Below, in pieces: positions 1 through 64,000 of a DNA stretch of 64,000 nucleotides. Origin of the DNA: an uncultured Alphaproteobacteria bacterium (lineage in GTDB: Bacteria > Pseudomonadota > Alphaproteobacteria > Rhizobiales > Xanthobacteraceae); contig CAWHSM010000004.1 of assembly GCA_963832045.1 (NCBI GenBank), forward strand, positions 244,896-308,895, written 5' to 3'. The notes under the pieces are model-generated. The model was not told the DNA's origin. It saw only the letters and a list, made by a program, of their open reading frames with translations, and did no database searches. Numbering within the stretch: the first letter of the stretch is position 1; every line of letters begins with the position of its first letter. Position numbers and translations under genes: made by a program.

Positions 1-971
1 ACGCCGAACCCCAGCGCTATCCTGACCCCGATATCGTTGTGATCGACCCCAAGCGTTTCAAGGCCAAGGTCGGCAACACCTCCATCAAACGGCTCTACAC
101 CGGCTGCCTGTGGGCTGAAGGGCCGGCCTGGAACGCGCAAGGCCAGTATCTCGTCTGGAGCGATATTCCGAACAACCGTCAGCTGCGCTATCTCGATGAT
201 GACGGCCATATCTCCGAGCAGTTCCACAAACCTTCCAACGAAGGAAATGGCAACACCTTCGACTTCCAGGGCCGGCAAATTACCTGCGAGCGGACGCGCC
301 TGGTTCGCTATGAGCATAACGGCGCACTCACCGTGCTGGCCGAGCAGGCCAATGGCAAACAGCTCAACGGGCCGAACGACGTGGTGGTGCATCCCAACGA
401 CGGCTCGATCTGGTTCACGGATCCCGGCTACGGGGCCAACAGCCTTTATGAAGGACAGAGGGCCAATACGGGTTCGGTGCAGCCCTATCAAAAGGAGGCG
501 GTCTACCGGCTTGACGCACAGACGGGCCAGGTCAGCAAGGTCGCCGACGATCCCTTGAAGCCGAACGGCATTGCCTTCAGCCACGACTACAAGAAGGTCT
601 ATGTCTGCGATACCGGCATCACCCACTATCCCCAAGCCAAGAACATCGTCTGGCAATATGATCTCGACGGCGCCAAGCTTTCGAATCCGCGTACGCTGAT
701 CGACATGACGCTCGACGGCAAATCCGGTTTTCCCGACGGCATGCGGGTCGATACCGAAGGCAACATCTGGGTCGGTGCCGGATGGGTCGGCGATGGCTAT
801 GACGGCGTCCAGATCTTCGCGCCGGACGGTGAACGGATCGGCCAAATTTGTTTGCCCGAGACCTGCGCCAATGTCTGCTTCGGCGGCAGGAAGCGAAACC
901 GCCTGTTCATGACGGCGAGCCAATCCCTGTATGCGGTCTACGTCGAAACCCAGGGCGCGCACAACTGTTGA
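1..971 (+). CDS. SMP-30/gluconolactonase/LRE-family lactonase, 5'-partial (frame is open from the window edge)
   Basis: Frame stays open from nt 3 (..PEPQRYPDPDIVVIDPKRF..), so the track start at 39 is probably internal. Propeller-lactonase motifs are present: NGPNDVVVHPNDGSIWFTDPGYG, PNGIAFS, FPDGMRVD, NVCFGG. Confidence 0.85.
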   Translation, partial: AEPQRYPDPDIVVIDPKRFKAKVGNTSIKRLYTGCLWAEGPAWNAQGQYLVWSDIPNNRQLRYLDDDGHISEQFHKPSNEGNGNTFDFQGRQITCERTRLVRYEHNGALTVLAEQANGKQLNGPNDVVVHPNDGSIWFTDPGYGANSLYEGQRANTGSVQPYQKEAVYRLDAQTGQVSKVADDPLKPNGIAFSHDYKKVYVCDTGITHYPQAKNIVWQYDLDGAKLSNPRTLIDMTLDGKSGFPDGMRVDTEGNIWVGAGWVGDGYDGVQIFAPDGERIGQICLPETCANVCFGGRKRNRLFMTASQSLYAVYVETQGAHNC

Positions 972-977
972 AAGGAA

Positions 978-1037
978 GCGAATGGCGAGTGGCGAATAGG
1001 GAAATTTCCATTCGCTATTCGCTACTCCCTATTCGCC
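978..1037. terminator. Possible bidirectional stem-loop region between convergent lactonase and ppc genes
   Basis: Two mutually exclusive inverted repeats: GCGAATGG (978-985)/CCATTCGC (1008-1015) and GGCGAATAGGGA (991-1002)/TCCCTATTCGCC (1026-1037). There is no clear U-tract. Confidence 0.3.
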
Positions 1038-1045
1038 TCTTGCTT

Positions 1046-3841
1046 TCAGCCGCTGTTGCGTAAGCCCGCCGAAATGCCGTTGATCGTGATCTGGATGGCG
1101 CGCAGCGCCTGCTCGTCGGCGTTCTGCGCCCGATGCTCCTTCAGGAGTTCCACCTGCACGTGGTTCAACGGATCGAGATAGGGAAAGCGGTTGCGGATCG
1201 AGCGCTCCAGCGGCGGATTGCTCTCCAGCAAGCGTCCCTGCCCCGTGATCTGCAACAGCATGTCGATCGAGCTTTGCCATTCGCGCCGGATGCGCTCGAA
1301 GATGCTTTCGCGCAAGCTCACGTCAGGCACCAGCTCGGCATAACGCGAGGCGATCGCGATCGAACTCTTGGCAAGCACCATGTCCATGTTCGACAACAGC
1401 GTGCGGAAGAACGGCCATTCGCGATAGAGTTCTTTCAGGAAGGCCATGCCCGTGTCGGGATTTTCCTTGATCCATGTCTCCACCGCACTGCCGAATCCGT
1501 ACCATCCCGGCAACATCAGCCGGCATTGCGCCCAGCTGAATACCCAGGGAATGGCGCGCAGATCCTCGATCTCGCGGGTCTTCTTGCGCGAGGCCGGCCG
1601 GCTGCCGATGTTCAAGGTCGCGATCTCCGTGATCACGGTAGAGGCCCAGAAATAGTCGGCAAAGCCTTCGGTTTCATAGACCAGCCCGCGATAGGCCTTG
1701 AACGCATGCGCTGACAATCGCTCCATCGCCTTCAGGTATTCCGCGCGCGGGGCGCTTTGGCTTGGCTGCAACAGGCTTGCCTCCAGCGTCGCCGCCGCCA
1801 GAACTTCCAGATTGTCGAGGCCGACCTCCGAGTTGGCATATTTGCTGGAGATGATCTCGCCCTGCTCGGTGATCCGGATCTGGCCGTTCACGGCGCCGCC
1901 GGGCTGGGCGATGATGGCATCATAGCTCGGGCCGCCGCCGCGCCCGACCGAGCCGCCGCGGCCGTGAAAGAGACGCAGCCGCACGTGATGCCGCTCGAAC
2001 ACGTCGACCAGGCCGATCTCGGCCTTGTAGAGCTCCCAGCCCGACGTGACGAAACCGCCGTCCTTGTTGCTGTCGGAATAGCCGAGCATCACTTCCTGCA
2101 CCGAGCCGCGGCTGTCCACCAGCTTGCGGTAATCGTGCATCGACAGGATACGGTCCATGATGCGGCCGGAGGCCTGCAAATCCTCGATCGTCTCGAACAA
2201 CGGCACGATGTTGATCGCGCTGCGCCCGGAAGGGTCGACGAGACCGGCCTCCTTCAGCAATATCGCCACCTCGAGCATATCGGAGATGCCCTTGCACATC
2301 GAGATGATGCATTGGGGGATCGCCTGGGGACCGAATTTGGCATGGGCTTCGGCGGCAGCGTGGAACACGGCCAACTCACCCACCGTCTCTTCGCTGTATT
2401 TGACGAATGCCGAGGTCAGCGGCCGGGCGCTGTGCAACTCGTCGGCGAGAAGCGCGATGCGCGCTTCCTCGTTCAGCGCCAGATAGGACATTCCGGGCAT
2501 CGCCGCATCGATCAGCTCGGCGACGGTGCGCTCATGCACGGCTGAATTCTGTCTAATGTCGAGGCTCGCGAGATGAAAGCCGAAGCAGTCCACGGCGCGG
2601 CGCAGGTGACGCAGCCGCCCGCGCGCGATCACGCGCGAGTTGTTCGCCATCAGCGAACGATAGAGCACATCGAGGTCGGCCTTGAACTCTCCGACATTGG
2701 CATAGGGCGCGGCTTCGCCGATCGCCGCCCGCGTCGTTTCCACCTCAAGCCGCGCGGCGGTGGCGGTAAGCCTGGCAAAGATGCCGGATACCGCCAGCCG
2801 ATAAGGCTCGCCGCTTCGATGCGGCGACTTGTCGGGCGAACGCTCGGCAAGCGCCCGCAGATCCTTTGACACATCGGCAAGATGGGCTGCGAGCGAAAGC
2901 TCGGAGCCGAGCACATGCAATTCATCGAGGTAGAAACGAAGCACGCGGCTCGACTGCATCTTCAGCGTGCCGCGCATCACGTCGGCGGTGACAAACGGGT
3001 TGCCGTCGCGGTCGCCGCCGATCCAGCTTCCCATTTTCAGGAAAGATGCCAATTCGCCTTGAGCACCCTCCCCGTTATTCAAGCGATCTTCGAGCCGGCA
3101 ATGCAACCGGGGAACTTCGTGCAGGAAAGTGTAGTCATAGAAAGACAGGCCGTTGGCAACCTCATCGAGCACGGTGAGCCGGGTGCGGCGCAGAAGATTG
3201 GTTTGCCATAACGTCAATACCGCACGCCGCAATTGCTCGTCGCTTGCGGCCAGCTCTTCCGGCGTCAATTGCACCCGCTCGCGCCGGTCCAGAAGGGCGG
3301 CGATCTCCATCTCGCGGTCAATGGTGCTCTTGCGCCGGACTTCGGTCGGATGGGCGGTCAACACCGGGCTGACGAGCGCGCCCGCCAGGAATCCGCGCAA
3401 GCTCGTCGCGCTGATGCCGGCGTTGCGCGCATGCTGCAACGTCAGCGCCAGCGTTCCCGGTCGCGGCGCTTCGCCAGCCTTGGAGCCCGCGCGCATCCGG
3501 CGGATGTTGTTCTGGTCCTCGGCGATGTTGGCCAGATGCGAGAAGTAGCTGAACGCGCGCACGATGCGCACCGTCTGGCTGATCGACATGCTGTCGAGGA
3601 TGAGCTCCAACTCGCCCCTCGCCGCCTTGTCGTCGCCACGGTGAAACCGGATCGAGGTTTGCCGGATGCGCTCGACCAGATCGAACACGTCAGCGCCTTC
3701 CTGGTCGCGGACGGTATCACCCAAGATGCGCCCAAGCAGGCGGATATCGTTCCGCAGCCGCGCGTCTTCCTCAAGCGCGGAGGCTTCCTCGCCGCGATTG
3801 GCCTCGATCCCGTTTTTGGAAGGCACGACCTGGGGGGACAT
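1046..3841 (-). CDS. ppc: Phosphoenolpyruvate carboxylase
   Basis: 931 aa with an ATG start. Carries the canonical VLTAHPTE and [14 protein letters not shown] motifs and the C-terminal ..GLRNSG. Confidence 0.97.
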
Positions 3842-4083
3842 CCGGCAAACTCATAATTGCACAGCGTCCTTGCGTCGCAATTTTTAACGCGTCGCGCAAG
3901 GCCAAGAGGCGGGCAATCGGGCCGGAACTATCCGCAAAGCGCGGGCGCATGTTGATAACCCTTCCGTCGGGCGGGCGGCCGCGCCTTTAGCGGAATCCGT
4001 CGAACAGAAGAAGCCGCTTTACACGAAAGCTCGGTCCGGGCTTAGTTCACGGTGACTGACACGCAAAGAACGGGGAGCCCGTC

Positions 4084-4956
4084 ATGTTCAGTGAAAAGCT
4101 GCTCGCAGGCCGGCGAATTCTAGTCACGGGAGGCGGCACCGGGCTCGGCAAATCGATGGCTGGGCGCTTTCTCGAGCTGGGCGCGGAGGTCCACATTTGC
4201 GGACGCCGCAAGAGCGTCTGCGACGAGACCGCGACCGAATTGATGGACCTTCATGGCGGCCGCGTCACCAGCCACGGCGTCGATATCCGCAACGCTCTTG
4301 CGGTCGACGAGATGATCGAAGCGATCTTCAAGGACAGCCCGCTCACCGACCTCGTCAACAACGCAGCCGGGAATTTCATCTCGCGCACCGAAGATCTTTC
4401 GTCGCGCGGCTTCGATGCGGTGGCCAACATCGTCATGCACGGCACCTTCTATGTCACGCATGCCGTCGGCCGCCGCTGGATCGCCAACAAGCTCCGCGGC
4501 AACGTGGTTTCGATTACCGTCACCTGGGTCCGTAACGGCAGTCCGTATGTGGTGCCGTCGGCGATGAGCAAGTCGGCGGTCCATGCCATGACGATGTCGC
4601 TGGCGGCCGAATGGGGCCGCTACGGCATCCGGCTGAATACGATCGCGCCAGGCGAGATTCCGACCGAGGGCATGAGCAAAAGGATCAAGCCGGGCGACGA
4701 GGCCGGCGCGCGTACCCGGGCCGCAAACCCCATGGGCCGGGTCGGGACGATGGAGGAGCTGCAAAACCTGGCAGTGTTCCTGATTTCCGGCGGCTGCGAC
4801 TGGATCAACGGCGAGACCATCGCAATGGACGGCGGCCAGGCGCTCGCCATGGGCGGCAACTTCTATCAGCTGCGCGACTGGACCGACGCCGATTGGCAAA
4901 AAGCCCGCGAACAGATCAAGGCGCAAAATGAAAAAGACCGTGGGGCCAGGGGATAA
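4084..4956 (+). CDS. SDR-family oxidoreductase (2,4-dienoyl-CoA-reductase-like)
   Basis: N-terminal Rossmann motif VTGGGTGLGKSM; NNAAGNF; 290 aa. Confidence 0.85.
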   Translation: MFSEKLLAGRRILVTGGGTGLGKSMAGRFLELGAEVHICGRRKSVCDETATELMDLHGGRVTSHGVDIRNALAVDEMIEAIFKDSPLTDLVNNAAGNFISRTEDLSSRGFDAVANIVMHGTFYVTHAVGRRWIANKLRGNVVSITVTWVRNGSPYVVPSAMSKSAVHAMTMSLAAEWGRYGIRLNTIAPGEIPTEGMSKRIKPGDEAGARTRAANPMGRVGTMEELQNLAVFLISGGCDWINGETIAMDGGQALAMGGNFYQLRDWTDADWQKAREQIKAQNEKDRGARG

Positions 4957-4966
4957 GGTCTCTCGC

Positions 4967-5941
4967 ATGCCGGTAACGAAAGTCTTGCGCCGCGCGTTGC
5001 TGGCGCTGCTGTTCGCTGCCTGGTCAATCCCTGCAAGCCATGCCGCGGGCTATCCGGAACGAACGATCAAGATCGTCGTTCCCTTCCCCGCCGGCGGGCC
5101 AACCGACGTTGCGGCGCGGCTGATCGCGCAATCGCTGGCGACGAAATTCGGCAAGGGCGTCGTTGTCGAAAACCATCCCGGCGCCGGAGGCCGGATCGGC
5201 GCCAAAGTGGTCGCAACCGCGACGCCGGACGGCTACACGCTGCTGCTCGGCGGGACCAACGTCAACGCGATCGGGGCGATCTACAGCGACCTCGGCTTCG
5301 ACCCGGTCAAGTCCTTTGCCCCGATCGGCGTGGTTTGCGCCGATTCGCTAGCGATCGCCATCTCACCCGGCCTGCCCGCCGATAATTTCCAGGAATTCAT
5401 CCAGTACGCGAAGGATCATCCCGGAAAGCTGAAATACGGCGCCTCGCCCGGCATCTACACGCAGTTTGCCGGCGAGTATTTCAAGCTGAAGACCGGCACC
5501 GACATTCTGTTTGTGCCCTACAAAGGCGGCGCGCCCGCGGTGACGGATGCGCTGGGTGGACACATCGAAATGGTCGTCAACAACAAATCGAATCTTCTGT
5601 CGCTGTTCAAGGACGGAAAACTGAAGGCGCTGGCCGTGACCAGCCGCGACCGTTGGCCGGAATTGCCGCAAATCCCGACCATGAACGAGGTCGGCATCCT
5701 CGGCTTCCCGCAGGAGGTGTTGTTCGGGCTGCTCGCGCCCGCGGGAACGCCGCAAGTCATCGTCAAGCAGCTTAACGCCGCCGTCAACGAAGCCCTGCGG
5801 TCGGCGGAAGTCCGCGCCAGCCTCGATGGCGTTGGCGTGGAGGCCAGGGTTGGGACACCCGAGGAGTTTGCGTCAGCCCTCGACGAGCAGGCGCGCGAAT
5901 GGAAGAGGGTGATCGAGGAGACCGGCATTCAGGTCGAATAA
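4967..5941 (+). CDS. Tripartite tricarboxylate transporter substrate-binding protein (Bug/TctC family)
   Basis: Signal peptide MPVTKVLRRALLALLFAAWSIPASHAA followed by YPERTIKIVVPFPAGGPTD, typical of the Bug family. I prefer the ATG at 4967 over the track start at 4928. Confidence 0.85.
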   Translation: MPVTKVLRRALLALLFAAWSIPASHAAGYPERTIKIVVPFPAGGPTDVAARLIAQSLATKFGKGVVVENHPGAGGRIGAKVVATATPDGYTLLLGGTNVNAIGAIYSDLGFDPVKSFAPIGVVCADSLAIAISPGLPADNFQEFIQYAKDHPGKLKYGASPGIYTQFAGEYFKLKTGTDILFVPYKGGAPAVTDALGGHIEMVVNNKSNLLSLFKDGKLKALAVTSRDRWPELPQIPTMNEVGILGFPQEVLFGLLAPAGTPQVIVKQLNAAVNEALRSAEVRASLDGVGVEARVGTPEEFASALDEQAREWKRVIEETGIQVE

Positions 5942-6000
5942 GCGATCCCCGGCTCCGCGCACCGTTGCACGCGCAGCGACCGGGGCGCGCCAAACAGCGC

Positions 6001-7197
6001 CTATCCTTTTTCGCCCTGCCCTGCCGATACGGTCACCGGCCGTCCCTTGGTCGAGACGACGCGGACTTTATCGCCCTCCGAGATGCCGTCGGGTGGGGAG
6101 TTGACGATGCGGTCTTCCAGCGAAATGCCGCCGGCAAGCTCGATATCTCGCCCGAGATCGCGGGCAATCGTCACGGTCTTGAACCGGATACGATCGTCGG
6201 CGGTCAACGTCGCAAGGCGCAGGCCATTCTGGTCGAAAATAAGCGCGCTGGCAGGAACGTGCAGCGGGACATTGTCGCCGCGTTGCAGGATCAAGCGGAC
6301 ATTGGCAAAGCCGCCGGGCATCAATTCTCCGACCGAGTTTTCAAGCGCAAGCTGCATCTGGGTCGTGCCGGAAGTCACGTCGACCGACTGTGCGGAGGCT
6401 TCCACGGTCGCATCAAAAGCCCGGGTCGGATATTCCGGCACCACAATCGCCGCCTTGGCGCCGATCTTCACCGACGGCACATAATTCTGCGGAACGTTGA
6501 CATAGACGCGCAGCTTCTTGATGTCCGAGATCACGAACATCGGCGGGCCGCTGCCGCCGCCTGCATTGATCAGCGCGCCGACGTCAGTCGTACGCGCGGT
6601 GACGATGCCGTCGAACGGCACGGTGATCTTCTTGTAATTGGCCAACGCCTCAAGACGCTCAACGTTGGCCTGGCTGGAGTTGACCGCGGCGTTCTTGTTG
6701 GAGAGGTCGGCGGTGCGCTCGTCGATTTCCTGCATCGAGACGAAATTCGACGCGATCAGCGTCTTGCGGCGCGCGAGCGTCACTTCCGAAAGCTTGGCGC
6801 TCGCCTGCTGGTTGGTGAGATCGGCGCGCGCTTGCAGCAATTGCTGATCGAGGTCGGGCGCTTCGATCTCGGCGATCACTTCGCCGGCCTTGACCCGTGC
6901 GCCGATATCAACGCTCCAGCTTTTCAGGTAGCCGTTGACGCGGGCGAAGATCGGCGCGCGGTAATAAGCTTCAAGCCGGCCCGGAAGATCGATCGTGGCT
7001 GTTAACTGCCCCGGATCGGGATAGATCACCGCGACCGACGGAATGGCCTGGTCGTCGGTCCATTCCCGCAGCTTGGTGCTGGAATCTTCCCGCGCACGGA
7101 TACCGCTGACTACCAACGTCAAGGCAGCAACCAGGGCAACTGAGCCGAAAACGCCCAGTTTCCGGCGAGAAGTCGGCTTGCGAGCTTCAGTGGGCAT
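6001..7197 (-). CDS. Efflux RND transporter periplasmic adaptor (membrane fusion protein)
   Basis: HlyD/AcrA-like layout: a membrane anchor, then coiled-coil and lipoyl/beta-barrel segments. The ATG at 7197 (MPTEARKPT..) is preferred and overlaps the upstream RND gene by 11 nt. Confidence 0.85.
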   Translation of the reverse strand: MPTEARKPTSRRKLGVFGSVALVAALTLVVSGIRAREDSSTKLREWTDDQAIPSVAVIYPDPGQLTATIDLPGRLEAYYRAPIFARVNGYLKSWSVDIGARVKAGEVIAEIEAPDLDQQLLQARADLTNQQASAKLSEVTLARRKTLIASNFVSMQEIDERTADLSNKNAAVNSSQANVERLEALANYKKITVPFDGIVTARTTDVGALINAGGGSGPPMFVISDIKKLRVYVNVPQNYVPSVKIGAKAAIVVPEYPTRAFDATVEASAQSVDVTSGTTQMQLALENSVGELMPGGFANVRLILQRGDNVPLHVPASALIFDQNGLRLATLTADDRIRFKTVTIARDLGRDIELAGGISLEDRIVNSPPDGISEGDKVRVVSTKGRPVTVSAGQGEKG

Positions 7198-10100
7198 TCT
7201 CTGTCTCCGATAGGACGACGGCTTTGGCGTCCCGCTTCTTGTGCAGCATACTGAAAACCACGGGAACAAACATCAGGGTCGCGATCGTCGAGAAGGCCAG
7301 TCCGCCGATCACGGCCCGGCCCAGCGGGGCATTGGCTTCGCCGCCGTCGCCCAGCCCCAGCGACATCGGCATCATGCCGATGATCATGGCGAGCGCGGTC
7401 ATCAAGACCGGCCGGATTCGCACAAAACCGGCCTCGATAGCGGCCGCGACCGGGTCGCCGTGTTCGTCGTAGCGTTCGCGGGCAAAGCTGATCACCAGCA
7501 CGCTGTTGGCGGTGGCGACGCCCATGCACATGATCGCCCCGGTCAACGCCGGGACCGACATCGTGGTGTGGGTCGTGAACAGCATCCATACGATCCCGGC
7601 CAGCGCCGCCGGCAACGCCGTGATGATGACGAACGGATCGGACCAGGACTGGAAGTTCACCACGATCAGGAAATAGACCAGCACAATGGCCCCGAGCAAA
7701 CCAAAGAGCAAACCGGTAAACGAACTGTTCATGGTCTGCACCTGACCGGAAAGCACAACCGTAGAGCCCTTCGGTACTTGCTTGGCCGTGTCCGCGATGA
7801 CCTTCTGGACGTCCGAGGCGATGCCGCCGAGATCGCGCCCCTGTGGGGTCGCGAAAATCTGCACCACCGGCTGGATGTCGTATTGGGAAACAATCGCGCT
7901 CGACGTCGTCCGGGTAATGCTGGCAACACCACCAAGAATCGGCGCCGCCGTCGGCACGTTGGAGGTGATCGGCAGGGTCTCCAGCGCGCTCAGCAAATCG
8001 ATCTGATATTGCGGCGTCTGCATCACGATCGAGTAAGACACGCCGTTATCAGGGTTGAGGAAGTAGGTCGGCGTGACCTGCCCGCTGCCCGACAGGTTGA
8101 CGGTCAGACTGTTGACGACATCGCGCTCGGTCAGGCCGACATATTGCGCCCGCGTCCTGTCCACATCGATGTTGAAGGTCGGATTGCTCGCCGATTGCTG
8201 AATGCGCGCGTCCGCGACGCCTGGAATCCGGCGAATGCGATTCAGCAGGTTGGTAGCGTAGGCGAAGTTCGCGTTCAAATTGTTGCCCCTGATCTGCAAG
8301 TCGATCGGCGCGGGCGCGCCGAAGTTCAGGATCTGGTTGACAATATCGGCCGGGAGAAAAGCAAAACTCGTTCCAGGGAAGAGACGCGGAAGCTCCGCAC
8401 GCATCGCCTTTACGTAATTCTCAGTCGGCGGATGATCGTCCTTCAGCTTGATCTGGATGTCGCCGTCCTGCGGGCCCATCACGCCGGTATTGTTGTACGC
8501 CGTATTGATGCCGGAGTTCGGCAGGCCGATGTTGTCGGTCATCGTCTCAATCTGATCCGGCGGGATGATTTTGCGGATCGCCTTCTGGACATCGGCGAGC
8601 TGATTGGCGCTTTCCTCCAGGCGGGTACCGACCTGGGTGCGAACATGCATCAGGATCTGGCCGGCATCGACCGACGGGAAAAAGTTCTGTCCGAGATAGG
8701 GCACCAGAGCGAACGAGGCGACGATAAAGACCAGGAAACCGGTCACGAAGGTCGGACGGTGACGCAGCGCAAGCGTCAGCAGGTCGCGATGTCCGCTACG
8801 GAACTGCTCGAATTTGGCCTCGAAGCCGCGCTGGAACCAGACCAGCGGGTTGCGCGTGGGCGGCAGGGCAGCGCCATGCTCATGCTGATGCGGCTTAAGC
8901 AAATACATCGCCATCGTCGGCACCAGCGTTCGCGACAGGATGAAGGACCAGATCATCGCGAAGATCACCGCTTCGGCCATCGGCACGAACAGGAAGCGGG
9001 GGATGCCTTGCAGGAAAAACATCGGTATGAACACGATGCAGATGCAGAGCAGCGAGACGAAGGCCGGCACCACGATCTGCTGCGCGCCGTCCAGAATCGC
9101 CGGTCGAACTTCCTTGCCCTGCTCCAGATGCCAGTTGATGTTCTCGATCGTCACGGTGGCTTCGTCAACGAGAATGCCGACCGCGAGCGCCAGGCCGCCC
9201 AGCGTCATGATGTTGAGGGTTTCGCCGAAGGCCGCCAGCATGATGATCGAACCGAACACAGCAAGCGGGATCGACGTCGCGATGATGATCGTCGAGCGCC
9301 AGCTTCCCAGGAACAAGAGGATCATCACACTTGTGAGCATGGCCGCGAGCACGCCTTCGCGCACCACGCCCTCGATCGAGGCGGCCACGAACACGCCCTG
9401 GTCGCCGACGAATCCGATCTTCAGCGCGTCTGGAAGTGAATCCTTGTATGCGGCCAGCTTCTTCTTGACGCCGGCGATGATGTCGAGCGTCGAGATATAA
9501 CCCGACTTCAGCACCACCATCAGAACGGAACGACCACCGTTCACATGAACGACGTTGGTTTGCGGCGGATTGCCGTCGCGCACGGTGGCGACATCGCGCA
9601 CATAGACCGTCGCGCCGTTGACCACCTTGATCGGGAGATTGCCGAGTTCATCGATCTTCAGCGGCGAATTGTTGACCTGGATGACATATTCGAAGCTGCC
9701 GATCTTCGAGGTACCGGCGGGCTGTATGAGATTTTGCGCGGCAAGCGCGTTAGCAACATCCTGGCCGGAGAGCCCCAGCGCCTGCAACTTCGACGGATCG
9801 ACGTCGATCTGGATTTGACGTACCTTCCCGCCATAGGGATAGGGGACCGCCGCGCCAGGTACCGTCACCAGCGGCGTGCGCAACTGATTGAGGGCGACAT
9901 CGGCGAGAATCTGTTCGGTGAGCCCCTCCCCTGACAGGGCGAGCTGGATGATCGGAACCGTCGAGGCGGAGTAGTTCAGGATCAGCGGCGGCGTGGCGCC
10001 CGGCGGCATCTGCTTGAGGACCGTCTGCGAGACGGCGGTCACTTGCGCGTTGGCCGTGCGAATGTCGGCGTTCGGCTGGAAGTAGATCTTGACGATACCG

Positions 10101-10369
10101 ATACCGTTATAGGAATTCGCTGTGATGTGTTCGATATCGTTAACTGTCGTCGTCAGAATGCGCTGGTAGGGCGTGACGATACGACCGGACATCTGATCCG
10201 GCGGCAAACCGGTGTACTGCCAGATGACGCCGATCACGGGGATTCGGATATCCGGAAAGATGTCGACCGGCGTGCGCATCGCAGCCAACGGCCCGATGAT
10301 CAGGAGCAGCAGCGCGAGCACGACGAATGTGTATGGCCGGTTCAGGGCAATACGGACCAACTCAGTCAT
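7187..10369 (-). CDS. Efflux RND transporter permease (AcrB/HAE family)
   Basis: 1060 aa with 12-TM AcrB architecture. N-terminus MTELVRIALNRPYTFVVLALLLLIIG, two large periplasmic loops. Confidence 0.93.
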   Translation of the reverse strand: MTELVRIALNRPYTFVVLALLLLIIGPLAAMRTPVDIFPDIRIPVIGVIWQYTGLPPDQMSGRIVTPYQRILTTTVNDIEHITANSYNGIGIVKIYFQPNADIRTANAQVTAVSQTVLKQMPPGATPPLILNYSASTVPIIQLALSGEGLTEQILADVALNQLRTPLVTVPGAAVPYPYGGKVRQIQIDVDPSKLQALGLSGQDVANALAAQNLIQPAGTSKIGSFEYVIQVNNSPLKIDELGNLPIKVVNGATVYVRDVATVRDGNPPQTNVVHVNGGRSVLMVVLKSGYISTLDIIAGVKKKLAAYKDSLPDALKIGFVGDQGVFVAASIEGVVREGVLAAMLTSVMILLFLGSWRSTIIIATSIPLAVFGSIIMLAAFGETLNIMTLGGLALAVGILVDEATVTIENINWHLEQGKEVRPAILDGAQQIVVPAFVSLLCICIVFIPMFFLQGIPRFLFVPMAEAVIFAMIWSFILSRTLVPTMAMYLLKPHQHEHGAALPPTRNPLVWFQRGFEAKFEQFRSGHRDLLTLALRHRPTFVTGFLVFIVASFALVPYLGQNFFPSVDAGQILMHVRTQVGTRLEESANQLADVQKAIRKIIPPDQIETMTDNIGLPNSGINTAYNNTGVMGPQDGDIQIKLKDDHPPTENYVKAMRAELPRLFPGTSFAFLPADIVNQILNFGAPAPIDLQIRGNNLNANFAYATNLLNRIRRIPGVADARIQQSASNPTFNIDVDRTRAQYVGLTERDVVNSLTVNLSGSGQVTPTYFLNPDNGVSYSIVMQTPQYQIDLLSALETLPITSNVPTAAPILGGVASITRTTSSAIVSQYDIQPVVQIFATPQGRDLGGIASDVQKVIADTAKQVPKGSTVVLSGQVQTMNSSFTGLLFGLLGAIVLVYFLIVVNFQSWSDPFVIITALPAALAGIVWMLFTTHTTMSVPALTGAIMCMGVATANSVLVISFARERYDEHGDPVAAAIEAGFVRIRPVLMTALAMIIGMMPMSLGLGDGGEANAPLGRAVIGGLAFSTIATLMFVPVVFSMLHKKRDAKAVVLSETENAH

Positions 10370-10515
10370 GACGCTGACATTCCTCGACCAGACTTTGGTG
10401 ATGGGTGATGCTCGCGCGGGGCTTTACCTGAATTGCCGCCAAATGGCTAACCTCTGGCCGGTCAAAAGATTTCAATTCCGCGAGACCTTAACCGCCTTCT
10501 GGACGCTGGCTTGAG

Positions 10516-11793
10516 TTAACGCATCAAGTCGAGCGCATCGGAGAAGAATCGGGGTCCGCCGAAATTGCCCGATTTCAAGGCAAGCAGCATCTCGCCCTGC
10601 TTCGCTCCAACCGCGCGTAATACAGGCACCCCCGCGGCAATTTCTGCACCGACCAGAAAACCGGGAATGCCTAAACGATCGACGACCGCGCCTGAAGTTT
10701 CACCACCGGCAACAACCAGACGTCGCACCCCTGATTGCACCAGACCGTCGGCGATATCGGCCATCGCCTGCTCGATGGCATGCCCGGCTGCATCGCGGCC
10801 ATGACGAAATTGCAGAGCTGCGACCTCCTCCGGCGTCGAACTGGAGGCGATCAGGACAGGCCCCTCCTTGAGTCGTTCCCCGGCCCAGGACAGCGCGCGG
10901 CGAGCTTCATCCTGCCCGGTGATTATACGGTCGGGATCGAGGTGAAGCACGGCCATTGCCGCTTCGGCACTGGCGATCTGCTGCAACGTTGCCTGCGAAC
11001 AGCTGCCGGCAAGGCAGGCCGCCGGCCCGCCGACCGGCGCTTCCACCGTCTTGCCCGCGACACCCTGCTGTCCCCTGCCCGCAAGGACCAGGGCGCGCGC
11101 CAGGCCAAGCCCGATGCCGGATGCGCCGACCGAAAGCCGATGGCTGAGCGAGACCTCACCGATCGTCTCCAGGTCACGATCGAAGACCGCGTCGATGACG
11201 GCCGCGCCGACACCCTTGCCGGACAGATCGTCAAGACGCGCCCGCACCGCCTCCGGTCCACGAACGACGGTTGCGAGATCGACGAGGCCGATTTCAGTTT
11301 TGCTCTGGCGCGCCAGCACCCGCACGAGATTGGAGTCGTGCATCGGATTGAGCGGGTGGTCCTTCAGCGGGCTCTCATTCAACGGCACCGAGCCGACGAA
11401 CAGGTTGCCCTGATAGACGGTGCGGCCGGTTTCGGGAAATGCCGGCGTCACGAGAACGATTGTCTCGCCCGAATCCGCACGCAACGCATCCATCACCGGG
11501 CCGATATTGCCGGTGTCGGTGGAATCGAAGGTCGAACAGATCTTGAACAGCACATGATCCGCGCCACGACCGCGCAGCCATTTGTCGGCAGCCCGCGAAC
11601 GCGACACCGCCAGGCCCGCCTCGATCGAGCGGCTCTTCAACGACACCACGACAGCATCGACCTCAGGCAGCGCAAGTTCATCCGCGGGAACGCCGATCGT
11701 TTGCACGGTTCGCAGGCCCGCGCGCGTCAGCGTATTGGCAAGATCGGAAGCGCCGGTGTAGTCGTCGGCGATGCAGCCGAGTGCAAGTTTCAT
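10516..11793 (-). CDS. otnK: Four-carbon acid-sugar kinase (DUF1537), 3-oxo-tetronate kinase type
   Basis: N-terminus MKLALGCIADDYTGASDLANTL is typical of YgbK/DUF1537. An ATGA start/stop overlap couples it to the upstream isomerase gene. Confidence 0.85.
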   Translation of the reverse strand: MKLALGCIADDYTGASDLANTLTRAGLRTVQTIGVPADELALPEVDAVVVSLKSRSIEAGLAVSRSRAADKWLRGRGADHVLFKICSTFDSTDTGNIGPVMDALRADSGETIVLVTPAFPETGRTVYQGNLFVGSVPLNESPLKDHPLNPMHDSNLVRVLARQSKTEIGLVDLATVVRGPEAVRARLDDLSGKGVGAAVIDAVFDRDLETIGEVSLSHRLSVGASGIGLGLARALVLAGRGQQGVAGKTVEAPVGGPAACLAGSCSQATLQQIASAEAAMAVLHLDPDRIITGQDEARRALSWAGERLKEGPVLIASSSTPEEVAALQFRHGRDAAGHAIEQAMADIADGLVQSGVRRLVVAGGETSGAVVDRLGIPGFLVGAEIAAGVPVLRAVGAKQGEMLLALKSGNFGGPRFFSDALDLMR

Positions 11794-12572
11794 GACTTCT
11801 TCCCTGCATACGGCTTGAACCAGGCAAGCCCGTCGGTGGTCTTGCCGCGCGGATTGTATTCGCAGCCGACAAAGCCGCCATAGCCGAGCCGGTCCAGCTC
11901 AGCGAACAGGAACGGATAGTTCAGCTCCTCGTCATCCGGCTCATGCCGCGAGGGAACACTGGCGATCTGGATGTGACCGACGATCGGCATCATCTCACGC
12001 AGCCGCATGGTCACATCGCCGTGCAGTATCTGGCAGTGATAGATGTCGAACTGCAACTTCAGGTTCGGAATGCTCAACTCAATGATCTCGTCTCGCGCAA
12101 ATCCGAAGTCGTTGAGAAAATATCCGGGCGTGTTGCGCGCATTGAGCGGCTCGAGCACGACGTCAATGCCGTGGGGCGCCAGGAACTCCGCCGCCCATCT
12201 GACCGATTTACGGAATGCCGCGACCGCCTTCGGATCGTTGCGGTCGGCGATTCCCGACATCAAATGCAACCGCTTCACGCCAGTCGCCTGCGCGTAAGGC
12301 AATGCAGTGCGCAGGCTGGCCTGCAAATCCGCAAATCGATCCGGCAGCGCCGCAAAGCCTTTCTCGCCGGCATCCCAATTGCCGGGAGGCAGGTTGAACA
12401 ACGCTTGCGTCAGTCCATTGTCATGCAGGCGTTTTCCGATTTCCTCCGGCGGGTGAGCGTAAGGAAACAGGAACTCGATCGCGGTAAAGCCTGCTTTCGC
12501 CGCCGCATCGAAGCGATCGAGGAACGGCACCTCGTTGAACATCAAGGTGAGATTGGCGGCAAATCGGGGCAT
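11790..12572 (-). CDS. otnI: Hydroxypyruvate-isomerase-family protein, 2-oxo-tetronate isomerase type
   Basis: MPRFAANLTLMFNEVPFLDRF.. is a Hyi/YgbM-like TIM barrel; 260 aa. Confidence 0.85.
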   Translation of the reverse strand: MPRFAANLTLMFNEVPFLDRFDAAAKAGFTAIEFLFPYAHPPEEIGKRLHDNGLTQALFNLPPGNWDAGEKGFAALPDRFADLQASLRTALPYAQATGVKRLHLMSGIADRNDPKAVAAFRKSVRWAAEFLAPHGIDVVLEPLNARNTPGYFLNDFGFARDEIIELSIPNLKLQFDIYHCQILHGDVTMRLREMMPIVGHIQIASVPSRHEPDDEELNYPFLFAELDRLGYGGFVGCEYNPRGKTTDGLAWFKPYAGKKS

Positions 12573-12585
12573 TGATCGTCCTCTT

Positions 12586-13500
12586 CTACTTCGGCTCGCC
12601 GGGCAAATGCGTGCCGGTCACGCGGGCATACATCCGCGCCACCGACGCGTCGTCGTCGCGACCCATGCCGGAAGCGGCCGTCATCAGGAACATCTGAAGT
12701 GCTGCGGCCGCCACGGGCACCGGGAATTTTGCAGTGCGCGCCATGTCCTGGATGATGCCGAGGTCTTTCACGAAGATCTCGACCGCACTGCGCGGCGTAT
12801 AATCGCCGTCCAGCACATGCGGCATGCGGTTTTCGAACATCCAGGAATTGCCGGCGGACGCCGTGATGACTTCGTACACTTTGCGGATATCGAGGCCCTG
12901 CTTGGCAGCGAACGCAATCGCCTCCGATGCCGCCGCGATATGAACGCCGGCAAGCAACTGGTTGATCATCTTGAAGGCCGCGCCTTGCCCTGCGGCGTCG
13001 CCGAGTTCGTAGAGTTTGGCCGCCATCGCATCGAGCGCCGGGCGCGCCTTGGCAAAGGCCGCCGCGCTGCCCGAAGCGAGAATCGTCAGTTCACCCTGCG
13101 CCGCACGCTGCGCGCCGCCGGAAATCGGCGCGTCGAGATAGTGCCGCCCCGTTGCTTCCAGCTGTTTCGAAAGCCGCCGTGCAACGTCCGGATCCATGGT
13201 TGCGGAAGAAACGAATACCGCATCCTTGGCCAGCGTCTCGGCGACGCCATTCTTGCCGAACAGGATCGTCTCCGTCTGGGCGGCGTTGACGACCACGCTG
13301 ACGACAATGTCGGCGCTGAGCGCGGCCTCCGCAGGCGTGGCCGCTCCCTTCCCGCCTTCCGATACGAAGCGCTTGAGCGTATCGACTGACACGTCGCAGC
13401 CGGTGACCTCGAATCCGGCCCGCTTGAGCGCGCTCGCCATGCCGTAGCCCATCGAGCCGAGCCCAATGACGGCGATGCGCGGTTTTGTGGCGGAAGACAT
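12586..13500 (-). CDS. ltnD: 3-hydroxyisobutyrate-dehydrogenase-family NAD(P) oxidoreductase, L-threonate dehydrogenase type
   Basis: True start is the ATG at 13500 (MSSATKPRIAVIGLGSMGYGMA, a Rossmann motif). The track ORF extends to 14232 through an Arg-rich, non-protein-like extension that overlaps otnC. Confidence 0.85.
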   Translation of the reverse strand: MSSATKPRIAVIGLGSMGYGMASALKRAGFEVTGCDVSVDTLKRFVSEGGKGAATPAEAALSADIVVSVVVNAAQTETILFGKNGVAETLAKDAVFVSSATMDPDVARRLSKQLEATGRHYLDAPISGGAQRAAQGELTILASGSAAAFAKARPALDAMAAKLYELGDAAGQGAAFKMINQLLAGVHIAAASEAIAFAAKQGLDIRKVYEVITASAGNSWMFENRMPHVLDGDYTPRSAVEIFVKDLGIIQDMARTAKFPVPVAAAALQMFLMTAASGMGRDDDASVARMYARVTGTHLPGEPK

Positions 13501-13584
13501 GCGGCGTTTCCCTAACTTTTCGAAATTTATCTCTTGCGTATCACGGCTTGGCCGCGCTGCCAAAGCATGAGACAAGATACCGCC

Positions 13585-14259
13585 ATGAACGAAACAACAC
13601 TCCGCGAGGAAATCTGCCGCCTTGGCCGCTCGTTGTTCGAGCGCGGCCTGACGCCGGGTTCTTCCGGCAATATTTCGGTCAGGCTCGACGACGGCGGCTG
13701 TTTGGTGACGCCGACCAACGCCTCGCTCGGCTTCCTGGACCCGGCGCGGCTGTCGCGGCTCGATTCCAGGGGGCGGCTCGTTTCCGGCGACGCCCCGACC
13801 AAGGAAGTGCCGCTGCATACCGCATTGTACGAAACCCGCACGCCCGCACGCGCGGTGGTCCATTTGCATTCGACGCATTCGGTGGCGCTGTCGATGCTGC
13901 CGGAGATCGACCCGCGCGCGGCGCTGCCGCCGATGACGGCCTATTACCTGATGAGATGCGGCGCGACCGCGCTCGTGCCGTATTACCGGCCCGGCGATCC
14001 GGCGGTCGCCGACGCGATCAAGGGTCTCGCTGGCAAATACTCTTCCGTTCTGCTCGCCAATCACGGCCCGGTGGTGTCGGGTGACACGCTGGAAGCCGCC
14101 GTATTCGCGATCGAGGAGTTGGAAGAGACCGCAAAACTCTATCTGCTGCTGCGTGGGCTCAACCCGCGCTATCTCACGCCGGCACAAATTGCGGATTTGA
14201 CGAAGACGTTCGGCGTGGTGTTGCCGGAGCATCCGCTACATACACCGTCCTCATCCTGA
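13585..14259 (+). CDS. otnC: Class II aldolase/adducin-family protein, 3-oxo-tetronate 4-phosphate decarboxylase type
   Basis: MNETTLREEICRLGRSLFERGLTPGSSGNISVR.. is YgbL-like. It is divergent from ltnD. The last codons and the stop lie inside a REP-like palindrome. Confidence 0.85.
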   Translation: MNETTLREEICRLGRSLFERGLTPGSSGNISVRLDDGGCLVTPTNASLGFLDPARLSRLDSRGRLVSGDAPTKEVPLHTALYETRTPARAVVHLHSTHSVALSMLPEIDPRAALPPMTAYYLMRCGATALVPYYRPGDPAVADAIKGLAGKYSSVLLANHGPVVSGDTLEAAVFAIEELEETAKLYLLLRGLNPRYLTPAQIADLTKTFGVVLPEHPLHTPSSS

Positions 14260-14349
14260 GGAGCCATGCGGAGCATGGCGTCTCGAAGGATAACCAAGCA
14301 CAAACCGGCCATCCTTCGAGACGCCGCTTCGCGGCTCCTCAGGATGAGG
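14249..14349. repeat. REP-like nested palindrome (CCTCATCCTGAGGAGC family)
   Basis: CCTCATCCTGAGGAGCC (14249-14265) pairs with GGCTCCTCAGGATGAGG (14333-14349). An inner pair is GCGTCTCGAAGGAT/ATCCTTCGAGACGC. A second family copy is at 17674-17711. Confidence 0.85.
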
Positions 14350-14376
14350 ATCACATGTGTGGAAACACTGTAGCAA

Positions 14377-15064
14377 CTACAGCCCCAGATACGCCTTGCG
14401 CACGTCCGGATTGGATTTGATTTCGGCGGATGTGCCCTGCATCTGCACGCGCCCGGTTTGCAAAATGTAGGCGCGATCGGCGATATCCAGACACTCGGCG
14501 ATGCGTTGCTCGACGATCAGGACCGTCATGCCGGTATCGCGGATGCGTTTGACGGCCTGAAAAATCTCATCAACGAGTTTTGGCATGATGCCCTGCGAAG
14601 GCTCGTCCAGCATCAACAGCCGCGGCCGGGTCATCAATGCGCGCCCGATCGCCAGCATCTGCTGCTCGCCGCCGGAAAGCGTCTCGGCGCGCTGGTCGAG
14701 CCGTTCGGAAAGCCTTGGAAACAGCTTGAACACAAGTCCGAGCGGCGCTTCGCGATCCGGCTTGCCGCGGTAGAGATAGCTGCCGAGCCGCAGATTGTCG
14801 CGCACCGAGAGCCGTGGAAACAGCCGGCGATTTTCCGGAACATAAGCGATGCCGCGCGCGGTGATCATGTGCTGCACCATGCCGTCGATGCGCTGGCCGT
14901 CGAAGGTGACGCTGCCGGAACGCGGCCGTTCGGCGCCGGCAATGGTTTTCAGAAGCGTCGATTTGCCGGCGCCGTTGGCGCCCGCGACGCAAACGACCTC
15001 GCCCTTGGCGACCTCGATCGTGACCTGCGAGAGCGCAACCAGCCCCTGATAGGCAGTGGTGACT

Positions 15065-15081
<17 letters not shown>
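14377..15081 (-). CDS. Branched-chain-amino-acid-type ABC transporter ATP-binding protein (LivF-like)
   Basis: Walker A GANGAGKST, signature LSGGEQQML, Walker B LLMLDEPS. ATG at 15081 preferred over the TTG at 15093. Confidence 0.9.
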
Positions 15082-15792
<711 letters not shown>

Positions 15793-15796
<4 letters not shown>

Positions 15797-16773
15797 CGGG
15801 CGGCTTCGTTGCGGCGGATGGAAAACAATCCGACCAGCCCTTGCGGGCGCGCCAGCGAAATCAGCACGATCAGCGTGCCATAGACGATCAGGTCGACGCC
15901 GCGGCCGGAGCCGCCGATGAAGGAACGTGTGAGTTCGGTGAGCGGGATGAGAATGACGGCCCCTAACACCGGCCCCCACAAGGTGCCGATCCCGCCAAGC
16001 ACCGCCGGCAGCGCCATCAACAGCGAGTACTGAAAGCCCATCACGCTTTCGGGGTCGATATAGGAGACGAATTGCGCGTAGAAGCCGCCGCCGATGGCGG
16101 TGAGAAACGCCGAAACGGCGGCCGCCCCCATTTTGGAGTTGAACACCACCACGCCCAGGCTTTCGGCGGCATCGGGATTGTCCTTCACCGCGCGCCACCA
16201 ATAGCCCCACTTGGAATACTCAAGCCACCAGGTCACGAGCCAGGCGATGCAGGCGAGAACCAGTGCAAAGTAGAAGTACGGCAATTTGCTGCGGGTGAAC
16301 TGGAATTTCAGCCAGCTGTCGCCACGCACGGGAATGTCGATCCCGAGCGCCGCGCCCGCCCAATCCCAGTTCTGAAACAGCAGCAGCGCGGTCTCGGCGA
16401 TCACGATGGTGGCGATGACGAAGTAGTGGCCGCGCAAACGGAAGCAGGGATAGCCGAGCGCCATCGCAATCGCCGCCGATATCAACCCACCACCGAGCAT
16501 GCCGAACCACGGCAGTACGCCGAATTTCGTGAACAGAAGCGCCGTCGCATAGGCGCCGAGCCCGAAATAAAGCGCATGCCCGAGCGAGATCTGCCCGCAA
16601 TAGCCGGAGAGAATGTTCCAGCTCTGCGACAGCGCCGCATACATCAGGGTCAGCACCATGATGTTCTGGACATAGACGTCCTTGACGAACAACGGGACAA
16701 GCGCCGCGATCACGGCAAAGCAGGCGGCCACCATCAGATCGCGGCGGCGGCGCTGGGCAAAGGCCGTATCCAT
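15793..16773 (-). CDS. Branched-chain-amino-acid-type ABC transporter permease (LivM-like)
   Basis: 326 aa, multi-TM. ATGA overlap with the upstream permease. Confidence 0.88.
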
Positions 16774-17651
16774 CAGATCGACCCGAACAGGCCGCGCGGC
16801 CGTATGAATACCACGAGCAGATAGACCGCGTAGATGCCGATCGACTTCAGCGAGGGCGGCAGGATCAACGCCGTAGTCGCTTCAACGAGACCGACGATAA
16901 GGCCGCCGGCGAACGCGCCGAACACGCTGCCGAAACCGCCAAGCGCCACCGTGACATAGGCAATCAACGCAAAGGACGCGCCAACATCAGGGTAGATGTA
17001 GAAGAATGTTGCCATGATCGCGCCGGCAAGCCCGACCAGCGCCGCGCCGAGCCCCCAACCGAGCGCGAACACCCGGTTCTTGTCGATGCCGACCAGCGCC
17101 ACCGCGCCCGCGTCCTCGCGCGTCGCCTCAAGCGCGCGGCCGAAGTCCGTGCGGTTGATAAAGAAATAGAGCGCGACGAAGGCGCTAATCGCAACCAGTG
17201 CGCCGAACAGTTGCGGCACCGGCAGGAAGATTCCGGCAAGCGAGATGGTCTTGCCGCCCAACCACGAGTGCGTGATGCTGCGATAATCCGGCGTAAAGAA
17301 ATATTGCGCCAGCCCCCGCATCACGATCGCGAGCCCGAAGGTCGAAAAAATCTGCACCATGCCGGCATTGGCCTTGGCGCGGACGGCGAACCGCACGACG
17401 AGGAGATAGACCACCGCGCCCAGCACGAACAATGCGGCCGCCACCAGCGGGGCCGACAACAAGGGATCGATGGCGAAGAACGCGAACAGAAAGAACGTTG
17501 CGTACATCGCGATCATCAGGAATTCGCCGTGGGCGAAGTTCACGACGTCCATCAGCCCGAAGATCAACGCCAGTCCCACGGCGATCAGGCCGTAGAGCAG
17601 CCCCATCAAGAGGCCGCTGGCGAGACTTTGGATGATGGTCTCGGCAGTCAA
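16773..17651 (-). CDS. Branched-chain-amino-acid-type ABC transporter permease (LivH-like)
   Basis: 292 aa, multi-TM. MTAETIIQSLASGLLMGLLYGLIAVGLALIFG is a typical LivH N-terminus. Confidence 0.88.
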   Translation of the reverse strand: MTAETIIQSLASGLLMGLLYGLIAVGLALIFGLMDVVNFAHGEFLMIAMYATFFLFAFFAIDPLLSAPLVAAALFVLGAVVYLLVVRFAVRAKANAGMVQIFSTFGLAIVMRGLAQYFFTPDYRSITHSWLGGKTISLAGIFLPVPQLFGALVAISAFVALYFFINRTDFGRALEATREDAGAVALVGIDKNRVFALGWGLGAALVGLAGAIMATFFYIYPDVGASFALIAYVTVALGGFGSVFGAFAGGLIVGLVEATTALILPPSLKSIGIYAVYLLVVFIRPRGLFGSI

Positions 17652-17673
17652 CGGTGTCGCTCCCGACGAAGAT

Positions 17674-17711
17674 CCTCATCCTGAGGAGCGCGCAAGCTCC
17701 TCGGGATGAGG
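17674..17711. repeat. REP-like palindrome (CCTCATCCTGAGGAGC family)
   Basis: CCTCATCCTGAGGAGC / GCTCCTCGGGATGAGG inverted repeat between the permease and binding-protein genes. Confidence 0.8.
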
Positions 17712-17744
17712 GCCGCCTTCCGGGCATGACACAACGAACTCATC

Positions 17745-18989
17745 TTACTTCATCGGCCAGGTGGCTTCGGCGACGGCCGCTTGCGGCGGGAAGATGGTGA
17801 CGAACTTGCCGCCGACATATTGCAGCAACACCGGATCGGCATCGTTGTTCTGGCCCGTCTCGTCGTACTTCACACGCTTCCACGGCATGATGGTCTGCTC
17901 GCCCGGAATGTCGGTTGCGGCCAGCGCTTCGCGGATTTTCTCGCCGTCGGTCGATTTGCCACGGCTGATGGCGTCCGCCATCAGGATGAGGGCCATGAAC
18001 TGCCGCGACGAATAGTCGTTGAGGTCCTTGCCGGACTTTTCCCTGAACATGTCGTTGATCTTGCCGACCATCGGCCGTTTGGCCGCGAGATCGAGCGAGA
18101 AGGTGCCGCGCGAGATCACGCCTTCGAGCCTGTCGCCGACCGCGTCATAGAGCGCCTTTTCGGAGAAGCCGGCGTCCTGCGCCACGATCGCCGGCGGCTT
18201 GTAGCCGAGTTCGCCCATGGTCTTGATCAGCAGGATGCCGTCGGTGGTGTAGCTTGAGGGCATCAGCACATCGGCGTTGGCCGCCTTGAGCTGCTGCACC
18301 TCGGCCGAGAGCGACGGCGAATTCGCCCGGTATTTGATGTCGGAAACGATCTTGTAGCCGCGTTCGCTGGCGAGCTTGGTCTGGGCATTGCCGGAGTCGG
18401 TGCCGAAGATCGTATCCTCGTGGAACAGCGACAGGGTCTCGATCTTGACGCCCTTCTTCTTCATGACGTCGTAGAAGTCGAACATCGCTTTGGAATACAT
18501 TTCGTCATGCGGCGAGGCGCGGAAATAGAATTTCAGGCCGCGGCGATGCAGGCTTGGCGAAGAGTTGTCGGCCGACATGAACGGAATGCCGTAGCGCTCG
18601 CAGACCTGGCTGACCGTGACGGCGACCGCGCTCTGGTAGGTGCCGACGATCGCGCAGACTTTTTCCTGCGTGATCAGGCGTTCGGCTTCGGCACGGCCCT
18701 TCTGCGGATCGGCCTGATGGTCGGCGAACACCAGACGCACCTTGGCGCCGCCGAGGCCCGGCAAACCCTCGCCGCGCGCCAGCGGCATGTCGAAATCGAA
18801 ATTCTTGTTGATGATCTCAGCCGCCGTTTCAAACGCCTTTTGCGCGTCGACGCCGATCTGGGCGCTCGCCCCCGACAGCGGATAGATCAGGCCGATCACG
18901 ACCTCGGAAGTTTGCGCGCGCGCCGCGACCGGCAACAGCGCGGCGCTCGCGGTGGCCCCGAGCAATACATTTCGGCGAGAGATGTTCAT
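17745..18989 (-). CDS. ABC transporter substrate-binding protein (Leu/Ile/Val-binding-protein family)
   Basis: Tat/Sec-like signal MNISRRNVLLGATASAALLPVAARAQ; type I periplasmic binding fold; first gene of the liv-like operon. Confidence 0.88.
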   Translation of the reverse strand: MNISRRNVLLGATASAALLPVAARAQTSEVVIGLIYPLSGASAQIGVDAQKAFETAAEIINKNFDFDMPLARGEGLPGLGGAKVRLVFADHQADPQKGRAEAERLITQEKVCAIVGTYQSAVAVTVSQVCERYGIPFMSADNSSPSLHRRGLKFYFRASPHDEMYSKAMFDFYDVMKKKGVKIETLSLFHEDTIFGTDSGNAQTKLASERGYKIVSDIKYRANSPSLSAEVQQLKAANADVLMPSSYTTDGILLIKTMGELGYKPPAIVAQDAGFSEKALYDAVGDRLEGVISRGTFSLDLAAKRPMVGKINDMFREKSGKDLNDYSSRQFMALILMADAISRGKSTDGEKIREALAATDIPGEQTIMPWKRVKYDETGQNNDADPVLLQYVGGKFVTIFPPQAAVAEATWPMK

Positions 18990-19072
18990 TGGAAAATCCT
19001 TGTTTGTCGGCTTCTATCGATGGAATGATTGGAGGTGACGGTAAAGCCTCAATGAGCGGCAAGCGCTGCCCA

Positions 19073-19891
19073 TTACAGCACCGCAAGATCCCTGTTGCGC
19101 AAATCCGTCACCAGCATCAGGCCCGGCGCATGCGTAATAGCAAACGGCAGCTTCGCCGCGGCAATGACCGCCTGCGGTGTGACGCCGCAGGCCCAGAACA
19201 CCGGAATCTCATCGGGCTCGACCGGTACGGCATCGCCGTAGTCGGGCTTGGCGATATCGGCGATGCCGATCGAATGCGGGTGGCCGAGATGAACAGGCGC
19301 GCCATGCACCGCAGGAAAGCGTGTCGTGATCTGCACGGCGCGGATCGCCTGCGCCGGCTTGAACGGGCGCATCGACACCACCAAGGGGCCTGCAAACGGC
19401 CCCGCGGAGGCGCACGCGATGTTGGTGCGGTACATCGGCACGCGAACCTTGCGCTCGATGTGGCGGATCGGCAGGCCTTCGGCCAGCAGCGCTTCTTCGA
19501 ATGAAAACGAGCAGCCGAGCACGAAGGCAACCAGATCGTCGCGCCAGTGCGCCTTGATGTCGGTCGGCTCCTCCACCACCTCGCCGTCGCGCCAGACGCG
19601 ATAGCGCGGCACATCGGTGCGGATGTCGAGATCGGGGCCGAGCACGGGAATTCGGGGGTCGCCGACTTCGGACATGCCGATGATCGGACAGGGCTTGGGA
19701 TTGAGCTGGCAGAAACGATGAAACGACGCCGCCAGCTTTTCCGGCAGGATCGCGAGATTGCCCTGAACAAAACCGTTGGCGACGCCGGCCGTGGTGGCCG
19801 CCGCCCCGGTGCGGCACGCAAGCCTTGCCTGGCGGCTCGGTAGCAAATCCTCGCCCTCGCGGAATGACTGCACCGCCGCAGAAATGGTCAT
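19073..19891 (-). CDS. Putative hydro-lyase, DUF1445/UPF0317 family (D-glutamate-cyclase-like)
   Basis: Family-typical ..[11 protein letters not shown].. and C-terminal ..[11 protein letters not shown].. The start is ambiguous: ATG 19891 (preferred), ATG 19921 or GTG 19936. Confidence 0.75.
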
Positions 19892-19969
19892 GACGCCGCC
19901 CTGCCTATGATCTCTCGACATCAGTGAAACCCACACGTACTATAAAGTCTAATCTTACTTTCTAATCAG

Positions 19970-19985
19970 TTTGGATAAAACCAAA
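19970..19985. promoter_or_regulatory. Candidate LysR-type operator in an AT-rich divergent promoter
   Basis: TTTGG-ATAAAA-CCAAA dyad sits 20 nt upstream of the LysR ATG. A CTAATC direct repeat lies at 19949-19966. The 19937-19998 spacer is the most AT-rich in the window. Confidence 0.3.
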
Positions 19986-20004
19986 TTATCGCTGAGCGGT
20001 GCCG

Positions 20005-20940
20005 ATGGTGGACTTCAAATCGATCGAGACCTTCCTATGGGTGGTGACGCTCGGCAGCTTTCGCGGCGCCGGCCAACGCCTCAACACCACCCAGCCGGCG
20101 ATTTCGCAACGGATCGCCCAGCTCGAGCGCGAGATGGGGGTCAAGCTGTTGAACCGCGACCATCGCGTCGTCTCGCCGACACCGAGCGGCCGGCAATTGA
20201 TGATCTACGCGGAAAAGCTGATCTCCTTGCGCGCGGAGATGATGGCGGAAGTCGGCGACCGCTCGGCGATGCGCGGCGTGCTGCGGCTTGGGGTCGCCGA
20301 AACCATCGTGCACACCTGGCTGCCGCGGCTGATCCAGGGCGTCAACACCGCCCATCCCAATTTGTCGCTGGAGATCGAGGTCGACATCACGCCCAATCTG
20401 ACCGCGCGGCTGTTGGGGCAGGAAATCGAACTCGCTTTCCTGCTCGGGCCGCTGCCTGCTTCCGGTGTCCGCAACCGCGTGCTGTGCGACTACAAAATCG
20501 GATTTCTGGCAAGTCCTTCGCTTGGTCTTCCCGAAGGTCCCCTGAAGATCAAGGACCTTGCGAAATTTCCGATCATTACCTTCCCACGCAAGACCCAGCC
20601 TTACGAAACCATCCGCTCCTTGTTCAACCGCCCCGACCTGCCGCCGATCCGGCTGCATGCCAGCGCTTCGCTCGCAACCGTCATCCACATGGCGATCGAA
20701 GGGCTCGGAATCGCTGTCATCCCGACCGCGATCGTCGAGACCGAACTGGCGGACGGCCGGCTACAGCTTCTTTCGACCGACCTCAAAATCCCGCCGCTGA
20801 CATTCTCGGCAAGCTGGCTGGAATCCCCCGACACGCTTGCGGTCGAACGCGTCGTCGATCTCGCCGCCAGGATCGCGCAAGGCGGCGCTGCGACCATGGA
20901 CACGGCGATTGTTGACGCGCCGCGGCGGGCGCGTCATTGA
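20005..20940 (+). CDS. LysR-family transcriptional regulator
   Basis: N-terminal wHTH: FKSIETFLWVVTLGSFRGAGQRLNTTQPAISQRIAQLE. C-terminal substrate-binding domain. Divergent from the hydro-lyase gene. Confidence 0.92.
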   Translation: MVDFKSIETFLWVVTLGSFRGAGQRLNTTQPAISQRIAQLEREMGVKLLNRDHRVVSPTPSGRQLMIYAEKLISLRAEMMAEVGDRSAMRGVLRLGVAETIVHTWLPRLIQGVNTAHPNLSLEIEVDITPNLTARLLGQEIELAFLLGPLPASGVRNRVLCDYKIGFLASPSLGLPEGPLKIKDLAKFPIITFPRKTQPYETIRSLFNRPDLPPIRLHASASLATVIHMAIEGLGIAVIPTAIVETELADGRLQLLSTDLKIPPLTFSASWLESPDTLAVERVVDLAARIAQGGAATMDTAIVDAPRRARH

Positions 20941-20973
20941 AAACTGTACGCACCATCATCACTGGAAGGCCTC

Positions 20974-28454: not shown

Positions 28455-29882
28455 ATGTCATCGGATCAGGCACTCATCCGGTCAACGGCATGCGAAGTTG
28501 TCGGCCGGTTGAATTCCGGCGACATCACGCCGCTTGACCTCCTGGATGTGCTGGAGCGGCGGATCGCCGAAGTGGACGGCAAGACGAACGCGCTGCCGAC
28601 GTTGTGCTTCGATCGCGCCCGCAGCCATGCGAAAACCCTGATGCAACGGCCGCCTGGCGAACGCGGCCTGCTCGCCGGTCTTCCGATCCCGATCAAGGAT
28701 CTCACCAACGTCGCCGACGTGCGGACCACGCAGGGCTCGCCGATCTACAAGGACAACATTCCCGCAAGCTCCGACATTGTCGTCGAGCAGCTTGAGACCA
28801 ATGGCGGGGTGATTTATGCCAAATCCAACACCCCCGAATTCGGAGCCGGCGCCAATACCTTCAATGAGGTTTTCGGCCCGACACGCAATCCCTGGGACTT
28901 GTCGCGATCGGCCGCAGGTTCCTCCGGGGGAGCGGCGGTCGCGCTGGCCACCGGCACAGCGTGGCTCGCCCACGGCACGGACATGGGCGGCTCGCTGCGC
29001 AACCCCGCAAGCTTCTGCGGCGTCGTCGGCTTGCGGCCGAGCATCGGCCGTGTCGCGCATACGCCGGCAGCCAAGATCGACCGCAATCTGGGTGTGCACG
29101 GTCCGATGGCCCGCAATATCGAGGATCTCGCGCTGTTGCTCGACGCAATGAGCGGCGAGCACCCCGCCGATCCGCTATCCCTCCCCCGCCTGCCGACATC
29201 GTTCCTGTCCGCCGCGCGCTCCGGCAAACGTCCCAAACGTGTCGCCTATTCGCCTGACCTCGGCATTACCCCCGTCGACCCCGAAGTCGCCGCGATCACC
29301 CGGAAAGCGGCGCTGCGCTTCGCCGAGGCCGGCGCCATCGTCGAAGAAGCCCATCCCGACCTGCGCGAAGCCCACGAGTGCTTCCACGTGCTGCGCGCCT
29401 TTGACTTCGCCATCAGCAAGGCGGCATTGCTTCGCAACAAGCGCGACCAGCTCAAGCCGGAAGTGATCTGGAACATCGAGGAAGGTCTGAAGCTTTCCGT
29501 CGAGCAACTTGAACGGGCGGAAGCCCAGCGCGTCGCGATGGCCCAGCGCACGCTTGCGTTCTTCAAGTCCTACGACCTGCTTCTTGCACCGGCTACCATT
29601 GTTGCGCCGTTCCCGATCGAGGACCGTTATGTCGCCGAATGCGCCGGCAAGAAGTTCGACAACTATGTGGAATGGCTCGGCATCGTCTATGCGATTACGC
29701 TTGCCTGCTGCCCGGCGTTGTCCTTGCCGTGCGGATTTACGGCATCCGGCCTTCCGGTCGGCCTGCAGATGGTCGCAGCCCCGCGCGGCGAGGCGCAACT
29801 GCTCGCCGGCTCCAGGCTGCTGGAAGATATTCTCGGCCTGCGCGGCACCACGCCAATCGACCCCAGGCCGGCATCGCGGTAA
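28455..29882 (+). CDS. Amidase (amidase-signature family)
   Basis: AS-family GGSSGG core (SAAGSSGGAAVALATG) and the Ser-cisSer-Lys context. ATG at 28455 preceded by AGGAGA. Confidence 0.9.
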   Translation: MSSDQALIRSTACEVVGRLNSGDITPLDLLDVLERRIAEVDGKTNALPTLCFDRARSHAKTLMQRPPGERGLLAGLPIPIKDLTNVADVRTTQGSPIYKDNIPASSDIVVEQLETNGGVIYAKSNTPEFGAGANTFNEVFGPTRNPWDLSRSAAGSSGGAAVALATGTAWLAHGTDMGGSLRNPASFCGVVGLRPSIGRVAHTPAAKIDRNLGVHGPMARNIEDLALLLDAMSGEHPADPLSLPRLPTSFLSAARSGKRPKRVAYSPDLGITPVDPEVAAITRKAALRFAEAGAIVEEAHPDLREAHECFHVLRAFDFAISKAALLRNKRDQLKPEVIWNIEEGLKLSVEQLERAEAQRVAMAQRTLAFFKSYDLLLAPATIVAPFPIEDRYVAECAGKKFDNYVEWLGIVYAITLACCPALSLPCGFTASGLPVGLQMVAAPRGEAQLLAGSRLLEDILGLRGTTPIDPRPASR

Positions 29883-30015
29883 TTTTCAGATCGAGAAATT
29901 ACCGGCGGGATAAATCGGCGATTGGGCGCTGGTGAACGGCGCATCCGCCGTTATAATCGCGGTCAAGAGAAAAACGAGTGCGCGCTTGCAGCGCAATGAC
30001 GCGGAGGACGCCCGA

Positions 30016-30228
30016 ATGTCGGGAAAACTGAGAATTCGGGTCGATCAGGACAAATGCCAGGGGCACGCCCGCTGCAAATCGCTCGCCCCTGAACTGTTCG
30101 AGCTCGATACTTACGGCAACGCGCATGAAGTCGGCGATGGCGCCGTCCCGGAGGGATTGGCGGACAAAGCCCAGCTTGCGCAGTCCAACTGTCCGGAGAT
30201 TGCGATCGAACTCATCATCGAGGAATAA
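30016..30228 (+). CDS. Small [3Fe-4S]/[4Fe-4S] ferredoxin (P450 redox-partner type)
   Basis: MSGKLRIRVDQDKCQGHARCKSLAPELFELD..AQSNCPEIAI, 70 aa, immediately upstream of the P450. The track ORF start at 29932 is too early. Confidence 0.82.
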   Translation: MSGKLRIRVDQDKCQGHARCKSLAPELFELDTYGNAHEVGDGAVPEGLADKAQLAQSNCPEIAIELIIEE

Positions 30229-30276
30229 ACCTGTTCGCTGGCCCGTTCGGCCCATCGATCGAAAGGAAATTGCCTG

Positions 30277-31473
30277 ATGTCCAATCATGCCCCCGTTACC
30301 GATTGGGTTCACGATTTCGATCATACCGATCCGCGCTGGACGGAAAACCCATATCCGATCTGGGACGAACTGCGCGCTGCAAGCCCCGTGGTTCATACCG
30401 AGCGTTTCCTCGGCTGTTACTTGCCGACCACCTTTGATGCGGTGAAGCAGATCGCCTACGACACCGAACACTTCTCCTCGCGCCGGGTAGTGGTGCGCGA
30501 TGTGAGGCCGGACCTCATTCCGTCGCCGCCCATCACTTCCGATCCACCGGAACACAAGCCCGCCAAGCAGTTACTGCTCCCTTCCTTCACGCCGGACGCC
30601 GTCAAGAAACTGGAGCCGAAGGTTCGCTCGATCTGCAACGAGTTGATCGACGGATTCATCGAAGAGGACGGATGCGACGCCGCCGCGCGCTACAGCAAGC
30701 ATATTCCGGTGCGAACGATCGCCCATATGCTCGGTATTCCGGAAGCGGACAGCGATCGCTTCATCACCTGGATCCATGAAATACTGGAGCTCGGCATCAA
30801 GGATCAGAGCGTCCTGATGAAGGCGGTTGGCGAAATGATCGCCTATTTTTCCGGCCACATCGAGAGCCGCAGGAAGCACCCGACCGACGATCTGATTTCA
30901 ACGCTGATGAATGCGCGGGACAACAACGGGCAACCGCTGTCGGATGCGCATGTACAGGGCGCGCTACGTCTGTTGTTGATTGCCGGCATCGATACCACCT
31001 GGAGCGCGATCGGTTCGGCACTCTGGTATCTTGCAAAGACGCCGATTGACCGCGAGCGTCTGATCGCGGAACCGGATCTGATGCCAACCGCCATCGAGGA
31101 GTTTTTGCGTGCCTTTGCGCCGGTGACCATGGCGCGCGAGGTCGTAAAGGAGACCGAGATCGGCGGCTGCCCGATCAGGCCGGGCAACATGGTGCTGCTG
31201 TCGTTTCCGGCCGCCAACCGCGATCCCACCGTGTTCCCGGACGCCGACAAGGTCGTGATCGACCGCAAGCAGAACCCGCACGCTGCCTTCGGACTGGGGA
31301 TTCACCGTTGCGTCGGCTCGAACCTCGCGCGGATGGAGATGACGGTTGCGATCGAGGAATGGCTCAAGCGCATTCCCGATTTCAGGCTCGACCCTGCCGG
31401 CAAGGTCGCCTGGTCGGAAGGCACGGTGCGCGGACCGCGGCAACTTCCGGTGCTGTTCGGAAAGGTCCGCTGA
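30277..31473 (+). CDS. Cytochrome P450 (class I, ferredoxin-dependent)
   Basis: Heme loop FGLGIHRCVGSNLA, EXXR (EEFLR), I-helix AGIDTT; 398 aa. Confidence 0.93.
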   Translation: MSNHAPVTDWVHDFDHTDPRWTENPYPIWDELRAASPVVHTERFLGCYLPTTFDAVKQIAYDTEHFSSRRVVVRDVRPDLIPSPPITSDPPEHKPAKQLLLPSFTPDAVKKLEPKVRSICNELIDGFIEEDGCDAAARYSKHIPVRTIAHMLGIPEADSDRFITWIHEILELGIKDQSVLMKAVGEMIAYFSGHIESRRKHPTDDLISTLMNARDNNGQPLSDAHVQGALRLLLIAGIDTTWSAIGSALWYLAKTPIDRERLIAEPDLMPTAIEEFLRAFAPVTMAREVVKETEIGGCPIRPGNMVLLSFPAANRDPTVFPDADKVVIDRKQNPHAAFGLGIHRCVGSNLARMEMTVAIEEWLKRIPDFRLDPAGKVAWSEGTVRGPRQLPVLFGKVR

Positions 31474-31621
31474 GCGAAACTCTTTTCGTCTGATTTTCAA
31501 ACTTCCGGGGAGCCAAAGTGACAGACCAAACTGCAATGACACCAAGCATGACTCCGCGATGCATCGTCACGAATAGCGGCGCGTCGCCGTCATAGCCGGC
31601 CTAAGACCTGGAGGACCGATC

Positions 31622-32845
31622 GTGCCCACCGAACGATTTCAATTTACGGGCTCGGAGGGCCAGCAACTGGCCGCCGCACTGGACATACCGGATGGGCCTG
31701 CTCGCGCCTACGCGCTGTTTGCGCATTGCTTTACCTGCGGCAAGGACGGGCTGGCGGCGAAACGGATTGCGGTGGCGCTGGCCGCAAAGGGCATCGCGGT
31801 TTTGCGGTTCGACTTCACCGGCCTCGGCTCCAGCGAAGGTGATTTCGCCAATTCGACGTTTTCTTCCAATGTCGCCGATCTCGTGCGGGCGGCCGATCAC
31901 TTGCGCACAACCCGGCAAGCGCCGGCGCTGCTGATCGGCCACAGCCTGGGAGGCGCGGCAATACTGGCCGCGGCGGACCAGATTCCTCAGGCCAAGGCGG
32001 TGGTTACCATTGCGGCTCCGTCCGACCCCACCCACATCACCGGGCTCTTTGCCGATTCAATCGAGAAAATCCTCAAAGACGGCCAGGCGGAAGTATCTCT
32101 CGCCGGCCGGCCATTCACGATCAAGCGTGAATTCCTTGACGACGTCGCCGAGCAAGGCTTGATGACGCATGTCGCCAAGCTGCACAAGGCGCTGCTGGTC
32201 ATGCACGCACCGGCCGACGACACCGTCGGCATCGACAACGCCACCCGCATCTTCGTGACCGCCAAGCATCCCAAGAGCTTTGTGTCACTGGCGGGCGCCG
32301 ACCATTTGCTGAGCAACAGGCGTGATTCGGCCTATGTCGCCGAGGTCGTTGCGGCCTGGGCCTCACGCTATCTCGATGCGGCGATGCCTGAGGACGCGGT
32401 TGACCTCGCCGAGGCCCCGCGCAACGTCGTGGTTCAGGAAACCGGCATCAGCAAGTTCCAGCAATCGGTGACCGTCGGGCCGCATCATTTGCTCGCCGAC
32501 GAACCTGTCGCTGCCGGCGGCGAGGATACCGGGCCTGGCCCCTACGACTATCTGCTCGCCGGGCTTGGCGCCTGCACCTCGATGACGATGCGGCTTTACG
32601 CCGACCGCAAATCGCTGCCGCTGGCGCGAACCACGGTGACCCTGCGGCACAGCAAGATCCATGCGCAGGATTGCGCCGAATGCGAAACCAAGGCGGGCAT
32701 GCTCGACCAGATCGAACGGGTCATTACGATGGAAGGGGCGCTCAACGCGGAACAGCGTCAAAAACTGATGGAAATCGCAGATAAATGTCCGGTGCATCGC
32801 ACCCTGACTTCGGAGATTCACATCGTGACCCGCGCGGCCGATTAA
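31622..32845 (+). CDS. Bifunctional alpha/beta hydrolase / OsmC-family protein
   Basis: The N-terminal half has GHSLGG. The C-terminal 140 aa are OsmC-like (..LAGLGACTSMTMRLYA..DKCPVHRTL). GTG start. Confidence 0.82.
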   Translation: MPTERFQFTGSEGQQLAAALDIPDGPARAYALFAHCFTCGKDGLAAKRIAVALAAKGIAVLRFDFTGLGSSEGDFANSTFSSNVADLVRAADHLRTTRQAPALLIGHSLGGAAILAAADQIPQAKAVVTIAAPSDPTHITGLFADSIEKILKDGQAEVSLAGRPFTIKREFLDDVAEQGLMTHVAKLHKALLVMHAPADDTVGIDNATRIFVTAKHPKSFVSLAGADHLLSNRRDSAYVAEVVAAWASRYLDAAMPEDAVDLAEAPRNVVVQETGISKFQQSVTVGPHHLLADEPVAAGGEDTGPGPYDYLLAGLGACTSMTMRLYADRKSLPLARTTVTLRHSKIHAQDCAECETKAGMLDQIERVITMEGALNAEQRQKLMEIADKCPVHRTLTSEIHIVTRAAD

Positions 32846-32888
32846 AGCGTGATGAGATTAGGTTCGATAGAGCCGCAATGAAGATATG

Positions 32889-33093
32889 CTCCCTCTCCCA
32901 CGCAACCGGGGTCTACCCCGGTTGCGCATTGTGAATTTGCGCAAGTCGGCCAAGCCCGACTTGCGGTGGGAGAGGGTTGGGGTGAGGGGTTACGGTTTCT
33001 CGTCAGAGCAGCGCCCCCTCACCCGGATCGCACTGGACGATGCTGTCGTATCGCCAGGAGCGATCCGACCTCTCCCCGCTGGGGAGAGGTGGG
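32889..33093. repeat. REP-like element, family A, expanded copy
   Basis: Family-A hairpins, with two extra hairpins (GCAACCGGGG-TCTA-CCCCGGTTGC and CGCAAGTCGG..CCGACTTGCG) inserted in the loop of the first CCCTCTCCC/GGGAGAGGG stem. Confidence 0.85.
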
Positions 33094-33158
33094 CTGCTCA
33101 GCTGACAAGGCGATTCAACCAAAAGTCATCTCGCTTTTAACGCAGGGCTTCAAATCGT

Positions 33159-34226
33159 TCAACGCGGCGTCGGTGCTTCCGGCGGCGGAACGCGCAACAT
33201 GCCCCGCACGCCCGCGGCCGAGCCCAGCAGGATGCCGGCTGCTGCGACGAAGGAAGAGAGCGCGAGCGTCGAAATCCCGGTCAAGCCCTGCCCGATCGAG
33301 CAACCGAGCGCCATCGCGCCGCCAGATCCCATCAGCGCTGCGCCGATGATCGAACGCAGCATCTGGCGCGGTGACGTGTACCCTTCGAGGTGAAAGCGGC
33401 GGGTGACGAGCGCCGTCAAAAGACTGCCGGCGAAAACGCCGGCAACCATGACGATACCGAAATTGAGCGTGAGCCCGGTCGAAAGCATCACGTATTGAAC
33501 CGTATCGGCGATCGGCGCGATGAAGGTGAGCGAGGTGACGGCGGCCGGATTGAAATCATCCGCGCCAAGATAACCAGTCGCAAACCAGCCCGCCGTGACC
33601 AGAAGGCCGACCGACAAACCCGCGGCGATCTGACCTCCGGCGCGGCGGAATGGCGCATGCGAGAAGGCAAAGACGATCAGGACCGCTGAGATCACTGTGG
33701 CCACGGTCATCCGCGCGAAAATTTCGCCGCCGCCCAACGCCGGCAGCAGTTCAGGCAGAGAAAGCCGAGCCGGCTTGATCAGCGACGACTGCAACAGCGC
33801 AACGCGAGCGGGAGCGATCAATCCGCGTAACGTCATCTGCGCCGTGATCCCAAGCACGACCACCACGACCAACGATCGCAGATTGCCGCGGCCGAGCAGC
33901 ACCAGCGCACGCGAGCCGCAGCCGTTCGCAAGCACCATGCCGTAACCGAACAACAGGCCACCGGCAAACATCAGCGGCACCGAAAACGACGCCTGAAGAT
34001 AAACTGATTTGCCAAGATCGATCGCGCCATACCCCGCGAGACACTGCGTTGCTGCAACCGCCACGGCGAGCGCAAGCGCAAAGGTCCGGATCAGCCGGCT
34101 GTCACCTTCCGCCCACCAGCCGCGCAGGCTGCTCAACAGGCAGAATCCGCTCAAAAGCCCGACGGCGCCATAGGCGAGCCCGATCGACAGACCGGCGCCG
34201 AGAACGATGTTGAAGTCTGGCGGCAC
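33159..34226 (-). CDS. YeeE/YedE-family membrane protein (sulfur-compound transport family)
   Basis: 355 aa, polytopic. Duplicated ..GFCL../..GCSIGQG.. Cys motifs typical of YeeE/YedE. Confidence 0.82.
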   Translation of the reverse strand: MPPDFNIVLGAGLSIGLAYGAVGLLSGFCLLSSLRGWWAEGDSRLIRTFALALAVAVAATQCLAGYGAIDLGKSVYLQASFSVPLMFAGGLLFGYGMVLANGCGSRALVLLGRGNLRSLVVVVVLGITAQMTLRGLIAPARVALLQSSLIKPARLSLPELLPALGGGEIFARMTVATVISAVLIVFAFSHAPFRRAGGQIAAGLSVGLLVTAGWFATGYLGADDFNPAAVTSLTFIAPIADTVQYVMLSTGLTLNFGIVMVAGVFAGSLLTALVTRRFHLEGYTSPRQMLRSIIGAALMGSGGAMALGCSIGQGLTGISTLALSSFVAAAGILLGSAAGVRGMLRVPPPEAPTPR

Positions 34227-34235
34227 CGTCGCTCC

Positions 34236-35255
34236 TTATGGCCGAAAGATGATGCGATCGCGTGAAGAACCGGCGACCGCGAGAAAAGCGGCCTTGGCTT
34301 CCTCCAGCGGATAGATTGCATTTTGCTTGATCGGATACGGCTTGAGGTGTCCGCTGAGGAAACCGGGACAAAGTTCGCGGAGTACGGCGCCGGTCGCGAT
34401 CGACGACAGGCCAAGCGAGTCGATGCCGACATAGGTGTGCTGGCCGCGATAGAATTCCAGAATGTTGAACTGCACGATACGATCGATAGCGGCGATCAGG
34501 ATCTGGCGTCCGCGCAACGCCAGCGATTTGTGCGCCGCCTGAAAATAGGGATCGCCGACGGTGTTGAAAACGATGTTGGCCCCCTTCCCGTCCGTCAACT
34601 CGCGAACGCGAGCGGCCACATCGGTTGATGAAGAATTGATGATTTCAACGGGACCATTGGTATGCCCGGCATAGGGCTCCTGTTTGCGCACCACGCCGAC
34701 CACTTGCGCTCCGCGCCAGCTCGCGATCTGCACCGCGGCCTGGCCGACCTTGCCATTGACGCCGAACACCAGCACCGTCTCGTGCTTTTCCGGCAGGCCC
34801 GCGCGGCGAAAGCCTTCGATTGCCGTCACGAACGGCACACCGATGCCGGCCGCTTCCTCCCATGAAAGATTCTCCGGCTTTTCCACGACCGCATCCGCTT
34901 CGACCGCCAGATGCGTGGCATGGGTGCCATCGCGGCGAATTCCAAGATCGCCGGACGAGCCGAACACCTCACGGCCGATCATGCCGACCGGGCCATCGAT
35001 CACGACGCCGGCATAGTCGCGGCCCGAAGTGCGCGGGAATACCGCATAAGGCATCAGGCCGGTTGCGGCCTTGATATCGGAAGGATTGACCGCCGCAGCC
35101 CTGATCTCGATCAGCACCTGATTGTCGCTGCGGGACAGTGGCAGGCGCTCGACAGCCGGCGACACCGCAGCAGGCGTTTCGGCCTTGACGTTCAGCCGAA
35201 CACAGCGCGCCTCGACGGAAGCCGATTGGGGGATTGTTTTATTCTCCGACAGCAT
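34236..35255 (-). CDS. Zinc-type alcohol dehydrogenase / quinone oxidoreductase (MDR family)
   Basis: ..IRAAAVNPSDIK.. and the nucleotide-binding VLVFGVNGKVGQAAVQIA motif; 339 aa. Confidence 0.85.
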   Translation of the reverse strand: MLSENKTIPQSASVEARCVRLNVKAETPAAVSPAVERLPLSRSDNQVLIEIRAAAVNPSDIKAATGLMPYAVFPRTSGRDYAGVVIDGPVGMIGREVFGSSGDLGIRRDGTHATHLAVEADAVVEKPENLSWEEAAGIGVPFVTAIEGFRRAGLPEKHETVLVFGVNGKVGQAAVQIASWRGAQVVGVVRKQEPYAGHTNGPVEIINSSSTDVAARVRELTDGKGANIVFNTVGDPYFQAAHKSLALRGRQILIAAIDRIVQFNILEFYRGQHTYVGIDSLGLSSIATGAVLRELCPGFLSGHLKPYPIKQNAIYPLEEAKAAFLAVAGSSRDRIIFRP

Positions 35256-35330
35256 CGCTGGTTCCGATTTTAAACGATTTCCAAGACCACCGCGCCCGCC
35301 GGAATCGTTGAGGGCGCGGTTGCTTCGCTT

Positions 35331-35817
35331 CTAGTGTCCCGATTCCGAAGTTCGTACCCTCTAGCGGCCCCATTTTTACGAACTTCGGAATCGAAAGGAC
35401 ACTAGTGTAGCGACTTCTGACGTTCCTTTCAGTGCTGCCGCGAGCTCTCGGAAGGAACGTCAGAGTCAAAGCTACACTAGGATCATATAGTTGCTAGTGT
35501 CCCTTTGGTTCTGACATTCGTAAAAGTGCGCGCTGCGATGGGATACGAATGTCAGAACCGGGACACTAGCCAACTTTTTGATCTAGTGTGGCTTTGGTTC
35601 AGAAGTCCGCATGGCGAACTCGCGGCAATAGGGATGCGGACTTCTGAACCGCCACACTAGTGCCCAGTTCGTGCTCCGTTGCCGCACCCACTTTCCACGA
35701 ACTTCGGAAAGTCAGGGGCACTAGCAAACCTATTGATTCTAGTGCCGCTTTTCTATTTGAAGTTCCTGAATCGAATTCGCCGCTTGTGGTGCAGGAACTT
35801 CAAATAGGCGGCACTAG
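35331..35817. repeat. Array 1 of CTAGTG...CACTAG bulged-hairpin units (six units, unclassified family)
   Basis: Units at 35331-35405, 35402-35480, 35494-35569, 35583-35660, 35657-35724 (one arm truncated) and 35739-35817. Each has a 9-10 bp outer stem, a TTT/AAA bulge, a 16-17 bp inner stem and a 19-23 nt loop. Confidence 0.92.
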
Positions 35818-35913
35818 CAACGCTTAGCGCAGTTCGTGTGAGGCCGACAATGCCGCACCCGCAGCCAATTCCCTCCCCGCCGGCGGGCAGGCGAGCGGGA
35901 ATGCCTTTAAGGC

Positions 35914-36684
35914 TTACCGGTTCGGATCGGGATAGACGAGGCTGCGCCAGCCGCCGCGGTCGAACGGCTTCCATTGGCCTTCCGCCTGGGCGAGACGATC
36001 GGCCACGGCATAGACGACGGCCGGATGATGGCCCATACCGCAATGGCTGCTCTCGACCTCGATGCTTTCGGAAGTCGCCGAGGTTTTTTCCATGCAGCCC
36101 TGCCAGGCGCAGATGCCGTCGGTGCGGCTGAAAATCGCCGATGTCGGCACCGGCGGAGTTTGCGACAGCGATCCGCCGAAACGGTGATCCTCTTCGTCGG
36201 CGCTGCGACCGCTCGCCATCTCATAGACGCGCCAGGCGTTCGTCGCTCTCGGATGACCGGCGAATGGGCTACCCAGCGTAATCACCGAGCGCACGCGGTC
36301 GGGCATCGTCTTGGCGAGCTGCCGGGCATAGAGGCCGCCGAGGCTCCAGCCGACCAGACTGATCTTGCGCCCATGCGCGTCGCTGAGTTCGTGCACGAGA
36401 TCAACCATCGCCTGCTGCACGCCATGTCGCAGGCCGAGATTGCGGCCCTGCCGCCAGCCGCTCACGGCATAACCCTTGTTTTTCAGAAAGCCGCGCAGCG
36501 GCCGGGTGGAGGTATCGGAAGCGACCAATCCGGGAAGCACCAGCACCGGATGCCCGTCGCCGCGCGGCGCCAGGCTCAACAGCGGCAACGCGCCGAGGAA
36601 CGCACCAAACTCATGAATTGCCCGCCCCTCCAGAAACATCAGGGTTTTGGACGGCGGGCGCAGCGTTTGGGTAGTCGCCGACAT
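35914..36684 (-). CDS. Alpha/beta hydrolase (lipase/esterase-like), paralogue of 48430-49230
   Basis: True start is the ATG at 36684 (MSATTQTLRPPSK..). GWSLGG nucleophile elbow and GDGHPVLVLPG motif. The track ORF has a spurious 153-aa extension. Confidence 0.82.
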   Translation of the reverse strand: MSATTQTLRPPSKTLMFLEGRAIHEFGAFLGALPLLSLAPRGDGHPVLVLPGLVASDTSTRPLRGFLKNKGYAVSGWRQGRNLGLRHGVQQAMVDLVHELSDAHGRKISLVGWSLGGLYARQLAKTMPDRVRSVITLGSPFAGHPRATNAWRVYEMASGRSADEEDHRFGGSLSQTPPVPTSAIFSRTDGICAWQGCMEKTSATSESIEVESSHCGMGHHPAVVYAVADRLAQAEGQWKPFDRGGWRSLVYPDPNR

Positions 36685-36782
36685 TGCATATCCTCGCTCG
36701 AGTGTAGCTATGACGCTGATTCGGCCATTCAAGCCGTTGCGGCCGGACGGAACAATAGCCCGAGAGGTAAAAGGGGCGAAAA

Positions 36783-38093
36783 TCACACCCAGCGCAGCAG
36801 GAATTCGACGGTATAGAAGCCAAGCCCCGCGAGGCCACCGATCAGCGATCCGTTGAAGCGAATGTATTGCAGGTCGCGCCCGATATTGACTTCGATCAGC
36901 GAAATCAGCTGTCCCATGTCCCAGGCCTTGACCTGGTCGGAGATGAAACTGGAGACGCCGCTCTTCTGGTCGGCAATGAAACTCCGCAACACCGTGACGA
37001 ATCCCTGATTGATCTCGGCGCGCAATTCGGAATCGGCGGCGAGTGTTTCGCCGGCTTTCACGAACATTCCGGCCAGATGCTGCTGCAACACCTGGCTCTC
37101 GCCGCTGGCGCTGCGTTCGATGAAATTGCGCGCGTTCGACCACAGGGTTCGTGCCAATTCGCCGAGTTCGGGGCGGGCAAGAAGATCACGCTTGAATCCA
37201 TCGATGCGGTTCGCATAGCTTTTGTCGGTGGCGAGCCGGTCCGCAAAGGACAGCACCATGCGGTCGAACTCGCCGCGAAACGGATGGCGCGGATCGTTGC
37301 GAACCTCTTCGAAAAATGCAGTGACCGACGCCACGATCTTGTTCACCAGGAACTTGTCGGTACGGTAGAGTTTTAGAAGCGTCGGCAGTTCGGCGCGGAC
37401 CTTCTCGCGGATCATCGCCATGGTCTCGGCCTGCACCAGCGTGTCATGCACGGTACGCAGGAGATCATCGAGCAGTCCCTGATGGCGGCCCTCGGCCACG
37501 AAGGTCCGCAAGGTGCCAGCGGCTAGCGGCGCAAGGTCGACCGCCTGCAGCTGTGACGCGATGCGGCGGCTGATGAAGCTCATCAGGCCGGAAGCATCCG
37601 TCGCCGCCACCGCCTCGGGCAGCAGGCGAAGCGTGAAGCGGGCGAGATCACTGCTGCGCTTGCGGTCACGCAGCCAGTCGGCGATGAAGGAGCCGAAATC
37701 GACCTGACGCAGCTTGGCTTCGACGGGGGCGGGTTCGAGAAAATGCACCTCGATGAATTCGCCGAGCTTGTCGGCAATGCGGTGCTGATTGCTCCGGATA
37801 ATCGCGGTATGCGGGATCGGCAAGCCCAGCGGCCGCTTGAACAGCGCCACGACGGCATACCAGTCGGCGAGACCGCCGATCGTCGCGTCCTCGGCAAAGG
37901 CGGCGACGAAGCCGAAAGCGGGATGCGTCGGCAATAGCAGCTTTGCGAGCACGAACAGCGTCAGCGTGCCGGCGAGCACGAGTGTCGCCAGCGCCTTGAC
38001 GCGCCGGAGCTCAGCCGCGCGCGCGGCGTCGCCTGGGGCGAAGGGGAATTCTGATGCGGTCATGGCGGCCATCGCTATTTTGATCGGCTCCAA
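36783..38093 (-). CDS. DUF445-domain membrane protein
   Basis: ..ATIGGLADWYAVVALFKRPLGLPIPHTAIIRSNQHRIADKLGEFI.. is a characteristic DUF445 core, with a C-terminal TM segment. Confidence 0.8.
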   Translation of the reverse strand: MEPIKIAMAAMTASEFPFAPGDAARAAELRRVKALATLVLAGTLTLFVLAKLLLPTHPAFGFVAAFAEDATIGGLADWYAVVALFKRPLGLPIPHTAIIRSNQHRIADKLGEFIEVHFLEPAPVEAKLRQVDFGSFIADWLRDRKRSSDLARFTLRLLPEAVAATDASGLMSFISRRIASQLQAVDLAPLAAGTLRTFVAEGRHQGLLDDLLRTVHDTLVQAETMAMIREKVRAELPTLLKLYRTDKFLVNKIVASVTAFFEEVRNDPRHPFRGEFDRMVLSFADRLATDKSYANRIDGFKRDLLARPELGELARTLWSNARNFIERSASGESQVLQQHLAGMFVKAGETLAADSELRAEINQGFVTVLRSFIADQKSGVSSFISDQVKAWDMGQLISLIEVNIGRDLQYIRFNGSLIGGLAGLGFYTVEFLLRWV

Positions 38094-38116
38094 TCGTAAC
38101 GCGCCCCACTATCTTC

Positions 38117-38240
38117 GTCATGGCCGGGCATAGCCGCCCGAAGGACGGCGTCGCTTCCGCTCGCCTATGCCCGGCCATCCACGACTTAACTTGCGCAACT
38201 TGAAGAGACGTGGATGCCCGGGACAAGCCCGGGCATGACG
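38117..38240. repeat. REP-like palindromes, family C (GTCATGGCCGGGCATAG / ATGCCCGGG..CCCGGGCAT)
   Basis: GTCATGGCCGGGCATAG (38117-38133) pairs with CTATGCCCGGCCAT (38165-38178). A second hairpin is TGCCCGGG-ACAA-GCCCGGGCA (38214-38236). Confidence 0.8.
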
Positions 38241-38252
38241 TGGAGAGGCCGT

Positions 38253-38285
38253 CAAAAAAAGAAAGGCCCGCCGGAAGCGGGCCTT
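38253..38285 (-). terminator. Rho-independent terminator of the phasin gene
   Basis: On the minus strand: AAGGCCCGC-TTCCG-GCGGGCCTT followed by TCTTTTTTT. Confidence 0.88.
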
Positions 38286-38315
38286 CAAAGGGGACACTAC
38301 TTACAGGACACTTAA

Positions 38316-38792
38316 TCAGGCGGTCTTGGTATAGACCTTCGAGAAGCTGTCCTGCGCGGTCTTCGCACCGTCGGCAACGAGCTTGCCGAGATATTCGGTC
38401 GACGCCTTGGCGCGCGACACAAATATTTCGCCACGCGCACGCAGCAAATCCGACTGGATCTGGACGGCCTCGTTGATCGACTTGGCGGAAGCCAGTCTGT
38501 CGACGCCGGCGAAGAACGCCTCGGCATCCTGGTAGATCGCCTGCTGGATATTGCGGCTGATCTTGGCTGCTTCGCTGACCGAACCCGCAACCGCGGATTC
38601 AATCACCTCGGTGGCCTTCTCCGAACCCGCATAAAGGTCGGCGGCACGCTCCTTGGCGGTCTCGGTCTGCTTCTTCACGAACTCGCGGGCAGCTTCGGGA
38701 ACTTCCAGGTTCTGGAAGCTCTTGAAGGCTTCGGTCACGGGCGCGAAGGCTTCCTTGACGGAATTCAGCACAGAATTGGTATCGGTGGTCAT
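38316..38792 (-). CDS. phaP: Phasin-family PHA granule protein
   Basis: 158 aa, Ala/Glu/Lys-rich amphipathic helices with a Phasin_2-like N-terminus (..FAPVTEAFKSFQNLEVPEAAREF..). Has its own strong terminator. Confidence 0.85.
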   Translation of the reverse strand: MTTDTNSVLNSVKEAFAPVTEAFKSFQNLEVPEAAREFVKKQTETAKERAADLYAGSEKATEVIESAVAGSVSEAAKISRNIQQAIYQDAEAFFAGVDRLASAKSINEAVQIQSDLLRARGEIFVSRAKASTEYLGKLVADGAKTAQDSFSKVYTKTA

Positions 38793-38877
38793 GGGTGTCT
38801 CTCCATCCTCGGTTAGAGCTATGGGCTCACCCCGTCCGGATTGGCCCGGGGCAACCTCTATATGGCATAGTTAATGG

Positions 38878-38903
38878 TGCGATGCAACATTGATGTTGCA
38901 TCG
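38878..38903. promoter_or_regulatory. Perfect 11-bp dyad upstream of the phasin gene (candidate PhaR-type operator)
   Basis: GCGATGCAACA-TTGA-TGTTGCATCGC, 86 nt upstream of the phaP ATG. It contains TGC/GCA-rich half sites. Confidence 0.4.
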
Positions 38904-38970
38904 CGATATCACGAATGCGTGATGAGAGGAATAATTGGGCGATTTGCGCGCGAAACCGGCCAATCGGCCT

Positions 38971-39567
38971 TCAGGAGGGCATAACCGCCCCCGGAAGCCC
39001 GTAGGCCTCCAACTGTGCCCGGACTTGCGCCACGTTGTGCCCCAGGACGACGATATCGTGCTTTTGGCCGCCGGCATCCCGGACGTGGTCGCGCAGCAGC
39101 GCCTCGGCCTTGAACCCCAGACTTTCGAACAGCGCGATCGCGGCCTGCTGGTCGACGGTCATCTGCACCGACAGCTTTTCGAGGCCCGAGCCGAGCGCAA
39201 GCGCAAAGGTCTCCTGCGACAACGCCCGGCCGACGCCCTGCCCGCGAACCTCCAGCGAGACCACCATCCGGATTTCGCCGACATGGGGTGACCAGGAATG
39301 GGAATCCTTCACCAGCGTGCCGCAACCGACCACGACACCCTGCCCGACGGCCAAGAGGCTCACGATATCGCCGCGCTCGATCTCGTTGATCCAGGCCGAC
39401 AGCACTTTCGGCTGGCTGATATTGCGCGGCAGGAACAGCAGATCGTGGGTCGGCAGTTTTCGCGCGAAGTCGAGTACCGCCGCCTCATCGGCGCGCGTCA
39501 TCAGGCGGAACTCGATCTCGCCGGCCTCCGTGGTCACGCGGCGGGGATAGGAACGTGTTTCACTCAT
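38971..39567 (-). CDS. GNAT-family N-acetyltransferase
   Basis: Acetyl-CoA motif ..VSLEVRGQGVGRALSQ.. The ATG at 39567 forms an ATGA overlap with the phaC stop, so I prefer it over the track start at 39606. Confidence 0.8.
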   Translation of the reverse strand: MSETRSYPRRVTTEAGEIEFRLMTRADEAAVLDFARKLPTHDLLFLPRNISQPKVLSAWINEIERGDIVSLLAVGQGVVVGCGTLVKDSHSWSPHVGEIRMVVSLEVRGQGVGRALSQETFALALGSGLEKLSVQMTVDQQAAIALFESLGFKAEALLRDHVRDAGGQKHDIVVLGHNVAQVRAQLEAYGLPGAVMPS

Positions 39568-40658
39568 GTCGATCTCCCGCATAGCCATGAATCGAGTTTG
39601 GGCCACAACCGCCGCACCGCGTTGGGGCCGGCGACCAGGCTGACATGGCCGCCCTTGAGGACTACTTCTTCCTTGTCGGCCGAGCCGATCTTCTCGATCA
39701 GCGGTCGCGCGGCAGCATAGGGAACGATGTGGTCATGTTCGGCCACCGCATGCAGGACCGGAACCTTGATCCTCGAGATATCCGCCTTTCGCCCGCCGAC
39801 CGACATGGTGTCGTTGTAGAGCTTGTTGTCCCACATCAGGTCCTTGGTAATAGTGCGAAAATACTCGCCGGCCAGCGGCAGCGTATCGGTCGCCCAGCGA
39901 TCGAACATCCGGTACGACTTTACGAACTCGTCGTTCCAGATATTTTCCCACAACTGCACCTGGCTTGCGGCGCGCGAGGCGGGACGCAGCATCTCAAAAG
40001 AAGACAGGATCATCTCGGGCGGCACATTGCCGATGCTGTCGACGAGATGATCGACGTCGAAATAACGGCGATCGGAGAAATTCTGGAACAGCTTCATCTC
40101 CCGGAAGTCGACCGGCGTGGTGAAGCAGATCAGGTTTTTCATCGGCCCGTCGGCAAAGATCGAGCCGTAAAGCAGCGACAACACGCCGCCGAAGCAGTAG
40201 CCGATCACGGTGACATCGCTCTCGCCGGAATCGCGCTGTACCTGGCGAACGCAATCCGGGATGAAGTCGAGGACATAGTCCTCCATTCGCAGGCGCTTCT
40301 CCTCGGGCTTCGGCGCGCTCCAATCGAGCATATAGACGTCGTAGCCGCGTTTTAAGAGAAACTCGACGAAGCTCTGGCCCGGCACCATGTCGAGGATATA
40401 ACCTCGGTTGGTCGTCGCCATCACGATCAGGATCGGCACTCGGTAGATTTCGTCCGCGACCGGCCGATAGTGATAGAGGTTCATCGTGCCGCGGGTGCTC
40501 AAGACGTCCTTGGGGGTCGAGCCGAGCGACGGCCCCGATGTCGAGATATATTCGACGCCCTTGATGCTGCGCGCGATTGCGCGCTGAACCTCGGACTGAA
40601 TCCGCTCCGGGATCGAAGCGAGGTCGAAACCTGCCGGATCCGGAGCGGATGCCGTCAT
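39564..40658 (-). CDS. phaC: Class III poly(R)-hydroxyalkanoate synthase, PhaC subunit
   Basis: True start is the ATG at 40658 (MTASAPDPAGF..), giving 364 aa. Lipase-box-like GYCFGG with the catalytic Cys; ..YRVPILIVMATTNRGYILD.. The track ORF has a spurious Arg/Gly-rich extension. Confidence 0.88.
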   Translation of the reverse strand: MTASAPDPAGFDLASIPERIQSEVQRAIARSIKGVEYISTSGPSLGSTPKDVLSTRGTMNLYHYRPVADEIYRVPILIVMATTNRGYILDMVPGQSFVEFLLKRGYDVYMLDWSAPKPEEKRLRMEDYVLDFIPDCVRQVQRDSGESDVTVIGYCFGGVLSLLYGSIFADGPMKNLICFTTPVDFREMKLFQNFSDRRYFDVDHLVDSIGNVPPEMILSSFEMLRPASRAASQVQLWENIWNDEFVKSYRMFDRWATDTLPLAGEYFRTITKDLMWDNKLYNDTMSVGGRKADISRIKVPVLHAVAEHDHIVPYAAARPLIEKIGSADKEEVVLKGGHVSLVAGPNAVRRLWPKLDSWLCGRST

Positions 40659-41035
40659 TTTTGTTCTCCGCCCGCCGGCGGCGGACGCTTGGTGCGCGGC
40701 GGCCGCGGCGTTGCCGGGCTCCCGGCGCCAGCGGTATTGCCCTGCATCTGCTGCAGCATCGACTTGATCTCGTTGAGCTGGCCTTCGATCGATTGCAGCC
40801 GCTCGGCCATGCCGACCATCTGGGCCCGGCTCGGCAGGTTCATCGTGAGAAGATATTTCTCCATCAGTTCGCCGAGCTGCTTTTGCGCACCGGCCGTCGC
40901 GCCGCCGACCTGATTGACGACCTTGCTGAATTCCGGAGACGCCATCGCCTGATTGGCGAAGGCGTTGAATCCCTTCTCCATCTCGCCGATCATGTTTTGC
41001 CACAGCGCGACCGGATCGTTGCTCTTGTCAGCCAT
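40655..41035 (-). CDS. Small coiled-coil PHA-synthase partner / granule-associated protein (PhaE/PhaR-like)
   Basis: 126 aa from the ATG at 41035 (MADKSNDPVALWQNMIGEMEKGF..), with a Pro/Arg-rich tail. ATGA overlap with the phaC start. The functional call rests mainly on context. Confidence 0.5.
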   Translation of the reverse strand: MADKSNDPVALWQNMIGEMEKGFNAFANQAMASPEFSKVVNQVGGATAGAQKQLGELMEKYLLTMNLPSRAQMVGMAERLQSIEGQLNEIKSMLQQMQGNTAGAGSPATPRPPRTKRPPPAGGEQK

Positions 41036-41239
41036 TGGCGTTCTCCAGCGTGATCGCGATATCAACGGGCTTATTCCGTGAAACGGGAAAGCAGCCCCGA
41101 TGATCTCACACCGTTGTGTCCAGCCGGTCAACCGCGTGAAATCGATTTAAAGGAAGAAGCCTTCTGCGGCGCGGAGAACCGTGTCATAAAATTGGCAACC
41201 CAAAGACGTCTTTCGATAGCGGGAAAAGGAAACGCCAAG

Positions 41240-42208
41240 GTGAACCCATCCATCCACCAGCCGCCGCAGACCGCCCGCGCCAATGGCATCGACCTTTGTT
41301 ATGAAATCTTCGGCGACCCCGCCGCCGAGCCACTGATCCTGATCATGGGTCTGGGCGCCCAAATGATCCAGTGGGACGACGACTTTTGCCGGCAGCTTGC
41401 CGCGCGCGGCTTTCGCGTGATCCGCTTCGATAACCGCGACATCGGAAAGTCCAGCAGGCTTTCCGGCGGCAAGCCCTTGGGCGCGCTGGAGCTGCTCAAG
41501 CTGCGTCTGTTGAAGATTCCGGTGAAGGCGCCGTACCGGCTGAGCGATATGGCGGAGGATACGGTCGGCCTTATGGATACGCTCGGCATCGCATCGGCTC
41601 ATCTGGTCGGCGCGTCGATGGGCGGCATGATCGCCCAGGAAATCGCGATCTCGTTTCCGCAGCGTGTACGCTCTCTCACCTCCATCATGTCGACCACCGG
41701 CAATCCGAAAATTCCCGGACCGACCCGCGAAGCCACAGCGATCCTGATGGCGCCGCCGCCGAAATCGCGGGAGGAGTTCCTCGAACGTTTTGCCAGGACC
41801 TGGAAAGTCCTGCGCGCAGGTTCCTTCCCCGACGATGAAGCGCTTGATCGTGGCCGCGCCGAACGCACCTTCGAGCGCGGCCTCAATCCGGCCGGCGCCG
41901 GACGCCAGCTCCGCGCCATCCTCGCCTCCGGAAGCCGTAAAGATCGGCTTCGTGCGGTCAAAATACCGACGCTAGTGATCCACGGCACCGTCGATCCGCT
42001 GGTTCATCCCGCCGGCGGCAGGGATACCGCCGCCTCGATCCCCGGCGCCAGGCTGATCATGATCGAGGGCATGGGACACGCATTGCCGCTTCGGATGTGG
42101 CCGCAGATCATCGATGCCATCGACAAACACGCGCATGCGGCATCTGCGCAGCCGTTTCACGCGATCCCCGAGGGAATGCCGAGCTTCGAGCGACTGCCGC
42201 AAAGGTAA
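41240..42208 (+). CDS. Alpha/beta hydrolase
   Basis: ..ANGIDLCYEIFGDPAAEPLILIMGLG.. and GASMGG nucleophile elbow. The start is uncertain (GTG 41240 proposed; the track ORF begins at GTG 41078). Confidence 0.8.
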   Translation: MNPSIHQPPQTARANGIDLCYEIFGDPAAEPLILIMGLGAQMIQWDDDFCRQLAARGFRVIRFDNRDIGKSSRLSGGKPLGALELLKLRLLKIPVKAPYRLSDMAEDTVGLMDTLGIASAHLVGASMGGMIAQEIAISFPQRVRSLTSIMSTTGNPKIPGPTREATAILMAPPPKSREEFLERFARTWKVLRAGSFPDDEALDRGRAERTFERGLNPAGAGRQLRAILASGSRKDRLRAVKIPTLVIHGTVDPLVHPAGGRDTAASIPGARLIMIEGMGHALPLRMWPQIIDAIDKHAHAASAQPFHAIPEGMPSFERLPQR

Positions 42209-42271
42209 ATAGCTAGCGCTAGGCCTACCGTGTTTGTGAACTAGCTCGCCTATCCAGACTGGCACTTACTT

Positions 42272-42410
42272 CCCCTCTCCCCTTGCGGGAGAGGGTGCCT
42301 GAGCGAAGCGAAGGCGGGTGAGGGGTTGGTCCTTGATGCGCTGCAACCCCTCACCCGGCTCAATCTCGCCATGCTCGATTTCGCCACCCTCTCCCACAAG
42401 GGGAGAGGGA
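42272..42410. repeat. REP-like triple-hairpin element, family A
   Basis: CCCTCTCCCC-TTGC-GGGAGAGGG, GGGTGAGGGG..CCCCTCACCC and CCCTCTCCC-ACAA-GGGGAGAGGG. Confidence 0.9.
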
Positions 42411-42447
42411 CAGAACCGCGTTCGCGGGGACGGCATTGGAGAGTGTC

Positions 42448-45400
42448 TTACCCACCCGCCCAGACGTCGAGCACATAGCGGTTCTTCGCACCGAGATCGT
42501 CGATCCAGCGCTGGGCTGCCTCGGCATCCACGCCACTGCGTTCGCGATAGATCGCAACCAGTGCTGCCTTGACGTCGGGCTCCATCTTGCCGCCGTCGCC
42601 GCAGACGTAGATGGTTGCGCCCGCTTCGATCAGCGCCCACACGCGATCCTTCTCGGCTGCGACCAGGTCTTGCACATAGGTTTTCGGGCCATCGCCACGC
42701 GAGAAAGCGGTGAACAATTCGCTGATGCCGTCCGCCGCATGGGCTTTTAGTTCGTCGGCATAAAGATAGTCCTGATCGGAGTGGCGGCAGCCGAAGAACA
42801 GCATCGCCGGGCCGAGCGCGGCGCCTTTGGCCTTTTGCGCGGCGCGCTCCTGCAGAAAGCCGCGGAATGGTGCGAGCCCCGTGCCGGGACCGATCATGAC
42901 GACCGGCAGGGTGGAATCCTCGGGCAGACGGAAACCCGCCTTGGTCTCACGCACCGTGGCATGGACGGTGTCGCCGGCGCGGCGGCCGGCCAGGTAGTTC
43001 GAACAGATACCCTTGTAGATGCCGCGGCCCGAGCTCGCGAGTCCCTCGACAACGCCGACGGTAACGCTGCAACGCGAGGGATCGGCCGAGGGCGAGGAGG
43101 AAATCGAGTAATAGCGCGGCGCGAGCAGCGACAGCATCTCCAGATAAATGTGAAACGGCAGTTCGCAGGCCGGATATTCCTCGAGCAAATCAAACACCGA
43201 TTTACGCCGGGCAAGAATGTCCGCGCGATACCGCTCCGTGGAGGCGGCATCGTCGCCGACATAGGCAACCAGCTTCGGTTTCGTCTCGGCGCAGCGCGTG
43301 TGCTCCGACATGATCTGAAGTTGCTTGCGGGTCGCGACCTGTTGCAATTCGACAAACTCCGTCAACAGCCGGCCGACCGATACGGCTTCCCCCACCGGCA
43401 ATTGCGCGCGGCGACCCTCGGCGACCTGGAGGCGGACTTGGTCGGCGGGCAGGAAACCGAAACGGCGCGCAACCGCGTCGACCAGCGCCGGATCGTTGCG
43501 CGGCACGACGCTCAAATGATCGCCGACCCGGTAAGCGATGCCGGACGGCAATTGCACCTCGATGTGCCGGGTCGATCGATCTGACGGGCTGGCGCCGGCC
43601 TTGTTCTGCAGTTCGGAGTTGGCCAATACTTTCATCGGCGAAGCGCCGCCCAACGCGACCACGACGTTGGCGACCGAAGGTGCTATCGGCTCGATATTGT
43701 AAAGCGGCTCGTCGTTCGCGCTGCGGCTGAAACTGGAGTCGACGCCAAACTCCTTTACAGCCTGCGGCGCGGCTTTCGCAAACCATTGCTCGAATTGCCC
43801 GTCGAGATCGCTGCGGGCATCGCCCTCGCCGCGTCCATACACACTGCGGCCACCATGCGCGGTCAATTGCTCGTCGATGAACCGCGGAATCGACTGGTAG
43901 GTCGCGGCCCAATCGCTATTGCCGCAACCGAACACCGCGTAGCGGACTTTCGTAAACGCATCCTTCGGCAGGTCGTCGCCGAGCCATTTGACGAATTGCG
44001 TGGCGTTGTCGGGCGCAGCGCCGTTATACGAGGCGCAGAAAATCAACACCCCGCCCTGCTCCGGCAATTTGCCGACATAATCATCGAGCGGCGCAAGTCT
44101 GGTGGCGAATCCGTTGACCTCGGCGAGATCGGCCACGCGAGTGGCGAGTTCCTCGGCGGTGCCGAGATTGGACCCGTAGAGCACGAGCAGCGGCGTATGG
44201 TGGCCCGGGCGGGTTCGTGAGCGCGGCGCGGCCGCTGCAACCGGCGCCGGGCTCGCCGCGCCGGCATAGGTGCCGCGCTCCTTCTCGTTTCGCGGACGCA
44301 CCTTGATCTTGAAGCCCTCGGGCTTGATCGTCAGCGTTTCCTTCAGATGCATCTGATAGCGGTGCACGTCGATCAGCTTGAAGCGCTGGAGGATCATGCC
44401 GATCGCCAGCGCCGCCTCATGCATCGCAAATCCGCGGCCGATGCAGGCCCGCTGGCCGTTACCGAACGGCTTCCAGGCATTGACCGGGCGTGCCGCCTCA
44501 GCATCGCGCGAAAAGTTCTCCGGATTGAAGGCGTCCGGATTGGGCCCCCACACCGAGGGATCGCGATGCAGCGCCAGCACCAGCACCGTGATGAAGGTGT
44601 TCTTCTTGAGCTTGTATTTGCCGCCGATTACCTCGTCGTTCAACGGCGAGATGCCGTAGGCCGGCGCCGGCGGCCACATCCGCAAAGCCTCTTTGAGGAC
44701 CTGCGTGATATAGGTGAGCTGCGTCACCTGCTGATAGGTCGCCCTCGCGTTGATATCGGGCCCGAGCACGCGATCGACCTCTTCATAGACCTTCTTCAGC
44801 ACCTCGGGATGCTTGAGCAACGCATAGAGCGTGCAGGACAATAATCCGCTGGTGGTTTCATGCCCGGCAATCAGGAAGGTGTTGATCTGATAGCGGATGT
44901 TGACGTCGTCGAGTTGCGTGCCGGTGGCGCGATCGACGCCGGTCATCATGGCGGCGAGCATGTCCTTCTTGTCGTCGGCCGCCGCAGCATTTCGGCGGCG
45001 TTCGGCGACGATCTCGTCGACCATCTTGTTCATGAAGTCGACGTCGCCTGAAAGGTCGCGCCGCCGCTTCTGCATCCAGAGATTTTCCAGCGGCAGGCCG
45101 CGGATCATCATGATGGTCTCGAGCGAGCGCACCAGCGATTCGACGAAGGGGTGATAGTCGCGCCGGTAGAACGAATTGAAGCGGTAGTCGAACCCGCACA
45201 GTCCGATGGTATCGAGCGTCAGCGCGGTCATGTCGTGAACGACGTCGATCTCGTCGTCGGCGTTCAACCGCTCCCACTTCTTCGCAAGCTGCTCGGCGAT
45301 ATCGACCATGCTCGGGTGATAGGACTGCATGGCGCGGTTGCCGAACGGTTGCAGCAGGATGTTATGGGCCTTGCCCCAGTTCGGCTCGGTCGTATCGGCG

Positions 45401-45678
45401 GTGAACAGGCCGTCGCCCGCGATCGCGCGCACCCGCCGCAAGGGTCCGCGCACCGCCTTGTCGAACCGCTTCTCGTCGCTGAGTTCGTCGACGAGATCGT
45501 GGCCGGAGACAATGACGATCGGCGCGCCCATCATGTCGAGCCAGAAGATCGGCCCCAATTCCCTCGCGAGCCGCGCCAGATTCTGCACCGGCGCGGTCGC
45601 GTCCAGCGACAGCATGTTGCCGACCACTGGCTTGGTCGGCGGATGCGGTATCGGGCTCAATCTGTTCTTCGCCGGCAT
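42448..45678 (-). CDS. Self-sufficient cytochrome P450 / NADPH-P450 reductase fusion (CYP102, P450 BM3-like)
   Basis: N-terminal P450 domain (FGNGQRACIGRGFA heme loop), FMN flavodoxin domain and FAD/NADPH reductase domain in one 1076-aa chain. ATG at 45678 (MPAKNRLSPIP..) is preferred; the ATG at 45702 lies inside a REP. Confidence 0.93.
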   Translation of the reverse strand: MPAKNRLSPIPHPPTKPVVGNMLSLDATAPVQNLARLARELGPIFWLDMMGAPIVIVSGHDLVDELSDEKRFDKAVRGPLRRVRAIAGDGLFTADTTEPNWGKAHNILLQPFGNRAMQSYHPSMVDIAEQLAKKWERLNADDEIDVVHDMTALTLDTIGLCGFDYRFNSFYRRDYHPFVESLVRSLETIMMIRGLPLENLWMQKRRRDLSGDVDFMNKMVDEIVAERRRNAAAADDKKDMLAAMMTGVDRATGTQLDDVNIRYQINTFLIAGHETTSGLLSCTLYALLKHPEVLKKVYEEVDRVLGPDINARATYQQVTQLTYITQVLKEALRMWPPAPAYGISPLNDEVIGGKYKLKKNTFITVLVLALHRDPSVWGPNPDAFNPENFSRDAEAARPVNAWKPFGNGQRACIGRGFAMHEAALAIGMILQRFKLIDVHRYQMHLKETLTIKPEGFKIKVRPRNEKERGTYAGAASPAPVAAAAPRSRTRPGHHTPLLVLYGSNLGTAEELATRVADLAEVNGFATRLAPLDDYVGKLPEQGGVLIFCASYNGAAPDNATQFVKWLGDDLPKDAFTKVRYAVFGCGNSDWAATYQSIPRFIDEQLTAHGGRSVYGRGEGDARSDLDGQFEQWFAKAAPQAVKEFGVDSSFSRSANDEPLYNIEPIAPSVANVVVALGGASPMKVLANSELQNKAGASPSDRSTRHIEVQLPSGIAYRVGDHLSVVPRNDPALVDAVARRFGFLPADQVRLQVAEGRRAQLPVGEAVSVGRLLTEFVELQQVATRKQLQIMSEHTRCAETKPKLVAYVGDDAASTERYRADILARRKSVFDLLEEYPACELPFHIYLEMLSLLAPRYYSISSSPSADPSRCSVTVGVVEGLASSGRGIYKGICSNYLAGRRAGDTVHATVRETKAGFRLPEDSTLPVVMIGPGTGLAPFRGFLQERAAQKAKGAALGPAMLFFGCRHSDQDYLYADELKAHAADGISELFTAFSRGDGPKTYVQDLVAAEKDRVWALIEAGATIYVCGDGGKMEPDVKAALVAIYRERSGVDAEAAQRWIDDLGAKNRYVLDVWAGG

Positions 45679-45697
45679 AATTCGTTCAATCCTCTTC

Positions 45698-45813
45698 GTC
45701 ATCGCGAGGAGCGAAAGCGACGAAGCGATCCAGTATCAACAACGGCTCCTGGATTGCTTCGCGGAGCCTGTCATCGGGCGCGCTTTCGCGCGACCCGTTG
45801 GCTCGCAATGACG
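45698..45813. repeat. REP-like palindrome, family D (CGTCATCGCGAGGAGCGAAAGCGACGAAGCGATCCAG)
   Basis: GTCATCGCGAG pairs with CTCGCAATGAC, and GAAGCGATCCAG pairs with CTGGATTGCTTC. Confidence 0.8.
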
Positions 45814-45817
45814 GCTC

Positions 45818-46813
45818 CTAGCCAAACCGCTTTCGACGCCATTCGATCAGCTTCGCGCTGACCTCCTCCGGTTTTTCCTGCTGGGTCCAATGGCCGCTGC
45901 CGCGAACCAGGTATTTTTCCAGATCGGGAATCAGCCTTTCCATGCCGTCGGCGGCCGAGGGCGGCAACACCGCGTCATTCTCCGCCATGATCATCAACGC
46001 CGGCACCTTGACCGTATGATCGAGCCCGGCGGCGTGCTGCCAGTTGCGCGTCCAGTTCCGGTACCAGTTGATGCCGCCGGTGAAACCGGTCCGGGTGAAG
46101 GTATCGACGAACACCTTCATCTCGTCGGCCGAGAGGATCGGCTTGCGCGGGTCGTATTGGGCATCATAACCGGCGACCATTTGCGGAAACGCCAGATTGA
46201 GCCTGGTCGAAGCGCCGACACCCGCGGTTGCCGGTTCCGCAGGCAAGGCCTCCTTGCGCGGCATCGGCGCACGCATGAGAAAATCAAAGGTCTGCCCGAC
46301 GCGGCTGTCGAAGATCTTGTCGACCTCGCGCGCCGGATTTTGGAACTGCACGATATACATCTGCTCGCCGTAGCGCTTGCGCATCAATTCGATCGGCTCG
46401 GCCGGTGCGCGGTCATAATGCGGCGTATTGACGCCAACGACGCCCGCGACCCGATCGCGATGCCGAAGCGCCATCTGCCAGACGACAAAACCGCCCCAGT
46501 CGTGGCCAACGAAGATCGCTCTATCGATGTCGAGATGGTCGAGCAGGCCGACGAGATCGCCGGTCAAATGCTCCAGATCGTAGGCTTCGACCGCCTCGGG
46601 CCGTTCGGTCGCACCATAACCGCGCTGGTCCGGCGCGATCACCCGGATGCCGGCTTCGCCCAACGCCTTGATCTGGTGACGCCAGGAGAAGGCAATCTCC
46701 GGCCAGCCGTGGCAGAGGATCACCGGCGGCGTATCGGTTTTAGGACCCGCTTCGTAAAAGCCCATCCGAATTCCGTTGGTCTGGGCAAATTGCAGCGGCG
46801 GCATGTCGATCAT
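45818..46813 (-). CDS. Alpha/beta hydrolase, epoxide-hydrolase-like
   Basis: HGWPEIAFSWRHQI motif, nucleophile region GHDWGG; 331 aa. Confidence 0.85.
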   Translation of the reverse strand: MIDMPPLQFAQTNGIRMGFYEAGPKTDTPPVILCHGWPEIAFSWRHQIKALGEAGIRVIAPDQRGYGATERPEAVEAYDLEHLTGDLVGLLDHLDIDRAIFVGHDWGGFVVWQMALRHRDRVAGVVGVNTPHYDRAPAEPIELMRKRYGEQMYIVQFQNPAREVDKIFDSRVGQTFDFLMRAPMPRKEALPAEPATAGVGASTRLNLAFPQMVAGYDAQYDPRKPILSADEMKVFVDTFTRTGFTGGINWYRNWTRNWQHAAGLDHTVKVPALMIMAENDAVLPPSAADGMERLIPDLEKYLVRGSGHWTQQEKPEEVSAKLIEWRRKRFG

Positions 46814-46824
46814 CGGCGGAAATC

Positions 46825-48375
46825 CTACTCGGCCGCGCCCTTCACATCGGTTTGCGGCGGCGCAAAGGCCGCCTCCAGCGCGGCGAATTCCGCAGGGACC
46901 ATGTCACACAGCAACTGGACGTGCGGAATGATATTGGCGCCGGCGATAAAGCCGAAGTCGAGTTGATCGCGGTAGCTCTGCACGGTGATGTTGAGCGCCA
47001 ACCCGTGGGTTGAAATCGACACCGGGAAAATGTGCAGGAGTTCGGCGCCGGCTGCGTAAAGCGTCTGGCGCGGTCCTGGAACGTTCGAAACCGTGATATT
47101 GGCGGCCGGCGGCAAGACATCCGACAGGCTGGAGCGGCTGTACAGCAGCGCCAGGATCTGGACCAGGATCGGGGCGCCCAGCATCGAGACGTTCGAGATT
47201 TGCGGCATCAGCGCCCGAAGCGGATGCGACATCTCCTTCGATTTGATCGATTGCGCGATGATGGTCTCGAGCCGCGTCTTCGGATCCTCGACATTGGTTG
47301 CAATCGAACAGATCATGCCGAACACCTGATTGTTGGCGTCCGTATTGCCTTCTTCGCGCAGCGAGATCGGCACTCCCGCGGTCAACGATTTCGAAGGCAG
47401 TGCGCCGCGCTCCAGCAGATAGCGACGGACCACGCCGCTTGAGACCGCCAGCACGACGTCGTTGAGTTTGCCGCCGGCCGCTTTCGCAACCGTCTTGGCG
47501 CGGGACAGCGGAATCGAGACACCGGCAAAAGAGCGCTCCGACGAGATCTGTTTGTTCAGGATGGTCGGCGGCGAAATCATGCCGGCAATGCTGTCCCGCG
47601 CTTTCGGATCGGCGATCTTGCCGACCACCTCAGAGACGCTCTTGAGCAGGGTCGGAACATTGCCGACGAATTTCACCGCGTTCTCGATCTGGAACATCGC
47701 ATTGTCGAACAGGATCGATCCGAGATCGCTTTTGCCGGAGCGCGGCAGTTCGATGCCCTTGGCGGCGGCGGAAGCATCGAACGACTGGCGCCAAAGCTGC
47801 TGATAGGAATCAAGAAGAGTGGCGGCGATGTCGCGCGGCTCCTGGTCGACCTTGGCGGGCGCTGATGGCGGCTCGATTTCCCGGGGCGTCGGCGTCACAT
47901 CATAGATCATGTTGGTCAGCGCAGCGCCCGCGCCGCCGTCGATGCAGGCATGGTGCATCTTGGAATAGAGCCCGATCTCGTTGTCCTTCATGCCCTCGAA
48001 GACATAGAACTCCCAGAGCGGGCGGGCACGGTTCAAGAGCTTGGCATGCATCCAGCCGACGATGCGCTCGAGCGTGGCGCGGTCGCGCGGCGCCGGCAGG
48101 CTGGCGCGGAAGATGTGACGGTCGATATCGAACTGGTCGTCCTCGACCCAGGATGGATGGTCGATGTCGAGCGGCGCCTTTTCCAGCCGCGCCTTGAGGA
48201 TCGGCGCGATGTGCAGGCGCGAGGCGATCATCGCCTTGAAATCCTCGAAAAAGTCTCCCTTGTAGTCCTCTGGCAGGCGGAAGATCGCCATGCTTCCGAC
48301 ATGCATCGGCATTTCCGGCGTTTCCAGATACAGAAACGACGCGTCCATGGCGGACAGTTTTCTGGCGTCGCTCAT
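46825..48375 (-). CDS. Wax ester synthase / acyl-CoA:diacylglycerol acyltransferase (WS/DGAT)
   Basis: HHxxxDG active site (MHHACIDGGAG) and N-terminus MSDARKLSAMDASFLYLE. ATG at 48375 preferred. Confidence 0.9.
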   Translation of the reverse strand: MSDARKLSAMDASFLYLETPEMPMHVGSMAIFRLPEDYKGDFFEDFKAMIASRLHIAPILKARLEKAPLDIDHPSWVEDDQFDIDRHIFRASLPAPRDRATLERIVGWMHAKLLNRARPLWEFYVFEGMKDNEIGLYSKMHHACIDGGAGAALTNMIYDVTPTPREIEPPSAPAKVDQEPRDIAATLLDSYQQLWRQSFDASAAAKGIELPRSGKSDLGSILFDNAMFQIENAVKFVGNVPTLLKSVSEVVGKIADPKARDSIAGMISPPTILNKQISSERSFAGVSIPLSRAKTVAKAAGGKLNDVVLAVSSGVVRRYLLERGALPSKSLTAGVPISLREEGNTDANNQVFGMICSIATNVEDPKTRLETIIAQSIKSKEMSHPLRALMPQISNVSMLGAPILVQILALLYSRSSLSDVLPPAANITVSNVPGPRQTLYAAGAELLHIFPVSISTHGLALNITVQSYRDQLDFGFIAGANIIPHVQLLCDMVPAEFAALEAAFAPPQTDVKGAAE

Positions 48376-48429
48376 AGGTTCCTCCCGCGAACGGTGACGT
48401 GACACCTTGGCGGTGCTCTTGTCTGGCGT

Positions 48430-49230
48430 TCAGGATTGTGCCTGTTCCGGCGGCGCATATGCAATGGCAAAGGGCCCTGATCGGTCAAATTGGCTGAATT
48501 GACCTTCCCGCTGGGCCAGACGGTCGGCGACCGCCCACAATACCGCCGGGTTGACGCCAAGCCCCACATGGCTGGCGAGGTATACTTCGATGTTCTCCGC
48601 GGTCGTGGAGGGACGCAGCAGGCAGGTGCGCCAGTTCACCACGCCATCGGCGCGCGAAAAGATCGACGTCGCCGGAACCGGCAGGTCGCCCGAGAGCGCT
48701 TCCACAAGCTCCGGATCGTCGCCGACCGTTTCGCCTGATAACGCCTCGTAGAGCCGGGTCGCATTTGTCGCCCGCACGTCGTTCGCAAAGGGACTGCCAA
48801 GCGTCACGACATAGCGCACCATATCCGGCGCATGCAGCGCCAGATCACGCGCATAGACGCCGCCAAGACTCCAGCCGACAATGCTGACCTTGCGGTTGGT
48901 CGCGGCGTGGATTTCAGCAAGCCGCTCGCGCAATGCCGCGCGTACGCGTGAAAGGCCGCCAACATTGCGGCCCATCTGCCAGGCATGCGCGTCATATCCG
49001 AGCTCTGTCAGGTATCGGCGCATCGGCGCCATCGAGAGATCGCTGGCGAGGAATCCCGGCAGCGCCAGCACCGGGTGGCCGTCGCCCTTCGGCGCGCGCA
49101 GCAATAGCGGCGACAGCAGCAGGCTGGCGTTGAATTCGAATATGCCGCGCATCTCGGCCAGCAACAGGCCGAGACCCGGCGGACGAAGCCGGCTTCTCAC
49201 CGGTGTTTCGCCTCCGTCAGGCGGCGTCAT
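48430..49230 (-). CDS. Alpha/beta hydrolase (lipase/esterase-like), paralogue of 35914-36684
   Basis: Shares GDGHPVLALPG, GWSLGG, TLGSPF and AVADRLAQ.EGQ blocks with the 35914-36684 product. ATGA overlap with the upstream small ORF. Confidence 0.82.
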   Translation of the reverse strand: MTPPDGGETPVRSRLRPPGLGLLLAEMRGIFEFNASLLLSPLLLRAPKGDGHPVLALPGFLASDLSMAPMRRYLTELGYDAHAWQMGRNVGGLSRVRAALRERLAEIHAATNRKVSIVGWSLGGVYARDLALHAPDMVRYVVTLGSPFANDVRATNATRLYEALSGETVGDDPELVEALSGDLPVPATSIFSRADGVVNWRTCLLRPSTTAENIEVYLASHVGLGVNPAVLWAVADRLAQREGQFSQFDRSGPFAIAYAPPEQAQS

Positions 49231-49481
49231 TTTTTGTCAGGCGCGCGCGCGCCGCCAAGGCCGGTCATCGCCGCGAACATGTCACTAAACCGTTCGGCAA
49301 ACTTCGGGTCGAATGAGAGCCAGCTTTGCATCAGCGCCTCCGGCGAGACCTTCTGGATATTGTCCATCATCTGATGCTGGAGCTTTTCCATCACGGCCGT
49401 CTGCATCGGCTGCACATCCGGAAGCCCGAAAAACTGCCGCGCCTCCTGCGGCGTGCAGTCGATTTCAACGTTAACCTTCAT
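49227..49481 (-). CDS. Small conserved hypothetical protein (84 aa)
   Basis: ATG at 49481 (MKVNVEIDCTPQEARQFFGLPDV..). Non-repetitive composition and translational coupling (ATGA) to the hydrolase. The track ORF has an implausible upstream extension. Confidence 0.6.
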   Translation of the reverse strand: MKVNVEIDCTPQEARQFFGLPDVQPMQTAVMEKLQHQMMDNIQKVSPEALMQSWLSFDPKFAERFSDMFAAMTGLGGARAPDKK

Positions 49482-49718
49482 GGGTGCTCCCTGGGTGCGC
49501 TGATCACGTCGGCCAGTATCGCCACGAGACCCTGCGGGAAGCAAGCCGTCCGAAGGGCGAAAGCGGGATGTGATCAACGGAAGCGGTCGGTGGCAAAAGG
49601 GGCCGCGGGTGGCAGGAAATCGCCCTTGCACCGCAGCTAAACTCTGGCAACATGGATCGGCTGTTGATATCGCAATAGCCCAGTAACGGGCCACACCACA
49701 CGCGGAGAGCGTTCACCA

Positions 49719-51311
49719 ATGCCGGTACGTCAAATCCTGCTTGCAGCGACCATCGTCTCGATCGCCGCTTTTGCCGCGCCGGCTTCCAGCCAGACCTTGC
49801 GCTACGCCAACCAGGGAGAGCTCAAATCGCTCGATCCCTATACGCTCAAGGAAACCACGACCATCGCCCATCACGCCCATGTCTATGAGGGCCTGGTTAC
49901 ACGCGACAAGGAACTGAAGATCGCTCCGGCGCTCGCCGAGAGCTGGGAAATCCTGGAGCCGACGCGCTGGCGTTTCCATCTGCGCAAGGGCGTCAAGTTC
50001 CACAATGGCGATCCCTTCACCGCCGACGACGTGCTGTTTTCCGCCGAGCGCGTGCGCGCCAAGGGCTCGAACTTCCTGACCAACGTTCCCGCCGACGCCA
50101 AATTCGTCAAGGTCGACGACTATACCGTCGACGTGAAGCTCGACTCGCCCAATCCCATTCTGATTTCGCAATGGGACGGCTGGTTCATCATGGACAAGAA
50201 ATGGTGCGAGGAAAACAACTCGGTCGCACCCACACCGGCTTCCGCGACGACGCCGAGCTACGCCGCGCTGCACGAGAACGGCACCGGCCCCTTCTTCATC
50301 GAAAGCCACCAGCCCGGCGTGAAGACCGTGTTCAAGGTCAATCCGAACTGGTGGGGCAAACCGGAGCACAATCTCAAAGAAATTATCTTTACCTCGATCG
50401 GATCGGCCGCGACGCGGGTCGCAGCACTGCTGTCAGGCGACGTCGACGTGATCGAGCCGGTGCCGACGCAAGACATTCAGAGAGTGAATGCCGGCGGCAA
50501 CGCCACGGTTCTGGCCGCACCGGAAGTTCGTACCCTCTTCCTCGGCATGGACCAGGAGCGCGACGAACTGCTTTATTCCAACATCAAGGGCAAGAACCCG
50601 TTCAAGGATATCCGCGTTCGCGAAGCATTCTACAAAGCAGTCGACGTCGATCTGATCAAGAGCCGCGTGATGCGCGGCCTTTCAACGCCGTCGGCACTGA
50701 TGGTTGCGCCGCAACTCTTTCCGCTTTCAAAAGACTTCGTACGGCCGAAAGCCGATCCAGACGCTGCGAAGAAGCTGATGGTCGAGGCAGGCTATCCCGA
50801 CGGATTCGAAGTCACGATGGATTGCCCCAACGACCGCTATGTCAATGACGCCGATATTTGCCAGGCGGTGGTGGGCATGCTGGCGCGGATCGGGGTCAAG
50901 GTGAATCTGCTGGCGCAGCCGAAGGCGCAATATTTCGGCAAGGTACTCAAGCCGGGCGGCTACCAGACGTCGTTTTACATGCTCGGCTGGACGCCGGCCT
51001 CGATGGATTCCCACAACGTGCTGTACGATATCATGGGCTGTCACGATCCCAAGCAACCCACCCGTGGCGAAGCCAATCTCGGCGGCTATTGCAACAAGGA
51101 GCTCGACGCGCTGGCCGACAAGATCCTCGTCGAGCCCGACCTCGCCAAGCGCGACCAGATGATCAAGCAGGCCTTCGAAATCGGGATCAAGGATTACGGC
51201 TACATCCCGCTGCATCAGCAGGCGCTGGCGTGGGGTGTTTCGAAAAAAGTGAAAATAACCCAGCGCGCGGACAATCAGGTCCTGTTTTACTGGGCAACCA
51301 AACAGGAATAG
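49719..51311 (+). CDS. ABC transporter substrate-binding protein, family 5 (peptide/nickel, DppA-like)
   Basis: Signal peptide, then ..TLRYANQGELKSLDPY..; 530 aa. Confidence 0.88.
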   Translation: MPVRQILLAATIVSIAAFAAPASSQTLRYANQGELKSLDPYTLKETTTIAHHAHVYEGLVTRDKELKIAPALAESWEILEPTRWRFHLRKGVKFHNGDPFTADDVLFSAERVRAKGSNFLTNVPADAKFVKVDDYTVDVKLDSPNPILISQWDGWFIMDKKWCEENNSVAPTPASATTPSYAALHENGTGPFFIESHQPGVKTVFKVNPNWWGKPEHNLKEIIFTSIGSAATRVAALLSGDVDVIEPVPTQDIQRVNAGGNATVLAAPEVRTLFLGMDQERDELLYSNIKGKNPFKDIRVREAFYKAVDVDLIKSRVMRGLSTPSALMVAPQLFPLSKDFVRPKADPDAAKKLMVEAGYPDGFEVTMDCPNDRYVNDADICQAVVGMLARIGVKVNLLAQPKAQYFGKVLKPGGYQTSFYMLGWTPASMDSHNVLYDIMGCHDPKQPTRGEANLGGYCNKELDALADKILVEPDLAKRDQMIKQAFEIGIKDYGYIPLHQQALAWGVSKKVKITQRADNQVLFYWATKQE

Positions 51312-51331
51312 CAAGATAGGCGGCAAGCGGT

Positions 51332-51367
51332 CCCGGAAGTAAGTTCGGCTTCCGGGATTTGTCGTTT
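51332..51367 (+). terminator. Intra-operon stem-loop/attenuating terminator after the binding-protein gene
   Basis: CCCGGAAG-9 nt-CTTCCGGG followed by ATTTGTCGTTT. Confidence 0.5.
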
Positions 51368-51421
51368 CAGCGTAGTGATCTGATACGCACCTTTGGTAGC
51401 CGATGAAAATGAAGTAACAAG

Positions 51422-52402
51422 ATGCTCGCTTTCACGCTACGCCGGGCAATCCAGGCGATCGGTGTCATGATCGCCGTCGGGATCATCGCGTTCTCGATGT
51501 TCCGCTTCGCCGGCGATCCCGTGAGCCAGATCGTTTCCATCGATACATCGGCGACTGAGCGGGCCGAAATCAGAAAATCGCTCGGACTCGACGACCCCGT
51601 TCCGGTGCAGTTCGCCCGCTATTTCGCCAACGCCGCGCAATTCAAGCTCGGCGTCTCCTATCAGTTTCGCCTGCCGGTTGCCGACCTTCTGAAAGAGCGG
51701 ATGCCGGCCACGCTGGAACTCGCCACCTGCGCCACCATTCTTGCGATGGTCTTCGGCATCCTGATGGGGGTCTATTCGGCGCTGCGGCGCGACACGTTCC
51801 TTGCCCGGATCTTCCAGGCGGTTTCGCTGATCGGCATTTCGCTGCCGACGTTTCTGATCGGCATTCTCCTGATCTACCTGTTCTCGGTGACGCTCGGCTG
51901 GCTGCCCTCGTTCGGCCGCGGCGAGGTCGTGCGGCTGGGCTGGTGGACCACCGGCCTCCTGACGGTCTCCGGCCTCAAGGCCCTGATCATGCCCGCGATC
52001 ACGCTCGGCCTGTTCCAGATGACCCTGATCATGCGGCTGGTGCGGGCCGAGATGTTGGAGGTCTTGCGCACCGACTATATCCGTTTTGCCCGCGCGCGCG
52101 GATTGACGACCCGCGCTATCCATTTCGGGCATGCCCTTAAAAATACGCTGGTGCCCGTCATCACCGTAGCGGGCCTGCAATTTGGCTCGGTTATTGCATT
52201 CGCAATCATCACCGAGACCGTTTTCCAGTGGCCCGGCATGGGGCTTCTGTTCGTGCAGGCAGTACAAAATGTCGATATCCCGATCATGGCGGCCTATTTG
52301 CTGATGGTGTCGCTGATTTTCGTCACCATCAATCTCGTGGTGGACATCCTCTATACGGTGGTCGATCCGCGCTTGCGCGCGACCGTCGACCGCCCGGCGT
52401 GA
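51422..52402 (+). CDS. ABC transporter permease (DppB-like)
   Basis: 326 aa, 6 TM, binding-protein-dependent transport inner-membrane domain. Confidence 0.88.
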   Translation: MLAFTLRRAIQAIGVMIAVGIIAFSMFRFAGDPVSQIVSIDTSATERAEIRKSLGLDDPVPVQFARYFANAAQFKLGVSYQFRLPVADLLKERMPATLELATCATILAMVFGILMGVYSALRRDTFLARIFQAVSLIGISLPTFLIGILLIYLFSVTLGWLPSFGRGEVVRLGWWTTGLLTVSGLKALIMPAITLGLFQMTLIMRLVRAEMLEVLRTDYIRFARARGLTTRAIHFGHALKNTLVPVITVAGLQFGSVIAFAIITETVFQWPGMGLLFVQAVQNVDIPIMAAYLLMVSLIFVTINLVVDILYTVVDPRLRATVDRPA

Positions 52403-52419
52403 AGTTTGCGAGGTTTGCA

Positions 52420-53394
52420 GTGTCCGACGCCGCCCTCTCCCACAAGGCCAATTCGAACACTGCGCCAAGCCGCACCCACGCGACCGGCTGGTTTCGCCGC
52501 GGACTCGAAAGCGACATATTCTATTCGTTTCGCCGCTCCAGGCTCACCATGGTGGCCGGTGCGGTGACGCTGCTGTTCTTTCTGCTTGCGATTGCAGCAC
52601 CCCTTCTTGCGGTCCAGAATCCATTCGATCCGGCGCAGCTCCAGCTCCTGAATTCGCGGATCGAGCCGCTTTGGTTGGCCGACGGCCAAAGCCCATTCCT
52701 GCTCGGCACCGATGAGCAGGGCCGCGACGTCTTTTCCGCCATCCTCTACGGCCTGCGCATTTCGCTTGTTGTCGGCATCCTCGGCGTTTTGTTTTCGGGA
52801 ACGCTCGGCATCGTGCTGGGGCTGATCGCCGGCTATTTCGGCGGCGCAATCGACGGCCTGATCATGCGCATCGCCGACGTGCAGCTCACCTTTCCCGCCA
52901 TCCTGATCGCGCTGCTCGTCAACGGGGTCGCCAAATCGCTGTTCGGCAACCGGCTGGATGCGTTGAGCACGCTCGCGGTACTGGTCTTCGCGATCGGCCT
53001 GAGCTTCTGGGTGCAATATGCGCGCACCGTGCGCAGCTCCGTGATGGTGGAAAAGAACAAGGATTACGTCGCGGCGGCGCAACTGATCGGCCTGCCCGCG
53101 CCGGTGATCATGCTCCGGCACGTCTTGCCCAATGCGATGGGTCCGATCCTGGTGATCGCGACGATCAATCTTGCGCTTGCGATCATTACCGAGGCGACCT
53201 TGTCGTTTCTGGGCGCCGGCATGCCCGACACCATGCCGTCGCTCGGCACCTTGATCCGGATTGGCAACAACTATCTGTTCGCCGGCGAGTGGTGGATCGT
53301 GGCCTTTCCCGGCATCGCTCTTGCAGCGCTGATCCTGTCCATCAACCTGCTCGGCGACTGGCTGCGTGACGCCCTCAACCCGAAACTTCGATAG
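52420..53394 (+). CDS. ABC transporter permease (DppC-like)
   Basis: GTG at 52420 proposed, because the track ORF start at 52228 overlaps the previous permease. ..FLLGTDEQGRDVFSAILYG.. is typical of DppC/OppC. Confidence 0.85.
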   Translation: MSDAALSHKANSNTAPSRTHATGWFRRGLESDIFYSFRRSRLTMVAGAVTLLFFLLAIAAPLLAVQNPFDPAQLQLLNSRIEPLWLADGQSPFLLGTDEQGRDVFSAILYGLRISLVVGILGVLFSGTLGIVLGLIAGYFGGAIDGLIMRIADVQLTFPAILIALLVNGVAKSLFGNRLDALSTLAVLVFAIGLSFWVQYARTVRSSVMVEKNKDYVAAAQLIGLPAPVIMLRHVLPNAMGPILVIATINLALAIITEATLSFLGAGMPDTMPSLGTLIRIGNNYLFAGEWWIVAFPGIALAALILSINLLGDWLRDALNPKLR

Positions 53395-53409
53395 GAAGTC
53401 GAGGCGCGC

Positions 53410-54396
53410 ATGAGTGAACCGGTCCTTTCCGTGCGTAACTTGCGGGTCGAATTCGTCACCCGCCACGACGTGCTGCGCGCGATCGACGGCATTTCTTTCG
53501 ATATCGCCAAGGGCGAGGTGCTGGGCGTGGTCGGCGAATCCGGCGCTGGAAAGTCGGTGACGGGACTTGCGGTGATCGGGCTGATCGACCCGCCCGGCCG
53601 CATCGCGGGCGGCGAAATCTACCTGTCGGGCTCGCGGATCGACAATCTGCCGCCGGATGAGATGCGAAAGATCCGGGGCAAGCGGATTGGAATGATTTTT
53701 CAGGATCCGCTCACAAGCCTCAACCCGCTCTACCGGATCGGCGATCAGCTGATCGAAACCATCCGTACCCACACCAATCTTTCCGAATCGGCTGCGCGGC
53801 GCCGCGCCATCGATCTGCTCGCCGAGGTCGGCATTCCCGCGCCGGACAAGCGCATCGATGCTTATCCGCACGAATTCTCCGGCGGCATGCGCCAGCGCGT
53901 CGTCATTGCGCTGGCGATTTGCGCCGAACCGGAACTGATCATCGCCGATGAGCCGACCACCGCGCTCGACGTCTCGGTGCAAGCCCAGATCATCTCATTG
54001 ATCAAGCGACTAGGGCGCGATCACGGCACTGCCGTCATGCTCGTGACCCACGACATGGGCGTGATCGCGGAGACCTCCGACCGCGTCGCTGTGATGTATT
54101 CCGGCCGCATCGCCGAAATCGGTCCGGTCCGGGATGTCGTGCAAAATCCCTTGCATCCGTATGCCAAGGGCCTGATGGGCGCGATCCCGACGCTTGCAAG
54201 CGACGCAGCGCGCCTGGTCCAGATTCCGGGCACCATGCCGCGGCTTTCGTCGATCCCGCCGGGTTGCCCGTTCAACCCCCGCTGCGCCTTCGTTTTCGAC
54301 CGCTGCCGCAGCGAGCGGCCCGAACTCATCGCGCAGGGCACGCAGGCGGTCGCCTGTCATCTCTATGATGCCGCCACAAGGGACAACGCGGCATGA
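53410..54396 (+). CDS. ABC transporter ATP-binding protein (DppD-like)
   Basis: Walker A GESGAGKS, signature FSGGMRQR, oligopeptide C-terminal domain. Confidence 0.9.
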   Translation: MSEPVLSVRNLRVEFVTRHDVLRAIDGISFDIAKGEVLGVVGESGAGKSVTGLAVIGLIDPPGRIAGGEIYLSGSRIDNLPPDEMRKIRGKRIGMIFQDPLTSLNPLYRIGDQLIETIRTHTNLSESAARRRAIDLLAEVGIPAPDKRIDAYPHEFSGGMRQRVVIALAICAEPELIIADEPTTALDVSVQAQIISLIKRLGRDHGTAVMLVTHDMGVIAETSDRVAVMYSGRIAEIGPVRDVVQNPLHPYAKGLMGAIPTLASDAARLVQIPGTMPRLSSIPPGCPFNPRCAFVFDRCRSERPELIAQGTQAVACHLYDAATRDNAA

Positions 54397-55394
54397 CGCT
54401 AAAACCCTTTGTCGAGGTGAAAAATCTGCGCCGCGTCTTCGACGTTTCCAGGCCATGGCTCAATCGGGTTCTCGAAGGCGGGCATCTCGAGTTCCTCAAG
54501 GCGGTCGACGACATCAGCTTCGACATCGCCAAAGGCGAGACTTTTGCGCTTGTCGGCGAATCCGGTTCCGGAAAGACCACCGTGGCGCGCATGGTGGTCG
54601 GACTGTTGCCGCCGACCTCGGGCGACGTCGTCATCGACGGCGTTTCGATGATCGATCCCCGCCAGGCGCAGGCGCGCCGGAAATTGCGCCGCCGCATCCA
54701 GATGATTTTCCAGGACCCCTATGCGAGCCTCAATCCGCGGCTTCGGGTCGATGCCATTGTCGCTGAACCGATCCGCGCCTTCGACCTGATCCAGGGCGAG
54801 GCCGACATTCGCGCCCGGGTAGGCGAATTGCTCGCCCTGGTCGGCCTTCATGCCGATGACGGCTGGAAATATCCGCACGAATTTTCCGGAGGCCAGCGCC
54901 AGCGCATCGCGATTGCCCGCGCGCTCGCATCCGAGTCCGAGCTTATCGTCTGTGACGAGCCGACTTCCGCGCTCGACGTCTCCGTGCAGGCGCAGATCCT
55001 CAATCTGATGCGCGATCTGCAAGACAAGTTCGGCCTCACCTATCTCTTCATCAGCCACAACCTTGCCGTGGTCCGGCACATGGCGAAACGGATCGGCGTA
55101 ATGTATCTCGGCCGCATCGTCGAGATCGCGGAAGCCCACCGGCTGTTCGACGAGCCGCGAATGCCCTATACCAAGATGCTGCTCGGCGCGGTGCCCGACC
55201 TCGCAATGTCGGGCCGCCAGCGCATTCCGGTGAAAGGGGAGATTCCGAATCCGATCAACCCGCCCGCCGGCTGTTCCTTCAATCCGCGCTGCCCGCTGGC
55301 CTTCGATCTCTGCCGCCGCAAGACGCCGGAACTGATCGACGGCGTCGCATGCCATGCCGTCAACAGCCCCGCTGAGGCTGCGATGGCCGTATGA
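54393..55394 (+). CDS. ABC transporter ATP-binding protein (DppF-like)
   Basis: Walker A GESGSGKTT, signature [12 protein letters not shown] overlap with the previous gene. Confidence 0.9.
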   Translation: MTLKPFVEVKNLRRVFDVSRPWLNRVLEGGHLEFLKAVDDISFDIAKGETFALVGESGSGKTTVARMVVGLLPPTSGDVVIDGVSMIDPRQAQARRKLRRRIQMIFQDPYASLNPRLRVDAIVAEPIRAFDLIQGEADIRARVGELLALVGLHADDGWKYPHEFSGGQRQRIAIARALASESELIVCDEPTSALDVSVQAQILNLMRDLQDKFGLTYLFISHNLAVVRHMAKRIGVMYLGRIVEIAEAHRLFDEPRMPYTKMLLGAVPDLAMSGRQRIPVKGEIPNPINPPAGCSFNPRCPLAFDLCRRKTPELIDGVACHAVNSPAEAAMAV

Positions 55395-55497
55395 TCACAG
55401 CCCAGCCGGTGCCAGTTGGCAGAGCGCCCCACCTGTGGTCAATTGCGCCGCCTCGCCGCCTCTACGCATCCGAAAAAACGTCAAACTGCGGACACCC

Positions 55498-57300
55498 ATG
55501 AGCAATATCAACCCAGACCCCTTCACCACCCGGCCCGAAATCGAGGGCATGTTCGGAGTGGTTACCTCCACCCACTGGATCGCCACCGCCGTCGGCATGA
55601 GCATCCTGGAGAAAGGCGGCAACGCCTTCGACGCGGGGGTCGCCACCGCATTCACATTGCAGGTGGTCGAGCCGCACCTGAATGGCCCCGGCGGCGACGT
55701 GCCGATCATCGTGCACGACGTCAAACGCGGCCGCACCGAGGTGATCTGCGGCCAGGGCCCCGCGCCCGCGGGCGCCACCATCGCGCATTACAAGAGTGAG
55801 GGGCTGGAGATGGTGCCCGGCACCGGCTTGCTCGCGGCCTGCATTCCCGGCACCTTCGAATCCTGGATGCTGCTGTTGCGCGACTACGGCACCATGCGCC
55901 TGCGCGACGTGCTGGAACCGGCCATCGCCTACGCACGTGACGGCTATCCGATGGTGGAACGCGCCTGCGCCACCATCAAGACCGTCGAGCAGTTGTTCCG
56001 GAAATACTGGGCCACCTCGGCGGCAGTTTACCTGCCGGACAATGAAGTTCCCAGGCCCGGCGCGATCTTCACCAACAAGCAGTTGGCCGAAACCTATACG
56101 CGCATCCTGAAAGAGGCCGAAAGCGCGGGCGGCGACCGCATCGCCCAGATCGAGGGCGCGCGAAAAGCGTGGTCGAAAGGCTTTGTGGCGGAAGCCATCG
56201 ACAAGTTCTGCCGCACCCAGGATGTGATGGATGTCAGCGGGTCGCCGCATCGCGGCGTGCTGCGCGCCGACGACATGGCCCGCTGGCAGCCGACCGTCGA
56301 AGTGCCGCTGACCTATGACTACGGCCGTTACACCGTATGCAAGGCCGGCGTCTGGAGCCAAGGGCCGGTGATGCTGCAGCAGCTTGCGTTGCTGAAGGGC
56401 TTTCAGCTCGACGGGCTCGACCCCGCGGGGCCCGAATTCATCCATATGCAGATCGAATGCGCGAAACTGGCCTATGCCGATCGCGAGAAGTTTTATGGCG
56501 ATCCGAAGTTCACGGAAATCCCGATCGCGACGCTGCTATCGGATTCCTACAATGACGAACGGCGCAAGCTGATCTCGGACAAGGCATCGCTCGAATTCAC
56601 CCCCGGTGCCGTCGAAGGCTTTGGCGGGGTGGTAAAGCTGCGCCGCCAGGAAGGCCAACGCGAGGCGGTCGGCGCCATGGGCGCAGGCGAGCCCACTGTC
56701 GGCCGCTTCGGCGAGGTCAACGGCGACACCGTGCATTTCGACATCATCGACCAGGCCGGCAACATGATCTCGGCCACGCCTTCCGGCGGCTGGCTGCAAT
56801 CATCGCCGGTTATCCCAGAACTGGGCTTTTGCCTTGGCAGCCGCGCGCAGATGTTCTGGCTCGAGGAAAACCATCCGGCATCGCTGGCCCCCGGCAAACG
56901 CCCGCGCACCACGCTTTCCCCGACCATGGCGCTGCGCGACGGTGAGCCTTATCTGTCCTGGGGCTCGCCCGGCGGCGACCAGCAGGATCAATGGATCACG
57001 CAGTTCTTCCTGCGTCACGTCCACGCGAAGATGAATTTGCAGGAAGCGATCGACGCCCCGGCGTGGCATTCGGAGCATTTCCCGATCTCGTTCTGGCCCC
57101 GCACTTCGCGTCCCGGCGTAATGGTGGTCGAGAACCGCGTTCCCAAGGCGACGATCGAGAACCTGCGGGGCCGCGGCCACATCGTCGAGGTCGGCCCGGA
57201 CTGGTCCGAGGGCCGCCTGACCGCCGCTTCCAAAATCGGCCGCCGCCGCCGTGCTGCGGCCAACGCCCGCGGCATGCAGGGCTACGCGGCCGGGCGCTAA
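55498..57300 (+). CDS. Gamma-glutamyltransferase-family protein (Ntn hydrolase, no obvious signal peptide)
   Basis: ATG at 55498 (MSNINPDPFTTRPEIEG..). Autoprocessing-site context ..NGDTVHFDIIDQAGN..; 600 aa. Confidence 0.85.
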   Translation: MSNINPDPFTTRPEIEGMFGVVTSTHWIATAVGMSILEKGGNAFDAGVATAFTLQVVEPHLNGPGGDVPIIVHDVKRGRTEVICGQGPAPAGATIAHYKSEGLEMVPGTGLLAACIPGTFESWMLLLRDYGTMRLRDVLEPAIAYARDGYPMVERACATIKTVEQLFRKYWATSAAVYLPDNEVPRPGAIFTNKQLAETYTRILKEAESAGGDRIAQIEGARKAWSKGFVAEAIDKFCRTQDVMDVSGSPHRGVLRADDMARWQPTVEVPLTYDYGRYTVCKAGVWSQGPVMLQQLALLKGFQLDGLDPAGPEFIHMQIECAKLAYADREKFYGDPKFTEIPIATLLSDSYNDERRKLISDKASLEFTPGAVEGFGGVVKLRRQEGQREAVGAMGAGEPTVGRFGEVNGDTVHFDIIDQAGNMISATPSGGWLQSSPVIPELGFCLGSRAQMFWLEENHPASLAPGKRPRTTLSPTMALRDGEPYLSWGSPGGDQQDQWITQFFLRHVHAKMNLQEAIDAPAWHSEHFPISFWPRTSRPGVMVVENRVPKATIENLRGRGHIVEVGPDWSEGRLTAASKIGRRRRAAANARGMQGYAAGR

Positions 57301-57304
57301 GCCG

Positions 57305-58015
57305 ATGACATGGTCGATCATTGCCAGGGACAATGCCACCGGCCAGATCGGAATAGCGGTCGCGACAAAGTTCTTCGCCGTCGGCGCGCGTGTTCCCCAC
57401 ATCGCCCCCGCCATTGGCGGGATCGCGACGCAAGCGCTGGTCAATCCCTATTATGGCATCGACGGTGTGAGGCTGCTCTGCGAGGGCCGCGCACCGCGCG
57501 ACATCGTCGAAACCCTGATCGCAGCGGACGCCGGACATGCAAGCCGGCAACTCCATATCATGGACGCCGGCGGGCGGATCGCAGCCTATACCGGCAAGGA
57601 CTGCGTCGATTGGTGCGGGCACGTGGAGGGCGACGGCTTTTCGATTGCCGGCAACATGCTCGCAGGCAGCCAGGTTCTGGACGATACCGCCAAAGCCTAC
57701 CTCGCCAATGCCGGCATGCCGTTCGCGCGGCGCCTGATCGTCGCGATGCGTGCCGGCGAAGCCGCGGGCGGCGACAAGCGCGGCAAGCAATCGGCCGCAC
57801 TTCTGATTTACGGCGAAGAGGAATGGTCCGATCTCGACCTCAGGGTCGATGACCATGTCGACCCCTTGAGCGAACTGGAACGGCTGGAAGCGGTGAGCCG
57901 CGAGCGCTGGGTGCATTTCCGGAAATACCTGCCGAGCCGGAAGAACCCGGCCGGGATCACCGATCGCGCGGTCATCGATGCAGGGATCGCTGCCGCGGCC
58001 GGAAGCGAGAAATGA
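57305..58015 (+). CDS. DUF1028-domain protein (Ntn-hydrolase-like)
   Basis: MTWSIIARDNATGQIGIAVATKFFAVG.. is the typical DUF1028 N-terminus. ATG at 57305. Confidence 0.8.
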   Translation: MTWSIIARDNATGQIGIAVATKFFAVGARVPHIAPAIGGIATQALVNPYYGIDGVRLLCEGRAPRDIVETLIAADAGHASRQLHIMDAGGRIAAYTGKDCVDWCGHVEGDGFSIAGNMLAGSQVLDDTAKAYLANAGMPFARRLIVAMRAGEAAGGDKRGKQSAALLIYGEEEWSDLDLRVDDHVDPLSELERLEAVSRERWVHFRKYLPSRKNPAGITDRAVIDAGIAAAAGSEK

Positions 58016-59001
58016 CCGCTACGCCGTTGATCGAGATTCAGAATTTGCGCGTCGTCTTTCACGGCGACAACGGCAGAACCACGCATGCGGTCGACGCCGT
58101 CGATCTTGCCGTCGCCCAGGGCGCCACACTCGGGCTGGTCGGCGAATCCGGCTGCGGCAAGAGCGTCACCTCGCTCGCCGTCATGGGGCTGTTGCCAAAA
58201 CAGTCGACCGAGGTGACGGGATCGATTCGCTTCGATGGCTTCGATCTCCTCAACGTGTCCGACAAGATCCGGCGCGACCTGCGCGGCAACCGGCTCGCGA
58301 TGATCTTCCAGGAGCCGATGACCTCGCTCAATCCGAGCTTCACCATCGGCGACCAGATCATCGAATCCATTCTGCGCCATCGTGGCGGAAGCAAGAGCGC
58401 CGCCCGCAAGCGTGCGATCGATTTGCTGCGGCGGGTGCATATTCCCTCCCCCGAGCGCCGCATCGATGAATACCCGCACAAGCTTTCCGGCGGCATGCGT
58501 CAGCGCGTGATGATCGCGATGGCGCTGGCCTGCGATCCCCGTCTCCTGATCGCCGACGAGCCCACCACCGCGCTCGACGTGACCTTGCAGGCGCAGATCC
58601 TCGACCTGATGCGCGAACTGAAGGCGGAAAGCGGCGCCGCGATCATCCTGATCACCCACGATCTCGGCGTCGTGGCAGAAGTCTGCGACGAGGTCGCGGT
58701 GATGTATGCCGGCGAGGTCGTGGAGCGCGCGGGCGTCGATGAATTGTTCGCAGCGCCGCAACATCCCTACACCGTCGGGCTTCTGGGTTCGATTCCGCGG
58801 CTGGATCGCCGTAGCTCGCATCTTGCGACCATCGAGGGCATGGTTCCCAACATGACCTTACCCCCGAATGGTTGCCGTTTCGCGGCGCGCTGTCCTTTTG
58901 CCGAGGCGGCTTGCACCGCGACAGCTCCGCCACTTGTGGAGGTCAGTCCCAGCCATTGGTCGCGCTGCATCCGCGCGCCGCTGCAGAGGCTGGTGTCGTG
59001 A
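58012..59001 (+). CDS. ABC transporter ATP-binding protein (DppD-like), second system
   Basis: Walker A GESGCGKS, signature [12 protein letters not shown] overlap with DUF1028. Confidence 0.9.
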
Positions 59002-60122
59002 TGGCCGCGCTGCTCGAGGCCAAAAATCTGGTCAAGCACTTCGTCGCCTCGCGCTCGGCGTTTGGCCGGCCGACGGCTTTCGTCAAGGCGGTCGACGACG
59101 TCAGCTTCAGTGTTGATGCCGGCGAGACGCTGGCGCTGGTCGGAGAATCCGGATGCGGCAAATCCACCGTCAGCCGGCTGGTGTTGCGCCTGATCGAGCC
59201 GGATCACGGTGAAATCCGTTTCGAAGGCCGCGACCTGCTGGCGATGGACGCGAACGAATTGCGCGCCTTCCGCCGCGACGCGCAGATCATTTTCCAGGAC
59301 CCTTATGCCTCGCTCAATCCGCGAATGACCGTCGGCCAGATGCTTGCCGAGCCGCTTGTCTTGCACAATCTGGTGCCGCAGGCCCGTCGCCGCGAACGGG
59401 TCGAAGAATTGCTGCGGCTCGTTGGTCTCGAACCGCGCTCGAGTCGCCGCTATGCTCACGAATTCTCCGGCGGACAGCGCCAGCGCATCGCGATTGCGCG
59501 CGCGCTTGCGGTGGAACCAAAGCTGATCATCTGCGACGAACCGGTCTCGGCGCTGGATGTCTCGATCCGCTCGCAAATCCTCAATCTGCTCGGCGATCTG
59601 CAAAGGCGGCTCGGGCTCGCCTACATTTTCGTCTCGCACGATCTTGCGGTGGTCAAACACATCGCCGATCGCGTAGCGGTGATGAATCTCGGCAACATCG
59701 TCGAGACCGCACCCGCCGAGACGCTGTTTACCTCGCCGCGCCACCCCTATAGCCGGGCGCTGCTGTCGGCAATCCCGGTGCCGAAACCGCAGGCCAAACG
59801 CAGCCGCATGGTGCTCGAGGGCGAGATGCCGAGCCCGATTGATCCGCCCCCCGGTTGCCGGTTTCATACCCGTTGCCCCTATACGATCGACCGCTGCCGC
59901 AGCGAGGTGCCGCAACTCAAGCCGAGCACGGCCGGACACCTGACCGCTTGCCACCGCGCCGGTGAACTGCCGCCGGCGGGCGCGATCATCCCCAGCGATG
60001 GCGCCTTCTCGCCTGAACTGGAACGATTGGTCGCAGCGTTCGGCCGTCCTAGTGTCCCGATTCCGAAGTTCGTAGCATCTTGCGGAGCCACGTTTCGAAC
60101 TTCGGAATCGAAAGGACACTAG
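59001..60122 (+). CDS. ABC transporter ATP-binding protein (DppF-like), second system, with a repeat-encoded C-terminal tail
   Basis: ATG at 59001 (overlaps the preceding TGA). Walker [10 protein letters not shown], signature FSGGQRQR. The last 24 codons and the TAG stop lie inside hairpin unit 60049-60122. Confidence 0.88.
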
Positions 60123-60302
60123 CAAAACTACTAATCTAGTGTGGCTTTGGTTCAGAAGTCCGCATGACCAGCCCGCGGCACAAACGATGCGGACTTCTGA
60201 ACCGCCACACTAGAATCATATGGTTGCTAGTGTCCCTTTGGTTCTGACATTCGTAAAAGTGCCCGCCGCGATGGGATACGAATGTCAGAACCGGGACACT
60301 AG
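60049..60302. repeat. Array 2 of CTAGTG...CACTAG bulged-hairpin units (three units)
   Basis: Units at 60049-60122, 60136-60213 and 60227-60302. Their stems are identical to array-1 units 1, 4 and 3 respectively, and the loops differ. Confidence 0.92.
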
Positions 60303-60356
60303 TGGAAGCGAACCGGGGTTCCGGGGTTAATATAGCCGGCGTCACGCCGCGTAACG

Positions 60357-61889
60357 ATGTCAATGGAGATGAGTCCGATGAAGATGATGCGTTTGGCGGC
60401 AATCGCTGCGGTCATGTTGCTCTCGTTTGAGGCAGCCGCTCACGCCCAGACCACGCTGCGCATCGGCCTTGCGGAAGATCCGGATGCGCTCGATCCCTCG
60501 ACCGCACGCACCTATGTCGGTCGTATCGTGTTTGCGGCGTTTTGCGACAAGCTGTTTGACATCGACGAGAAGCTCAACATCGTGCCGCAACTCGCGCTGT
60601 CGCATGAGACCTCGGCCGACGGCAAGGAAATGACGATCAGGCTGCGGCCCGGCGTCAAATTTCAGGACGGTGAGGCCTTCGACGCGGAAGCAGCCAAATT
60701 CTCGCTCGATCGCCATCTCAACTTGCCGACCTCGTTCCGCAAACCAGAACTCGCCGCACTCGATCACGTCGACGTCGTCGATCCCCTCACCATCAAGCTG
60801 GTGCTGAAAACCCCCTACTCGCCGCTGATTGCGCAGCTCACCGACCGCGCCGGCATGATGGTCTCGCCGAAGGCGGCGAAGGAGGCCGGCGACAAGTTCG
60901 GATTGCACCCGGTTTGCGCCGGGCCCTACAAGTTCGTCGAGCGCGTGCAGCAGGACCGTATCGTCTTCGAGAAATTTGCCGATTACTGGAACAAGGACAA
61001 CGTCTTTATCGATCGGGTAGTGTTCCTGCCGATCGTCGATGCCACGGTGCGGCTCGCCAATCTCAAATCGGGCGGGCTCGACCTGATCGAGCGCCTGCTT
61101 GCCACCGACATCAAGGACGTGCGCGCCGATTCAAGGCTCAAGCTGTCGACCGCGCTCGAGCTCGGCTATATGGGCCTCACCCTCAACATCGGCAACGACA
61201 AGAACAAGGGCGCGCTCAGTCAATCGGAGAAGGTCCGTCAGGCGCTCGACCTCTCGATCGACCGCGACGCCATCAATCAGGTCGTGTTCAACGGCGAGTT
61301 CACGCCCGGCAATCAATGGGTCAGTCCCGAACATCCCTATTACCAAAAGGCGTTCCCGATTCCGAAGCGCGACGTCGCCAAGGCCAAGGCGCTGTTGAAG
61401 GAAGCCGGCGCATCCTTGCCCGTCAGTGTCGATCTGATGGTGCCGAAGGGCGCCGAGAACGAAGCGGTCGCGCAGGTCATACAGTCGATGGCGGCGGAAG
61501 CGGGTTTTGATCTCAAAATACGCCTGATCGAATTCGCCACCTCCTTCAAGCAGGCCCAGGCCGGTGAATTCCAGGCCTTCCTGATCGGCTGGAGCGGCCG
61601 GATCGATCCTGATGGAAATTCCTACGTCTTTCTGCACACTAAGGCGCCGCAGAATGACGGCGTCTATTCCAACCCCGAAGCCGACAAGGGTTTTGAGGAT
61701 GCGCGTTTGATCACCGATCCCGCACAGCGCAAGGCGATCTACGAGAAGGTCACCGGCGCCGTGCTGAAGGACGAGCCGATCATCTACCTCTATCATCGCA
61801 AACTCTTGATTGCACATACCATCAGGCTCGAAGGCTACCGACCGATGCCGGACGGCCTGGTGCGCGTCGTCGGGTTGAAGCTGAAGTGA
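60357..61889 (+). CDS. ABC transporter substrate-binding protein, family 5 (DppA-like), second system
   Basis: Signal peptide ..MKMMRLAAIAAVMLLSFEAAAHA, then QTTLRIGLAEDPDALDP. Several in-frame ATGs occur at 60357-60384, so the start is uncertain. Confidence 0.88.
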   Translation: MSMEMSPMKMMRLAAIAAVMLLSFEAAAHAQTTLRIGLAEDPDALDPSTARTYVGRIVFAAFCDKLFDIDEKLNIVPQLALSHETSADGKEMTIRLRPGVKFQDGEAFDAEAAKFSLDRHLNLPTSFRKPELAALDHVDVVDPLTIKLVLKTPYSPLIAQLTDRAGMMVSPKAAKEAGDKFGLHPVCAGPYKFVERVQQDRIVFEKFADYWNKDNVFIDRVVFLPIVDATVRLANLKSGGLDLIERLLATDIKDVRADSRLKLSTALELGYMGLTLNIGNDKNKGALSQSEKVRQALDLSIDRDAINQVVFNGEFTPGNQWVSPEHPYYQKAFPIPKRDVAKAKALLKEAGASLPVSVDLMVPKGAENEAVAQVIQSMAAEAGFDLKIRLIEFATSFKQAQAGEFQAFLIGWSGRIDPDGNSYVFLHTKAPQNDGVYSNPEADKGFEDARLITDPAQRKAIYEKVTGAVLKDEPIIYLYHRKLLIAHTIRLEGYRPMPDGLVRVVGLKLK

Positions 61890-61917
61890 GCATAATGCTG
61901 GCTCCATGCCCTTCCCT

Positions 61918-62020
61918 GCTCCCTCCCCCCTTGTGGGGGAGGGTTGGGGTGGGGGGTCCACACGGGGACTGTCAATATGGCCACCCCCCTCCCTGTCCCT
62001 CCCCCACAAGGGGGGAGGGA
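61918..62020. repeat. REP-like element, family A variant
   Basis: CTCCCTCCCCCC-TTGT-GGGGGAGGG, GGGGTGGGGGG..CCCCCCTCCC and CCCTCCCCC-ACAA-GGGGGGAGGG. Confidence 0.85.
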
Positions 62021-62082
62021 ACGACGTGGCGAGCACCGTCGGCGATATCTGACTCCGTTGCGTTTGCCATGGTAAACACCCG

Positions 62083-63024
62083 ATGCTGAACTTCCTCGGC
62101 AAACGCATCCTGCAACTGATCCCGACGCTGTTCTTCGTGTCGGTGCTGATCTTTTTGCTGCAACATCTGTTGCCGGGCGATCCGGCGTTGGTGATGGCCG
62201 GCGAGGAACGCGACCCCGCCGTGATCGCGCAAATCCGCCAGCAGTACCGGCTCGATCAGCCGATCCCGGTGCAATATTTCTACTGGGTCAAAGGCGTGCT
62301 GTCGGGCGACTTCGGCGAATCCCTGCGCATCAAGGTTCCGGTGCGGGAGCTGATCGCGCAGAAGCTGCCGGTGACCATGCAACTGGCCTCGATGGCGATC
62401 CTGATTGCTTTCCTGATCGGAATTCCCGCCGGCATCGTGTCGGCGGTGAAGAAGGGCACGGTGTGGGACTATGGCGCGAATCTGTTTGCGCTGTGGGGCA
62501 TCTCGACGCCGAACTTCTGGCTCGGGATCATGCTGATCTTTCTGTTTTCGATTGAGCTCGGCTGGCTGCCGGCTTCGGGCTACGTTCCCCTCTCCGAGAA
62601 CTGGCGCGCAAGTCTTGCTTCCACCATCATGCCCGCCTTCGTGCTCGGCAATGCGATTGCAGCCGTCCTGATGCGGCACACGCGCAGCGCGATGCTTCAA
62701 GTGCTGGAAAGCGATTATGTCCGTACCGCCCGCGCCAAGGGCCTTTCGGAGCGCACCGTCATTCTCAAGCACGCCATGCGCAACGCGCTGACGCCGATCA
62801 TCACGCTGGGAGCGCTCGAACTTGGGACCTTGTTATCTGGCGCGGTTCTGACCGAACAGATTTTCTCGATTCCCGGCTTTGGCAAATTGATCGTGGACGC
62901 CGTGTTCAACCGCGATTACGCCGTGGTCCAGGGGGTCGTGCTGGTAACGGCGACCATCTACATCACGCTGAACCTGCTTGCCGATATCGCCTACATCCTT
63001 GTCAACCCGCGGCTGAGAGGGTGA
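62083..63024 (+). CDS. ABC transporter permease (DppB-like), second system
   Basis: MLNFLGKRILQLIPTLFFVSVLIFLLQHLLPGDP is the canonical DppB/OppB N-terminus. Confidence 0.9.
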   Translation: MLNFLGKRILQLIPTLFFVSVLIFLLQHLLPGDPALVMAGEERDPAVIAQIRQQYRLDQPIPVQYFYWVKGVLSGDFGESLRIKVPVRELIAQKLPVTMQLASMAILIAFLIGIPAGIVSAVKKGTVWDYGANLFALWGISTPNFWLGIMLIFLFSIELGWLPASGYVPLSENWRASLASTIMPAFVLGNAIAAVLMRHTRSAMLQVLESDYVRTARAKGLSERTVILKHAMRNALTPIITLGALELGTLLSGAVLTEQIFSIPGFGKLIVDAVFNRDYAVVQGVVLVTATIYITLNLLADIAYILVNPRLRG

Positions 63025-63025
63025 G

Positions 63026-63913
63026 ATGACCGACGCCGCGCTCGCGAACCCCATCGTTTCCGCAGCCGATGAACTGGAAAGCCCGGCGCGACGCGCATTG
63101 CGCAGGCTGCTGGCGCGCAAGGGTGCGGTGGCAGGTCTCGTCATCATCCTGGCCTTCATCGCGCTCGCGGTATTTGCACCTCTGGTCGTGCCCTATGACC
63201 CCGTGGCGACGAGCTGGACGCTGGTGCGCAAGCCGCCGTCTGCGCTGCACTGGTTCGGCACCGACGACCTCGGCCGCGATATTCTGAGCCGTGTGATCTT
63301 TGGCGCCCGCGCCTCCCTGCTCGCAGGCGCGATTTCGGTCGGGATCGCCCTTTCCGTCGGCGTGCCGTTCGGGTTGCTCGCCGGCTATCGCGGCGGATTT
63401 ATCGACGCCCTGATCAGCCGGATCACGGACGCGATGCTCGCCTGTCCGTTCCTGATCCTGGCGATTGCGCTGGCGGCATTTCTCGGCCCCAGCCTCGGCA
63501 ATGCCATGATCGCCATCGGCATCACGACGACGCCGGTCTTTATTCGCCTCACCCGCGGCCAGACCATCGGCGTCAAGGTCGAGGATTATGTCGAGGCGGC
63601 ACGCGCCATCGGCAATCCGCGCTGGCGGATTGCGCTGTTCCATATTTTGCCGAACATCCTGCCGGCGCTGCTGGTCCAGGCGACGCTGTCGATCGCGGCT
63701 GCGATCATCGCGGAAGCGGCCCTTTCATTTCTGGGATTGGGCCAGCAGCCGCCGGCGCCCTCGTGGGGCAGCATGCTGAATGCGGCGCAACGGTTCCTGA
63801 CCAATGCACCCTGGATGGCGCTGTGGCCGGGACTGGCGATTTTCCTGGTGGTGCTGTCGTTCAATCTCGTCGGCGACGGCTTGCGCGATGCGCTCGACCC
63901 GCGGCAGCGATGA
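63026..63913 (+). CDS. ABC transporter permease (DppC-like), second system
   Basis: ..HWFGTDDLGRDILSRVIFG.. is the canonical DppC/OppC motif; 295 aa. Confidence 0.9.
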   Translation: MTDAALANPIVSAADELESPARRALRRLLARKGAVAGLVIILAFIALAVFAPLVVPYDPVATSWTLVRKPPSALHWFGTDDLGRDILSRVIFGARASLLAGAISVGIALSVGVPFGLLAGYRGGFIDALISRITDAMLACPFLILAIALAAFLGPSLGNAMIAIGITTTPVFIRLTRGQTIGVKVEDYVEAARAIGNPRWRIALFHILPNILPALLVQATLSIAAAIIAEAALSFLGLGQQPPAPSWGSMLNAAQRFLTNAPWMALWPGLAIFLVVLSFNLVGDGLRDALDPRQR

Positions 63914-64000
63914 ATTCTTGCTTCACCTCTCCCATGGGGAGAACGAGCGCGCCTTCGTCGTGGCGCGCGCGGGCGATTGATCAGATAATAACTTCCCTCG

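Follow-up and report, generated by a model that had tools for sequence, protein, structure and literature searches.

A CTAG-flanked twin-hairpin repeat family of Alphaproteobacteria, probably mobilized by IS630-family transposases

The BIME-1/RIB/RIP elements of Escherichia coli consist of REP Y, an IHF-binding L motif and REP Z1, and a central IHF site is found in BIME-1/RIB as well as in the Correia elements. The repeat family described here was met in a 64-kb stretch of alphaproteobacterial DNA (the window) and it resembles BIME-1/RIB in that two unlike palindromes are inverted around a short linker with similarity to the IHF consensus and are clustered in intergenic spacers. Its recurrent unit is a doublet of ~165 bp, composed of a P hairpin, a linker of 12-14 nt and a Q hairpin, with the T-bulge arms of both hairpins facing the linker. 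REPs are 20-40 nt long, carry the tetranucleotides GTAG or CGTC and are RAYT-associated (PMC3733652), whereas the hairpin units of the doublet measure 68-80 nt, are tagged with CTAG, show CTAG target behavior and point to a partner of the IS630 type. QMITE2 of Coxiella burnetii and the GTAG-14 REPs, which also occur in Bradyrhizobium and Rhodopseudomonas, share with the doublet the formation of hairpins, a conserved stem with a divergent tip and the property of being targets for insertion sequences (ISs) (PMC5896051). However, QMITE2 has a GTAG REP core, variable direct repeats of 7-11 nt and no IHF site, and the IS inserting into it is IS1111. The GTAG/CGTC REP families and QMITE2 were considered as the identity of the doublet and are different elements.

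The Correia/NEMIS elements of Neisseria are likewise gene-less repeats, of 100-155 bp, with terminal inverted repeats (TIRs), TA boundaries and a central IHF site, and the likeness extends to their location near genes, their co-transcription, their strong hairpins and the lack of a known partner transposase (in part after PMC2229807). This comparison is architectural only: a Correia element forms one long hairpin through its two TIRs, while the doublet carries a bulged hairpin of 75 nt at each end and furthermore has a strict CTAG context, nests within itself and resides in Alphaproteobacteria. RUP of Streptococcus pneumoniae and IS630-family MITEs are, as the doublet, non-autonomous, insert at TA and are linked to the IS630 family through their TIRs (PMC2229807). 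RUP measures 107 bp and has simple TIRs that are close to those of IS630-Spn1, whereas the likeness of the doublet covers 12-14 terminal bp and its ends are hairpins. Within the Hyphomicrobiales, palindromic intergenic repeats of ~100 bp are known as Bru-RS1 and Bru-RS2 in Brucella and as RIME1 and RIME2 in Rhizobium/Sinorhizobium. The Bru-RS elements are insertion hot spots of IS711, an IS that duplicates TA at YTAR targets (PMC2266754), and the RIMEs were described as palindrome mosaics (PMC2573895). Compared by description only, these repeats differ from the doublet in size (103-109 bp versus ~165 bp). No description of the doublet family was found in the searchable literature. The doublet is probably a new family of an ordinary, junk-like type of bacterial repeat and not a new system or principle. 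It adds a widespread MITE family, present in soil- and plant-associated Alphaproteobacteria, among them Bradyrhizobium and its relatives, other Hyphomicrobiales and Caulobacteraceae, and in marine Roseibium, with a clear insertion rule and a candidate partner IS.

A preliminary description of the tract at 35331-35817 (locus 1) reported six consecutive hairpins, and all six units were recovered at their coordinates with the architecture given there, i.e., outer and inner stems of 9-10 and 16-17 bp, a T or A bulge of 3-4 nt and a 19-23-nt loop. Five of the six fold with z-scores of -8.8 to -9.3 (-39 to -49 kcal/mol; no shuffled sequence was equally stable). Unit 5 folds weakly (z = -3.2) because ~9 nt are gone from one of its arms, as judged against the intact copy in L035 (L numbers denote fetched loci), in agreement with the arm loss noticed before. 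The pattern CTAGTG-N50-75-CACTAG matches nine times in the window compared to 0.01 expected matches, and the three extra hairpins constitute a second array at 60049-60302 (locus 2). The rarity of CTAG in the window was confirmed, with 29 sites where 62 would be expected, and the two arrays account for 17 of them. Equally present are the CTAGs shared by abutting units (CACTAGTG), the related linkers of 13-14 nt in both orientations and the weak common loop core, which reads GCSGC, and the genes flanking the two window arrays do not include a transposase gene. Rfam yielded 0 matches over the whole window in gathering mode and just generic miRNA hairpin/precursor models, far under threshold, in E-value mode, so that no curated Rfam family is matched. 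An exact-protein look-up of the MDR oxidoreductase encoded next to the tract returned no record. Two of the earlier statements were modified. It was stated that the structure is conserved rather than the sequence; the structure is conserved, but so is the sequence, with a common core (TTCNGAAGTTCG) and near-identical stems. The hairpin family is real, but the single hairpin is not its repeat unit, as the true unit is the polar doublet of ~165 nt.

The evidence for the doublet comes from the arrangement of the hairpins and from sequence comparison. After robust orientation calling, 44 of 50 adjacent hairpin pairs were found in the order (-)[12-14 nt](+), with the bulge arms toward the linker; alternating orientation around linkers with an IHF site is also known from BIME-1. 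About 60 of 71 apparent singleton hairpins have a decayed partner, which had escaped notice only through a mutation in its outer CTAG. When the fetched loci were compared with the window by BLAST, the matches were ~165 nt long, comprised two hairpins and the linker and reached up to 94% identity, and the flanks never matched. A doublet profile spanning 167 positions was built from 44 doublets and retrieved 157 copies that do not overlap, of which 118 match end to end; its scores are asymmetric between the strands, showing that the doublet has a defined polarity. The outer stem of the P hairpin reads GTGTCCC and that of the Q hairpin GTGTGGC or GTGCGGC. Relative to each other, the P and Q outer arms lie in inverse orientation and are ~75% alike (GTGTCCCGATTCCGAAGTTCG versus GTGTGGCGGTTCAGAAGTYCG), i.e., they form a terminal inverted repeat, and the interior of the ~165 bp consists of hairpin arms, loops and the 13-nt linker and contains no transposase gene. 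The hairpins fall into discrete subfamilies with near-identical stems across genomes, and doublets that are ~94% identical between genomes lie in flanks that do not align at all. The linker (logo CAAnTnTATGATT, 12-14 nt) is AT-rich and resembles an IHF site: the reverse complement of its consensus is AATCATAnAnTTG, and 46 of 95 linkers have at most one mismatch to WATCARNNNNTTR, compared to 1.65 of 95 after shuffling, although the majority base at position 6 of the IHF consensus is T and not R.

Locus 1 can be dissected into three doublets. The resident doublet D-a is composed of unit 1 as P hairpin (35331-35405, + strand; -39.3 kcal/mol, z -9.2), a linker matching the linker logo (CCAACTTTTTGAT, 35570-35582, + strand; AT-rich and IHF-site-like) and unit 4 as Q hairpin (35583-35660, + strand; -49.1 kcal/mol, z -9.1). 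Units 1 and 4 both have an ortholog in L231; a hairpin of the type of unit 1 is found at 60049-60122, and stems identical to those of unit 4 recur at 60136-60213 as well as in 10 or more further genomes. Unit 1 is cut off from its own linker by the inserted doublet D-b (35406-35569), which is of reverse polarity (- strand; nhmmer 126.7 bits on the - strand versus 94.1 bits on the + strand) and encompasses the Q-type unit 2 (35402-35480), the linker GATCATATAGTTG (35481-35493) and the P-type unit 3 (35494-35569). Its 164 nt count one duplicated CTAG, and the same doublet type is present in L058, L017, L056, and L012. The inserted doublet D-c (35661-35817, + strand; nhmmer 98.1 bits on the + strand) encompasses the degenerate P-type unit 5 (35657-35724), a linker (35725-35738) and the Q-type unit 6 (35739-35817). 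Its 157 nt again count one duplicated CTAG, and intact copies of this type are found in L035, L086, L047, and L108.

The history of this array can be read from the closest fetched relative, L231, in which the hydrolase is 93% identical and the synteny of DUF445, hydrolase and MDR oxidoreductase is kept. The orthologous spacer in L231 contains exactly one doublet, in the order unit 4-linker-unit 1. Units 5-6 of the window abut the outer CTAG beside unit 4, and the inner CTAG that separates the resident linker from unit 1 holds units 2-3. In silico excision of 35661-35817 and of 35406-35569, each with one CTAG, renders the window spacer colinear with that of L231 (370 of 444 positions identical, no large gap). 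Both empty sites in L231 hold one CTAG apiece, the one corresponding to D-c reading GCGTTG-CTAG-TGTGGC. Locus 1 consists of one old doublet (units 1 and 4) and two later ones, which were inserted at its inner (units 2-3) and its outer CTAG (units 5-6).

Locus 2 begins with a complete doublet of the D-a type (60049-60213, + strand; nhmmer 143.4 bits end to end), composed of a P hairpin (60049-60122), a linker (60123-60135) and a Q hairpin (60136-60213) and 94% identical to L042 across 165 nt. It is followed by a half doublet (60214-60302, - strand) that encompasses a linker (60214-60226, AATCATATGGTTG) and a P-type hairpin of the unit-3 type (60227-60302) and has no Q hairpin of its own, the latter having probably been lost by deletion between adjacent near-identical arms. 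The stems of the locus 2 hairpins are identical to those of units 1, 4, and 3, and the loops differ. The array lies in the last 10 codons of an ABC ATPase gene, the displaced original 3' end of which (TGGAAGCGAACCGGGGTTCCGGGGTTAA, 60303-60330, + strand) aligns with the in-frame 3' ends of L119/L120 (..TGGAAGCGAACCGAGGTTTCGGGGTTAA). The ATPase open reading frame (ORF) now reads 24 codons through the P hairpin and ends at the TAG of its inner CTAG. When metagenomes were scanned with the ABC ATPase, 80 syntenic ATPase-SBP loci were obtained, and in ~75 of these the spacer is empty. The junction in L119 (which L120 matches there) reads GGCCGC-ACCGA-TGGAAGCG compared to GGCCGT-C-CTAG[array]CTAG-TGGAAGCG in the window, and the alignment to L119 is length-exact once the array and one CTAG are taken out. 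As the closest empty relatives read ACCGA instead of CTAG, the CTAG presumed to have preceded the insertion is deduced here. In L135 and L170 an independent doublet lies in the signal-peptide region of the SBP; this insertion is likewise length-exact and adds 162 nt net (54 codons).

Taken over three independent cases, the empty site has one CTAG where two CTAGs flank the insert. The preliminary suggestion of small TIR elements that insert at CTAG and have GTG..CAC termini is supported by filled and empty sites at both loci and by the nested insertion, with the correction that what moves is the doublet and not the single hairpin. In a set of 105 doublets, 79% and 72% of the outer tetramers read CTAG, the variants being one-sided single changes, and the same 105 doublets show no consensus beyond CTAG at the element ends. 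In 29 of 88 cases in which a doublet end faces a converging coding-like gene, this gene stops at the TAG of the element's terminal CTAG; the count depends on an ORF filter on third-position GC content, as raw ORF lengths were uninformative. Such a number is expected of a CTAG-seeking element in genomes in which stop codons are among the few surviving CTAGs. The doublets mark remodeled 3' ends of genes, stop codons and even signal-peptide regions. The CTAG junctions fit a duplication of TA, a duplication of CTAG or an insertion on the 3' side of CTAG by an element bringing a 3' CTAG with it; since these look alike, the junctions alone do not prove a DDE mechanism. For distant orthologous pairs among the genome loci presence and absence were seen as well, with a divergence too great to resolve the target.

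The family extends far beyond the two window loci. A scan for a degenerate pattern of the bulge-bearing arm, with one genome per species, matched at least 115 stretches, nearly all of them in Alphaproteobacteria; the taxa among the matches listed include Xanthobacteraceae/Bradyrhizobium/Afipia, many Hyphomicrobiales MAGs, Hyphomicrobium, Mesorhizobium, Devosia, Caulobacter, and Micropepsaceae. The copies are dispersed over many genomes, and orthologous sites in relatives are empty, as is typical for MITE polymorphism, making the doublets usable as presence/absence markers in strain typing. Full doublets with ~72% identity occur on Roseibium/Labrenzia plasmids and further full doublets on ~10 high-GC viral or prophage contigs. 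A blastn search of the window tract against plasmids gave no match; the consensus doublet retrieved only the Roseibium/Labrenzia copies and truncated remnants from plasmids and nothing from Sinorhizobium megaplasmids.

The best explanation for these observations is that the doublet is a non-autonomous MITE moved in trans by an IS630-family transposase, a reading to which we assign a probability of about 0.6 and in which the enzyme is the part that we infer. IS630 prefers the TA in CTAG, as reported by Tenzen and Ohtsubo and cited in PMC2170065, and for ISRj1 of Bradyrhizobium CTAG target duplicates were described (PMC8692435). Boundaries of the form C-TA-G..C-TA-G were found for five IS630-family ISs of the clade, and one IS630-family IS of a Bradyrhizobium/Methylocystis plasmid is bordered by TTAG at one end and by CTAG at the other, as predicted by a duplication of TA only. 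Locus L011 has a P and a Q hairpin 1265 nt apart, and the intervening DNA contains an IS630-family IS of 1250 bp with HTH_32/HTH_23 and DDE_3 ORFs. This IS is inserted in the inner CTAG of a doublet that is intact in L015 from the same MAG. Related ISs of 1242-1268 bp, flanked by CTAG and starting with GTSGCCCGMTTCA.., are present in Bradyrhizobium sp. Ash2021 and Methylosinus trichosporium OB3b. Set against the 189 outer (plain) arms of the doublet hairpins, the six TIRs of this subgroup agree in 6.7-9.0 of the first 14 nt compared to ~4.5 for shuffles, and 0-2.4% of the shuffles reach the observed value. In contrast, eight TIRs of four other IS630-family ISs match the outer arms at or under chance. 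The IS630-family ISs L199, L223, L224, and L226 on Bradyrhizobium and Methylocystis plasmids were rejected as partners, as they share the boundary but their TIRs are unmatched. The inner arms, in which a TTT insertion lies within the TIR-like stretch, have a lower match (4.6-5.9 of 14) than the outer arms. The similarity of the element ends to the TIRs of the IS630 subgroup is confined to the terminal 12-14 bp. Judged by these termini, the subgroup ending in GTSGCCCGMTTCA is probably the best candidate partner. A search of all fetched DNA for an autonomous element of IS size with P/Q-like ends, or with any CTAG plus TIR, led only to separate doublets, and the ORFs between paired doublets in L001 and L058 encode no transposases.

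Mechanistically, the IS630 model would work as follows. Each copy can be read as (C)TA-GTG..P hairpin..CAC-TAG, followed by the 13-nt linker and CTA-GTG..Q hairpin..CAC-TA(G). The element would enter the TA of a CTAG and duplicate the TA; as it begins with G and ends with C, each insertion would remake CTAG at both ends, and every copy holds two internal CTAGs as well. In a CTAG-depleted genome, elements that bear CTAG become their own best targets, so that nested and abutting arrays build up. The self-regenerating target is a simple account of the growth of nested arrays in a genome that avoids CTAG. Transposition would be catalyzed by an IS630/Tc1-mariner DDE transposase with TIRs (GTSGCCCGMTTCA..) similar to the outer arms of the element. 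The TTT of the inner arms may explain why mobility belongs to the doublet instead of the single hairpin: these 3 nt within the recognition stretch would disable the inner arms as ends and the doublet would move as a whole. The central IHF-like site, recognized by its sequence, would bend the short element and may in this way help its two ends to pair. Two features go beyond this scheme. Ordinary MITEs have simple TIRs, and the IS630 model leaves a complete hairpin of 75 nt at each end unexplained. Furthermore, the identity of ~94% between doublets in non-aligning flanks and the much higher divergence of loops than of stems require that element-level selection or horizontal transfer is added to the model. 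The twin-hairpin ends together with the central IHF-like site raise the question of how an element of 165 bp joins its ends.

The main rival, which we regard as unlikely but as the strongest of the alternatives, starts from these hairpins and takes up the preliminary suggestion of ssDNA hairpins that a nuclease would recognize. It postulates a REP/BIME-like element that is moved by an HUH (Y1) transposase of the RAYT or IS200/IS605 type, with the single-stranded P and Q hairpins being recognized via their bulges (for the REP/RAYT background see PMC3733652 and PMC2817692). The DNA would be cut at CTAG and joined 3' of a target CTAG, the element carrying its own 3' CTAG, so that no true duplication occurs. 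This predicts n+1 CTAGs for n elements equally well, and the anatomy of BIME-1/RIB and of REP doublets is reproduced by imperfect, bulged hairpins beside a conserved tetranucleotide, by their alternating orientation, by conserved linkers and by the IHF-like site; the stems are also long-lived and strongly conserved across genera, similar to REPIN populations. However, the hairpins with 75 nt are longer than REPs and are tagged with CTAG instead of GTAG or CGTC, their rare G.T pairs are strand-symmetric and favor neither strand for folding, and the tyrosine transposases of Bradyrhizobium and R. palustris have been discussed with GTAG REPs and not with the present family (PMC3733652). No Y1 gene was seen in the scanned ORFs adjacent to the elements, which cover a small part of the 1.3 Mb fetched. 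It is also a point against an HUH enzyme that the likeness of the outer arms to the TIRs of the IS630 subgroup has no role there. A broader version of the same doubt carries a similarly low likelihood, namely that the end hairpins have a mechanistic function, i.e., a cruciform or single-strand route by which an HUH-type or other nuclease joins outer and inner CTAGs, or that they belong to a host-maintained BIME-like hairpin-IHF-hairpin module common to several alphaproteobacterial orders, the IS630 likeness then being coincidental or secondary.

A clearly less probable alternative is that the doublet is host-domesticated architectural DNA, the hairpins or cruciforms and IHF sites serving the nucleoid or supercoiling, as it was proposed for BIMEs, and the mobility being a relic. 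The conserved central IHF-like site and the preservation of the stems across alphaproteobacterial orders, while the loops drift, fit such a role. It is opposed by the presence/absence polymorphism among close relatives and by insertions that truncate or interrupt genes, and the decay of copies, seen as mutated CTAGs, the deleted arm of unit 5 and the mismatches in L231, has the appearance of selfish turnover.

The stem covariation reported in the preliminary description was confirmed on a larger set: across 189 distinct hairpins 97% of the positions in 23 consensus pairs are canonical, compared to 27-42% in slid controls, and 19 of the 23 pairs show at least two Watson-Crick types. The pairs are ~95% Watson-Crick and ~2% G.T, the latter being equal on both strands, and the polarity of the doublet does not follow the direction in which the converging gene runs (50 P ends versus 38 Q ends). 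Covariation that is almost purely Watson-Crick and has neither strand nor orientation bias indicates a DNA palindrome and not an RNA. The structured RNA modules suggested earlier, i.e., hairpins selected as processing, stabilizing or regulatory elements in read-through transcripts with spread as a secondary effect, are therefore very improbable, even though the stems are very stable (-39 to -51 kcal/mol), lie within operon spacers and straight after stop codons and form long perfect duplexes that RNase III would be able to cleave, in line with a proposal made for Correia elements (PMC2229807), because in addition to the missing Rfam match neither promoter-like nor terminator-like sites were found in the two window arrays, the orthologous sites of close relatives are empty, some copies lie inside coding sequence, and the orthologous copy in L231 has uncompensated stem changes. 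Intrinsic terminators were ruled out as there are no T tracts after the stems, attC sites of integrons as the hairpins have no cassettes between them and no integrase nearby, and CRISPR as there are neither spacers nor cas genes. The doublet family accounts for long hairpin arrays that are otherwise mistaken for structured RNAs or CRISPR-like features. Under the IS630 model, the arms would remain complementary because both copy one end sequence, and the loops, which diverge far more than the stems with the exception of a central GCSGC or GATATC core, would drift because mobility does not need them.

At the second locus in the window (58872-60330), between genes for an ABC ATPase and its neighbouring SBP, the insertion of the element cost the ATPase gene its final 10 codons. 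The new C-terminus of the ATPase consists of 24 residues that are encoded by the element, the P hairpin's inner CTAG now provides the stop codon, and the original 3' end of the gene survives, displaced, at 60303-60330. In two syntenic ATPase-SBP loci, L135 (3785-3950) and L170 (1717-1882), a separate doublet, i.e., a P and a Q hairpin joined by a short linker, lies within the part of the SBP gene that codes for the signal peptide, 3' of the segment encoding ..MKILRLAA. It adds a net 162 nt (54 codons), and in L135 the reading frame is open all through the doublet. The SBP carrying the insert may obtain a new signal peptide from an internal start.

At the first locus, the hydrolase ORF as listed (35914-37143, 409 aa) is over-extended. 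All close homologues have 255-256 aa and the true extent is therefore roughly 35914-36684. In L227-L230, the hydrolases of which are 90-91% identical to that of the window, PaaX/PaaA/PaaB follow immediately 3' of the hydrolase, whereas in the window (33159-35255) and in its relative L231 this place is taken by the MDR oxidoreductase, showing that the gene order differs at the hydrolase junction.

Doublets are themselves targets of insertion. In L011 (3751-5169), the inner CTAG of a doublet holds a 1250-bp IS630-family IS, and the intact version of this doublet is found in L015 (1600-1765), which comes from the same MAG as L011. Doublets are therefore landing pads for ISs, similar to the palindromic Bru-RS repeats of Brucella, which act as landing pad for IS711. 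The translation of another IS630-family copy, on the plasmid pCB82_1 of Bradyrhizobium sp. CB82 (L199, 40455-41498), meets internal stops past ~140 residues; this copy is either a transposase gene with a programmed frameshift or a pseudogene.

In L001, two doublets (4506-4670 and 6900-7055), inverted relative to each other, enclose 2.4 kb with a PAN-domain ORF and a 485-aa ORF, the latter having no match in Pfam. The two may form a composite structure, or their placement may be due to chance. Full doublets are present on ~10 high-GC viral or prophage contigs from IMG/VR (L200-L222); the collection of deposited phage genomes yielded none.

The hairpin loops keep a GCSGC core at their centre (e.g., window 35523-35543 and 35613-35633), replaced by GATATC in some subfamilies. 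Outside this central core, the loops diverge by 30-50% within a subfamily.

Follow-up and report, generated by a model that had tools for sequence, protein, structure and literature searches.

The window analyzed here is a 64-kb (64,000-nucleotide) stretch of DNA from an uncultured alphaproteobacterium of the Xanthobacteraceae, and it carries two arrays of long hairpins, each lying between co-directional genes as stated in a preliminary description of this DNA. Array 1 is found between two minus-strand genes, and array 2 between an ABC transporter ATPase gene and a substrate-binding protein gene (Table 1). The neighbors of array 2 had been named correctly, but the ATPase reading frame was found to run through the first unit; the start codon listed for this frame is a mechanical TTG and may be too far upstream. 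The boundaries given earlier for the three array 2 units were exact, each unit beginning with CTAGTG and ending with CACTAG. Single-strand folding of the units at 60049, 60136, and 60227 gave energies of −39.6, −50.6, and −44.7 kcal/mol (z-scores relative to dinucleotide-shuffled sequences, −7.1 to −9.7), and the hairpins folded equally well on both strands. Unit orientation was assigned by arm-versus-arm alignment, orientation from the minimum-free-energy structure having been dropped as too noisy. A tandem repeat finder reported no repeats at either array because the units are too dissimilar, and array 2 showed neither a promoter nor a terminator consensus. No Rfam 15 family reached its gathering threshold in the window, and relaxing the cutoff to E ≤ 1 added only generic long-hairpin matches, well under threshold, to models of miRNA precursors. 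In array 1, ~12 nt is deleted from one arm of U5 in dimer C.

Table 1 Hairpin units, linkers, dimers, and flanking genes of the two arrays in the 64-kb window
Feature	Position	Strand	Remarks
ABC ATPase reading frame	58872..60122	+	ABC_tran + oligo_HPY; runs through the first array 2 unit
U1′-subtype hairpin unit	60049..60122	-	Left half of dimer A′; bulge AAA on 3′ arm
Dimer A′ linker CAAAACTACTAAT	60123..60135		Degenerate family linker; 3 mismatches to ATCAANNNNTTG
U4′-subtype hairpin unit	60136..60213	+	Right half of dimer A′; bulge TTT on 5′ arm
Dimer-B-type linker AATCATATGGTTG	60214..60226		IHF-core-site-like (ATCAWNNNNTTR)
U3′-subtype hairpin unit	60227..60302	+	Right half of dimer B; U2-type left hairpin absent
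SBP_bac_5 substrate-binding protein gene	60357..61889	+	Downstream of array 2
Array 1 unit U1	35331..35405	-	Left half of dimer A; inserted dimer B parts U1 from U4
Dimer B = U2(-) + linker GATCATATAGTTG + U3(+)	35402..35569		Sits in CTAG between U1 and dimer A linker; absent in L118, L119
Dimer A linker CCAACTTTTTGAT + U4(+)	35570..35660	+	U4 = right half of dimer A
Dimer C = U5(-) + linker CAAACCTATTGATT + U6(+)	35657..35817		Sits in outer CTAG of U4; absent in L118, L119

Pairwise alignment bore out the earlier assignment of the array 2 units as counterparts of array 1 units 1, 4, and 3. The pair at 35331 and 60049 shows eight differences, one of them a 1-nt indel at the stem apex, the pair at 35583 and 60136 also shows eight, and the pair at 35494 and 60227 shows two. 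All 18 fall within alignment columns 27–50, which form the loop, a distribution with a probability of ~0.3^18 if positions were equivalent. The reported division between unchanged stems and changed loops stands, with no difference in ~160 nt of stem and a loop total of 18 in place of "about 20", as does the conservation of the linker before the unit-3 type, which matches at 11 of 13 positions (family D7).

The units belong to a family for which a scan of genome contigs found at least ~290 units at no fewer than 113 loci in at least ~70 Xanthobacteraceae, Bradyrhizobium, or Afipia genomes; almost all hosts among the listed loci are genomes of these groups. These loci hold more than 140 arrays, with ~1 extra array per 26 kb, and the copy number is estimated at hundreds per genome. 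A further 165 exact units were found, and nhmmer recovered 120 dimers, 14 singles, and a few longer arrays. Array 2 had no BLAST match among 72,556 plasmids. On viral contigs, seven dimers were seen, in GC-rich contigs, along with one chance match. A literature search, which included the unit sequences themselves, found no description of the family, and it is apparently undescribed.

The basic unit is a palindrome of 74–79 nt with CTAG at either end and TG...CA immediately internal to it. Its arms of 26–28 bp are near-perfect within each hairpin and enclose a loop of ~20 bp with a GCNGC center, and a T-rich bulge of 2–3 nt, near-universal, is present in one arm only. The usual element is a dimer of ~165 bp in which two different hairpins are inverted around a 12–13-bp AT-rich linker; the bulge always sits on the linker-adjacent arm, so that bulged arms face inward. 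Dimer polarity is (−)(+) in 54 of 58 clean pairs, and subtype pairings are specific. On both strands, the outer dimer ends read CTAGTG, 4 nt, and a GGTTCnGAAGTyCG-like sequence, forming terminal inverted repeats, and the same hexamer is found at all four hairpin feet. A plain terminal-inverted-repeat model leaves the conserved GCNGC loop center and the near-universal bulge unexplained. A match to ATCAWNNNNTTR was found in 30 of 58 linkers (~0.001 expected per site), and the linkers are candidate IHF sites by their resemblance to the IHF consensus. The elements have no coding capacity and are small, with many dispersed copies, as is usual for miniature inverted-repeat elements (MITEs).

Per-position diversity upheld the earlier picture of constrained stems, free loops, and a retained center, the arms being near-invariant within each subtype across copies from different genomes. 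Pairwise diversity in the loop is 0.2–0.6, except at the conserved GCNGC center and a TGAT flank. In the stem covariation analysis across subtypes, 98.4% of cells are paired, double-sided stem changes number 497 versus 152 in shuffles, and compensatory changes occur at 19 of 26 stem pairs. G-U pairs make up <1% of the stem, about as frequent as A-C and as rare as mismatches. The hairpins have no strand preference, both orientations being present in every dimer, and the arrays lie between tandem (32), divergent (16), and convergent (8) genes in about chance proportions. Compensatory changes with G-U almost absent, together with the occurrence in all intergenic types, point to a mobile element acting at the DNA level. 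The evidence leans against mRNA segmentation, suggested in the preliminary description, as the selected function; incidental effects of the hairpins on mRNA are possible.

Filled and empty sites were compared at both arrays. Array 2 is absent at four orthologous ATPase–binding-protein junctions of relatives, where the SBP_bac_5 gene starts ~30–40 nt after the ATPase gene, and collapsing array 2 to one CTAG restored length and reading frame. The empty sites of the relatives have no CTAG themselves, because a two-codon stretch varies at this point, and an ancestral CTAG at the array 2 site can only be inferred. In the window, the ATPase frame ends at the terminal TAG of the first unit, whose first 72 nt read as a new C-terminal tail in place of the native tail of the relatives (...AAFGR-TE-GSEPRFRG*). 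Judged from these reading frames, the insertion struck the 3′ end of the ATPase gene and altered the C-terminus of its product. At the array 1 site, L118 and L119 have dimer A alone and the window has three dimers, with B and C exactly at two CTAGs of dimer A. Each of these two nested sites has one CTAG when empty (L118, L119) and one on each side when filled, the pattern of a target repeat. The dimer inserts at the tetranucleotide CTAG, leaving CTAG at both ends, and the exact placement of B and C in the CTAGs of dimer A shows the arrays to be nested insertions. Shuffled unit order, which had been presented as a puzzle, is accounted for by this nesting of whole dimers.

Further loci gave related observations. 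A copy of dimer A′ in L018 has ~95% identity, including loops and linker, between unrelated flanks, and the loop of the 60049 unit recurs near-unchanged at a non-orthologous site of another genome. A DUF2385 gene has a C-TAG end with different dimers in L018 and L096, and its orthologue in L005 has a TGA end and no dimer. L039 and L002 are a genuine filled/empty pair with flanks too diverged to read the target. In array 2, one hairpin of the U2 type has seemingly been lost precisely. Outer bases other than CTAG, a possible hint on TA versus CTAG duplication, were counted in 15 of 279 versus 7 of 270, which is not significant. The filled/empty data fit TA duplication, CTAG duplication, or a Y1-type mechanism, in which target and element 3′ end are both CTAG, alike.

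An identical loop was found at several loci of one metagenome-assembled genome (MAG) and also at loci of related MAGs. In the comparison of orthologous loci, loop divergence is ~12% and divergence of flanking non-coding DNA is 8–26%. The orthologous dimer in L118 has four pairing-breaking stem substitutions and a 6-nt terminal deletion; stems are not protected in situ, and this copy is decaying. The fast or diversifying loop change proposed earlier is not borne out, as recent copies have identical loops and orthologous loops diverge no more than their flanks. Loop differences are subfamily markers. A mobile repeat explains identical stems, different loops, and shuffled order together, so that no RNA function is needed.

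CTAG itself is scarce, being ~tenfold depleted in the host genome. It occurs 29 times in the window versus 222 expected, with 18 of the 29 inside arrays, and 288 times in the loci outside elements versus ~3000 expected. At 24 of 192 array ends, a long reading frame with high GC3 terminates in the final TAG of the array, compared with ~5 for each of the other two frames. A TAG stop codon preceded by C is a favored natural target, and insertion at such a stop leaves the gene intact.

In ~1 Mb of loci, neither an autonomous element nor a cognate transposase was found, nor were isolated arms or IS-like arm pairs. The ~1 Mb around arrays, a sample of ~1–2% of the arrays of these genomes, held no RAYT-like reading frame, and tblastn with an approximate E. 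coli RayT query gave chance matches only, to amine-oxidase-like and heptosyltransferase-like frames. Clustering of 951 neighboring reading frames revealed no protein recurring beside arrays, only TctC, ABC, SDR, and similar proteins. The only transposase seen was an IS5-type fragment in L064. It was rejected as the autonomous parent: its terminus is unlike the hairpin arms, and in L051 an unrelated CTAG adjoins this IS end. Integron attC sites, which have R″/R′ boxes and lie between gene cassettes next to intI, were also rejected, the terminal boxes being CTAGTG/CACTAG and not RYYYAAC...GTTRRRY and the units standing in tandem without cassettes, scattered among housekeeping genes. So were dif/Xer and FRT-like recombination sites; 11 nt that some subtypes have in common with FRT arms were attributed to chance.

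The hairpins probably represent a non-autonomous mobile DNA element (MITE/REPIN/BIME kind) resident in the Bradyrhizobium/Afipia (Xanthobacteraceae) lineage. Each insertion adds new CTAG sites to a CTAG-poor genome, and arrays with mixed unit order arise because later copies tend to land in the CTAG borders of earlier ones. The arms would be the cis-acting sequences for mobilization, kept in every still-moving lineage because mobilization needs them, and the central ~20 bp would be mostly free to drift, hence the subfamily marks. The duplication may be of the TA within CTAG, and a DDE transposase from one of the groups that target CTAG (IS630 or IS5/IS427 type) may act in trans. IHF may bend the linker and bring the ends together, and the 3-nt insertion may make the inner arms unfit for cleavage and thereby keep the dimer moving in one piece. 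Any influence that the transcribed hairpins have on operon mRNA would be a by-product.

A different enzyme is rather unlikely, in our estimate, yet has several features on its side. The family would then be of the REP/BIME or REPIN type, kept with a single-copy domesticated Y1 (RAYT-like) transposase; hairpins would form in single-stranded DNA, CTAG would act as the GTAG tag, cleavage would fall at the hairpin foot, and the flanking CTAGs would be target and element end, not a true duplication. Unlike inverted palindromes around conserved, putatively IHF-binding linkers are the architecture of BIMEs and REPINs, the hairpins are kept intact by compensatory evolution, an asymmetric extrahelical bulge is typical of hairpins recognized single-stranded, and the apparent precise loss of one hairpin in array 2, the estimated hundreds of copies per genome, and inheritance largely within one lineage would all suit such an enzyme, as would the Bradyrhizobium REP families with GCGG/CCGC-type loops (Di Nocera et al., PMC3733652). 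REPs are defined, however, as imperfect palindromes of 20–40 nt with a GTAG (or CGTC) tag at one end (PMC3733652), and the present units are 74–79 nt with CTAG on both sides; the ~1 Mb around arrays has no RAYT-like gene, and arrays occupy divergent promoter regions at chance frequency. Unlikely as well is a new kind of element, a CTAG-homing double cruciform whose enzyme would read the folded hairpins (bulge, GCNGC, and CTAG feet) and would not be a classical transposase binding terminal inverted repeats; C-TAG stops would serve the element as safe landing sites, and it would seed its own targets. This reading rests on the lack of any parent IS or RAYT in the sample, the conserved loop center and bulge, and the same hexamer at the four feet. 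A host role, for example as IHF-bound structural nucleoid sites, is also conceivable.

That the hairpins are instead selected RNA structures of polycistronic transcripts, partitioning mRNA stability or translation, is very unlikely. Their stability (−40 to −51 kcal/mol) and the position of both window arrays between co-directional genes agree with such a role, and perfect duplexes of ~28 bp would suit RNase III on general grounds; Neisseria Correia elements are known RNase III substrates. Against it, G-U pairs are almost absent and no commoner than A-C, neither strand is favored, every dimer has hairpins of both orientations, and 16 of 56 arrays lie between divergent genes. The same operon does without the array in four close relatives, the ATPase acquired a different C-terminus through the insertion, stem decay is under way in the orthologous L118 copy, and no terminator-like feature was found in the array. 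Segmental duplication or gene conversion between the two loci, with the stem/loop pattern as an alignment artifact, a possibility raised in the preliminary description, is scarcely credible and already contradicted. The arrays do have stretches of 99–100 nt in common at 86–95% identity (families D7 and D8), but their flanks are unrelated, their unit composition differs, these units are present at more than 140 further sites across ~70 genomes, and a single indel is the only gap in the alignments.

The mobile family resembles several known systems. E. coli BIME-1/RIP elements consist of REP pairs around an IHF-binding L motif, and in both groups unlike palindromes are inverted around a short linker with an IHF-type consensus and are extragenic, dispersed, and at times clustered into mosaics. 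In contrast to BIME-1, with palindromes of ~35 bp and one GTAG tag, the family has palindromes of 74–79 bp with CTAG on both sides, inserts with a flanking CTAG repeat, has no gene-3′-end bias, and has yielded no RAYT. As in REPINs (Bertels and Rainey, PMC3116915), an inverted doublet folds into a long hairpin whose arms are conserved and whose middle varies, the structure is kept by compensatory changes, and large within-genome populations are largely vertical in a lineage; unlike REPINs, the family has a second level of pairing, the dimer of unlike hairpins with its linker, and targets CTAG without a GTAG motif, and the sample contained no single-copy Y1 transposase flanked by the repeats. 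With Correia elements (CREE/nemis) and TA-duplicating MITEs (RUP; IS630/Tc1-type), it shares small size, absence of a reading frame, long terminal inverted repeats, a central IHF site (putative in the family), a TA-containing target repeat, hundreds of copies, and frequent co-transcription with neighbors. It differs from them in that each end is a complete hairpin with a ~20-bp loop, the target is the full CTAG, the sequence is unrelated, and no parent IS is known. The Brucella Bru-RS and Sinorhizobium RIME repeats, which were compared by description only, are likewise alphaproteobacterial intergenic palindromic repeats; to our knowledge, a dimer architecture has not been reported for them. 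Bru-RS1 and Bru-RS2 are ~100 bp long and are insertion sites for an IS5-family element that duplicates TA at YTAR (PMC3163539), and an IS5-type element similarly abuts CTAG in L064 and L051. Br-REP1 and Br-REP2, from Bradyrhizobium japonicum USDA 110, are likewise palindromic and intergenic and belong to this bacterial lineage, but their published consensus sequences, CCGGAATCTCGAGATTCCGG and CGAGATTCCGGGTTCGGCTCTT-CGAGCCGCCCCGGAATGA (PMC5082802), are unrelated to the CTAGTG...CACTAG units.

In a dominant group of soil bacteria, each genome seemingly holds hundreds of copies of the family, and so many unannotated copies would affect annotation through spurious short reading frames, changed gene ends, and breaks in assemblies. 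The need for a rare tetranucleotide, CTAG, of which the element itself carries four copies, makes it the best target for its own relatives, and this offers a testable account of how arrays of unlike hairpins form. CTAG depletion and TAG stop codons are tied in this way to the choice of insertion site, with one documented case in which insertion rewrote the C-terminus of an ABC transporter ATPase. If the mobilizing enzyme is structure-specific, the family would provide a new model for hairpin-guided transposition.

The three hairpin units of array 2, between the ABC ATPase gene and the SBP_bac_5 binding-protein gene of one operon, lie exactly where the preliminary description had placed them, each beginning with CTAGTG and ending with CACTAG. 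As single strands they fold at about -40 to -51 kcal/mol (z-scores -7 to -10), equally well on both strands. Alignment with their array-1 counterparts gave 8 differences for 35331/60049, 8 for 35583/60136 and 2 for 35494/60227; all 18 fall in alignment columns 27-50 and none in the arms, which bears out the claim that differences are confined to the loops, and the linker before the third unit is conserved between the arrays (11/13 identical), as had also been claimed. The array is real and was well described, except that the ATPase reading frame, which passes through the first unit and stops at that unit's terminal TAG, had been overlooked. In array 1, which is otherwise intact, U5 is a decaying copy: some 12 nt are missing from one of its arms (CTAGTGCCC/AGTTCGTG), and its folding energy is only -25.6 kcal/mol. 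The window also holds two adjacent paralogous peptide/nickel-type ABC transporter gene sets, with 61-79% identity over repeated stretches, and a second, unrelated repeat family. Its members are small hairpins rich in GC (CCCTCTCCC-nnnn-GGGAGAGGG) that occur as inverted pairs with GGGTGAGGGGTT / AACCCCTCACCC in the middle, and in the array-2 operon one copy separates the binding-protein gene from the permease genes.

Coordinates of the nine hairpin units and of other features in the window and in loci (L) from other genomes
Feature	Location	Remark
Array 1, six units (U1-U6)	window 35331-35817	
Array 2, three units	window 60049-60122, 60136-60213, 60227-60302	
Dimer A'	window 60049-60213	first two units of array 2
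U5	window 35657-35724	array 1
GAAGTTCCTAT...ATAGGAACTTC-arm subtypes	L022:1986-2063, L096:421-499, window 35739-35817	
Second repeat family	window 23197-23343, 42273-42410, 61920-62020, 52433-52456	
Paralogous transporter sets	window 51800-64000	
ATPase pairs	~53.4-55.3 kb and 58.0-60.1 kb	transporter sets
Permeases	~51.8-52.9 kb and 62.1-63.9 kb	transporter sets
Dimers with altered outer bases	L084:7007-7169, L043:3063-3226	GTAGTG...CACTAA and TTAGTG...CACTAA
IS4/IS5-type transposase fragment	L064:3847-4210	PF01609
Same IS end at an unrelated CTAG	L051:5375-5480	

The hairpin units form a large family within one lineage. Species-representative genomes scanned with CTAGTGNNNCTTTGGTTCNGA gave at least 113 loci, nearly all from Xanthobacteraceae, Bradyrhizobium, Afipia or Hyphomicrobiales, with about 70 genomes among the matches listed. 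Homologues of the window's binding protein at 90-100% identity bear the name Bradyrhizobium sp., and by this protein similarity the window itself is Bradyrhizobium-like. One more independent array was found per ~26 kb within the loci, which suggests, as a rough estimate, a copy number of perhaps hundreds of arrays per genome; the genes beside them are ordinary housekeeping genes. No Rfam family matches the units, a literature search with the unit sequences found nothing relevant, and Br-REP1/Br-REP2 were rejected as the identity of the family because their published sequences (PMC5082802) differ from the units. Typical dimers also occur in seven GC-rich IMG/VR contigs classed as viral; these contigs may represent prophage regions or pieces of host DNA from this lineage.

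A profile search returned 120 dimers, 14 single units and a small number of three-, four- or six-unit arrays, and the dimer is the real unit of the family. Its two hairpins are of different subtypes with fixed partners (U1+U4, U2+U3 and U5+U6 in the window). Comparison of each left arm with the reverse-complemented right arm revealed that nearly every unit carries a T-rich insertion of 2-3 nt on one arm, ~10 bp from the end. In 54/58 clean pairs the left unit is (-), with this bulge on its 3' arm, and the right one (+), with the bulge on its 5' arm, so that the bulged arms face the linker. When 170 units were aligned after orienting them by the bulge, the unit read CTAGTG, four covarying base pairs, the TT(T) bulge, ~17 bp of covarying stem (core TTCnGAAGTTCG), a ~21-nt loop whose centre, GCNGC, looks invariant between semi-conserved flanks, and CACTAG. 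The AT-rich linker of 12-13 nt has an orientation of its own; 30/58 linkers match ATCAWNNNNTTR and 38/58 have at most one mismatch to ATCAANNNNTTG, with ~0.001 matches expected per site. This pattern forms the core of the IHF consensus WATCAANNNNTTR and marks a putative IHF site. Subtypes with GAAGTTCCTAT...ATAGGAACTTC arms share up to 11 identical nt with the arms of FRT that FLP recognises, a match taken as coincidental.

These dimers are mobile elements that use CTAG as their insertion site. Locus L018 has a copy of dimer A' with ~95% identity (loops and linker counted) and unrelated flanks. At four loci orthologous to the array-2 site the ATPase and binding-protein genes lie 30-40 nt apart and the array is absent, the empty junction reading GGCCGC-ACCGAG/ACCGAT-GGAAGCG and the filled one GGCCGT-C[CTAG...CTAG]T-GGAAGCG; collapsing array 2 to one CTAG restores the same length and frame (AFGR-PS-GSEPGFRG* versus the relatives' AFGR-TE-GSEPRFRG*). 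The array-1 site in L118 and L119 contains dimer A (U1 + linker + U4) only, and relative to these loci dimer C (U5-U6) sits in the CTAG between flank and U4 and dimer B (U2-U3) in the CTAG between linker and U1, with no other base gained or lost. In these two clean nested cases the empty site has one CTAG and the filled site one at either side of the insert. In L018 and L096 the last bases of a DUF2385 gene are ...AAC-TAG, with different dimers at that CTAG, while its orthologue in L005 ends in TGA and has no dimer. At 24/192 array ends a long high-GC3 frame uses the terminal TAG as its stop codon (~5 per alternative frame). A few arrays have outer bases other than C/G with the inner TAGTG/CACTA intact, which fits TA duplication at NTAN; the excess of such bases over inner junctions was not significant. 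In two dimers neither outermost base is the usual C/G, as insertion at GTAA or TTAA with TA duplication would produce.

Array 1 is thus dimer A split by dimer B, with dimer C in the outer CTAG, and array 2 consists of dimer A' and, after it, an incomplete dimer B: linker and right hairpin are there, and the left hairpin is missing, presumably lost between repeated ...ACACTAG feet. The shuffled unit order reflects the order of these insertion events. Within a subtype the arms are near-invariant across genomes, including arms not used for copy selection, and loop positions have a diversity of 0.2-0.6. Fast or diversifying loop change is not upheld: several loci within a single MAG share identical loops, as do related MAGs, the loop of A' is common to the window and L018, and between the window and L118 the loops (~42 nt) carry 5 substitutions and the stems (~108 nt) 4 substitutions and 2 indels, with flanking non-coding DNA 8-26% diverged. 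In L118 the stem changes disrupt pairing, and one terminus has a 6-nt deletion. By this comparison loops appear to drift at about the neutral rate and resident copies seem to be allowed to decay; arms would look invariant among dispersed copies because only intact-arm lineages would go on producing copies.

The window contains 29 CTAG versus 222 expected, 18 of them within the two arrays. Outside elements, in the window and L001-L113, 288 were counted versus ~3000 expected, an approximately tenfold depletion, so that element borders make up a large share of the available targets. GATC and TCGA are 2.6-fold over-represented in the same DNA. Decayed borders are mostly CCAG or CTGG (53/127 one-mismatch variants), a bias of the kind that very-short-patch-type repair would produce.

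The IS630 family (IS630; IS870 of Agrobacterium) and the IS427 group of IS5 are known to target CTAG with TA duplication, and the mobilising enzyme is most likely of one of these classes. A less likely alternative is a Y1/RAYT mechanism that cleaves at CTAG, which would leave the same junctions. Neither a RAYT-like gene nor isolated arms were found in the loci, and no recurrent protein was found beside the arrays. In L064 the two hairpins of one dimer enclose a fragment of an IS4/IS5-type transposase, 5'-truncated and frameshifted, whose end ...TGAGGACAGGC adjoins the hairpin's CTAG. The same end at an unrelated CTAG in L051 indicates a CTAG-targeting IS5-family element that uses the repeats as landing sites, as IS711 uses Bru-RS1 in Brucella (PMC3163539). 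This element was rejected as the source of the repeats, its terminus being unlike the hairpin arms.

What is preserved in the arms is strict Watson-Crick symmetry without strand preference: 98.4% of 2586 cells are paired, 19/26 pairs show double-sided changes, and the covariation score is 0.506 versus 0.158 for shuffles and at most 0.127 with partners slid. Wobble pairs (<1%) are about as frequent as A-C mismatches, gene contexts are close to chance (32 tandem, 16 divergent, 8 convergent), and array 2 contains no promoter-like or terminator-like consensus; these observations favour a DNA-level element. Among known elements, BIME-1/RIP, REPINs and Correia-type MITEs come closest, and the family is set apart from each of them by its double-hairpin dimer, CTAG at all four hairpin feet and self-seeded targets. 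A plain terminal-inverted-repeat model does not account for the conserved GCNGC loop centre and universal bulge. The transcribed hairpins may affect the operon's mRNA. The hairpins represent a family of mobile repeats, not a dedicated RNA device.
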